This document shows positions 1 through 64,000 of a stretch of 64,000 bases of DNA, piece by piece. The stretch spans positions 31,124,001-31,188,000 of the forward strand of contig OX597822.1 in the NCBI GenBank assembly GCA_951406725.2, read 5' to 3'. Numbering within the stretch: position 1 is the stretch's first letter; every line of letters begins with the position of its first letter. The notes below the pieces were generated by a model, which saw nothing but the letters and a program-made list of their open reading frames with translations, did not search any database and was not told where the DNA came from. Position numbers and translations under genes: made by a program. Origin of the DNA: Octopus vulgaris (lineage: Eukaryota).

Positions 1-75
1 AAAGATATACCTCTAACTGAACTGAAATTTCTGTGCGTTAACAAACATGTCTGTGTATCTACATACATAGATACA

Positions 76-147
<72 letters not shown>

Positions 148-148
148 C

Positions 149-202
<54 letters not shown>

Positions 203-505
203 GATGCATGAAAATATATCAGTATAAAGTAGTCAGATGAAAGCATAAGAAAAAAGCAATTTTTATATCGCACGATTTGCAATGTGCTGTAATTTTGCAA
301 TGAAACTTCGACGAAAATAACCAGAATGAGACAATATCAGACGGTATAAAAAATGACATAACTTCCCATAAAAATAAAACAATAAAAAAGTATCATAAGT
401 TTATGAAAAATGTCGCTTATTTAAAGAAATCTATCTATCTATCTATATCTCTATATATATATATGTATATATACAGAGAGAGAGAGAGAGAGCGCGAGAG
501 AGATA

Positions 506-934
506 GGCGCAGGAGTGGCTGTGTGGTAAGTTTCTTGCTTACCAATCGCATGGTCCCAGGGTCAGTCCCACTGTATGTCAACTTGGTCGAGTGTCTTCGA
601 TTATATCCTCGGGCCGACCAAAGCTTTGTGAGTGGATTTGGTAGACGGAAACTGAAAGAAGCCCGTCATGTATGTATATATATATATATATATGTCTATG
701 TGTTTATATTTATTTATGTGTCTGTGTTTGTCCCCCTCCCTAACATTGCTTGACAACCGATGCTGGTGTGTTTACGTCCCCGTAACTTAGCTTTCGGCAA
801 AAGAGACCGATACAATAAGTACTAGGCTTACAAAGAATAAGCTCTGGCGTCGATTCGCTCCACTAAAGGCGGTGCTCCAGCATGGCCACAGTCAAATGCC
901 TGAAACAAGTAAAAGAGTAAAAATGTAAAAGAGT
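506..934 (+). mobile_element. tRNA-derived SINE, family A (internal (TA)n/(TG)n tract)
   Basis: Head GGCGCAGGAGTGGCTGTGTGGTAAG with A/B-box-like motifs; tail GGTGCTCCAGCATGGCC...GAAACAAGTAAAAGAGTA; further copies at 11270, 31378, 40255, 51996. Confidence 0.9.
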
Positions 935-939
935 ATGTT

Positions 940-1014
<75 letters not shown>

Positions 1015-1504
1015 ATGTATGTGTGAGAGTGCGCGATAGAAAGATAAAGAATGATTGTTTGTGTGTATGTATGTGTGTGTATTGAATCTTTCTGTGATTC
1101 AGAGTATTTTTATGAAACAAGAAATTCTAATATTCCATCTATACATAATTTCACCTTTCAATTTTTAAAAAATTTATGTCAAGCACATATTTGAAAACTG
1201 GACGTTTATTTGATGGGCACTTGTCGGATAGACTTTTCCGCCAACGAACATTTTATAGACAAACGTTTCAGTGAAAGGATAAATTCTCGGATTGGCTTAT
1301 AGTGGAACAAATTTTATCCGACTGGATATAGAGGCTTATAAATATGTTTCTGAACATAGAGCCCATTCAATTTTGATAATTTTTATATCCTCTTTGCGAC
1401 TGACTTATAAAAATATAAACATCATAAATTGTAATACCATTGCATGAGAACATAATTGTAAACGTACTAATGTGTAAACGATTTTGATTACTGCGTTTCG
1501 TAGT

Positions 1505-2068
1505 ATTCTTTTCTACTCTAGACACAAGGCGTAACATTATTTGGGATGGGGTTAGTCGATTAGATTACATAATTTATCGACCCTGAAAGGATGAAAGGCA
1601 AAGTCGACCTCGGCGGAATTTGAGCTCAGAACATTAAGACAGACGAAATACCTATTTCTTTACTACCCACAAGGGGCTAAACACAGGGAGGACAAACAAG
1701 GACAGACAAACGGATTAAGTCGATTATATCGACCCCAGTGTGTAACTGGTACTTATTCAATCGACCTGGAAAGGATGAAAAACAAAGTCGACCTCGGCGG
1801 AATTTGAACTCAGAAGGTAACGGCAGACGAAATACCTATTTCTTTACTACCCACAAGGGGCTAAACAAAGAGAGGACAAACAAGGAGAGACAAACGGATT
1901 AAGTCGATTATATCGACCCAGTTCGTAACTGGTACTTATTTAATCGATCCCGAAATGATGAAAGCAAAGACAACCTCGGTGGGATTGGAGCTCAGAACAC
2001 AAAGATAGACGAAATACCGCTAACCATTTTGCCCAGCGAGCTAACGTTTCTGCTAGCTCACCGCCTTT
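1505..2068 (-). mobile_element. tRNA-derived SINE, family B (MetaSINE-like core), internally triplicated
   Basis: Minus strand reads GGCGGTGAGCTAGCAGAAACGTTAGC...GCCTTTCATCCTTTC-GGGTCGATAAAT; a ~184-bp unit is repeated. Confidence 0.9.
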
Positions 2069-3597
2069 GTGATCTGCAGTAATGTAAAAGGGGGTGAGTT
2101 ACACGATGTACAGAAATATATTTGCCTTATCATGTGTAAATGAAACTGACTTACTTTGCAAGAAATAAACGTGATTTGCTAGAAAATACATTAGTTTCTG
2201 TTTCTCGCTATCCTTTTCTGTGCTTTCATTGATAATTTAATCGAGAAGGCACTTACTAAAGATCGCGATAATATATTTCGAAAGTAACTATATTTTTTAT
2301 TATATTGCTATATTTCTCATAATATTCAGACTCGTCATTTTTAAACCTCATACAAAAAAGCCACACTCAAATCCTATTTTCAATGAGACAACAATTTTTG
2401 AAGAATGGTTGCACACATTCATAAATGGAAAAAAGTTGTTGACGCTGATGGCTTTGCAAGGGATATTTTTTAATTTGGGATCAGGAGTATACTCGCCTTC
2501 AGTAAGATTTTACATGATCTATTGTAAGTGATAGACTTTCGCTAGAATGGTGAGATGCGTTATGTTGATGCTGCTGGACGAATGAATACGTTGCAAGAAT
2601 ACACGCCGTAATTCTTTCGGAGTTTTTCTCGCCATTGTTCCAGGGATGTATTCAAGAGATTTATTTTTATTCGCCTACACAACTCTTTGAAATTACCCTT
2701 ATTCCCGAATTTCAATCAGGTTTTTGCTCACAACAATGACACTGTATTTTCGGCTCATCATTTACAAAATGTATATTAAGCTAGTTATGTAGATTCTGTC
2801 ATTCCTTCATTAACAAAACTAAGGGTTTGATTCGTGAATCACGATGTGTTATTGACAATTCTTTGTTTGTTTGTAGTTCCAACGAATTTATTAATACAAC
2901 CAATTTCTTTTCTTCTGTATGCGAGAGAACGTGTTGCAAGAAAGGGAAATTTAAAACCCTTTTCTCTACATCCCAACTCTTTGCTCTATACTTCACAACA
3001 TTTTGTCAATCTTTTCAAAGATAGCTATAACTACATTCAGGAACATTATCGCGAGACTAGATATTCAATCATAAACGGGCAAAGAACTTGTACGTTGATA
3101 ACTTTGACATTCGTGCAATTAATGCCACATTTCATACATAAATACATACATACATACATACACACTCACATATATGTATATTTTCACATATATATATATA
3201 TATATATATGAAAGAAGAAAAAGGAAAATGGACGGAAATGAATTTCCTATACAAAACAATAAGTGCTCAGTAAATAGAGCTGAGAGAATATAGAGTAATG
3301 TAGTTTTCAATGAAAAGGCAACTTTTGATATATTGACAACCAGAAAACAAATCATTTTCCTAAATATCTTTTTCGAAGGACAATTCTTCACCTAAAATAT
3401 TTAATATATAAATACAAGAAGATATATACAAAAACAATATGAATATATAGATATAAAATATATATCCGTAGTATATTTAACCCACATTTTATAATTTATT
3501 TTAGTTATCTGAACAAATTTTTTATCGAACCATAGGATATCTGGTCCAAGTAGGAATTTTTTAAAAATCTTTTAAATAATTTTTAAAACTTTTCAAA

Positions 3598-3685
3598 TAA
3601 TCCCTGATGAAGGAAATATATATATTCGAGATGGGTAGAAGTAGTTCACCCATTCGGAAATACCTTTCCCGAAACAACCGTGGTA
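3598..3685 (+). ncRNA. Degenerate type I hammerhead motif with long stem II
   Basis: CTGATGA(3604-3610)-A-GGAAA...TTTCC-C-GAAAC(3671-3675)-AACC-GT; cleavage triplet and stem I decayed. Confidence 0.55.
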
Positions 3686-4285
3686 TATGTATGCATTTGA
3701 TCTCTGGACATGGACATCCCCTTGCTTTTTTAGGTACTCATACTTCATTTTAATATATTCGACTTAGACTTCTACAACCAGAATATGTCATCTTCCTGAC
3801 CACCATGTTAGTCCGTAACAACTTTATATCCCTTATCCTTATATTCTTTTACATTTTTATATTCTTATATCCTTTATATTTCTGATAATTTTGTATATTT
3901 TTTTACATCTTTATATTCATTTATACTTTTTTATATTTCTTTATATTTTTATACTTTATATTTCTATATTTATATTCTTTTATTTTTTACATTTTTATAT
4001 TTTTTTATCTTTCGTCCTTAATTCTCGCCCCTCTATCCTTATCCCGATTTACTCTTATTACCAGGTTCCTTCACGCATGTGTGTATTTATATATTTATAT
4101 ATTTATTTATTCATTTATTTATATGACCTCAACATCCAGGCTTCCTCATTCTACATTGAAAGAAGGACGGGTTGGACGCTTCATTTTTGTGCTGGTACCG
4201 CATTATGTCCTACGCGACTGAGAGGATTTGCATCCCCAACGTAGAATTTTTGATGTAACACATGTCCTTGAGGTAGTAATTGTGC

Positions 4286-4362
4286 GCGGCTGAAGAAGGC
4301 CATAGACACACATTATGCATTGTTATAAATCCGTCTAATAAAGGCCCGAAACATATGTACCA
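4286..4362 (+). ncRNA. Minimal type I hammerhead motif
   Basis: GG-CTGAAGA(4290-4296)-A-GGCC...GGCC-C-GAAAC-ATAT-GTA-CC; palindromic stem III ACATATGT. Confidence 0.7.
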
Positions 4363-4536
4363 CTGAATCCTTGGCATCATGTTTTTATTTTGATTAATTT
4401 ACTCCACCACCTACACCACCAAACGGTATATACAGGTGCTTACAATTATCAAGTACTCACCCTGAATTTTTATATATACATATATATATAAATATAGATG
4501 TGTGTATGTGCTTATATATATATGTACATATATACG

Positions 4537-4591
<55 letters not shown>

Positions 4592-5218
4592 TATCATAAT
4601 AAGAACTCTTAAGTGGTGAAGGTGTACGGAGGTGGTTGAATCTCTAGCATGAACATGGCTTGTGTAGAAACTATGAATGACTTGATAATTGATCAATAAA
4701 GTTTATAAAATCAATGCATGAAACACATACCCCAGTCCCCTATTGTAGCTGATTTGATACGTATGATTAACGGTAAAATATTTAGCGATCTGCTTCGCAG
4801 TGAGATTAATAGGACGCGTACACAATACCGGACCATGTACAACCACCCAAGACACGTTAGTCAAATCGGAGATGTAATGGACAACCCGTATGTCAATTAA
4901 TGGTCACTCGCATTAAAGTCTACAACACGGGTGCGACTGTGGTCCAGTTTTACTTTACGATAACCTTGTGAAAGAAAACAGCATTAATATCACTACCTTC
5001 AACTTAGGTAGTTCTATCAACATTGCAGGTGTTAAGACTGGGTGTGGCGAGTGTGGTGACTTATTTCAAATATGTTTGCTGGTCACTGTCATTATTTGTA
5101 CAGATAATAATTACTTATGTGAATTTACATTTTGTACCTGCTCACTACAGTTCGTTTTGGAATTCGCGTGGCCTTTGGTTGAACAACGAGCATGGAAAGG
5201 TTAATGTGTTTTTTAAAA

Positions 5219-5731
5219 TCTATATATATAAAACTGTAGTTGTGTGAGTGTCTGTCCCCTTCGATTTAGATTCCTAACTACTCCCACATTTTGCGGTGCA
5301 GTTTAACCAAATTCGGGTATCTTATAGTCGTGATTCATATCGAGCCCGTCTGAGTATTAGCGCACGTCTACGATGAGTCTACGATTTTAAAAATAATTTA
5401 ACATCATTTTTTATTCCATTTTAATGCATAATTTTTCGTGTGTCGATGGCGGCTGAGTTGGCGTCTATGGTCACACCTGCACCTGTTTGCTTCTCCCCCT
5501 TCTTCCCTTCCTCGTGAAGCTGTGGGGAAGGGAGTGTAAGGAAATCAACGTCGTAAAGCGTTGTCAAGGAGACCAGCGTTCTTTTAGAACAACGACTTCA
5601 TGGTTTGAAGACACCAACACAGAAATGGCTAAGAAAGCCCGAATTGGCATCTATAAGGGAAGTAACTCTCTAAAAATGCTTATATAGTTATTTCCCTTAC
5701 AAACACGAGCAACGCCGGGCGATACTCCTAG
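5219..5731 (+). mobile_element. Non-autonomous Helitron
   Basis: 5' TCTATATATATAAAA, 3' GC-rich hairpin-like CGAGCAACGCCGGG then CTAG; inserted between A5218 and T5732 without TSD. Confidence 0.85.
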
Positions 5732-5979
5732 TAGTTTATATAGTGAGTCTAACGGACGATCTTTGGGTGTTGCTTCGATAAGGAAAGCGGAATCAATTGA
5801 TATTAGGATGACTATGTTGTTATTTGTATTATACTAAATGTATCTTACAAGTACGAGGACTATTTCAGAGATAGGTTTGCTATATTTCAAATGGGTGTTT
5901 AATTATAGTGAGCGATGTGTGGTTTTGGACGGTGTACATTTCTCTTTCAAGCAAACAGGTACATATGTTATCCTGAGTT

Positions 5980-6441
<462 letters not shown>

Positions 6442-6444
6442 ATA

Positions 6445-6770
6445 TAATTATATTAAAGTGTGTGGATAAAACCCACCAGCACGCTAGAAATAGATGCTAA
6501 ATTGCTCTAAACAACACCTCTACAGTCCGTTAGCACAGGTTGTGAGCCGAAGAATAAGATTTTTTAAAAACAAATGGTTTATATCTTTCGATTTCTGGCT
6601 TAGGGTTGTAAAACACTTTGCTGTCATTAGCATAATATCCCATAGGATATAAATGCAAATCTCTATACACACCCGAGCATTTTGAGGAACCTGAATCCTG
6701 TTTTGTTTTCTTATGCCTTTAGGTTCTAGACTATATTTTCTCACCACCTCTTTTGAACATCGCAATTAAA
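6445..6770 (-). mobile_element. Decayed PLE GIY-YIG C-terminus and 3' tail running into (TA)n
   Basis: GIRKQNRIQVPQNARVCIEIC...KSKDINHLFLKNLILRL resembles the PLE endonuclease end (HxQQI...E.YFI..F.P.LN), by eye. Confidence 0.45.
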
Positions 6771-8370
6771 GCACTTTATTGCTCGTCTTATATCTTACTA
6801 AGAATAACCTCATGGCGAATGATGCCTATTGAATTAAAAAAAAGCAAATCTAAGTCAATGATAATTTAAATACCCTACTGATTAGAAATTTATTTCGAAT
6901 CTTCGCCCTTATAACGAGGAGACTTTCTATTCGTTTGGAAATGTTTATGTCAATACACAAACGTTTAGACATCTACTTTCTTCTTCTTCTTCTGTATCCT
7001 TTAGTAGATGCGGCACAGATTTATATGTATCACGATACTTTTTTTTATTTTTCTGTTAAAGTCGTGTGACAAACCTAAATATTCTGAGTGTCTATGATTT
7101 AATTCCCTTATCGAGTGTCTATTCCCATATAAGGAACAATCCATCTTTAAATTTACATTTAAAATCAGGTTTAATGTTGCATTCAGGGAGACAATAGACA
7201 CATTACCAAAAGGGTTCTTTTCGGCTATTGGGGAATGCTGTTTCGATGTTCGATTACATATATATCGTCTCTACACCATATTATAGTTCGGAGACTGAAC
7301 CGAAAAACTCATAACATATGTTATGAAAACTATAATGCTCATAAAGTATGAACCAAAAAAACCCATAATATATGTTTGTCAGAACATTAGCAGAGATCTG
7401 TAAAAGGATTTCATAGTTTCAAATTCAATTTAAGAAAATAGAACATTCCTTTCCAAAAACGTGTATCTTTTAATTTATGTCAAGTGTTGAAGGAAACTAA
7501 GCATGCGATTGTTTTTGGCAAGGGTATACCCTTGAGATTAAGTGACATTATGGGTCCTTGTTGTTATTAGACCGAAGCATTAGGTACGTCACACTCAGAG
7601 CTGCATACACTACCACAGTTTGGCACAATGTTGCTAAATTCATTTTTGTTTCAGACAAGTCACATATATACATGTGTACAAACACAAATGTACGCATAGG
7701 TATATATCTACAAGCATACATATATCTCTCTATATATGACCGTCTGTGTGTATTTTGTTTGCGTTCATGTGGGTGTGTGTGAAAGTGTAAATGTATAAAT
7801 TGTATAACTTGAACAAACTGAAGAAACAATCACTCGAACAAAAAAAAATTATCAAGTAAAAGTTTGAAGGAAAAAATTATTGTAAACAAACGGGAAATTA
7901 TATTTTACTTTGGGCTTGGAAGGTGGTAAAATAAAAACAAAAATTAATATAAACCACTGGAAGAGAAATGTCAAGTGCTTCACATACGAAGTAAAAGCAG
8001 TAAAATACTTGAAAATATAGAATATATAAAAATAAATTTTAACTATAGCAGTAATGGTTTCTCCACGTTTTGAGAGAAGCAAAAGACCAAAACAAACAAA
8101 AACGATATAATACAGAAATAAAGATTTTTATAAAAACTTGTTTTTACATATCGCACGAATTTCAATGTTTTAACTCTAGTTATAACATTTAAAGGAAAAT
8201 CGAACATTATCAAAGTAGTTTTAGAAAAAGACCTATAACAGGGTGAAAAATGCTACATATTACTCAACTGTTATTTAAACAAAATATATTTTATAACGAA
8301 TAAGTTTTTAATGCTTTTCCTGCATCCAACAGTCAATATCTGATCGTTGATTGTACGAAAATATCCACAG

Positions 8371-8444
<74 letters not shown>

Positions 8445-8605
8445 ACACATAAACACATACACCCACACATATATACAGAGAGAGGGAGAGAACAAGAAAG
8501 AGACACAGACACCTAGATTGATATAAGTATACATATATGTATATGTAGATGTATATGTACTATGTGTATACATATACATCCATGTGTATACATATACATC
8601 CATAT

Positions 8606-8638
<33 letters not shown>

Positions 8639-8902
8639 CATATATATATAAAGATTCCTTGAACTTTCGCATGTGTATTTACGATAGGAATTTTGTTAGG
8701 AACTTTCAAAAGTTTAAAACAAAAGGAAGAAAAACTGCGATTCGGTTATACATGACTTACTGTAAGTTAAACACGTTGAAGAAATTAGTTCAAGTTTTCT
8801 GTAATTAAACTTTCTGACAACAAAAAATATAATACACGCATAAAACCAATTGGTATATGTACGTGCATATAGATATGTGTATTTGAGTATATATTAATAT
8901 GC

Positions 8903-9003
<101 letters not shown>

Positions 9004-9185
9004 TGTGTGCGTATGTCTGTATGTGTACACACCGAAAACTCAAGAACTACCCAACCAATTTCAATCAAGCTCTACTTATGGTCCATGCAGTGTCATGCGC
9101 CAAAAAGTTCAGCTCCTTACCTAATGCGAGCCTAAGGTAAGATACTTTCAGTTTTAATAGTGAAAGCTATTAATACTTTAGATAT

Positions 9186-9250
<65 letters not shown>

Positions 9251-9292
9251 CTTTCAATTCCATTAATTCCACTGTATATCTATATACATTTG

Positions 9293-9355
<63 letters not shown>

Positions 9356-9960
9356 GTAGATATATAGCAATAAGAAAATAGAGGGGATCAAATAAGTGGT
9401 CCATCAACTTTTAGACATCATATTATGTTAACGTATTCATTTATTTACTAAACTGTTGATTACAATAATATATATACGTATAACATACGAGAGATTTACT
9501 TCCTCCAAAACTTAATCTTTTTGAATTGATTAATTTATTGTAAGTAATGGCGTAAATTTGAAATAAATGGGAAACTGTGAGAGTTATCAACCGTTAGTGT
9601 AATCTTGTACATATTTCTACACGCACACGTACACACAGTGTTGAACGGAATATGAAATACAAATTAGAAGTTGAAATAAACTGAAGTAAATTTCCTATAA
9701 TTTCTCCACCAGTCTGATATTAATAATTTCTGCATAAGAAAAAATGCAGCAAAAAGACATAGAATAAAAGATAAATAAAAGAAAAGAAAACGTTTGATGC
9801 TAGTTATATCTTTCTACTAATTTTCAAAACAAGCATTGTTATTGCGTCACTGACCTGTTTACGCACGGATGATTAGTTATATTAAGACATTATTGTAGAT
9901 ATTAATTAGTATAGAGCAATAACAGAAAATTTAAATATATGTGTTGTTTTACTTGGTGAT

Positions 9961-10670
9961 GGTATTATTATTTATACTCTTGTTGGGCGGCGAAGTAGCA
10001 GAATCGTTAGCGCACCGGGCAAAATGCTTACCGTTATTTCGTCTGCCGCTACGTTCTGAGTTCAAATTCCGCCGAGGTCGACTTTGCCTTTCATCCTTTC
10101 GGGGTCGATAAATTAAGTACCAGTTACGCACTGGGGTCGATATAATCGACTTAATACCTATGTCTGTCCTTGTTTGTCCCCTCTATGTTTAGCCCCTTGT
10201 GGGTAATAAAGAAACAGGTATTATTATTTATACTCTTGTTGGGCGGCGAAGTAGCAGAATCGTTAGCGCGACGGGCAAAATGCTTACCGTTATTTCGTCT
10301 GCCGCTACGTTCTGAGTTCAAATTTCGCCGAGGTCGACTTTGCCTTTCATCCTTTCGGGGTCGATAAATTACGTACCAGTTACGCACTGGGGTCGATATA
10401 ATCGACTTAATCCCTTTGTCTGTCCTTGTTTGTCCCCTCTATGTTTAGCCCCTCGTGGGCAATAAAGAAATAAAGAATTGTTAGTGCGATGGATGAAATG
10501 CTGTGCGGCACTTCGACCGTCACTACGTTTTGAGTTCAAATTCCGCCGAGGACAACTTTGCTTATCAACTTTCGGGGTTGACAAAAAACAACCAGCTGAA
10601 CACTGGAGTCGATGCAACCGACTTATCCCCTTCCCTAAAATTGCTGGCCTTGTTGCAGAATTTGAAAACA
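9961..10670 (+). mobile_element. Family B SINE cluster (256-bp tandem duplication plus older third copy)
   Basis: GGTATTATTATTTATACTCTTGTTGGGCGGCGAAGTAGC at both 9961 and 10217; third diverged copy from ~10475. Confidence 0.9.
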
Positions 10671-11193
10671 TTATATATCCTTTTGTTCTGATTCGTTCAT
10701 TTTGACATTCCGTTAAACCTTTCCTTATCTGCGCATGCATTTGCGTCTGATATCTGTGTGTCTGGGTGTGCACGTGTGTGTGCGTGACTATATGTTTATT
10801 AAGTGTGTTTGTGTACGTGTAATATATAGACGAAATATTTCTGTGTTTTCGTAAATGATAAATATGTTGTTTGGCGGTAATTATTGTCTCGTCAATACAT
10901 GAACACAAATAAAGGTATCTACGAAACAACTACAGACACTGAACATTATATTATTTCATTATAATCGTAACGTGTACCTTTATTGAACTTCGATGGTTGA
11001 GACGCATATTGATTAATCGGAACATGTTTAATACATAGTAATTTAAATAAAAGAAAATCTAATGTTTCGCAAATACTTTAAATCGATTTTTGTGAAGTTT
11101 TCCTTTTTTGAAAATTTTCCACACTTTTACAGTTTGTCTTGTTTATTACATATATTTGCCCACATATATGCAATAAATTAAACTGTGCGTATA

Positions 11194-11226
<33 letters not shown>

Positions 11227-11269
11227 ATACAGGCACACTCACAAACACGCATACACACACACAGATGTA

Positions 11270-11408
11270 TGCCTGGTTGTGCGTTGCGGAGTTGACTTCA
11301 CAACACATGATTTCGGGTTCAGTCCCATCGCGTGGCACCTCACTTTGGGCAAGTAATTTCTACCATAGCCCCGGGTTGATATAGACTAGCGAACTGAAAG
11401 AAGCGCGT

Positions 11409-11443
<35 letters not shown>

Positions 11444-11640
11444 GCATACTTATGTGTGGGCCTTTCTGTCACTTTTTCTCCCCATTCACGCTTGACAACT
11501 TGTGTTGGTGACCTTTGTCCCGTAACATAGCGTTTCGGCAAAAGAAACTGACAGAATAAGTACCAGGGGTTAATTCTTTCGAATGAAATTCTTAAAGACC
11601 GTGCTCCTGCATGGCCGCAGTCTAATGATTGAAAGAGGGA
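11270..11640 (+). mobile_element. Family A SINE, diverged
   Basis: GGGTTCAGTCCCATCGCGTGGCACC...GTGCTCCTGCATGGCCGCAGTC. Confidence 0.85.
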
Positions 11641-12315
11641 GAATATAATAAATACCCTTAAAAATATGTTATTAATAAAAATATCCCGAGGTTAATCTTA
11701 TATCACTAGAAATATTTTTCGCTAAACGATGTTGTTCCACAAATTGACTATAAGCCTCTGGCTATGTTTTGTACGTTAAATTGAATTTCTCATATGAAAT
11801 ATAAAATCATAAGATATTTGCAATTTATTTTTAATGAATACGTATTTTCTTTATGCACCAAATGTATGTTCAATTTTATAAATTGTACATATGAAATACA
11901 TTTTTCATATTTTTCTTTAATGATATTTTTTATAATTATAATTTAATTCGAGTTGAATCATAAGTTCAGTGGATATTACATACATGGTATGATTTTCATA
12001 ATTTTGTGAAAATGTCAATGCTTTTGAGGTCAGGATCAAGACAAATATATCGGCTCCAGTGACAATGTCAGCTCAGCCTATAATTGATATACTATAATAC
12101 TATTAACCACTTTTAGTGTTACCCTCCTCAGGCCCCATACATCCCTAATGATATGTAGATTGCAATGTGTCGAAAAGAAGATTTTGCAAATAAACATGAT
12201 ATTTTTTGGCAGGGTGTTGTTCTTTTAGGTTGATTCTTTTCTGTTTTAGCCAGGCAGCAGTGAGACAGTGGTTCTTTCCTTAACTATTTTCATACCATTT
12301 CATTCACGACATTGA

Positions 12316-12403
<88 letters not shown>

Positions 12404-12485
12404 GTTTATGTATGTATATATGTATATGTATGTATATACATATTTATATATTTAGATATATATATATATCTAAATATATATTTAG

Positions 12486-12528
<43 letters not shown>

Positions 12529-13389
12529 CAGAGAGAGAAATGTGCATGTATGAATATATGTGTGTAGTGGATTCCAGAGTAAAGCCCTTGAGCTGAAAAA
12601 AGTTAATATATGATTCTCTCCTCGATATATTTCTCGTTAAATAAAAACAAGTTGTTCCTGTATTTCCAAGTATGTATAGAGCAATGTGAAAGGCTAAATT
12701 TCACCACTTAAGAAGTATAAAGTCGTCTACCACAGCAGCACAAGAGTTGATATATCTGAGATCAAGCTGATCTTATCGATTTAAGAATGAAACATCATAA
12801 ATTAAAAGAAAAGGAAAGAGACGAAAATACTAAGATGAAGTCATTTCCAGACACAATTCGTTCTCAGCGGCAGACAATATGTAGCAATATAATATTTGGT
12901 GATTCATATGGTAGTACAATACGCATAATAAAATACTAGAGGCCAATTATATGAGTACAATTGTTAGTCTTATTCTAAAACAAAGTTTAAATATTAGCAT
13001 TTCCCGAATAGATATCAAATGACATTATTAACCAACATTTAACATTTTAGTAAATCAATATAGCTAGTAGAAACGTTTCGTTGGTAATCGATATAGCTGT
13101 TATATTTTTTTTTGTTCAAATTGAATTAAGAAATTTGTTTCCAGTATTGTCCTATCATTGTAATATAGGTCTTCGAAAGTCACGTGCCGCAATTTAATGA
13201 TACATGCTGACTAATTACAGGTATTTCTGAATTGAATGTAAAACGTTTTAAATAAGAAATATCGGCATTTTACAATGAGTATGTATCATAAAAACTGCAA
13301 TTCTAGTAAAAATTCTCTGTTGCTCATTTAAATCAATAGAGTCATGAAAGCTATTTTATAAGAGTATAAAGAAATATATGAATTTTTAT

Positions 13390-13483
13390 CCGTGGTTTTA
13401 GTGTAGTCACATTGCTCGGCCCCTTGGGCAAGTGTTTTGTATTATAGCCCCAGGTCGATCAAAACCTTGTAAGTGGATTTGGT
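13390..13483 (+). mobile_element. Family A SINE fragment
   Basis: CCTTGGGCAAGTGTTTT...CCTTGTAAGTGGATTTGG. Confidence 0.7.
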
Positions 13484-13659
13484 TCACGAAGACAATATAT
13501 GAGGTTGAGTAGAATGTAAGCAACGTTTTGAACCATGATGAATTTGTATCGGATTTATGCCGAGGTTGGGATTTTTTAAACAATTTTTGCTATTGTCTGA
13601 TATAGACTTGCCCAAATGCATCAATAAAATCAACATTGATATTTTTTCCACCGTTGTTA

Positions 13660-14235
13660 CAATCATGTGAAATAGAACTGTCAAAGTGCGATATTCAAGC
13701 AATTTTGCTATTCAACTTCAAAAGAGTACGTAAATCAGCTGAAACTGCTCGCGATATCAACGAAATGATTAGAAATGACCAGTGAGTGGTCAGCTCCAAA
13801 ATAGTTTAAATGATTTCACAGTGGAGACCTTAGCCTTGCATCGATGACGGTCAATTAAAGACCGTTATTTAGAAAGACCCGCGTAAAACCACTTTAGCAC
13901 TGGAAAAAGTACCCCAAGTTAGCCCGAAAATTGCCTGCAACCATTTGCATGCGATCGGAAAGTAAAGACAAAACGACACATGGACACCACACGAATTGAA
14001 TGTAAGTCACAAAATGCGCAGGTATGAAATTTGATCGTCACTTCTTCACTGTAACTAGACCGATCCATTTCTCGAGCCTTTTGTGAATTGCGATGAAATG
14101 TGGATTTTGTACAATAATAAAAATCGTTCTTCGCACTGATTGGACCAAAATGAAGCACTGAAAACCTTCCCTATACCCAAGCTCTTTAAAAAGAAAGTTA
14201 TCGTGACTGTTTGGTGGTGTACTGCTGGACTTTCT
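13660..14235 (+). mobile_element. Decayed mariner transposase, N-terminal half
   Basis: ELSKCDIQAILLFNFKRVRKSAETARDINE; CDEMWILYNN; KKVIVTVWWCTAG, with frameshifts. Confidence 0.85.
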
Positions 14236-14244
14236 CTGATTATC

Positions 14245-14725
14245 CGTGACATCCTTCCATCTATTTACAAGCTTTTTAATCCAATCCCATCAATGTAAAA
14301 GTCTTTTAGTTTCAAAGTGAAGAACTCTGAAATCTCAGTTTCGACTTCCTCCTGGCTTGCGAAAGTTATGTCCACCAAACGATTCTATAAACTACGAAAC
14401 AAATTGTCTGAAGGAGCAAGGTCGGGAGAATAAGGTGGATGAGGATTTTTTTCCCAACCAAGCTCTTCGATCTTCTGTTATGAGATCATTGCAGTGTGGA
14501 TTCACGCATTGCCTGGTGAATCATCACTCCATTTCGATTCACTAAAGCGGGTCTTGTCTTCTTCAAAGTTTGGTTCAAATGCTCTAATTGCTGACAGTAG
14601 ACTTGAGCATTCATTGTTGCATTAGGTGGTAACAATTCAAAGTGAATTTCACCTTTGTAATCCTACCAGATAGGAAGAAGAAACTTTTTCCCATGAAGTT
14701 CCCTTCTCGGTTGTGTTTGAGCCTT
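14245..14725 (-). mobile_element. Decayed mariner transposase, C-terminal half (second family)
   Basis: ELHGK..IW*DYKGEIHFELLPPNATMNAQVYCQQL; PHPPYSPDLAPSD; KLVNRWKDV. Confidence 0.9.
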
Positions 14726-16699
14726 TTCCCTTTTACATACTGTTCTTGAATCAATGAATAATGGGTATGTTGGTGGAGCATAATAAGGGATCATATCCAT
14801 AACTGTCCTTTATCTACTAATTATGTATAGATATGCACCTAAATATTGGATAGTATGTTGAAATTTATTCACAGCTTCTTTAAATAATTTACCTGAAATT
14901 TTAGAGTTACTAGGTTTTAGTTTATTTTAACATCGATAAAATTTCAATTAAACGAGAAATATTTTGTATGGGTCATTAAATAAATTACTCCTTGCTCAGA
15001 TTATTTCATTAGCCGAGTTTGGTAATTTACCTTGAAATGTTCTATTTTTAATAGCTATTACTTGTTTTAACTTTCAAAAAATTTTCTGCCGATTAAGCCA
15101 GGCCAAAGTAAGGTTATGCATTAAAGTATCAGTATAACCAAACCGTATCAATAACTATCTTTTGCTGCAAAAAAGAAAATCTCGGATTTTTCCTCAGTGA
15201 GGTACTATTGTGAAATTAGTTTCTTCTTTCTAGATATTATTTCGACTTTTCTTGAATAGTCGTCTAGCTATTACGACTATTTATTTTTTTTTACTAAAAG
15301 TAAAACTTAAAATAATTGAGTAATTTAGCATTCGTCATTCCGAAAATCAGCCCTTAGCTTATCTCAATTCAAACTCTTGGTCCACATGTGTTGTCTTCCT
15401 TAACTCATTATGTTTTTTATAATTATGAAAATGGTAAATAAAAGAAGTTTTCTCGAACTTTATTGGCACTTGACGCGACGCCAACGCTATCCTTTCTATA
15501 ATTCACCAATGGAGGGTTGTAGATACGTTTCTCATTAACTTCCATAAAACAGTAATTTAACGCCATATCAGAAACTCAATTCATCGTGTAGGTGTCTTTT
15601 TATGTACATTAAGTTTTTTCATGGCATATCTATTAAATTGTCCATTCTGTATACAATATATACTAAAAATGTTTGAAACTAAGTAAATGAGAAAACAATG
15701 TACATTTTAACTATATCAGATTGAAAGTTTAAACTTTTAAGAAATATTATAAGCTGCATTTCATAATTGATCTACCGCTGTATTTTAGATATCTGATAGA
15801 AGGGAAAACTCCAGACTGTTAAGTCCTGAATATAAGAGAAGTTTCTTAATGAGGTGAAATATTTTGTATTTTTTGTGCACTACTTCAATAGAAGCAGTCA
15901 TTTAATTTATAAACATTATAACAGGACATTATCGTATTTCCGATGACCCTTTCCAATATATCTGTTAGTTCTCGTGCTTGACGTTTGTTTTGTCTTCTTA
16001 GCTGATATTTTGGGTCTTTTCACTGTAATGCCAGTAATGATTTTAAGGAAGGGCTGGCAGTAGAGAAAGTCAATGTTACCTAGGAGAAAATCTGTACTTA
16101 GTATAGCAAATGCTATAAAGATGTGGTGCGATCAAATTCAGTTCTTGATTGAAGCTAATTCACTTTATATGCCCTTCGTTCTAATATGTAGTGCCTTTGT
16201 GTCCAGATGAAAAGAACCTAGCGTACAACTGCCTCACTGCTTTTATATTTATGAGAACTTTACGTTATGGTGCTTACTTCTTGATATATATGAGCGTAGA
16301 AAGTTTTAAAATCAAGAATCTTGGTTATGTCTGTTATGTGAATGAACTCTTCTGTCAGTAATGCAAGCATTACGCCGACACACTTATAATTCACCCACAA
16401 ATTCTGATATGGGGAAATTTATTTCGTCAGCTGTTTTTTCTTCGTGTGTGCAAGAACACACAGTGGTAGTCGGTTGGAAATCTCGAAATATAAAGATTCC
16501 ATTTCCGTATAACTGTTGAATCGATGTTGCTTTGAACAATAAAAGAACATTTGATGTAGGAAAAATAAATATTTTATGTCGGTCTAGGGAAAACCTTTGT
16601 ATGTATTAAAAGTAATTTGCAGACAATATCTTCATCAAACACTTGCTTCTCAAAGAAACGTTAAATGGTTCAAACAATTGTAATAAAACCTATCTAGAA

Positions 16700-16900
16700 T
16701 GAGTCAAGTGAAAAGAAATACGGAACTGTCCTATATTCAGCGCAGACACTAGTATATTATTGCTGTTTTATATGGTAAAAACAATGAATCTCCAGGGAAG
16801 TAATATAGTTTCACGGTATAGAAAGTGGCCTATAGAATTAGTTGTGATGTTCAATGTAATGCATACGATGTTCTTGTGGTTAGTCTAAAACAATCTCAAT
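16700..16900 (+). mobile_element. Possible highly decayed piggyBac-like transposase fragment
   Basis: RYRKWP...DVQCNAYDVL across frames resembles the piggyBac KW...D...NA motif; weak. Confidence 0.3.
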
Positions 16901-17618
16901 ACTGCAGCCTGAATTGAAATGGCGGAACAGATAGCTCTAACTAGAACTGACGGGAGATTTGAAATTATTATGAGATTTTGGCAATGAGGACTGTTTCACA
17001 CATGATTGGTGGAGCACTTGGCATTCTATCCTGAATATGATTCCACTTTGGAAATTCTGTTTCATTGAAGACATTTATTACAGACACACATTGCGATTAA
17101 TGTACCACTTAGTTATGTAATCTTTTCAAGACACTGTTGCAGACACAATGCAAAAAGCTGCTTTCACTTGATTCCTTACAATAAATCTCATTAATGTCTC
17201 ATGAATTTCTTTTAACTTTTATCCCATGTGATTTTTTCCCTGAATTAAGCTTTCTTTCCTTACTTCATGAATTATTCCTTCTATGTGTGAACCAAATTCT
17301 CTAGGCCCAGAGAGTCTGCAACGATGCACTCTTCACTGCGATTAATGTATCAAATAAAACAATGATTAAGGGGTTTTAATTCTTTTCACTTAAGAAATTA
17401 TAAAGTGTTAGCCTCTACAAAGGAGATGCATAGAAATATATTGAACAATTGATCATATAATAGGAATATTGAGATTCGGGTAGGGGAACATAGTTCTTGA
17501 ACTATTTCAATACCAATACATACAGACGTGCGTGTGTCTGTATATTTGAGTGTGACTGCATAATGACCACTAGTTAAAAGTTGTGTTTACACGTATCTAA
17601 ACAGACATACATTCATGC

Positions 17619-17675
<57 letters not shown>

Positions 17676-17676
17676 C

Positions 17677-17730
<54 letters not shown>

Positions 17731-17752
17731 ATGTCTGTCTGTCTGTCTGTCA

Positions 17753-17784
<32 letters not shown>

Positions 17785-18788
17785 GCCTGTCTGTCTGTCT
17801 ATCTATTTGTCTGTCTGTGTATATGTATATGTGTTGTGTGTTTGTGTGTGCGTGCAAAATACATATCCAAGCATAAGAATATTATAGTCATCTGTAGCTT
17901 TTCTCATGGTTATAATTAGTTATTGCTATATATCTAGCCATTCAAATCCGTGTACTAAAACATAGGGTTATGCAAGATCGAGAGCGAGTCAGGGAGTAAG
18001 AGAGAGAGAGCAAGAGAGAGAGAGAGAGAGAGAGAAGGAATATACAATACCGGAAAAATAATATGCATAGACGTAAATCCAGGTTCGTTTATTTTCATGT
18101 AAAAAGATGCATACAGACAGACAGACAGACACACACACACACACACACACACACGACAGAGTAAAAATGAAAACATAATGCAATAATTATTTGGATATAG
18201 AGAAACACGAAATTCGCTAGTAGCTTCTGGAATGTTGCCCAAAAAACTGGGTAGACATTGGTTAAACTGCTACCGTTGTAAAGCAAACAAAACTCAGTGG
18301 TAATAAGAGAAAACCGTACTAGAGAGTACCGTATATTTTGTAGCGCCAAGAATACTTTGTCAATAAACAATGTATAGACACAATGCAGTAACATCGTGCC
18401 CTTTGCAGTTGAATTTCATTATTAACTGTTACCTTTTGAACTGTGTATAAATCGGTCACTGCGATGTGCAGCCTAAATTTGTTATTTCATTTCCAAATTT
18501 AGTTTTGTATGCATTGTAGTGTTTTCCAGATGTTTCCAGATGCATATCATTGGGATTCTTGCAGTTATCTGGAGATTCATGTCATTGAGTTTTGATATTC
18601 AAATTTTAACTTCTAATACGTATATAGACATCTATATTTCGAGGTTGGGGCTGGCGAGGTTGGAGCAATCTCAAGATTAATCAGCCGAAATTGCGAGGAT
18701 GATCCGGTTCTTGACTGAAGATTAAAGGTTTCCAATGACCCGTCCATGTTTTTTGTATCGTCTATCTGGATGTTTTGCGTTCTTGTCC

Positions 18789-18825
<37 letters not shown>

Positions 18826-18826
<1 letters not shown>

Positions 18827-19198
18827 GTTTAAATATTTGTTGGGCAAGATTTTTTATGTGAATTCGTGTGTTGAAACAGATATTGTTATATTTCGGAATG
18901 GTCATATTGCCAGTTTAGCCAATAAATAAACATAGACGCACATAGAGATATAAGCATGCACAAATGAAGACATACAATAGAAATACAAAATGGCTGACGG
19001 TTAGTAAGGAGAGACACAAATAAGAAAGAAGAAAACAAAGGACCACTGATGCGGTCACAGGAGTGTGACGAAAGAACTCTGGCCGAAATAAGATTAAGAT
19101 TAATGTAAAAAATAAATAACACTGTAGCAAAATAACACCAAATATATAGTGCGCGTGTTTTTATAGGCTAAACTGGCAATATGACCATTCCGAAATAT

Positions 19199-19206
<8 letters not shown>
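18826..19206. mobile_element. PLE-type module with ~41-bp inverted repeat, HHR and short ORF start, between (TA)n tracts
   Basis: 18880-18920 is the reverse complement of 19166-19206; HHR at 19041. Confidence 0.75.
19041..19084 (+). ncRNA. Minimal type I hammerhead motif (A9 mutated)
   Basis: CCA-CTGATGC-G-GTCAC-AGGAGT-GTGAC-GAAA-GAAC-TC-TGG; stems I and II pair. Confidence 0.65.
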
Positions 19207-19245
<39 letters not shown>

Positions 19246-19375
19246 TTCAGCAAAATTTAGATTCAGATGAATATGGTACTTAAGACAAAGGCACCAGAAC
19301 TTTGTATGGCATTATCCATATAAATTCGTGGGATGATTACAATTAAAATAAGCAACAAGTATATCCAAGGTAATG

Positions 19376-19459
19376 TGGTAAGATCGTTTCATGCTACTTC
19401 ATTTTATTAAACACTGTAAGCATTACATCAGTTTTAAAATGTCGAGCTATCTTCAGCCA
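19376..19459 (-). ncRNA. Type I hammerhead motif with long stem II, in PLE tail ending at (TA)n ~19240
   Basis: Minus strand TGG-CTGAAGA-T-AGCT..CATTTT...AAAATG..AGCA-T-GAAAC-GATC-TTA-CCA. Confidence 0.6.
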
Positions 19460-20729
19460 TCTTTAGTGATTTTCCAATCAAAAGGACAATGCACATTCTT
19501 ATCCCTATTTCGTTTGCCAACATTATAAAGAGGGTATATATATACACAGACAGAGAGGCTGATTCCATTCTTAAGAACATCATAGTATTATATCTACTCT
19601 CTGACTGTAGATTTTAACTTTTTAACTTAAATTTTTTTAACATCATTATTTAACAGCATTTTTACATCATTATTCAGACTTAACATATTAATTAAAGTAA
19701 GATTTGACACACAACTGAATACTGTATGCATTCCTTACATGTTAACTTTAATTTAAGAAGAAATCATGCAAGCTGGAAGTGGAATCCATATAAAGCCTCT
19801 ATATTTCCTTATTCTATGAAACACTGATTTTATGTCATATTTTTTTAACTATATGGATTTTTATGCAGTTTTAAAGGCCGTAAATAATATATATATATAT
19901 CATATATCATATAATATATGAGTTTTGATGTTTAGGTAAAATTTTTTGATTCATGATTCCGTTTCTAATAAATTACAGCAGCTGTCCTGCAATTAAGATT
20001 CTTCTATAGTTTCCAAAATGCGGCTATTAGATAATCTGTTTGATGTAATTTTTATTTACATATCTTCGAAATTTGTCGTTGTATTGATTTACATAAACGA
20101 GATAGTAAACTATCGTACTGTCAAGTGGCGAAATGTGATGATATCAAAGGAAATCAATGTTTATGGATTCAACTCAATACTGGAGACAAGTTTACACCAC
20201 GTTTATGCCGTAAATATAAAGTGCTGCACTAAATCATTGAAATACATATGCTGACAAAAGCACTTCTGTAAAACAAGAACATTTATTTCCACATTTCTGC
20301 AAGCTAGACTAAGCCAAATATACAAAATAGTGCGCAGAAAACCAACGAACATTTCTACCAGTGGAGCGGACGATATATTTCTCACAATAATTGAGTGTAT
20401 TCGTGTGCCTCATTATGGGATCAGAACTGTTACAAAACTGATAAGCTTTTGCAGTGTACTATTATTTACAATAATTGCATTCACATTTCACAGTAGAATT
20501 TGGTGAATATGCTTTGCCAACAGACGTAATGCATACGGCCAAAAATATTACGATTGAAGGAGAAACAGCCTATTTTACTTTTGTATAGCGAATACAATGT
20601 TAGGAAATTGATATATGTTCAGTTAAAAGGTGCAGTCTCTTAGTCGGAGTGATTGTTTAAATTTTGTAGTAGAGGGGTGTCCTTTTAATTAGAAAATTGC
20701 AAAATATCATAGTTAATTAAATACCTGCT

Positions 20730-21830
20730 TGAGTGACACAACATGTTTATTATGATGATGTGACCAGTGCAAAAGTTGATGATGATGACGGCCGTGTGCG
20801 ATATATTTATGAGTGTCCACGTGGAAAGATTATTAAGACTGTTCCGTGTTACGTACAATTATACAATACTGTTTCAGATTCGATTCTGCGAACAACGGTA
20901 CCTTCTTGCATTCATATTCAATATTGTCAAGAATTTGAAGAACGTTTGGAGATTTAGTGACTGAGGAGAAGTTGGTAAAAATGTTTCAATTTTGTTAATT
21001 TCCAATAGTGATTAACACCTATAACTAGGAAATGCCAATCTATAAATTCTTCCTAAAATTTCCAATCACAGCTTTATCTTTATGTATATAAGGAGGAATC
21101 CATAAATTAATGTCTTTATATCTCTTTTTCCAAATATCTCCTGCATCATTATCTGTGCTAACTTAACTGTAATCCAGTTTCATGCATCACTATACATCTA
21201 ATTCCGTAGTCATGAGCGATAAATACGAAGGCAAATTTGTTGTGTCAGATATACTAAGTATAGCCATTGATGATGCAGCTAAGAGGCTACACTAATCTCC
21301 TTACCGATTGTCTGGTTGTATGTATTCACAATCGACATTGCTCCCCGTCATCGCATATATGTAAGTGAAGTAGAACAAAGTGTATCTTACGGTTTCGTAA
21401 ATTAAACTCAGACGAAGAGTATTTGAAGCATCAGGCGATAGGTAAGTGATTGAACTGGAAAAGCAAATGCCGTAGCATGAAACGAAGAAATGAACTTGTT
21501 TCACCAATTTGATATACGCAAATTACCAGTCTGCGTGTAATCGAGAAAATTCTGTTTAGTGTCTGCAAGGAATTTGCTGTTCAGGCACTTATTCTTTCAG
21601 GCAATGGGCATGGCACGATGGATGAAGATCTTGTATCCAGCTAATATGTTCTGGTGTAATAACCTGGAATGGTAATTGTAAAGTGATTTGATTCTCAGGA
21701 TAAGTGGTTGGTATTTGTAAACATATACAGCCACAGTGAAGGAACATCAGGTAACGAAAAAGTATATACGGATTTTGCTTTCGAAAGCTACAGCAAATTC
21801 CAAACATGTATGATGTGTCTAGTATTATAT
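20730..21830 (+). mobile_element. Heavily decayed Academ-like DNA transposon (XPG-like and C-terminal region)
   Basis: Ordered remnants across frames: KEES (HEEAD-like), LSGC (LSGCD-like), YG..VN.LRRRVF, ANYQSA (RANYQA-like), NGHGTMDEDL; many stops and frameshifts. Confidence 0.45.
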
Positions 21831-22229
21831 AGAAAGGGCCCCACATATTTTAGAAGGTCATCGCTTAAAATTTTAGTAGCATTTGCTAAATTCTAAGTCA
21901 TCTAAATATTAGCAAATGGCACTTAAACTTAATGAGTACCAAAAACCAAAAACACAAGAAAGAAAAGAAAATAATAATTATAAAAGGATCGTACAAGTGA
22001 ATGAGACTAGGCAGCGTCAAAAGCTTTTGTATTTTCACTGATGATTTTCGCAATATGTATCACCAAGTCATATTATTGATTTGATAGAGTTTATTGTTTA
22101 ATCATTGCTGAATTGTTTATTCTATATTTTAATGTCTGACGCTTAAACATTAATTGTTAATACTTTATTTTACAGATTTATTAACGAGTTTTGAAGAAAT
22201 TGCAATAAAAGCCGATTTACGCTTCCCGT

Positions 22230-22935
22230 GGATAAAATGGACTGAGTGCAAGTTTAGCAGCATAAGAAATTAATATTTTTTTATAATAAGGCTTCATAAC
22301 TCTCAATGAACGCGTTTCGCAAAAACTGGTGCAGATATTTCAAGGAAGGTGGTACAAGCCTCGACGACAGCGAAATTAGGGAGACCTGTTGAGGAAGATG
22401 TGACCTGCTTTGATATGGTTGAACCACTACGAAGCAAACTACCGTACAAAGTTGGGTATAATTGATCCTTCATAAAGGGCCATCAGTTGACACCTTCATA
22501 AGCTCGGCTTTGTGAGCTGTCAACAAGCTCCTTATAAAACGACCTATGACTAGGTTCAATGGCGTGTAAACATATGCAAACAACTGCTGGTATATTCTCG
22601 AGATGCCCCTTTTGGGCGTAGAATTGTAACCGGGGATAAAAGATGGATATATTTTCGTAATTGTAATATGAGAAAAAAGTGGCTTCGCTCAGGCCAAGAT
22701 TCAGACCATTTCAAATAAAGGTAGTTTCAACAGAAAGTCTAGTTATGTGTATGGTGGAAATTCAAGCGGGTGTTGCACATTGAACCTGCCCCAGATAGTC
22801 ATGCTATGAACACTAAGTTTTATGCTCAACAGCTGCTAGTCAGCTTTATTCAATCGAAACCGCGGACATTCTACATTATGACAATGCCGCAGCACACATT
22901 TCCAATATGGCTAAGCAGAAATTTTTGGAACGTGA
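22230..22935 (+). mobile_element. Decayed mariner transposase
   Basis: RIVTGDKRWIYFRN; LCVWWKFKRVLHIE; LHYDNAAAH. Confidence 0.85.
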
Positions 22936-23285
22936 GGGCTCATTTCCGGCATGGGGGTTCAGGTATGTGAATTGCACTGGAAATGGTTACAAGGAAACAT
23001 TTGTTTCTAAACCAAATGGTATAAGCGTGGAATTGAGCTGCGGACATATTAATGCCAACAGACACACACAATCATTTATAGAAAGAATAATTCAAAGAAC
23101 AGCCGATTTCTCCGACGCCAACACCAACAGGACATACCCTTTCCTAAATATCATGCCCAGAACAGAAACAAAATAATTCAAAAAAATTACCAACAAAAAT
23201 TTGCCGGTGGCTATAGAAAATACACTTGCCCACGGTGCCACGCATGTTCGAAGGTATATACATAAACATACATACATATATTTTC

Positions 23286-23354
<69 letters not shown>

Positions 23355-23361
<7 letters not shown>

Positions 23362-23454
23362 ATAAGCATAACAAATGCGCAACCGGTAAAAAGAACTTTC
23401 ACCTAATTAAATTACTTAAATTACTTCAATTATTTGTCAGCATTTTCTTCATTT

Positions 23455-23462
<8 letters not shown>
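23355..23462 (+). mobile_element. Solo PLE-type tail with variant hammerhead, inside (TA)n
   Basis: TTGATAA-GCAT-AACAA-ATGC-GCAA-CCGG-TA; matches the arms of the 35401-35680 palindrome. Confidence 0.7.
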
Positions 23463-23543
<81 letters not shown>

Positions 23544-23548
23544 CATAC

Positions 23549-23629
<81 letters not shown>

Positions 23630-23671
23630 CATACAAATATAATATATATATATATATATATACATACATAC

Positions 23672-23707
<36 letters not shown>

Positions 23708-23786
23708 GTATATATATATATATAATTACATATATAAATATATATACCTGTATTAGAAGGTTTGGAGATGATGTACAGGTATTTTA

Positions 23787-23965
23787 TATTAGAAGAAATG
23801 AGGTACTCAGAAATTCGGATGGTTTTATATTTACAAACATTTATTTGTATATTACATGTTTTTATACATCATATATCATATATGATGTATAAAACATGTA
23901 ATATACAAATAAATATCTGTAAATATAAAACCATCCGAATTTCTGAGTACCTCATTTCTTCTAAT

Positions 23966-23966
<1 letters not shown>
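23787..23966. repeat. Near-perfect ~180-bp palindrome between microsatellites
   Basis: TATTAGAAGAAATGAGGTACTCAGAAATTCGGATGG... versus ...CCATCCGAATTTCTGAGTACCTCATTTCTTCTAATA; centre ~23876. Confidence 0.95.
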
Positions 23967-24054
<88 letters not shown>

Positions 24055-24057
<3 letters not shown>

Positions 24058-24557
24058 ACAAAGGGTAAAATTAATTAATTAAGAAGTAATCAATAAAATT
24101 CATCAAGTAGGATTCGGTATGAAAACAGGACCACTAACATGGTAAATTTTAGTAATACTAATGAAAAGGGTTCGGCAAAAGAATTGCGTCGCCGCATACC
24201 GAAGTTCAGAAATAGCAGCCAAAATCTTAGCAATTTCTTCTACTTTAAATAGGGTCTTCCAGAGAACTCAAAATACCTGAAGTTTAAACACACAGGCAGA
24301 GGGTAAAGCAAACGAAAATCAATCGATATCTGATCATCCATAGAAGCGCGTTTCTGAATTAGGTCTTACGTAAAGAATATAAAAAAATATATACTTTACC
24401 AACCGTATTCTTCATCAGTATGGATACTCTGTTATAATCTGGAGGTACTAGAACATCTGAACGAATCAATTCATATAACAGTGTAGGCCGTTTGCATTCT
24501 ATGTTAGTACCGCTAGACTCAAAACACGAATGAAAGCCTTTCGTGTTTTGAGTCTAG

Positions 24558-24560
<3 letters not shown>
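24055..24560 (-). mobile_element. PLE-type module with HHR and terminal 21-bp fold-back, between (TA)n tracts
   Basis: HHR at 24336-24425; perfect arms 24510-24530 and 24540-24560. Confidence 0.75.
24336..24425 (-). ncRNA. Type I hammerhead motif with 7-bp stem I
   Basis: Minus strand ATCCATA-CTGATGA-A-GAAT...ATTC-A-GAAAC-GCGC-TTC-TATGGAT. Confidence 0.75.
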
Positions 24561-24594
<34 letters not shown>

Positions 24595-24717
24595 AACGAA
24601 AACACAATACGGGACAATAAAACAACCGGATAGATAGACGATACAAAGTCGGACAGGGAAAACTAATTAGAGGGATAATAATTGTTTTCCTGTCCGCCTT
24701 TGTCATATTGTCTTCTT

Positions 24718-24811
<94 letters not shown>

Positions 24812-25993
24812 ATATATATATATAAACGTATAGCCTGCTCGATTTTGTTTAAATTCCCACAAAAACGGGTTAACTTTGGGATAGAAACTGGCTGTACTTC
24901 TAATGCTTGTAAGTACAGAATATTAAGCAAAACTCAAACATACGTAGTTAAATAAAGACATATCTAAATGCATAATAATAAAATATGCAAATATTGATTA
25001 ACGGTATATAATACATATGGTTATTTGGCGTCCAAATTATTTCAACTTCAAATATTACTTATATTGAGGAATACCAGGTGTCGATCCTATAGGAGTTTTC
25101 ATATTCGGTTATCTTTGTATTTTCTGTCATGCTTAAAACAATTCATACACTCGGAGACGTCAGAAATATTGAATATCATAGCAATTCGAATGAAAATCTT
25201 CGAGCGAAAATATTTACAGATATGACACAAAAATGTGTGTAGATACTGCTACGTATTTCATTTACTGCGTAACTGTTTTGTGTTTAGGAAGTAGAGATCG
25301 ATAGATATGGAGATAGATAGGTAGAGAGATGATAAAGATACGTCATTCGTAAAGTGCATAAGCATATGCGAAATGCAGTGAGCATTACGAAGGTAACTAT
25401 CTCAAAGGACTCCGCTTATAACTTTGCTGAGGTTCAGCATATGTCATAACATATAAACATCAGATAATAACGCGGAAAGAATTCACTGGAAATTTATTCC
25501 AAACCAATCCTAATGGATTTGGCGTCTTAACGCTTGAAGGACTCGCAATTGTTCTTTTATATAAAGGCAGAGTTCCATTTAGGTTTCGTTTATTATTTGC
25601 TTCGGTAAACTGAACATAAATGATGAGGTGTCATTTGATGTGAATTTCTTTGGATATGTTAAATCGTTCTCCCAAACATCCATCCTTCAGTTCATGCACC
25701 CATCTAGCAAATACGCCATCTTACATAGGTATATGCGCACATACATAAGATATGCAAAGACTACATACATACAAGCATCCATACATACATAAATACATAC
25801 ATTCAAAAATACATACATAAAAATTTACATACATGCGTACGCACATACATACATATATTCGTAAATGCATACATAAAGATATACATGCGAACGTATTATG
25901 TATGTGTGTGAATGTGTGGGTATGTGTGTATATGTGTGTATGTGTGTATATGGGGGTATATATATATATGTACGTATATGTATATATATGTAA

Positions 25994-26036
<43 letters not shown>

Positions 26037-26211
26037 AAAACACATATAGATGTATATTATATACATATATTATATATATATGTAAATACATATAATATAT
26101 GCGTGTATATATATGCATATATAACTATATATAGACATACACACACATATATACATAAATACATACGTACGTACAGATATATATATATACATATATATAT
26201 ATGTATATATG

Positions 26212-26284
<73 letters not shown>

Positions 26285-26991
26285 TTCTGAGTGTACTGAT
26301 AAGAAAAACAGGGTGAAACAGGTTAGAATAAGATAACTTAAAGATATCTTCTGTGATTATACCTTCTTTTTTTATTCGTTTTTGTTTGAAGATGCAAGTC
26401 AAGTGAAATGCACATATTTGGTTTGAAAACACGTCAGGGAATACAGACCCATATCATTGGGAGTAATTTATACCTATTTGCAGAGTAAAATATAGCAAAT
26501 ATAACTAATATAAATGGAGAAATAGCATATGATGTTAGTGCTGTCTGTACTGTCGATGTTAAAAACAATACATATATATATATACACTTGGAGAGATGAT
26601 AATAGAAGTAAAGTATAAATTATATAACTAGAAATGTGTGTAAGAATAATGATAACTATCAAAACAAAGTGAAAATTGAAAAGATAATTCTAGAACCAGA
26701 TCAGAACAGAGAACAAAAACAAAAAACAGGAAGAATGTAGTTAAATGAATTACAGATAAGTAGTTGGAGATGCAAAGGTGGATAAAAAGACAAAAAAACT
26801 ATGATTATGGCGGTGTAGGTAATAAAAGTAGAATAAATCTTAAAATAATCATATTGATGGATGAGAGATTCTAATGATGCGGGAGATTAGGGCATGGTTA
26901 TAAAGGGTAGAGTTCTGGAGCCTACACTTAGAAACATGCATAAAGATCCGCACATTGAGATATTGACGTATGCACAGTGAATCTATAATGG

Positions 26992-27033
<42 letters not shown>

Positions 27034-27178
27034 ATACTCACACACATTCACACACACAAACACACAGACATACACGTATATATTCATATACGTGTGTGTG
27101 TAAATTTATAGGAATATACATACACAATACGTTCTTTCACAGAGACATATACAAGCACATGAATATGCATACATGCAT

Positions 27179-27260
<82 letters not shown>

Positions 27261-27693
27261 GTATGTATATAGATGCAAGCATGTACGTGATCTATGTACA
27301 CAAATGTTCGTATTAAAAGACGTAAAGACAAATATTTTAGAAACATAGTTTCAAGTATATATACATACGAAGAAGCATACATAGATATAGAGAGAAGCAG
27401 ATACCTGAACAAATGTGTGTGTGTGTGTGTGTGTAATACATACACACACGCAAATATACACATACATATATATGAATCTCTTAATACGTATTATGTATCG
27501 CTACGAAGACACACGCACCAGTGTCACATATGCTACTTGTGGACAACATCGAATGTCATTAATATTAGATTAAGTAGACAATATACGCAATAAAACTACA
27601 TAATATTATATCAGAGATGCACGAGAAGCAAATTAAGTGAATAGATGAAGGAGATATATCAATGTCTGGTTGAGAAACAATATGCATATTGAG

Positions 27694-27739
<46 letters not shown>

Positions 27740-27792
27740 TATAGATAGATATATATACATATACATACATACATACATATATATATACATAT

Positions 27793-27828
<36 letters not shown>

Positions 27829-28033
27829 GACCTCGTGTGTACCGTTGGCGACTTTTTTTCCTGTCTTCCATTCTCTGGATCTTTCCTTCTCCTATGTTTC
27901 CGACGAAGAGCTCCGCTCGAAACATTAAACCCTCCTTCTTTCCTTCTTTCCTGAGCGTCCAATAATACTATATTTGTTTTTACGTCCTCGCGTTGTTGTG
28001 TTTTTTTTTTTTTGCTTTCTTGTTTGGATTAAC

Positions 28034-28034
<1 letters not shown>
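27829..28034 (+). mobile_element. PLE-type tail with compact hammerhead motif (27896-27930), inside (TA)n
   Basis: GTTT-CCGACGA-A-GAGC-TCC-GCTC-GAAAC-ATT-AAAC; two apparent core changes; (TA)n on both flanks. Confidence 0.65.
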
Positions 28035-28065
<31 letters not shown>

Positions 28066-28549
28066 ATTGATATATTTCACTCAATAAATGTATTACAAAC
28101 CGATAAATGAATGAATGAAGAGTATATCGATATATGATGAAATTAATAAAATTACTGTTACGAAAATATTATTCGTGGGACACTGGAAAAGAACGAAATG
28201 TTTATAAGCCCTATATGTTTTATGGATGCAAGAAGAATTTCTTTCAGCGTTTCGTTTGTATACGAGAGTTTTAGTATTGAGTTTCCAATATGTCGGACTG
28301 AACGTGATTAAAACAGTGCAAATATTTTTCTGGATCTTCAATCGGTGTTTGCTGTAAGAAACTGCTTTGGGTTATGTTTTGCACGTGCACTTTCTGAGAA
28401 TTGATTGTTTCTGGAACATGTATGATTTGTGGACACGTTTTTAACACAAAATTTTAAAATGTAGGATCATTGCTCTGTATGCATTAAGAGAATTATTGGT
28501 ATTTACTGTTGGTTAGTTATATGATATTAGTAGATCTGCAGTATACAAC

Positions 28550-29190
28550 GAAAGTGTGGTGAATGTTCCTGAATGTCTTGGGTGAACTGTAAATATAATA
28601 TCATTTGCATAATATTGGTGGAATATTTTCCACATGGTGCAAATAATGTATCGCTCACGGCGGCGTTGCAGAGGATAGAGCTTCAGCTGTTTAAGTCGAG
28701 CCCAGTAATCAAGTCCCATCATGCCATTTATCTTTTTTGATGGATCTTTGTGACGCTTCGATCCTCATTATGCCTTGTTTTTTGTAAGGGGACCACAATG
28801 GGTAGCAGTATTCGAGGTGGAGACTAGCGAATGTGGAAGAGAGAAGGATGATAGTTTCATGATCCCTAGATTGGAATGTTCTGAGGATCCATGAACACCT
28901 TCTGCGGGCAACATCGACATTTTTGTTGATGTGCACGCTCCAACAAAGATTGCTGTCGAAAGTTACATCTAAGTCTCTGATATTATCCGACGGTTCAAGT
29001 AGGTCTTCTGACGGTAGTGTATATGATTGTTTGAGTGTGCCCTCTTTTCCAAAGTGGATGAGCTCAAATTTTTCTTCATACAACTGCATATTGTTTTGTA
29101 CCCACTGGGTTACTACGCATAGGTCCGATTGAAGGCGCTTAATGAATTTCTGGAGCTTAGAGTCATCTGCAAATATTGTTATGGTGTTAT
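28550..29190 (-). mobile_element. CR1-like LINE reverse transcriptase 3' fragment
   Basis: IFADDSKL...LQSDL...RDLDVTFDSNLCWSVHI...LEYCYPLWSPY; DYWARLKQLKLYPLQRRRERY. Confidence 0.92.
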
Positions 29191-29266
<76 letters not shown>

Positions 29267-30613
29267 CTCCAACGTTAATGACAATGGCACGTTCGGACTT
29301 GTAATAAAGCCATTCACCGTGTTTTGTCATCGAGAAAATTTCTTGCTGTAGGGATAAAGTGCAAAACACACCCAAATCAGCTCAAAGCACCACCTATTGA
29401 AGCTGTGAGATGTAATTATTTGGGAGTAGTTATCTCTTCAGATACAGAAACCGGACGGTGGTGCTGCAAGCTGATAAAAGAGACAAAGTCTTTTATATTT
29501 TTCCAGTCAACATACATTACGTTGGCTGGTAGCGCAAATCGACGACTGATCGTAATGAGATTACGATGTAAGTGCGTCAATAGAAATGCATTGTTAGCAA
29601 CTGTTCAAATATGTTAAGAAGAGGTTTGGCCTTGTAAACAAACCATTCACCGTGGAGGAAAATTTCCTCCATTCATCATGGAGGAAATCTCTCGCTCTAG
29701 ATATATAGTGCAACTATACCCAAATTATCTCGCAACTTCACCTATCTAGACTGTGAGATGCAAGTATTTAGGAATAATTCTTTTTCTATCCTAAGTTCCT
29801 TGCATTTGCGAACAAGCTGGGGAGTGTATGTTGGACATTTCTATTAATTTTATCAATATCTCGACAGTTCATTTGAAGAAAATACTGCACCAGTGAACAT
29901 GTTTCACTTAGCAGAACGAAATGATAGTCTACCTCGCTAGGTGTCTAATGCACAGATGATAATTGTGCGATGTAATGACTGAATGTCTATGAAATTAAGA
30001 AATCTATTCACTTTGTGTGAAAGGGTGGAAAATGGTTAGTTATCTTCAGTGAGTCAACTGAAATGTTAGCTCTAGTTAGTGCTAACTTTATACTGTTATT
30101 TAGAGAGATATTTTTGATATGTTATGGATGGAGGCTCTGAAAACATTAATTGGATTGTAGATAGTATTTTGATAATAGTTACGAGATTCCAACACCTTTT
30201 AGGCCTCATCCAACCACGAAATGAACTTTTACTTTGTGTAGAAGGTAACATTCGGTGATATCGTTGCATTCAGCTGAATCATTAGCACCATACTAAAGTC
30301 AAGGTCAATTTCGTTTTTTGAGTATGAGTGTCATAAACTTGCTGCATTCTACAGTTTTGACGAGAGGTTTCTCTATGTTAAAATAATATTTCAATCTCGA
30401 AGCCATCATCTATTACACTTTTATCTACATTATCTCTCGATTCATTTGCAGTTACGTATATATTCGGCTATATTCGGTTTTTTTTCATTTTATTCTCGTT
30501 TTTATGGTAATGCATTTTATAGATATATCGGTATTTTTTTTCCTGTTGTTTCTCTTGTCATAATTTCTCGTACTATATTTATTACCTCATTATCGCTACG
30601 CCCAGAATTGTCA

Positions 30614-30825
30614 TATCATCATCATCATCATCGTCACCACCTCCAACACCACCACCACCACCACCACCACCACCACCACCACCACCATCATCATCATCCT
30701 CAACATCATCATCCTCATCATCGTCGTCGCCGTCACCATCATCATCACCATCATCATCATCATCATCATCATCATCATTATCATCATCATCGTCGTCGTC
30801 GTTGTCGTCGTCGTCATCGCCGTCG

Positions 30826-30872
<47 letters not shown>

Positions 30873-30922
30873 GTCATCATCATCGTCATCATAATCATCA
30901 TCGTCATCATCATCATCACTAT
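30614..30922. repeat. Compound (CAT)n/(CAC)n/(CGT)n trinucleotide repeat
   Basis: Directly visible. Confidence 0.95.
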
Positions 30923-31494
30923 CAATGTCATTTATCGGAATTTAACATGCGTTTCTTAATATTTACAAATTTTAGCGTTAAAAATGCATTCATGTCAAAT
31001 TGCACGTTTTATAGTATACGGACATATCTATTTATGCGTGTATATCAACGCACACATACAGGCATATATGGATATATGTACATATTCATATTTATGCTTG
31101 CATTCGCATATACATCAACGCACACACACAAGCGTATATGCATATATGTACATATGCATATTTACGCTTGCATACACATCTATGTACATACACATATGTA
31201 TACATATCTATCTACATACATGCATGTGTGTATGTTTGTAGATATATATGTATTTATATATATATGGATGCAACGTTTTCATAACAAATTGCTGTATTTA
31301 CAGATATTACGAGTGGAAGTCAGAAAAAACGTAGGTGTAACAGACGAATCAGATTTTATCTGAAATCTATCTATACCTGGGCGGTAAGAGTGGCACCTTG
31401 GGCAAGTCTCTGCTATTATATCCCCAGGTCAACCAAAGCCTTGTGAGTGGATTTGGTAGACAGAGACTGAAAGAAGCTCGTCGTATATATGTAA

Positions 31495-31534
<40 letters not shown>

Positions 31535-31569
31535 GGGTGTGTGTGATTGTGTATAGAAGATTATATTAA

Positions 31570-31925
31570 TTATTTACAATCTTATAATGATATAATATTA
31601 TATAATATAATAAAATAAAATAAAATAATAGAATGTTAAATGTTCATTCTGATTGAACTAGTACTTTCATGCATTAAATTCTGCAATCTTCAGGTTCATT
31701 TAGCAGTGGTGATAGTCATGCTTCACAGTTTTTGACTGTCTTTTTTTTTCACAGTCAAAAATTGTGAAGCATGACTGCCACCACTACTACATGAACATGA
31801 AGATTGCAGAATATAATGTATGAAAGTACTAGTTCAATCAGAATGAACATTTAACATTCTATTATTTTATTTTATTTTATTATATTATATTATATTATAT
31901 TATATCATTATAAGATTGTAAATAA
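31570..31925. mobile_element. Fold-back element (~170-bp arms) with a hammerhead on each strand
   Basis: Arms 31570-31739 and 31751-31925; HHR motifs at 31654-31698 (-) and 31792-31836 (+). Confidence 0.9.
31654..31698 (-). ncRNA. Minimal type I hammerhead with intact core
   Basis: TGAAC-CTGAAGA-T-TGCA-GAATTTAA-TGCA-T-GAAA-GTAC-TA-GTTCA; palindromic stem III AGTACT, CUA triplet. Confidence 0.85.
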
Positions 31926-31959
31926 AACGTAAAAATCAGACAAGGTTGGAACTCCTTTA

Positions 31960-32002
<43 letters not shown>

Positions 32003-32574
32003 TATATATATATGTATGCATGTATGTATGTATGTATGTATGTATGTATGTATGTATGTATGTATGTATGTATATCTGTGTTTCTGTTTGTTCCCCCACC
32101 ATCATCTGACAACCGACGCAGGAGTGTTTACCTCCTCATAGTGGTTCGGCATAAAAACCGATGAAATAAGTACTAGGCTTACAAAGAATAAGTCATGGGG
32201 CTGATTTGTTCGACTAAATGCGGTGCTCCAGCATGGCCCCAATTAAACGACTGAAGCAAGTAAAGAATAAAAGAATATAATGAACAATAAGATATAAAGG
32301 CACTGAGTATTGGTGGACTATATAAAGTGTACCAAAAAAAAAAAAAAAGAAAGAAAAAGTATATCTTCTAAAATAAATAAAAAATAGTCGTAGGGCAGGA
32401 AATTTAGTATTCAAGTATTTGAAGATAATTGATGGAATTATTACGAATGAGGTCCAAATTTAATAAATGAGTAGACAAATATATGAAAACTATAATACCT
32501 AATATTATCGCTAAATCTTTGGTACATGACAGAAAATTTTTAGCAAATCGATATAGTTTGCGCAGACATATATA

Positions 32575-33090
32575 TTCTTTTCTACTCTAGGCACAAAGCT
32601 CGAAAGTTTTTGGGAGGAATCCAGTCCATAATATCGACTCCAGTACCCAACTCGTACTGAATTTATCGATCTCGACAGGATGAAAATCAAAGTCGACCTC
32701 GGTGGAATTTGAACTCAGAACTTAAAGACAGACGAAACACCGCAAAGCATTGCGCCTGGCATGCTAACGTTTCTACCATCTCGCCGCCTTGTGCAAACAT
32801 ATATATTAAACAAATTCTTGTAAAATAGTTTATTAAATAATTAAATTTCCTGTTTTAATTACAATTAGATAAAATATTTGTTTCAATTTCTGGCAGAAGA
32901 CCAGTAAGTCTTGGGAAGGATATAAGTCGATTATATCTACCAAAGTGTTCAAATAATGATTATTTTATCGATTTGAAACGGATGAAAGGCAAAGTCAACC
33001 TCAGTGGAATTTGAACTAGGTCGTAAAGACACGGACTAAATGCGTTCTTGATTTTACCCGACGCGCTAACGATTCTTCCAACTCGCCGCT
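32575..33090 (-). mobile_element. Two family B SINE copies
   Basis: GATGAAA..CAAAGTC-ACCTC-GTGGAATTTGAACT...CTCGCCGC occurs twice. Confidence 0.85.
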
Positions 33091-35229
33091 TTTCGATAAT
33101 ATACCAAACTGATGTATGGTTATAAAGATACATCAGTAAATTTATTCCATTATAATGAATGTAAAATTAAGATAATACAAATCTACACACGGATGCATCT
33201 TATATTTAAACAGAATAGAGTTATAAACATACCCCTGTTTCACCGGTAATTTCAAAGCGTTGAGGAAGAAATATTGGAGAGATAGCTTTGATCTATGAAC
33301 CATTTGATTTCCAAAGTAGTTAATACTAGTAAAAGCCATTAGTAAAAATAAAGTAAACATATATTAATACTGTAAAAAGATAAAAGCTATGGTAATAGCA
33401 ATAAAAATGGAACATTGTTAGCTGAAAATATCGTTTACCGATCAAATTATGTCGGTTATTGGCAGTTCAGTCAGTACTAACAAATTACACGAGGAAACTA
33501 TAAATTAGTAATTTGATATCAATAAATCTTGAAATATTGCTATTTTAAAAGTCTAGATATTAAGATATGGAAATAATCAAAAGTACTTCAGAAGAAAGGA
33601 AAAAAAATGTAATAGTGCAATAAGTTTAAAGGAATTTAAAATGAAACTAAGATTTTGAAATTCAATTCAAACAGGTTAAATAGATTATGTAAAAAACAGA
33701 TAAAATACAGTAATTTTAAAAATATAAATTAAAATATAATTACTTTCAATGAAAATTTGAATAAAAAATATGATTAAATATATGAAAAGAAAACGAGTAA
33801 ATCAAAATATAATTAAAATGCATAAATATTATAGGAGCCTTATGTCTTCGTGAGAGTGTATGGGATAAAAAAATTTGAGTGAATGGAGTATAAACGAGGT
33901 AAATATCAAAGGTAAAGTCGTTGGTTATGAGAGAGATAGAAACAGTAAAGGATAGAGAAAGAGTGAGAGAATGAAAGAAATAGAAAGAGACACATAGACA
34001 AAGAGTGAGAGAGAGATAAATAGAGGGAGAGAGAGAGAGAGAGAGTTCATAGACTGAGAACTCTGAAATATTCTAAAAAGAAAAGGATATATCACTTCAT
34101 GAGTAAGCTCTAGGGAAAACATGCTAGAAGATTTTAAGCATATTCCCGTCCCAGATGAATTTCATATTCAAACGATTTAAACACTGGATACCTCCTGAAA
34201 TAATGTGTAAAATTATCGACATAAATGTCACCTTATCCTCCACCATATGTACTATATCCCCTGTTCTTCATCATATCTTTGTAAAGTTCCCCGCAACTAG
34301 CTGCAATCTACCAGTTTCAAGTGTTTGTTCTTCTGTATTCATAATTCTTTAGATATCTCTTACTTTCATTTTGCATTTATTTCCTCCTTCTCAATTTAAT
34401 CGTCCTCGTCTCCTTTCCGCTCTGCTCATCTTTGTATCCCCTGATCCAGTTCCCTTGCATCTGTTTAATACAGGTCTGCTATGATGCGTTCAGACCTTCC
34501 CACAATGAATTTGTTGAAACTCGATTGTGTCGTATTGATTTTAATGAATTGAATTATATTAAGATGTTGCCTTTTGACATGTCTCAACGAGACAGTGCAT
34601 ACTCATTCGAAGTCTGACTATACACCTTGCATGCAATAAAGCTTCTTGAATGATTCAAACAACATGCTTTTCACACCCTAGCTAGTTGATTAACTGGAAG
34701 CTACCATATGTTATCATAAATCATACAAGAAATTAAAGCCATTATGTTCTGAAGCTAATATTCTAAGTCGCTTTCAAAACGTTTACCGTAACCACACACA
34801 TATATTTATCTGAGAAGAATACTTTATGTCCAATAATGTCAACAATATTACTTTTGCAAAGAGCTTGTGCGATGACAACGGAGAGGTTTAGATTTACAAC
34901 ATTCATTTTTTACGTGTACATCTACCACCGAATTGCTAAACCTGTCGCCAAAGCAGAGGCATATTAGCGACTATTTGCTTCCTTCAGAATGGAGCTTGAA
35001 ATCTATTGAGATTCTGTTGGGTGGGCGTATCATTTCCTTTATAATATATTTTTTGTCTTTGTCGTTGGCACCAGTGTCATTTGCTCCAATTCTTCTTGAA
35101 CAAATTATCTATAAACATGCCTAAAAGCTTATATAGATAGAAATGTGTCAAATTTCCGTGTCAAATTCCAGTTTACGTATCCTGGCTTTTCACATTCATA
35201 TAGTTTCCCTTCTAAACATATTTCTATGA

Positions 35230-35318
<89 letters not shown>

Positions 35319-35400
35319 CATACACTCACACAAATATATATATATGTATATATATATATTTAAAAAGAGAGATGTGGAACACGAGTTGTGATATATAAAG

Positions 35401-35680
35401 AAAGGAAATGAAGAAAATGCTGACAAAATGATTTAAGTAAGGGAGAGTGTATTTAATTAGGTGAAAGTTCTTACCGGTTGCGCATTTGTTATGCTTATCA
35501 AAAGATATTTTTTAAGAGAGATAGAGTTCCTTTCTGATAGATTTTTCTAGGAACTCTATCTCTCTTAAAAAAATATATTTTGATAAGCATAACAAATGCG
35601 CAACCGGTAAGAACTTTCACCTAATTAAATACACTCTCCCTTACTTAAATCATTTTGTCAGCATTTTCTTCCTTTCCTTT
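35401..35680. mobile_element. Fold-back element (~130-bp arms) with a variant hammerhead on each strand
   Basis: Arms 35401-35531 and 35549-35680 nearly identical; TTGATAA/GCAA motif at 35468-35503 (-) and 35576-35613 (+). Confidence 0.9.
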
Positions 35681-35683
35681 ATA

Positions 35684-35761
<78 letters not shown>

Positions 35762-36044
35762 TTTCTGTGTGTTTTAAAATATATTCTTGTATTAGGAATT
35801 CGAAGAATCAAAAATATCTCACATTAAGTTCTTCACCAATTGTGTGGCTAAGAAAAGTTACCGTGGTAGAGGTTAGGGTAAAACTGAGCGTCTTTCGCTA
35901 ATTCCAGGAGGTACAGTGATGGAGATAATATATATACATACTAGAGTCAAGGCAAGAAGTGTGAGAAAGATGTGCATTCAATACGTTCTACAGCTGTGTC
36001 ATAATTTTGTTGGGTATATAATAGATGTTACAACAATATTGCTT

Positions 36045-36575
36045 TCATATTTTGGTTCCAGTCCAGTGTTTTCAAGAAAGAGCTAAAGTCGGTTACGCCG
36101 AACACAGTGCTTAACTGGTAATTATTTCATCGACTCCAAAGGATGAAAGGCGAAGTCGAGGGAAATTGAATTCAGAACGTAACGGCAGATGAAATTCCTT
36201 TCAGAATTTTGCCCGGCTTGCTAACAATTCTGTCGGCTCACCGCGTTAATGTTCCATAAGTATTAACACATATTTTAGGTGATCATTTAGTAGCATCGTC
36301 ACCTCACCGGGCAAAGTAGTTAGTGACATTTCTTCTACTTTCACATTCTGAGTTCAAATTCCACCGTGACCAACTTTGCCTTTCTAAGGTTCGAGGTCAA
36401 TAAAATAAGTACCATTTGAGCATTGGGGTCTATGGGACCGACTTACTACTTCCCCTAAACTTGTTAGCCTTATGCCAAAATTCAAAAGCAATATTAACGG
36501 ACAGATTCGCTACCATGTTGGGCAAAATGCGTCACGGCAATTCCTTCGTTTTCCTGATCTCAGTTCAAATTCCAC
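36045..36575. mobile_element. Head-to-head family B SINE copies
   Basis: Minus copy 36045-36245; plus copies 36290-36490 and 36500-36575. Confidence 0.8.
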
Positions 36576-36705
36576 ATACTGATTTAACATACTGATTTGT
36601 CAAAAACAGTTCGTAAGATTCAGCCTTCTGGAGCCCATTGCAGAGTATTCAAAAGCATTTAATTCTTTCATTATAATGTCAATTGTGGAAGACGATCGTC
36701 GCTAC

Positions 36706-36747
36706 ATAAAACTGATTATTGTGTAACACATGAAAGTACTAGTTTAT
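36706..36747 (+). ncRNA. Degenerate minimal hammerhead followed by tail ending in (TA)n at ~36825
   Basis: ATAAAA-CTGATTA-T-TGTG-TAA-CACA-T-GAAA-GTAC-TA-GTTTAT; same layout as 31654. Confidence 0.65.
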
Positions 36748-37901
36748 TTCAATATTGTATAATTGTAAAGACTGCAATGATAAAATGTGAAAATCAGGCT
36801 TAGTTTCAATTACATTGATTACTATATATATATATATATATATATATTACGCTAGCCAAAATATCCGTTCAGTTATTATCGACTGCTAAATTTCAAGCAC
36901 TCTTGTAATGAGATATGCGTATCTATGTGTGTGTCGTACACTCTTTAGCAAGGTAAATATGTCATCGGAACATTCCGGGTAATTTTCTTTGTTACATTAT
37001 CAGATTCGTAGTGTTAGATTCTACGTATATTCCTCTGAAGGCTACATAGCTCAATTATCACTAGAGTCTCTGGTTTCTTACTTTTCTTCAATTTATCTAG
37101 AAGCCGTGACTGAGCTAATCATGGGCGATGCACTACTCTCCATCAAAAATCTATAAAAATAAATTACAGATGGTATATTTGAGTAGATGGAGACGAAGAA
37201 ATAGTCCAAATCTGCTTGAATAGTCCAAAGCATGCTTGAATACATAAATATTAGGAAAACAAGATAGAAAAATGTTTTAAATTGTATAAATGAAGACAAA
37301 TGGGATGATGACGATGACGAAGAAAACCGATGACGACGACCATGATGGTGATGATGTGGCGGATGTCTTTTTTTGTATATGACTCGGTATAAAGGGGTAC
37401 ATGATGCCGAAATATTTCAGTGGAAATTTACTGAGACGATGAATGCAATGTCATTGGATTTTGAAATGAATTTGACCGGAGCCATTCATGCGTGGAACAA
37501 GTATACGACTTTAAGTGAGCGCCACTTAAGCGTAAATTTTATGAAAATGTAGACTCGTATGGTTACACACCACGGATTTCAGTAGAGGTAGCCAAAAGGC
37601 AACCAATTCAGACTAGTAATGTTCAAACATTTAATTGTGATAGTAAATCTCACACTTTTGAAGTAAGTAGATTGAATAACTTTTTAGTGCATCCATAGTC
37701 CCTCCTCTCTCTCTCCCTCTGTCTCTCTCTCTCTTAATGTTTCGCTGCTTTTAAGTATGGTTTCTCAAAACATGCACACTCTTAAATATAAAAAACACAG
37801 ACACAGGTGCACGCGGCGCACACACGCGAGCACATATATGCACAAACACGCACACCTACACACTCATATAAACACACGAACGCACGCACGTATTAGTACA
37901 G

Positions 37902-37944
<43 letters not shown>

Positions 37945-38653
37945 CATATGTATGTATATATATATATATGTATATATATGTATATATAGACCTGTATATG
38001 TATGTGTATATATGTACATATATGTATATATATAGACCTGTATATGTATGTGTATATATGTATATATAAATATATATATATATATTTACGTTTATAAATA
38101 CATATATATGCACTTTTATACAAACGTATACGCACGGATACTTAATCGCACATATGAACACTCTCACTCACGTATACTCACTTACACTCACACATACATA
38201 ATCACACACACATATACTTCTACGCATATTCTGTCTGCTAAATTTCATTCCAAGACTTTGATAAGAAAATACAAGGTTGTAGTGGAAGAATGCATAATGT
38301 AGCTTCTTCAGTAAACTTTGTTACGAAATTCTGTCATGTTTGATAATGTATCCATCATAGGTATCGGGGAATAGAAAAGTGTGTCAGTTATATGCAATAT
38401 ATAGATAATATATATATATATATACATACATGCATACACACATACAGAGACACATACATGCATATACACATACATGTATATGTATTTATATATATATATA
38501 TATATGTACATATAGATATACATACAAATTTTTATACACTAATGTTTATATGTATATATATATATATGCATATATATGTATGTGTATAGATATGTATGTA
38601 TATATATATGTATTTATGTGTATATATATATGTATATATATATATATATATAC

Positions 38654-38694
<41 letters not shown>

Positions 38695-39735
38695 AATGCA
38701 TACGTACATACATATATGTATATATATATACATTATGCACGTATATCAATATCTTATCATATATATCTTATGCCAAGATTTATTTGTCTAATTCTACCTG
38801 TTTCTTCATTTCTAGTCATTCCTCTCTATTGCTAGCGTTCATTTTAGGTTATCGCGAAAACATGATGGTATTTTTCTTCCATATGTTTGATAAAAATAAG
38901 GTAATCGCAAAAGAAGAAATGTTCTCTTATTTCTCAAGGGAAACGTAGGAATAATTACTTTGTTTTTTACGGCATCACGACAGATCTTCACATTGAAGAT
39001 AATCGTGATATTTATTGAGCTCATAATCTTCATGATGCACCGACATAAAGTTTACTTTAATTAAAAAGCTCTTCGTGGTCACGTAAAATTAGAGATTTAA
39101 TAGCGATTCTTTTTTATATCATTACTTCTTTCAGTATTTGGATTACTGCCATACTGAGATAAAACTTCGGAGATTTTTTGGCGAGCAAAATGACACCAGG
39201 ATTTATTATATCGATTTCGTAAACAAAACTTCTAAGTAATAAAGACGTAAACCAACCAACATCAGTTGTCATGTGGTGGTGCAGGACCAACACGGCGTCA
39301 TAAACATACATACAGCCATACATGCGACAGTGGTGATTTCACGCTATTAATATTAAAGATAAAATCTGAATGGATTTAGGGTGACGCGTTTAGCTAATCT
39401 CAATCAAACTTTCACACGTCTGTGTGTGTGTGAGGAACATTCAAAGATGGATACATTCATAAAGCAAGCGTATATATATGTGTATGTATATATGTATATA
39501 TGTGTGTGTGTGTGTTTGTGTTTGTGTGTGTGTGTGTATGCACAGTATTTTGTCAGTCAACAGGTCGCGGTCTCAAAGCGACGAAAATATTTTGGCAAAT
39601 TAGATCTACATCTTGAAATGAGTCTAAAGCTTTTGTGTGTTTCTTAAATGGCTTATGAATACATTCCACGCTGCAATTTTTGTCGTTCCAGAACACAATC
39701 CCAGATCAGGTCACTTGCTATGCAAGTACATATGC

Positions 39736-39786
<51 letters not shown>

Positions 39787-39865
39787 TATATTAAATTAGA
39801 GTTAAAACCACTATTAGGCAAATCATACAATGAAAAACTTAAGCCAATACATAAGATTAATTAAT

Positions 39866-40127
39866 TTATATTATTTTAAATATATATCAAAATTATTATA
39901 AAAAGATAATTAGTATAACACTACGATCGTTTCATGGCTGTCCAATTCGAGTTACAGTCATTCTTCAGGTGATTGAAATATTTAACTTGGCGAGGTTTAA
40001 TCAATGTTAAATATTTCAATCACCTGAAGAATGACTGTAACTCGAATTGGACAGCCATGAAATGATCGTAGTGTTATACTAATTATCTTTTTTTAATAAT
40101 TTTTGATAAATATTTAAAATGATATAA
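39866..40127. mobile_element. Fold-back element (~120-bp arms) with a hammerhead on each strand
   Basis: Arms 39866-39986 and 40006-40127; HHR motifs at 39919-39971 (-) and 40021-40073 (+); (TA)n at ~39737 and ~40208. Confidence 0.9.
39919..39971 (-). ncRNA. Minimal type I hammerhead with intact core
   Basis: CAC-CTGAAGA-ATGACTGT...ACAGCCAT-GAAAC-GATC-GTA-GTG; palindromic stem III ACGATCGT, GUA triplet. Confidence 0.85.
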
Positions 40128-40254
40128 TATTTTACTATAAAATTGGATTCAATCCTAAATCTGATTTTTCCCTGTAAGTTTGGATTTATTCCCTAATATT
40201 TTATTATATATATATACTCATATATATATATATATGAGTATATATATGTATATA

Positions 40255-40654
40255 CGCAGGAGTGGCTGTGTGGTAAGTAGCTTGTTTACAAACCACGTGG
40301 TTCTGGGTTCAGTCCCACTGCGTGGCACCATGGGCAAGTGTCTTCTACTATAGCTTCGGGCCGACCAAAGCCTTGTGAGTGGGTTTGGTAGACGGAAACT
40401 GCAAGAAGCCCGTCGTATATATGTATATATATATATATATGCGTGTGTGTGTGTGTCAGTGTGTGTCCCCCTAGCATTGCTTGACAACCGATGCTGGTGT
40501 GTTTATGTCCCCGTTACTTAGCGGTTCGGTAAAAGAGACCGATAGAATAAGTACTGGGCTTGCAAAAGAATAAGTCCCGAGTTGCTCGATTAAAGGCGGT
40601 GCTCCAGCATGGCCGCAGTCAAATGACTGAAACAAGTAAAAGAGTAAAAGAGTA
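40255..40654 (+). mobile_element. Family A SINE, full length
   Basis: Collinear with 506-934. Confidence 0.92.
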
Positions 40655-40992
40655 ACACATACACCTATAGAAATAGAGATAGTTAGATAATACTCTCTCA
40701 TTGGATGAGTTACCTTGTCTCCATGTCGTATAACTTCCTGATGTCACAACACACTCACTGAACAACACGCCAGTCTCTCAACATCCTATTCACTTGTATT
40801 GAACTGGCGCAATGTAAGCTGAAGTATTTTGCTCAAAAACAACGCTTTGCCCGGTCCAGTACTCGAAACCACAATTTTGCGTTCGTTTCAGCAACATGCT
40901 AACCACGTCTTAACTATGCGTATATAGTTATGGATACATTTCGATATGAATACAGAGACTTATAAATATATATATGGGCAATAAAGAAATAG

Positions 40993-41299
40993 GTGGTAAC
41001 TCCCCTTTGGTCATGAATGACCATGGGATTGCACCTAGAAAGTTACCATGCGAATCAGACGTCCGGTTTTTTAAGGACGGCCAGCAGTTGCCCGTGCATA
41101 CCAGCCTCCCCTCTCCATGCCACTGATGTTATCTGAGGGAAAGACAAAGGTCGACACAACTTGGCAGCAGTGACATCGCAACTCATTTCTACAGTTGAGT
41201 GATGTGGGGCAACGTGAAATAAATGTCTTGTTCAAAAACGCAACATACAGCCTTGTCCGGGAGTCGTAAGCTCGACGCTCTAACCACTGAGCCATGCGC
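40993..41299 (-). mobile_element. tRNA-headed SINE, family C (CORE-like centre)
   Basis: Minus strand GCGCATGGCTCAGTGGTTAGAGCG head, GAACAAGACATTTATTTCAC centre; related fragment at 40795-40920. Confidence 0.75.
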
Positions 41300-41658
41300 T
41301 TTCATTATATAATATATATAAGCGTATATCTATAAGAATGTACTTTTCTTTAACTATGTTATAATGTTAAAGAAGTAAAAACAAACTCACTAAGATTTAA
41401 AATTACTCTCTGTAAATCTATCGATTTTTGATTAATCAATTCGTTTTCATTTGAATAAAACCTGAAAACATATTTCAAAAATCATGAAAATACAATGTAA
41501 AAATATCGACGTATATGTTTACATCAAAGTTCTCTTAATTATCGCCACAGGCTTAACTTCTCGTTTATCCGGGAATAATTAACAAAAATTTTGTCTTCTT
41601 TTTCTTGATAAAATCTACTTAAGAAAAAAAGAGAAAAAGAAGCTATATCGCAATAGAA

Positions 41659-41754
<96 letters not shown>

Positions 41755-42260
41755 GATATTATTATTATTATTTTTATTATTATTATTATTTTTCTCGTCA
41801 AAACCATCACCATCATCAACACCGTCGTCATGATGATGTTAGCAGCGCCGATGATAAAGATGATGATGATAATTATGGTAATGATGACGACGACAATCAT
41901 GATGATAGTGGTGGTGGTGGTGATGATGATGATGACGGTGACGACGACGATGATGATGATCATCATGATGATGACGATCATCATGATCAACATAATCAAC
42001 ACCATCATCGTCGTGAACATCAGTGTAATGGAAAGTGCAGATGAATTGGGGCAAAGGTAATCGGTCTGCTGGTATCTCTCACAGCTCTCAACTGTCTGAG
42101 TTCAATACCTCCCTGAAATCATCTTAGCTTTCCCTCATATCAGGGTCAATAATAGAGGACCCCGGCGATAGTATCAGTGTATAACTTTTCCTTAAATTTT
42201 TTCACATTGTGTCAAACTTTAAAGCACTTAATATTATTATTATCATCATCATCATCATCA

Positions 42261-42355
<95 letters not shown>

Positions 42356-42383
42356 TTCATCATTATTATTATTAATATTTTGC

Positions 42384-42440
<57 letters not shown>

Positions 42441-42476
42441 GTTATTATAGTTACTACTACTACTACTACAACAACA

Positions 42477-42537
<61 letters not shown>

Positions 42538-42540
42538 TTG
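41659..42540. repeat. (ATT)n/(GAT)n/(ACT)n trinucleotide cluster
   Basis: Directly visible; a degenerate family B SINE lies at ~42050-42215. Confidence 0.95.
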
Positions 42541-42844
42541 ACAGCTGTCTTGAACAGCTGTGCTTGAATGACTGATTTATTTTGTATGAGTTTCCAGTGT
42601 AACTCTATAAAATTATTGAAATCTTCGATTGTTTTTCACAGTATAAATTTATTTATAATTTAGCTATTTTAAAGTCAAACTCAGTGAGATATTACAGCAA
42701 ATGTTATTGTTCAAACATCATCGTTTTATCTTATTTTTTTAAACTGTAAATTTTCACTTCAATACTGACGTCTCACTAGCATTGACCAATTTCACAGGCA
42801 CTGTCCTGTTTCACAGGCACTGTCCCCCGAAAAATAATATTGGA

Positions 42845-43760
42845 TTCACATTTTGGTACAGGGTCAAAATCTTGGTGGGAGGGGCTAAGTTGAATAAATC
42901 CTCCCCAGTGCACATCTTGCATTTATTTTATCGACACCGAAGGATGAACGGCAATGTCAGCCACAGCAGAATTTGATCTCAGGTCGTAAGGTCAGATGAA
43001 ATACCGCTAAGCATCATGCACGACGTGCTAACGATTCTGCCAGGTGTTAACCTGGCAGAATAATATTCTTTTCTACTCTAGGCATAAGGCCCGAAATTTT
43101 GAGGGAGGGGCCAGTCGATTACATCAAACTCAGTATGTTCTGGTACTTAATTTATCGACCCCGAAAGGTTGAAAGACAAAATCGACGTTGGCGGAATTCG
43201 AACTCAGAACATAAAGACAGACGAAATACCACTAAGCATTTCGCCCTGCATGCCAACGTTTCTGCCAGCTCGCCGCCTTTCCGGAAAATAATATTGAACA
43301 GCACAAAACAGCTTACAAACGAAAAAAAGCCAGTTTTAAAATAATGCAATATTTAGCATACGCAAGGCGGTCAATTGGCAGAAACGTTAGCACGCCGGGC
43401 GAAATGCTTAGCGGTATTTCCTCTGCCGTTACGTTCTGAGTTCAAATTCCGCCGATGTCGACTTTGCCTTTCATCCTTTCGGGGTCGATAAATTATGTAT
43501 CAGTTACGCACTGGGGTCAATGTAATCGACTTAATCCGTTTGTCTGTCCTTGTTTGTCCACTCTGTGTTTAGCCCGTTGTGGGTAGTAAAGAAATAGGTA
43601 TTTCGTCTGCAGCTACGTTCTGAGTTCAAATTCCGCCGAGGCCGAATTTGCCTTTCATCATTCCGGGGTCGATAAATTAAGGACCATTTGTGAACTATGG
43701 TCGATCTAATCGACTGCCCCCCCCCCAAATTTCGGGCATTGTGCCTAGAGTATAAAAGAA
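42845..43760. mobile_element. Family B SINE cluster (two minus copies, one dimeric plus copy)
   Basis: 42845-43045 (-), 43067-43278 (-), 43365-43760 (+). Confidence 0.88.
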
Positions 43761-43974
43761 TATATAACATACCTAATGTGCAAGAGACTAAAGCACATTT
43801 CAAAACATTTGACAATAACAAAAATGAGACATGCGCATACATACCTGTTTTAAAAGAAAGGCCTTACGAATATGTTGTGAATGGAGATGCGGACTCAGCT
43901 TCCGCAAGTGTATCTCGGGGAAGCGAATTCTTGGCATGAAAGTTTGAGTAGACAAAACCATGGAATAGTTTCTT

Positions 43975-44305
43975 CATACTCATCCTCATCATCACCATCA
44001 TCAACAGCAGCAATAACAAAAACAAAAACAACATAAACAACATTAACAATAACAACATCAGCATCAGCAACAATAATTACATCAACAACAACATCAACCA
44101 CAATAACAACGTCACCATCGGCAACATCTACAAAAACATTATCAACAACGTCAAAAGCAACAACAAAAATAACAACATCAACAATAACATAACATCAATA
44201 AAATTCAACAACATCCACAATAGCAATATCAACAACATCAACATCAACGACAATAACATCAGCAATATCAACAACGTTACCAGCAGTAGTAGCAACAACG
44301 ACAAA
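43975..44305. repeat. Degenerate (CAA/CAT)n repeat
   Basis: Directly visible. Confidence 0.9.
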
Positions 44306-44316
44306 ATACAACTATT

Positions 44317-44900
44317 TAGCTATTTTGAAGTCCAGCAGACTGAGGTATTACAAAAAATTTTATTGTTGAAACTTATCGTTTTATCTTATTTTTTTAGAAC
44401 TGTAAGATTTCACTTCAATACTGACGTCTCACGATCAAAGAGTTAACAAAAGAAGTGACAGGTAGTTGTGTGCAGACCCTTCTCTTTTACCAAGTGTTAT
44501 GCATACAACATTTCCTGCACCTGTCATGGTATTAGGGGTTGCCAGCAATGAAGGATATGTGATGCCTCCTTACTTATTTCCACAAGAGCTTAGAGTTAAG
44601 TCTGCCGCATACATTGAGGTTCAGGAAATAATTGTTAAGCTCTGGATATACATTGTATGCAATGGAAGATCATATGAGTTTTAGTGAGTTTCTGTACTAT
44701 CAGACATGGCGCTAGTAACACAGGAATGGATGGGTGAACATTTTCAACATGACGTAACCCCAAATATTTGGCCAACTAATTCTCAGATCGCAGTTCGTTG
44801 GACTATTACATGTGGAGCGTTGTTGAAAGAGAGGTCAATGAGCACGCCCATAAATCTAAGGATATTTGAAAGCTGCCTTACTCAGAGCAATTTCCAAAAT
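44317..44900 (+). mobile_element. Decayed Tc1/mariner-superfamily transposase (DD37D/maT-like)
   Basis: FPAPVMVLGVASNEGYVMPPYLFPQ..Y; TQEW...WPTNS..LDYYMWSVVERE. Confidence 0.8.
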
Positions 44901-45008
44901 AAACCACTTGATTCGAGCAAATTGATACGATATTTTCATTCATCGATTAAATGGTGCCTCTTGAAACGGCCGTACTGCATTGATACCTAGAAATCCTCGC
45001 TACGTATT

Positions 45009-45063
<55 letters not shown>

Positions 45064-45109
45064 ATATATTCATATGTGTATATATATCTATGTAAATAGG
45101 TATGTATTT

Positions 45110-45530
45110 AAATACAAACTTATTTCCAGTTCAAATATTCTTGGGGCATATTCGAATTAGTAAGAAAACGATTCACTCTATTTTGTCTTGGAGACAAATA
45201 ATTTCTCGCTGTATTAAAATAAGTGTAATGACACATATAGTAAATAGTTTTCTTTTGGGTTCGATCATGCCCCACGCATATTTGATATCTTGTAAGAATA
45301 CAACGTTCCTATCTCCGGTATCTGATACAGAGGAGTATATAACCACTCCGAAATGAACGTACGTAATAGTTTGCCTAGGGGGCATGTCGAACTGACTTGA
45401 CGTGTTTACTCCTATTTGTCTACAGCGAGTAATTTTCTCCATATCAAAATACAGAAATGTTATTCTAACGGGTACGGATATGGCCCGAGTACAATTGAAC
45501 TAGTATGTTTGTCGCCATAAACATCAATGC
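45110..45530 (-). mobile_element. Decayed Penelope-like RT thumb region
   Basis: ITFLYFD...PRQTITYVHFGVVIYSSVSDTGDRNVVFLQDIK resembles PLE LPFLD...HP..T...IPF..A.RI...VSD...R...L..LK; abuts (TA)n. Confidence 0.55.
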
Positions 45531-46467
45531 GTAGCGCTTCTACTTATATATATATTTAAATATATATGTCTGTGCGCAGGAGCACTGTTTATTTAGTTAC
45601 GTTTGAGAGTGTTTTAATTATGCCATCGATTCTGGTGGAACGGAATTCACACCCGTTTTTGAATTCAAAGTCGTTCATGTATTATTGAGAAAGACATTTC
45701 GTCTGTAGCTAAAAATAAAAGTCTTTACCAATTTCGTTTGCGAAAAACATTTTGTCTGTAGCTAAAAATTTTAAAAAATACCGTTACCAATCTCGTTGAC
45801 TGTTAAAACCTCAGTTTATCAATTTCTATCTCGAAATCGTTCTATGACTTATAAGGTATATTCATTTCTGAATATTCAGATGTTCTAAATCCTGTAAAAG
45901 AAATTGGAAGACTGAGCCTCCAGCTAGGCTTTTCACGATATGCTTGAAGTCAGTAACTTTTCAGCACCTATATTACGTACAACCGGGATCAGCTATAGAT
46001 GTGCAATTGTCTTGGCCCACTATCATTCGCAATATCATTCTCTCAAATGGGTTACTTCTAAGACAGATAATTATCTACTTTAAGAACAAATGTTATAAGC
46101 TGCGCTTTTAATTAAATTATCAATTTATTTGAATATCTAGCGTAATGAAAATTTCAATTGTTAAGAAGTAAAAAATCAATAAGAATCTCAGTTCTTATCA
46201 AAACACATTTGTAGAAAACTTTAGAGTAACATGAAATAACGGAGCAATATTACATATTTTATTAAAATGTTTGAAAACATTTATATGTTTCATATTCGCT
46301 AAGCTCATTCATTTTTAATTAACTTCTTATGCCGCATCATTTACAATAAAACATCTTACTATGAAGCGGAATGTATTTATATTTCAAATACAGGGAACTG
46401 TGATTCTATCAATATATATATTTGTGTGTGTATGTGTATCTTTCCTTGTATATAAATACATACATTA

Positions 46468-46526
<59 letters not shown>

Positions 46527-46527
46527 C

Positions 46528-46564
<37 letters not shown>

Positions 46565-46644
46565 CGTGTGAATGTGGGAGATTGTATACAGGTGTGTATT
46601 AATTAATTGAATATTATATTTAGCTATATATCTATTTGTCTATA

Positions 46645-46695
<51 letters not shown>

Positions 46696-47210
46696 GCGTT
46701 TGAGTATATAAATCTATATAAAATAAAAGTTAAATATTCATTGACTCACATAACATTGTTCAGACAAACACACATATATTCATAGATCATGAATATATTC
46801 ATACGCCCCCAAAATGTATGCGGTACCTCCACCTCTTTCATGAACATCAAATATGCAAGAATTATTATCGCTATGCAAATGTATGAGAATGATAAAGGTA
46901 AAGAATATAACTTTGCAAAAATATATCGAGTTTTTTTTTTTCCTAAAATAAAGATTGTAATATATTGAGCATTTATTTGCTATATATTTTATTGTCTATA
47001 TTTATAAGACAGAATAGGCTTTTAAACAAAACTGCCACTTCAGCAAAATTATTGCATTACTGCATTCAATCCATAAGTGAATGCATTTAACATATATTTC
47101 CAATAGTTTTAGAAATCTAAAAAATAGGAAATATTTCTCAATACAATACGTACGTTTTTGTTATTTATTTAGAACTTTTTTTCCACATATTAACCAATAT
47201 TTCCCAGGAC

Positions 47211-47309
<99 letters not shown>

Positions 47310-47348
47310 AATATATACATATATATTTATACATATATATATATTTAC

Positions 47349-47379
<31 letters not shown>

Positions 47380-47416
47380 CATATATGTATATACATATAT
47401 ATATATATATATATAT

Positions 47417-47462
<46 letters not shown>

Positions 47463-48037
47463 AACATACATATGTGTACGTATTCTAAGAGCATTTTAAT
47501 GCTATTATATATTCAATTGCTACCATACTTAATTATTTAATTGCAAAAAAAGTAATAAACTTTATGGGAAAACTTCAAATGAAAAATAACTATATTTCAT
47601 AATACCCAGGAATACAATTGAAAACAAAATTTGAAATGAATTTTTTTTTATATTCAGGGATTTGTGTTTTATATAGGTGTAAATCATCTAAAACCTGCAG
47701 ACATTTTTCATTTTGCTTACACATGTTTAATAATGTATACTGTTCTTTGTTTTGAAAAGAAATAAACATATCTCATACTTGAAATTGCATTTGTAAATTG
47801 TATTTTCTTTGTTCTTTTGTTCTGTTATTTTTTTGTTGTTGTTAAGACTAGTTATTGTCAACATTGATTATATTTTTGACAGCTGATCAACACAATAAGA
47901 ATGATATATTTCTTTTCCTATTTCACCTCTAACATATTTTCAAAACAACATGTGGAAATTTCTCGAATATTCCATTTCGAATGAAAGGCAGAGTAATAAT
48001 GAATACATACGTGCAAACATAAATATCTACAGGCTCT

Positions 48038-48109
<72 letters not shown>

Positions 48110-49584
48110 CATATCTGCATTTGTGCTTTACATTATAGGAAACAATTTTAATGATTTATCGTATAGGCAAACGAACATAAATGTATAGGAAACCACATAT
48201 GCTAATATCGACCATACGTTTTGGTTCATTGTATTGTTTTATTGTTGCTTGAACATAGGCAAGTAAATATGTACTAGGATGGATTTGAACTCAGGATATG
48301 TCACGTGGTAACTCAAGTGCACTGAACATGTTCACCTCCACTCTACCAATCGTGTCGTTACACCAATAATAAAATTAGTTGTTTCAAATATAGTCACAAG
48401 AACTCGAATTTAGTGAATGAAGTAAATTCGATCCCTATACTGACTGATGTTTTATTTCATTGTACGCGGAAAGATAACACATGAATTTGATTTCAGCGGG
48501 ATATGATCTAAGAACTCATAGAGGAGAAAAAAATACCGCAGCGTATTTTCACCCAACTATAAAGATTCTCTTAATTCAATTTTTTAAAAATTCATCACAA
48601 GTACCTGTGCTTGCAATGACGTTGGTGTTACATATTACGCTCTGTTGCAGTTGATGCTGCATAGCACATACTCACTTTGTCTTCGCAGGAAGTTACTTGG
48701 TGAGGAAGAGATGTTCGTCTTACGTAGGTGAGGATTCATTTTCATTAGGACACAGTTTGGTTGCTTTTTTCTTGTAGTGTTGTAGTGTTGTAGACTGTAG
48801 AGACTAGTATTTTGATGACCTCGGCATTGGTTATTCTATCTACCATTTATTTAAAATAAATTATTTCTTTGTATGTAAACTATATTAATTTTCTCCATTA
48901 CTGTTTTCGTTTTGTTGTTATAGTATTAAATATCCAAGACCACATGATTGCATGCTTTTGTAGATGAAGTGTCAAAACTAAGACAAACCTTATTTTTTCA
49001 TGAGTTCGTTTTCGTAAGAATTTGCCTTGTAGTTTAGGATGTCAACTATATATGAGAATGTATTTTGAAAGAAAGTATATTTGACAAAATATTCCTTTTC
49101 GGGGAGACGTGTAAACAAAGCATACACGGTGTGAATAACAACAACAATAGCAACAACAATAAAATTGATGTTGATGATGACGCTGATGATGATGATGATT
49201 ATATAATAATAAGTTCAGTAATATAAATTCTATTTTGGAATATCTTAAGAAGCAAAGTCCTTAAGAACATTAATATGAATTTATCAGTCACTAGACAATT
49301 GATTTACTTGATATTTAATATAGCAAGTCTTTTGGGAAGAACAGCTTTAAAAAAACTTTAAAACCAGAGATGATTTGAGACTTGTTGTTATAAGCTGGTT
49401 GTAGTATCTCCATTAGGTTACACAGTCTGCAGTTTATGTAATAAAGTCAATTACTTGTCGTTTATGTAAGTCATGCTATGCTGTGCATTTCCGTGTTTTC
49501 TTTTGTAAAGTTCGACCTCTTATTTACGTTGTCACAGATTTTTGACCCAAAATACATGGTAATAACTTGTATATTGTGTTAAAT

Positions 49585-49790
49585 CAGTGAGATGGCAGAA
49601 TCTTTCACACACCGGGCAAGTTGCTTAGCATTTTGTCGGGATTTGCGTCCTGTGTTCAAATACTGCCGAAGTCGACTTCCCTTGTCATCCGTTCGGGGTC
49701 AATAAAATCAGTTCCAGTTGAGCCCTAGAGTGGATTTTTACTCAGCTTAACCTCCCCCAATGAATGGTCTCCTGCCAAAATTTGAAACCA
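49585..49790 (+). mobile_element. Family B SINE, diverged
   Basis: GGCAGAATC...GTTCAAATACTGCCGAAGTCGAC...GGGGTCAATAAA. Confidence 0.75.
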
Positions 49791-50230
49791 ATATCTTATA
49801 TATTCTGGCGTAAAGGAAATTCACGCACCTATTTAAGGATATCTTTTATTTGCTAGGTGGTATTCATTTCAATTTTAATTATTAATGATTTGTTTTCATG
49901 CGTATCATTGCTCGAGTATTCATGGCTTTTCTTGGTGGAGAGTTCCGATCCTATTATAGTAGAGATTATAGCTGTGCTCCCATTCTCTTGACACGTGATT
50001 GTGGACGATTCTTAACACTCGCATTCAAATATTCCATTGTACATGTAGCAAATATAATCTTGCTATTTCCGTTTTGTTCATTATAAAGTCCGCCGTTATT
50101 CTGCTTTGCTTCATTATGCTTGCCTTATCATGCTGACATTTTTATTATTCAGACGAAAAGAGTACAACTATAACTTACTGTTAGAAAGATTTTGTGTTGT
50201 TTATTAACTATATTTGTCTATATTTGTTCA

Positions 50231-50462
50231 AGGCGGCGAACTGGCAGAAACGTTAGCGCGCTGGGCGAAATGCTTAGCGGTAGTTCGTCTGACGTTACGT
50301 TCTGAGTTCAAATTCCGCCGAGGTCGACTTTGCCTTTCATCCTTTCGGGGTCGATAAATAAAGTACCAATTTCGCACTAGGGTCGATGTAATCGACTTAA
50401 TCCGTTTGTCTGTCCTTGTTTGTCCCCTCTATGTTTAGCCCCTTGTGGATAGTAAAGAAATA
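50231..50462 (+). mobile_element. Family B SINE, young, with TSD
   Basis: Full-length copy flanked by TATATTTGTT at 50221-50230 and 50463-50472. Confidence 0.92.
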
Positions 50463-51860
50463 TATATTTGTTGTTTGCAATTTTCTACTTACTTTTTAAA
50501 ACAAACGTATCTATAATCTTTATGTTTCATCGTTCCCTTCAAATGCTTGCGTTTGGTGCATCTCATGCGTCTATGTTTCATTATCTAGCGTGGTAATTTT
50601 ATCACTAATTAATACTCCTGTTTTCAGTGTTGGTTTCTCACCTTTTTCTAACCCAAATCTTCACTATACTAACATTAATAAGTCCGCATATTCTCTAGAG
50701 GCACTGCTTCTAAATGAACTGTAGAATTCCTTCGATCTGTATTATTGCCCTGCTCCTAGATCTTAATCCAGAACTATTGAATGACTTTTTAGTAGGTATT
50801 TCATTCACAGTTATAATGTTCCCGTTCAATTCAATTCAAATATCTTTGGCATTTTTATAAAGGTCTTTTGCCAGAGGAATCTGCTCATCCTCTCCAAATC
50901 TTCCTAATTGCTATGTTTTCCTTGAATATATTGTACCAGTGTCCGTTTAGAAATTGGTGTGATTTAGGAAATATCATAGTTAATGAAACTAAAGCTCAGG
51001 GAACTAATGTCTAGAAATGTTACCTATCATTGATATAATAAAAGAAAATTTAATGCTTGAATACTAAACTAACTAAAACATTACTGAATAATGCATCGAC
51101 TATTACATTTAAGTGATTGATATATCATTCCATTCACCAACATGTGTAAAATCCCAAAGTGAGAAACTGAAATGATATTTGCATTTACAAATTTGAGTGG
51201 ATACCAAGAGTAGTAACGGAATTTTTATCTTTCCATTACAACTAAATTCGTTGTAAATTAATTAAGAGAACTTCTAATTACAGTTTATGTTTGGTAGCTT
51301 TATTGGCAAAAAGAGCTATGCTTGGTTTCTTTATTGATTTTCGATGCTAAATTTAACGAACACTGAAACTTTTGTTTCTTTTGCTTTTATCCTTTTTTGA
51401 TTTATTCTTTTGCAACGATGCTCACATCCCTTTTATCATCATTATTACTTCACCGCCTAAACAGGATAAAAGAAGACAAAAAGGTGTGTATGTGAGAAAA
51501 ACCTGTGTAATTTGAAAATGCGAGAATTGTTATCTGTAGAAAATTTAGGAGATTCTCATTAAGGATTTCTTTATAAAATGTAGTTCAAACAATCTTTGTA
51601 GCATAATATGGATACACGCAATACAGATACTGTATATTCTGAGATGTATACACAGTTCACTAAAGAGAGCATTGATATTGAATTTTCAAAAGATTCAATA
51701 AAATTATTATAATGTAACGGTTTACTACATTATATGAGTTTTTATGTCTATATAGAGAAACGAAAATTTATTTCAAATTCACACGTGTGTGGTAGAGATT
51801 CTCCCTTTGAAAAATGACATATGTCTGAATATGTTAATATTACAATTATTATAGTGACGA

Positions 51861-51994
51861 GTATTGAAAATGTTGCAAGACGCAACGATAGTTTAGGGAA
51901 AAATAAATAAGCAAATGAGGGGAAACTTTACTGGTCAGTGTGTTAAATAATAAGGCCATAAAAGAGGACGATTCTCTCCAGACATAACAAAATA
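51861..51994 (+). mobile_element. Solo arm of the 57996-58358 family, with variant hammerhead
   Basis: TTGAAAA-T-GTTGC-AAGAC-GCAAC-GATA-GTT-TA; rest collinear with 58231-58358. Confidence 0.7.
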
Positions 51995-51995
51995 G

Positions 51996-52418
51996 TACTC
52001 TTTTTACTCTTTACTCTTTTACATGTTTCACTCATTTGACTGTGGCCATGCTGGAGCACCGACTTTAGTCGAGCAAATCAACCCCAGGACTTATTGTTTG
52101 GAAGCTTAGTACTTATTCTATTGGGTTTTTTGCCGAACCGCTAAGTTACGGGGATGTAAACACACCAGCATCGGTTGTCAAGCGATGTTGTGGGGACAAA
52201 CACAGACACACAAACACATACACACACATACATATATATATACACATATATACGACGGGCTTCTTTCAGTTTCCGTCTACAGTAGAAGACACGAGGCTAC
52301 AGTAGAAGACACGAGGCTACAGTAGAAGACACTTGCCGAAGGTGTCACGCAGTGGGACTGAACCCGGAACCATGTAGTTGGTAAGCAAGCTGCTTACCAC
52401 ACAGCCACTCCTACGCCT
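51996..52418 (-). mobile_element. Family A SINE with internal 20-bp triplication
   Basis: Reverse complement of 506-934; CTACAGTAGAAGACAC three times at 52277-52332. Confidence 0.9.
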
Positions 52419-53250
52419 ATAGCCACTCCTACCTACGCCTAACTTAAGTTTTATATGTGTTTTGTATCTATATAGAGAAATGATAATTTATTTCAAATTC
52501 ACACGTGTGTAGTAGAGTTTCTCTCTTTGAAAAATGCAATGTTCCAATTTTAATTGAACTAATCCTTGTATGTAGTAAAATTTTTTTAATACGACGTATT
52601 TCGTTATAAAAGGAATGGAAACATTAAAATATTAACGGATTTAATAATCAAAGACCTGCCGACAACACCGTCTGTAGAATTAGCAAAAACACACGTGAGA
52701 GACAGATTCTCTAATTTATATGTCACTGTAATTTGTGATGTAATTTAACCTGTCACCGACAACAGAGTATTCAATGTTAGTATATAGTTATTACTATTGT
52801 AATGTATATGACGCTGGTACCATTAAAATTGTTTGCTGAATTATTTGAATTAACAATGAACTAAAGAATGATAAATGACATCGCAAAGCACAAGACATTA
52901 TTACTCGTTTGCAAGAAAAACAAAATATATAACCTGTTTTGAATTGTTTAATTTGCAGGAGTTCTGAAGTTTATTGATTTTAATATTTTGCAGTTCAGCT
53001 GTATCTTATAATGAATTCGTTGTTTATTTTTTCCTTTCAGTAGTATGTATTTAGATTGTTTTCTAATGTTCAGCGAGAAATATCTCACCTAGAATCCATA
53101 GCACCATCGATACTACAGCCCTAACCTAAATTACCCCTTCAACTAGAGTTGTTGGTACTGCCTCTATTATTACTGCTGCCTCTGTCGCTGCTGCTACTAC
53201 TACTACTACTACTACTACTACCACTACTGCTGCTGCTGCTGCTGATACTG

Positions 53251-53292
<42 letters not shown>

Positions 53293-55699
53293 TAGCATTG
53301 CATCGCCGACATCGTCTTTAATATCCTTAATTTCGAAGTGTTTAAAAAATTATTATAGAATTTTCAAGTTAAGAATTTTGTTTGGTAATATGCCACATGA
53401 CAAGAATGTGAAATATGTCTGTCTGTTACAAGTCACCTTTCCTATTGAAAAACTGTTTCATCTTCATGAAAATATTAAAAATAAAACACTTCAAGAGAAA
53501 AAAAAACCTGCCGTACATCTGTATTCTATTAATTTTGAAGGCCATACATATAATTATAAACGAAGACAGAAGCAAGAACAATAAAAATCAAATATAAACA
53601 ATACAGAAATAGTCCTTTCTTTTCCTCGAGCATTACGTTCTTTGTCTTAATTTGATTGTTATGATATCATAACCTTTTGGCATCTCGGGTTTCTTGATGA
53701 CGGTAATTATCTTAAGTTCACTAAGAATCGAAACAACTTCTGTTCATACAAGATTTTAATGAAAAGCAGAAGAAATGACTTGCTGAAGGGCGAAAATAGA
53801 AAATGATCCGTCAACATTTTCTTGCTTCCATTTCATAATCGCTATAATGTTCAGAGAATGCTAAATTAAACGTATTTTTATTGTGAAACATATCGCTTCA
53901 GGATTAAGGGCTTCTTCTGACAATTTAAGTATGTAAGTGTCGTGGGTATTGTTGCTGGGTTAATCTGCACTACTTTGAATTCAAAAACACAACTAATAAT
54001 AAAAATTGATTTAGTGTTAACTAACCTATGATTATAGAGCTACACAACTTTATTTCAAATATACCAAAAGTCATGTAATTTCTGGGTTCAGATCATGTCT
54101 TGTTTTATCCAGGTTTATCTCTTCCTCTGATCTCACATCAGGATAGATTTTATACATTAAGTTTTATTTGTTAGTTTTCATCACATGAGATACTTATCAT
54201 AAGTGTGTATTTGGAATTAATAACATTTGGATATTAAGCACCTTTAAGTTAGAAACATCATTCAACTATAAAACGCTCTTATTAATATAATATATTTATA
54301 GAGTTTATACAAAATTCATAGTTATGTTAACCATCTGCTCGATATTTAGCAAATAATTATTTTTTGATAACGGAGTGCTTTGGAAAATAATAAACTTTCA
54401 AAGGTATGAAAGGGTTTGTTATATTTGTAGTGTCTAATTTCTCATATAGGGCTTTCAACATTTCTGGGAATGAATTTCCATCACAGACAGTCGCACATTA
54501 TATGCAATCAAATTTTCAAGTCTTCATATATTGTTGTGGGAAGAGGAGGCGAAAATATGTTAAAGGAATAACGAATAACAAATTGCAATCTATATTTTGA
54601 TAACCTGAATTAGTCAATGTTCTCATAAGTGTAAGCTTTGGAGTTCAATTAATTTAATACTTTCAAACAAGATTTTACATGAAGCAAAAACGTATGTCTG
54701 TTAAAAGAATAATCTTACATCATTTAGCTATACACTCAATACTTGCTATACCTTTTAACAGGTAGACATTAATTCATAAAATAAGTTAAAATTACATATA
54801 TTTTTCACAATAATTCCTTTAATTTCAGAAATACTGACACTTAACTTTTACATACACAAGTATTTTATGTAGAATATTAATAAATTTCTTCTTCAATAAA
54901 GATACAAACTATAATGGAATATTCGAAAATTAAAAGTGATTTATAGAAAGCAATTATCATGCAAATTTTCAGAAATGCAATAAAGACTGACCTATATCTG
55001 TGATATAGACCATTTATGCTCTTCAATTATTTTAATTGCTGAGATTTCAGCAAAAGTACTCATTATTCTTTTCTATTTTTACTTATTCTATTCCAATGAT
55101 TTCTGCATTAACATTACCAATGCGGTTTGAACATGACCAAATATAATTATCAAATATGCTATCAACTGTAATGTGCCCTACTTACATTTTACTTTTACAT
55201 TATCGTTATTAATGGCTGACGAAATTTCTGTATCATTTGTCAACATTCATAGTAGATATGTAATTGAATTTGTATATTCTGCTACTAAATCTGCAATAAG
55301 CAAACTTACAATGGCTGCTTCAGTAATCAAGCTTTTTAATGATTCTTGCGTTTTACATTTGTAGATAAGCATTAAGCAATTCTATTATTTTAATCCATTT
55401 GGCAAACGACGTAGAACAAAAGACATACTTCCAACTTGTGTAATTCATATTGCAGTTTCAATTACTATAGGCAGTTAATTATCCTCATTAACAGATAGAT
55501 TTTTCTTGTTCATTGTACGAATATCGTGACATAAAACCCATCTAAAGTGCATTGCTTTTATATCTAATGAAAATTACTGAGATATTCTGATTAATAAATA
55601 AGTATTGATCTAACACAAATAACGGCCATTTAGATTCTTGATGTGATCTGCAAGAATATAGAAACCTAAAGTTTCTGAAATAGACAACAAACGTCTTCA

Positions 55700-56045
55700 A
55701 AAAATTGAGTGGTGTGTTCGTATATACCACATGATCATGTAACCGACCAGGGTATTGGATGTTGCTACACATCGCTGGTCACAGAGCACTTTTGCATTGT
55801 TTTAACTGTCAAATAACGTCACCAGCCGCTGGCTAAGCAAGCAGGTAAACATTCCATACACACACGCAAAAGGAGGACTGGAACTACGGGAAATGAGGCA
55901 GGCTGACACTCCACACACACCCAAAAGGGAGCAACGTAAAATGAAGTGTCTTGCTCAGGAACACAACGCGCTGCTCAGCCATGGAATCGAACTCACGATC
56001 TCCCGATTGTAAGTGCAGCAACCTAATAAGCAGATCACCCACCTT
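55700..56045 (-). mobile_element. tRNA-headed SINE (CORE-like centre, different tail)
   Basis: B-box GAGTTCGATTCC on minus strand; TGAGCAAGACACTTCATTTTAC centre. Confidence 0.7.
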
Positions 56046-57995
56046 CACTGTGTTCGGATCGATAACCCTGAAAATAAACGATTGCGTATGTTAGTATGGT
56101 TTTCATCATATGTCAGTTTGATCATGGTAGATTTGGAACTAAATACAATACAAAATCGTCAGTACGTGACATAAATTGTAGATATACTTCAACATCTCGG
56201 CTACGGATTACATCAAACATGCTACTACAACGGAGTTTATCTTAATGACGCGTCGCACTGATTCTAGTAAAAGAGGGACAATATCTCATCATATTTTCCA
56301 TACCCAAATAAAACAGCAGGAAATGTTGACTTCTATAGTAAAATTTCCAAGATTAGTTTAAAGCGGTAGTTCAGTAATAAAACAAACCCTGAGATGACCA
56401 AATATGTGAGAATATGATTTGAATGGAACACACTGAGGTTTCTAACCACATCTATATGTGTAATATTGATGGGATTCTCCAATTATTGTGTGTGTGGAGG
56501 GGTGCTTTGCAAGTGCTGGTTGTGGAGCGTCAAGCAGGAATCATAAACAGATTGCCAAGAATCTGACAGTAGAATCACAAACTCTACAGCCTGGAAGTTT
56601 GTCGTTTTCCCTCTGGAGGAGTGACCTAATAACATATCCCCAAATACTTTATAATGTGCTCTCTACAGCTCATGGCGATGTGATGACAATTGAAATGGCA
56701 GGTAATCTGAAGTTTCCATCAAATTTCACCAAGTCTTTGATGAGAGCAAACATCACGTTAATGGTATGAGAACGAGACGTCTTAAATTTATTGGCGACAA
56801 ATGTACTCTGGAAGGACGGAGTAGGGGAGACACATGAGAAGGTCAAAATATTAGGTGTGGTTGAGGAACGTTGTAAATGAAAATGTCAGTGCAAGTGATT
56901 ATCGTGGGTTTGATTGTAGATTCTCTAGGAAAGACGATAGAACTCTATATGATTTGAGAATGATTCGAAGATACACACTGACCGTGGGAGCTGGAAAATA
57001 GCACAAAATTTAAAAGAAAAAGAACGAATCAAAAAACAAGTAGACATTTCACCATAAATGGAATACAGCTACGTCCAGCAAAATACCATTTCGACACAAG
57101 AAGGGATCACATGAACCTCTGATGCGTCACACAAAAGCGGGTGCATATAGAAAATGCTGAGTTTTCTGGTGACTCCATGTTACAATGCTGATAATTTGGC
57201 CTTGTAATGTTTGCGGAGATATTTGAAGTGTGAATAATTATAAAGTTTAAGTAATTACACCATATACAATACGTGCACTTGAGTTCGAAACAGCAGCAAC
57301 AGTTTCTGCCTCTGAACAACTTATTTCCCACAAGCCGACAGCATCAAAAGTAATCAGTGCACTTTGAAAATTAACCATGTCTGATTTCAATACTGTGCTT
57401 TTTGAAGAGTTAATTTGATATAAATTACAATACCTTTGGGACTTAACAATTGTTGATAATTTTCCATCAAATCTATCGTCTCATGTTCGTTTGTTTTTGT
57501 GTATACATGCTAAATTGTTTTAACTTACCAATGTACATTATTAAATATTCTAACACCTATTTCATTTTCTTTTGAGACTTATATACTATACAAATCCCAC
57601 TGCTCTTATTTCCTACTGCTAAAACAGCATTTCTGAACAATGTATAACATTTCACCAATTCGAAATCAGTAACTTTATTTAATACATAATTGTTTTCATA
57701 TATACAACAAGTTATTATATCTTCTTTTTTTTTAAATCACGGTATAACATTAGATGCAAAAATCTATCAGGATTATATATACTGGTAATTTTCCTAATGT
57801 GAATACATAGAGGTTATCAATATGTTAAGCTACATGAATCTTCTGTTATATATCCTGTCTTGCAGATGTCAATACTCTTGTGTAATCATAGGTGGAATCC
57901 AATTCAGTGTCATCTTTCTAGTTTACTTAACAATAATATTTCATTTTTGGATTTGGTTTGCTAGATTTTTTATATGAGTTCATGTGTTGAAGCAT

Positions 57996-58358
57996 ATTCT
58001 GTTGTGTCTGGGGAGAGTCATTTTCTTTTTGCGCCTTATAATGTAACACATTCACCGGTAAAATTTCCACGTTTTTCTTATTTCTATTGTCCTAAAATTT
58101 TCTTTGCGTCTTGCAACCTTTTCAATACTGATTTCAATACTGTGCTTTTTGAAGATTTAATTCGATATAAATCACAATACCTTTGGAGCTTAACAATTAT
58201 GGATAATTGTCCATCAAAGCTATTGTCTCAGAAAAGGTTGCTAGACGGAAAGAAAAATTTTAGGACAATAGAAATAACAAAAACGTGGAAATGTTACCGG
58301 TGAGTGTGTTACATATTAAGGCAAAAAAGAAAATGATTCTCCCCACACACAACTGAAT
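57996..58358. mobile_element. Fold-back element (~128-bp arms, 103-bp spacer) with variant hammerhead
   Basis: Arms 57996-58123 and 58231-58358; minus strand TTGAAAA-G-GTTGC-AAGAC-GCAAA-GAAA-ATTT-TA at 58090-58128. Confidence 0.85.
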
Positions 58359-58759
58359 TAACGATAATAATTATTTCGTTTTTTTTTTTGCAGGCTGATG
58401 TTTGTTGATTAATTATCTTCTCCATTTTCTTCTTTGACTTATAAATTCTGGGTAAATTTCTGTATTACCCTTACTCATACCTATTATTCAATTAATTGTG
58501 CTACTGCCCTACAGCAGTGAACATTTGGATATAAATACATTAGTATGCATCCATTACTATATTGGATATTTATTATCCCTTAGATGGTTGTTTAACCTCT
58601 AACTCATACAGACGTATATATATATATATATATGTGTGTGTTTCTGTGTGTGTGTGTGTGTGCAATGTATTATCTGTTACCTTTTACTGGTTTCAGCCCA
58701 GGGCTGAGGTCATGCTGGTGCACCACCTATGGTCACTGCTGTTGTTTCCAGTATTGTTT

Positions 58760-59420
58760 TTGGTGAAGTAGCGAGTTGGACTGAGCTGCACTTCTTTGCC
58801 TCTCCTGCCGCGATGTGGGTTCATCTAGTATCTCAGATAGAAACCTGCCCAAACTTTCCTTGAAAATTTCCGCATCAACACCATGTAGATCTCCAAGGTT
58901 GCTTGGAAAGATGTTAAAAAAAATGCGGGCCCTTGAAACCCAGACTATTGCAGTTCTGTGTCTTTATTTTAGGTGGGGAAGACAGGATCTTTGGTATGAT
59001 GCAGTGCGGTCGAGTTTGATGACTGGTAGAGCTGTCAATTCTAAAATTGGGAATTAAATTCTCCAATATCTTCCAAATATATATCGCCGCATATCTCTCA
59101 CAACTTCTATCCAGGGAATAGAGACTCAGTTCTTTTAGCCTCTCCCAGTGGCCCACCTTTCGCATTGAGATAATCCTCTTTGTGTATTGGCACTGGATTG
59201 CTTCGAGTTCATTGTGTATTGACACTGGATTGCTTCGAGTTACTTCACACTCTCTGGGGTTCATAGTGGGGAGTAGTAGTCCAAGCAGCTGAGAACGAAA
59301 GTCTTTGGTAGGAGTAGCAAGGCCTTCTTTTTCCGATCCAGGGCTTTTTCTTGGTTTTGAATGTCCTCGGAATCCACCCAGCCACTCGCCTACACAGTGT
59401 TGCCATCTTGGTAATATGCA
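58760..59420 (-). mobile_element. CR1-like LINE 3' fragment
   Basis: ELEAIQCQYTKRIISMRKVGHWERLKELSLYSLDRSCERYAAIYIWKILENLIPNF; RRVAGWIPRTFKT. Confidence 0.88.
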
Positions 59421-59930
59421 CATGGAATGTGCACATATGCTTCCCCAAATTCCATTTACAAGACCGTTGTAAACGGCGGAATACAGCTAAAGGCGATGAA
59501 GTAAGAAACCATTGACTACTGTGCCGTGCTTGTGATTGAACCCGGAGGTACATCTTTGCGAAATGATACTTCATACACATAACCGTGCGTGCACCCTAAA
59601 GTACATCTGACACCTCAAAATGCTATGTGTCCTAGCCGAACTGAAACTGGGAGTGGCTTTTATCATTTTCGAATCTAAGAGAAATGAGTAATTGCAAGGC
59701 AATCTTTGTCCATTTGTCAAAGTATCTAATCATTCTACTTGTGTACGGGGCAGTAAGTCATTATAAATGACTCGGCGCCAGAATTATTACTGTGCAGAAT
59801 TTAGTATATTCCCTCAACATTTTTAATTAAATATTTATTTTGATGATATTGCTTTTCTTTCGCTGAGAGATCCATGAAAGTATTAATAGTACATTCAGTT
59901 ATATGGAAAGTATGACCAGGGAATAAATCA

Positions 59931-60068
<138 letters not shown>

Positions 60069-60100
60069 AGAGAGAGAGAGAGAGGGAGAGAGAGAGATAT

Positions 60101-60148
<48 letters not shown>

Positions 60149-61083
60149 GACGGATATAAGACTGAATATTTTCAGACAGAACAATGGAATGAGATTAAAT
60201 AAATTTACACTGTTTTTAAATTTTACATAATTTTGTCATTGTCATTGTCTGTTAATAAATACATGGATACGCGCATACATACATACGGTCATACATACGC
60301 ACATACCTGCATACATTCGTTCATATGTACATACGTACATACATACTTACGTACATACATTCGTACTTGATTGAAGCTTCTTCGTGTTTGAAATTTATGA
60401 GGAAGAGCGGCACACACTGAAGTGGCTAATTAAACCGAATCTTGACACTTTAGGGTTTAGTACTTTTAAAGTCAGAGTCAATTGTTGTACTACCATTCAC
60501 TCTTTAGAAATGGAATTCTGGCTAGAGTGACAAGCAAGCTGTGAGAAAGTAAAAGAAAATAATGAAATAATAAAAATAGTAAGGGAAAAGTTTAAAATAT
60601 CCATATTTTATGAGATTACATCTGATACTAAAGAATCACTTCCAGAAATATTCTCCACATGTTAAGAGAATTACATCTTATTTCAATTTAATGGGGGATA
60701 TAGCATATACTTCTGGAAGTGACTTCTTTACCATAAGATGTAATTTCATAATCTATGGATATTTTTCCCATCCTCTTACTATTATTATTATTATATTGTT
60801 ACATTTTACTTTCTAACATTTTAGATTCTTACCATTACGGACTTTCCTACCATTATGGACTCTCTGAAGGAGCTTTGGGGCTCAATTAATGTCCAACTCC
60901 TGTTTTACAATGTTGTGCCCTTCTCTTAGGTGAAATGTCTTGCAGAGTTGGAAGGCTCTTCTATCCTGGAGTTGTCAAAAGGAAATCTGAAAATTAATGG
61001 TCCATCTGTGAATCTCCATTCCTTGATTTCCGCATTGGCTCAGGAGGTTATCTTCCCAAAGCTTTTACATTCTCAAGACTCAG

Positions 61084-61118
<35 letters not shown>

Positions 61119-61454
61119 AGGGGAGGAGGAGAGGGTTAAATGGATATACAGGCAAAGAGATATATAAGTAGATAGGCACGCAGGTAATATGGATAAAAAG
61201 CACACACATACACAAATTGAGAAGCAAACCCATGATCATATACACACACGCACACTCCACAGACAAGGACACATATGGTGACACACATCCATACATAATC
61301 CGACGCATATACATAGTCACACAAAGCCATACATATAGACACACTCAAACAAGCACGTACAAGGAGGCAGAGGTACACACACACTCACCCAAACACACAA
61401 ATATGCACACACAAACACATGAATATGCAGAATACTTATATACAAACACACAGG

Positions 61455-61528
<74 letters not shown>

Positions 61529-61771
61529 TGCACATACCCCTCATACATACAATCATACATACATATGAGTATACTCATGGACACTGAGGCGCACACATGC
61601 GCACAAAGAAACAGGCTAAAAGAAGTCAGTTCCAATAATGGGCAGAGTTAACAACTATTGATCAGGGTGCAACAAGTAACAAAATTGTAGGAAAAAAGTG
61701 AACGGATATTGAACCAGTGAATATGTTAATTAATAAGGTATAGAACAGAATGAACATACCCAGATACAACA

Positions 61772-61859
<88 letters not shown>

Positions 61860-62173
61860 ATCCATATATGTTATCGATAGAGATGACAATATAGCTAGCC
61901 TCAATATCAATAATAAGAGTTGTCATATTAAAAAATATAACGGCGAAGTAGGAAAATAGAACATAATTGCCCTTAAAGGGATTTTGTGTAAGGAGAAATG
62001 TGTATAATTTGAGGTTTCAACCCCTAATGAATCAAAAAGGTAAACATGCGAAGTATAAGTGGTTTAAGTCTAGATATAGCGGGGACACAAATAAATTTAT
62101 TAATCAAGCAACACAAATTTCAACCGCACTGACTACACACATTAGTAAATTAAAAACGTGTAATAAAGAATTC

Positions 62174-62340
62174 AACCGGCAGAACCATTAGCATTATTTT
62201 TACGTTCCGAGTTCAAATTCCACCGAGGCCGGCTTTCCTTTCATCCTTTCGGCGTCGATACATTAATCACCAGTTGTGTACCGGTATCGATTTAAAAACC
62301 CTTCGCTAATATTTCTGGCCTTGTGTCTAGAGTAGAAAAG
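62174..62340 (+). mobile_element. Family B SINE inserted in the PLE endonuclease, 12-bp TSD
   Basis: AATAAAGAATTC at 62162-62173 and 62341-62352. Confidence 0.9.
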
Positions 62341-62775
62341 AATAAAGAATTCCGTCTAGATTGGTTTATCATACCGGAAACCACACCATACTATATACAC
62401 ACATCAGAAATTGTAAATTATGCACAAAAGAATCGATCAATATACTTCGCGCTGACAGAAAATTTTATTTAATAAGATCTCGGTTGTCATTATTCTTTGA
62501 AGAGATAAATATTTATGAACTTTTAAATTTTCTTTTTCCAAAAATAATTGGTTTATATGATTTTAACCTTTTTATCCTTTGGATTCATCTTAAAACTATT
62601 TTCTCAATAGCTTCATAATATATTCAAACATGTAAATTTAGCTCTTATTATACCCTATATATCTCACCAGAGCAGTACGTTCTTTTGACAGAGCATTCGA
62701 ATTTTAAAATTCTTAAATTTCTCATGTTGCTTAAAACTTAATATTTCAATAACTCTTTATAAATCCTCTTAGATT

Positions 62776-62863
62776 TTCTCTCATGAGAGAAATGTAGATA
62801 ATTGTTATGGTTGGAATTAACTCGCCCATACCAACATATATTTTCTCGAAACGTCCGTCAGAA
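62776..62863 (+). ncRNA. Type I hammerhead motif with long stem II (G5 mutated)
   Basis: TTCT-CTCATGA-GAGAAA...TTTCTC-GAAAC-GTCC-GTC-AGAA; stems I and II pair, stem III minimal. Confidence 0.75.
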
Positions 62864-63559
62864 TTTGCACCTGCTGAAGATTCTTCTTAAAATCATTTTA
62901 TACCTCTTTTTCATCTATTTGGATTGCCGCTTTACATTCAACATGTGCATATTTTAATATACCCATAGATTTTAATACAGACATACAACCTTGCAAGTAC
63001 ATTTATGTATTTATATATTTATATATTATATCATGTAAATATGAGAACACCTATGTATGCTGTGAAGTATTAGGATGGTTTGAAATATATTCAGTGAATA
63101 TGAACACTGACCGTTGAAATTTGTTCTCGCCTTCCTCTTTCCTTTTTCTCTCAACCCCCCTCACTCACATTTCTTGGCTCTCTCTTTAACTCCCACTATT
63201 TCCCCCTCGTTTATCTCCCCTGTACCTTTCCCTTTGATTTTTTTCTAATTCTTAAATCCCGCTGCACCATACCAATCTCTCCTCCTTCCACGTGGTCGAT
63301 GTCCGGCCACCCATGATCTTTCTTACTTGGCTTGACTGCCGACCGCCAACACCTCTTATGTCTATCTTCAATGTTCCTGCCTTTAGGATTTCACTTCATA
63401 CACGCCAGCTCAATTTGATTCCAAAGACACATTTGTAATTGTGTACCATGCTCCCTGTTTTTTTTTTTGTTTTTGTTGCCGTACACATTGGTATACAGGG
63501 TGCGATGTCACCGTTCTATATTTTTAATTTCGTAATTTCGCGCATGCACATTGTTTAAT

Positions 63560-63729
63560 ATAGTCCTATAATTATGAGATGAGGAATTATGTATATAATT
63601 TACATTTACTTTTCCGCTGATATTCCCTCCAGCCTTCATCAGACATCTTGGGGAAATTTCGGACCTTGGTTCTCATTCCTAACATATTTTTTGATGTTGT
63701 TGTGATTATTATTGTTGTTGTTGTTGTTG

Positions 63730-63815
<86 letters not shown>

Positions 63816-63903
63816 TTTACTGCCTGGAATCGAACTCTGAATCTTGGGGTTAGTAGGCCGCGCTCTTAAGCACTACACCATATACCCGTGGGCATATGGC
63901 GTA
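63560..63903 (-). mobile_element. tRNA-headed element with (AAT)n body and hammerhead-bearing PLE-type tail
   Basis: A-box TGGTGTAGTG (63880-63871), B-box GTTCGATTCC (63835-63826), (AAT)n/(AAC)n, CTGATGA-A-GGCTG...CAGCG-GAAA (63642-63611). Confidence 0.75.
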
Positions 63904-64000
63904 TTTGATAAGGAATAAGGCAGCATCTAACAACTTAAACAAGGAGACCGTCCAGAATAAATGCAGGAGTTTCCGAAGACGTCTGGAGTCCGTGGTTGAA

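What the first reader, a model, noticed from the sequence alone, without database searches (positions are those of the whole stretch)
39866..40127. Second, unrelated two-polarity hammerhead palindrome with an intact core
Seen: ~120-bp arms and a 19-nt loop. The minus arm reads CAC-CTGAAGA-stem II-GAAAC-GATC-GTA-GTG; the plus arm differs by one C-to-T change in stem III. Different non-palindromic extensions lead to (TA)n on each side. The geometry matches 31570 and 35401 (fold point shortly upstream of the HHR) despite no sequence similarity. Inference: a shared mechanism in which cDNA folds back soon after the ribozyme is copied.
Basis: partly seen in the sequence, partly recalled or inferred. 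Interest (0 to 1): 0.72.

Follow-up and report, generated by a model that had tools for sequence, protein, structure and literature searches.

The report
Twin-primed spliced Penelope retrotransposon stub
This mirror-image DNA is two short, intron-less copies of the front end of a common Penelope-type jumping gene joined head to head, likely made when both cut DNA strands each copied the same spliced RNA from two fixed start points, and not by the new DNA folding back at the ribozyme.

Summary
The palindrome and both hammerhead cores are real. It is one head-to-head insertion, in (TA)n, of the terminal repeat of an abundant Hydra-clade Penelope-like element (4,469 exact hits to one 35-mer). Both arms lack the parent's 817-nt GT-AG intron. 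The centre lies near the ribozyme because spliced copies end there, at a predicted transcription start 39 nt upstream of the hammerhead. Simple fold-back is not supported, since each arm holds sequence that the other lacks. In two pattern-drawn samples, 52 of 52 classifiable two-armed insertions pair one tailed with one tail-less outer end (1 exception in 17 palindrome-selected loci). Arms agree in splice state (13 of 13) and at subfamily sites (292 of 312). This fits twin priming from both nicked strands at two RT start sites on one RNA. The window's other two palindromes follow the same rule. A second pile-up of 5' ends begins at the predicted ribozyme cut site, which hints at cleavage in vivo. 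The architecture is published; I did not find the mechanism in print. This scan has reported it before, in other genomes and in this one.

The parts
39737..39780 (.). (TA)n target, left side
39778..40006 (-). Tail-less arm: spliced pLTR copy from outer end A (+200/+204, counted from the CAC of hammerhead stem I = 0) to -35, 4 nt short of the predicted transcription start (-39). The outer end is ambiguous by about 4 nt with TA.
   Evidence: alignment to intron-bearing copy L075
39919..39971 (-). Type I minimal hammerhead, intact core CUGAAGA/GAAA, palindromic helix III (CGAUCG); predicted cut between 39922 and 39921
   Evidence: cleavage untested
39982..40006 (-). Exon 1 of the element joined directly to exon 2 (817-nt GT..AG intron absent). 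39987-40005 is the 'loop', exon 1 sequence present only in this arm.
40006..40207 (+). Tailed arm: spliced pLTR copy from -15 to outer end B (+280), with an 84-nt internal deletion after 40118; 1-nt overlap with the other arm at 40006
40021..40073 (+). Second hammerhead copy, C>T at 40063 (stem III U-G); predicted cut between 40070 and 40071
40127..40207 (+). ~80-nt 'tail' between the two family-wide 3' end sites
40205..40254 (.). (TA)n target, right side
31570..31960 (.). Sister palindrome of an unrelated hammerhead family: tail on the left arm only (tail part at about 31534-31566), centre at the family's common 5' end
35360..35690 (.). Sister palindrome of a third family with variant core UUGAUAA..GCAA: tail on the left arm only

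Best explanation
This is a head-to-head pair of short, spliced copies of the terminal repeat (pLTR) of a Hydra-clade Penelope-like retrotransposon in a (TA)n tract, likely built by twin priming on one RNA. Shown: the parent element (RT and GIY-YIG motifs), exact loss of its 817-nt GT-AG intron in both arms, two fixed outer ends 80 nt apart with one arm at each, independent inner ends, short overlaps at the joint, and arms that match in splice state and subfamily. Inferred: the RT-endonuclease (a predicted dimer in the Anolis relative) nicks both strands of (TA)n. Each 3'-OH primes reverse transcription on the same sense RNA, one at site B (tail) and one at site A. Both cDNAs run toward the RNA's 5' end, the trailing one displacing the leading one, and their 3' ends are joined by microhomology. 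Because priming is internal, the ordinary spliced mRNA gives only a ~240-320-nt stub that ends at the transcription start about 40 nt upstream of the hammerhead. This would be why the centre sits next to the ribozyme. This copy came from an uncut RNA; RNAs cut by the hammerhead would give a second class of copies that begin just after the cut site and lack the ribozyme.
For: One end of each kind: 34 of 34 classifiable among 41 two-armed loci in 80 hammerhead-anchored loci (17 AB, 17 BA, 0 AA, 0 BB; L092 and L093 look like duplicates). A second sample of 88 loci anchored near the 3' end gave 18 of 18 new classifiable cases. Sister families: 6 of 6 two-armed loci (31570 family), and 14 of 14 inverted partners of tail-less arms carry the tail (35401 family); both counted by eye. 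Arms that stand alone end at the same two sites (28 A, 11 B of 39), so both behave as start sites. The tail-less arm reaches further 5' in 16 cases, the tailed arm in 14, equal in 4. Tail-only inverted arms stop at +198, +204 and +205, next to site A (L089, L055, L220). Joint overlap of 1-12 nt in 29 of 41. Splice state of the arms: 8 spliced/spliced, 5 unspliced/unspliced, 0 mixed; subfamily-diagnostic sites agree 292 of 312 against 170 expected if independent. The intron is kept in 29 of 30 copies that extend upstream into the 3' UTR (read by eye), while of 67 classifiable anchored arms 49 are spliced. Published biochemistry: the Anolis PLE protein nicks and extends both strands, starts RT at two internal sites that bracket the tail, and is predicted to be a dimer (PMC11167929).
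Against: No enzyme or intermediate was observed; all steps are read from genomic products. Similar arms could also come from two RNAs of one source locus or from later gene conversion between arms. L010 carries the tail on both arms (1 of 17 palindrome-selected loci). Seven of 41 two-armed loci have an outer end at neither site, and four loci (L047, L057, L058, L103) have inverted pieces that reach no start site and could be true snap-backs. Twelve of 41 joints have 0-25 extra bases instead of an overlap. Two RTs on one RNA need strand displacement, which is untested for PLE RT. The transcription start is inferred from the pile-up of ends and from TATA/Inr-like motifs; a cap-derived G appears in only 3 of 11 arms that reach it (one more is ambiguous). 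The cut-site pile-up lies in AT-rich sequence, the test and control sets differ in subfamily mix, and exact (TA)5-to-cut-site joins are rare genome-wide (11 against 1,355 uncut).
Confidence: 0.75

Rival explanations
1. Two-ended priming, but each subunit of the dimer copies its own RNA molecule, usually from the same source locus.
For: It needs no strand displacement. L010 has two tails.
Against: 0 of 13 pairs with mixed splice state, although both RNA forms are used; 292 of 312 diagnostic sites agree; the strict A+B pairing and the tail-only arms that stop at site A fit one shared template better.
Confidence: 0.1
2. cDNA fold-back or self-priming (the first reader's model; Arkhipova et al. 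2013 proposed self-priming, possibly on an antisense template): one cDNA hairpins at its 3' end and copies itself back.
For: Explains identical arms and shared private variants, such as the 12-nt stem II deletion in both arms here. Centres often have AT-rich self-complementary bits. L047, L057, L058 and L103 may be real cases.
Against: Non-nested arms here and in 16 of 34 loci; arms with no shared sequence; the short arm ends at the same site as solitary copies; intron loss shows a sense template.
Confidence: 0.05
3. Fold-back at the template's 5' end gives a perfect palindrome, and later centre deletions remove either side and create the asymmetric loops.
For: Long perfect palindromes are known to lose their centres (recalled, no call). 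The centres of the copies can nearly all be drawn as deletions of one palindrome around -36. This copy has had at least one later-looking deletion (84 nt).
Against: It does not explain why the second strand would always stop at site A. Copies with 0 differences between arms (L031, L049, L086, L104) already have asymmetric centres, and some joints carry templated insertions instead of deletions (L074, L085).
Confidence: 0.07
4. The palindrome is itself a mobile unit (MITE-like or two-polarity ribozyme element) that is copied whole.
For: Many palindromic copies of similar size exist.
Against: Centres differ from locus to locus apart from evident duplicates; about half of the hammerhead-bearing loci are single-armed (39 of 80); spliced copies lack the upstream promoter-like motifs; a coding parent supplies every part.
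Confidence: 0.03

Closest known systems
Hydra clade of C-terminal EN+ Penelope-like elements (Craig et al. 2021, PMC8557442), incl. Hydra-1_Obim
   Same: RxxWK, DKT, CxCx5C linker, CxxC and CxH in the EN, (TA)n target, hammerhead in the pLTR.
   Different: Not Hydra-1_Obim: the protein and hammerhead differ, and two peptide motifs gave 0 hits in the supplement. The unit is about 5 kb against 'generally <3 kb'. It has an 817-nt pLTR intron and an ~80-nt tail.
Inverted pLTR with one-sided tail of EN+ PLEs (Adineta Pen2a, PMC3846280; D. virilis Penelope, PMC2377424)
   Same: Head-to-head inverted 5'-truncated copy, tail at one end, TATA/Inr-like motifs and a 5' intron in the pLTR.
   Different: The tail is described as 30-40 bp and optional, the intron as retained, and the inversion as self-priming, possibly on antisense RNA. 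Here the tail is paired strictly with a tail-less end and most short hammerhead-bearing copies are spliced.
PAc (Poseidon of Anolis; Frangieh et al. 2024, PMC11167929)
   Same: Two internal RT start sites bracketing the tail, AT-rich target, both strands nicked and extended.
   Different: There the start sites lie inside the ORF; here they lie upstream of it (ORF starts about 60 nt after the tail). In the parts I read, the paper does not link the two sites to inverted copies and found no RNA reads ending at the hammerhead cut.
L1 twin priming (Ostertag and Kazazian 2001, seen only as described in PMC9148063)
   Same: Both target ends prime on one RNA and give an inverted segment.
   Different: In L1 the second site is not fixed and the two segments are largely non-overlapping (recalled). 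Here both sites are fixed and the segments usually overlap, which gives palindromes.
Animal non-LTR retrozymes (PMC7229834; bioRxiv 10.64898/2026.07.22.740005)
   Same: Type I hammerhead, PLE-derived, non-coding.
   Different: Retrozymes are head-to-tail tandem arrays. This is a head-to-head truncation product of a coding element.

Membership tests
EN+ Penelope-like element | Single ORF with RT and C-terminal GIY-YIG endonuclease in the parent | tested here: met
   Motifs read in L141, L144, L153 (all broken by frameshifts or stops) and aligned with homologues P0001/P0002. Pfam gave no significant hit.
EN+ Penelope-like element | pLTRs flanking the ORF, carrying a hammerhead | tested here: met
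   L141 and L144 have the hammerhead-bearing repeat before and after the ORF.
EN+ Penelope-like element | Inverted 5'-truncated copy and one-sided tail | tested here: met
   41 of 80 loci two-armed; the tail is ~80 nt, longer than the published 30-40.
EN+ Penelope-like element | Target-site duplication | tested here: inconclusive
   Both flanks are (TA)n, so a duplication cannot be told.
EN+ Penelope-like element | Intron retained after retrotransposition | tested here: not met
   This copy and 49 of 67 classifiable anchored arms are spliced. It is met in long copies, 29 of 30.
Hydra clade | RWK motif, DKT in place of DKG | tested here: met
   RIKWK and SDKT in L141/L144.
Hydra clade | CxCx5C linker; CxxC and CxH in the EN | tested here: met
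   CTCRDKSKC, CYLC, CRH.
Hydra clade | (TA)n insertion preference | tested here: met
   Outer ends abut (TA)n in nearly all of 80 loci.
Hydra clade | Generally shorter than 3 kb | tested here: not met
   Hammerhead-to-hammerhead distance is 4,967 in L141 and 4,842 in L144; the paper gives this as a tendency only.
Hydra clade | Phylogenetic placement of the RT | not tested
   No tree was built.
Minimal type I hammerhead of metazoan PLEs | CUGANGA and GAAA core, NUH cut site, helices I and II, short palindromic helix III | tested here: met
   110 of 110 cells paired in 10 distinct copies, but only 1 compensatory change (91 of 500 shuffles as high). The hammerhead fold is not the minimum-energy fold of one arm.
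Minimal type I hammerhead of metazoan PLEs | Self-cleavage (as dimer or protein-assisted) | not testable with these tools
   Indirect only: 29 of 57 arms stop within -2..+24 of the cut, 3 in the 53 nt upstream.
Non-LTR retrozyme | Head-to-tail tandem monomers each with a hammerhead | tested here: not met
   Head-to-head pair; coding parent.
MITE / fold-back DNA element | Identical terminal inverted ends and a fixed internal structure among copies | tested here: not met
   The two ends differ by rule and the centres differ by locus.

The most novel reading that the evidence does not exclude
EN+ Penelope-like elements integrate by an obligatory two-site twin priming: one enzyme complex primes both nicked strands at two fixed sites on one sense RNA. 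This single rule yields the tail, the inverted pLTR and the palindromic stubs. The inner ends record three template classes: spliced mRNA ending at the transcription start, unspliced read-through RNA (the only source of promoter-bearing, intron-retaining copies), and RNA cut by the hammerhead in vivo.
Probability: 0.55. Interest if true: 0.78.

Novelty: new member of a known kind. Interest (0 to 1): 0.52.

Why it matters
The element and its architecture are of a known kind, but its copies bear on three questions that the PLE literature leaves open (PMC8557442, PMC3846280, PMC11167929). How do inverted pLTRs and tails form? Why do PLEs seem to keep their introns, and is the template sense or antisense? 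Does the hammerhead cut in vivo? Spliced copies show a sense template. The strict tail/no-tail pairing gives a sharp prediction for the existing in vitro system. The edge of 5' ends at the cut site is a genomic hint of cleavage.

Tried and rejected
Rfam scan of the window listed no hammerhead among the 150 of 197 matches shown; they were microRNA-type matches to simple repeats and hairpins. Folding one arm did not give the hammerhead as the best fold (z about +1). Pfam did not recognise the parent's ORF pieces. A homologue search (longer proteins only) returned 2 unnamed proteins. My first idea, a fixed perfect apex with later centre deletions, was dropped once the pattern-drawn sample showed the apex to be the end of the spliced template. 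I first took the parent for Neptune and changed to Hydra after checking motifs. The BLAST mapping was too noisy with TA repeats and was replaced by anchored alignments. The 5' ends were mis-mapped for a longer subfamily (false pile-up at +81) and were redone against a panel (one search was a script error). Sequencing runs: no RNA holder listed. Contigs of 4 runs showed the 817-nt skip with GT-AG ends in one contig, which cannot be told from a genomic spliced copy. Covariation support for the hammerhead was not significant. The cap-G signal was too weak to use. A sequence look-up of earlier scan notes found nothing. No host protein-coding exon was evident among 46 open frames of 110 aa or more (short exons would be missed).

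Full report
Observation. The arms span 39866-39986 and 40006-40127 around a 19-nt loop, with 4 substitutions and 1 indel between them. Both carry a type I hammerhead with CUGAAGA and GAAA cores and a palindromic helix III. The plus arm has C>T at 40063, which leaves a U-G pair. My descriptor found only these two motifs in 64 kb. The window lies in a 2.8-Gb, 227-contig genome; earlier scan notes on the same genome call it octopus, which I did not test.

It is a family member. The palindrome had 1,513 first-look candidates. A 20-mer of the core had 587 exact hits and a 35-mer near the 3' end 4,469, with 0 for the reversed controls. I fetched 80 loci covering most of the first 100 listed core hits (six listed places on C3 were not fetched) and mapped them on a long natural copy, L075. 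Coordinates count from the CAC of stem I.

The parent. Long copies extend into a unit of about 5 kb: pLTR, ORF, 3' UTR, pLTR (L141, L144, L153). [quoted passage not shown] They have RxxWK, DKT, CxCx5C, CxxC and CxH, which Craig et al. give as Hydra-clade marks (PMC8557442 section 11). It is not Hydra-1_Obim (supplement passages). Pfam did not recognise it and no tree was built.

Why the centre is near the ribozyme. In long copies a short exon is followed by GTATGT, an 817-nt AT-rich intron ending in TTTTAG, and then the hammerhead 10 nt later. Both window arms carry the exact exon-exon junction. Of 80 anchored arms, 49 are spliced, 18 unspliced and 13 too short to tell. Of 61 spliced arms (anchors and partners), 47 end between -29 and -42 and 3 reach further. 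The 24 unspliced arms end anywhere from -19 to the end of the reference. Position -39 is the A of an initiator-like TTAGTT with TATA-like motifs about 29 and 39 nt upstream (consensus recalled). Of 30 copies that extend into the 3' UTR, 29 keep the intron (read by eye; the script's labels misread three rows and left four more open). The centre therefore marks the end of the spliced template. The transcription start itself is inferred.

How the two arms arise. Outer ends fall at two sites, A (+200) and B (+280, the tail). Of 80 loci, 41 are two-armed and 39 single. Single arms end at A (28) or B (11). Of the 41, 34 have both outer ends at A or B, and all 34 are one A plus one B; the other 7 are interrupted, deleted or end elsewhere. 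A second sample anchored near the 3' end (88 loci from the first 100 hits) gave 23 two-armed loci, 22 classifiable and all A+B, of which 18 were new. In the palindrome-selected set, 16 of 17 have one tail and L010 has two. Inner ends are independent: the tail-less arm reaches further 5' in 16, the tailed arm in 14, equal in 4. In the window copy the tail-less arm runs to -35 and the tailed arm to -15, so neither can be a copy of the other. Tail-only inverted arms stop at +198, +204 and +205, beside site A. Joints overlap by 1-12 nt in 29 of 41. Arms agree in splice state in 13 of 13 informative pairs and at 292 of 312 diagnostic sites, against 170 expected; several of the 20 disagreements lie in a poly-T stretch that aligns poorly. 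Frangieh et al. showed that a PLE protein nicks and extends both strands and starts RT at two sites bracketing the tail, and predicted a dimer (PMC11167929, parts 1-2 of 4 read). Together this points to twin priming on one sense RNA, with microhomology joining of the two cDNA ends. I reached this reading, before consulting earlier scan notes.

The other two palindromes. The 31570 family (30 best hits) has a ~35-nt tail, 6 of 6 two-armed loci pair tail with no tail, and many 5' ends fall at one point about 30 nt below a TATTTAA. In the 35401 family (30 best hits), all 14 inverted partners of tail-less arms carry a ~45-nt tail, and 5' ends gather about 30 nt below a TATAAGA; its core is the variant UUGAUAA...GCAA. 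These are best-scoring hits, counted by eye, and the queries selected full-length arms. I did not look for their coding parents.

Role of the ribozyme. Following a lead from earlier notes, I mapped 5' ends around the predicted cut. Of 88 arms, 57 reach the block just after the cut: 29 stop within -2..+24 of it, 3 in the next 53 nt upstream, and 25 go further. Partners of hammerhead-bearing arms, whose template would be uncut, stop 4 against 7 in the same windows (Fisher p = 0.0009). This suggests that cut RNAs also serve as templates. Against it: the block is AT-rich, subfamilies differ between the two sets, and exact (TA)5-to-cut joins number 11 against 1,355 uncut. The window copy keeps both ribozymes, so it came from uncut RNA. 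The hammerhead fold is not the best fold of one arm, in line with the low, dimer-dependent activity reported for PLE hammerheads (PMC4209133 passages).

What is known. Inverted pLTRs with an optional one-sided tail, microsatellite targets and hammerheads in pLTRs are published (PMC8557442 passages; PMC3846280 passages). Arkhipova et al. 2013 proposed self-priming, possibly on an antisense template, to explain head-to-head repeats and intron retention, and left the question open. Schostak et al. report that most Penelope transcripts are spliced (PMC2377424 passages), and Craig et al. call PLEs unusual in retaining introns after retrotransposition. Twin priming is known for L1 (passage in PMC9148063). 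I found no paper applying it to PLEs or reporting spliced PLE copies (searches; listings only, apart from the papers named). The library lacks subscription journals, including the 2003, 2005 and 2006 PLE papers, and figures of the supplements of PMC11167929 were not visible. I read part 1 of 5 of bioRxiv 10.64898/2026.07.22.740005. The scan's own notes report twin priming in at least 6 genomes, and spliced stubs in this genome; these are unreviewed and are not independent support.

Verdict. The feature is real and is a new member of a known kind. The interest lies in the family statistics, which make the open steps of PLE integration testable. Confidence in twin priming on one RNA 0.75; interest 0.52.

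Noticed in passing
window 40256-40640; also 31380-31480 and 32080-32270: Copies of an abundant SINE-like repeat sit directly beyond the (TA)n flanks, and the same repeat interrupts some pLTR copies (L093, L108, L153).
   Followed up: no
window 35560-35620 and loci L185-L214: Family-wide variant hammerhead core UUGAUAA...GCAA (U3-A8 pair and A13C), conserved across the 30 hits read.
   Followed up: partly
L043:sense +100..+300; L221, L233, L241 and others: A longer subfamily has an extended stem II and an AT-rich insert with an internal TA run between the hammerhead and site A; it is common in the 3'-anchored sample.
   Followed up: partly
L100, centre of insertion: About 55 nt of unrelated GC-rich sequence is captured between a tail-only inverted arm and the sense arm.
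   Followed up: no
L074, L085, L109 centres: Joints with short templated duplications, resembling polymerase-theta end joining (recalled).
   Followed up: no
L141/L144/L153 ORF: A long asparagine/lysine-rich stretch lies after the RT thumb, as in homologues P0001/P0002; N-rich inserts are described for Adineta PLEs (PMC3846280).
   Followed up: no
L006 and L007; L092 and L093: Pairs of loci with shared flanks or near-identical junctions, likely segmental duplicates.
   Followed up: no
window 28709-29263 and 58914-59486 (minus): Decayed fragments resembling the C-terminal part of a LINE reverse transcriptase (by eye).
   Followed up: no
window 5982-6446: The 180-nt 'perfect' inverted repeat at 5985-6344 is only a 465-nt (TA)n tract.
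   Followed up: yes
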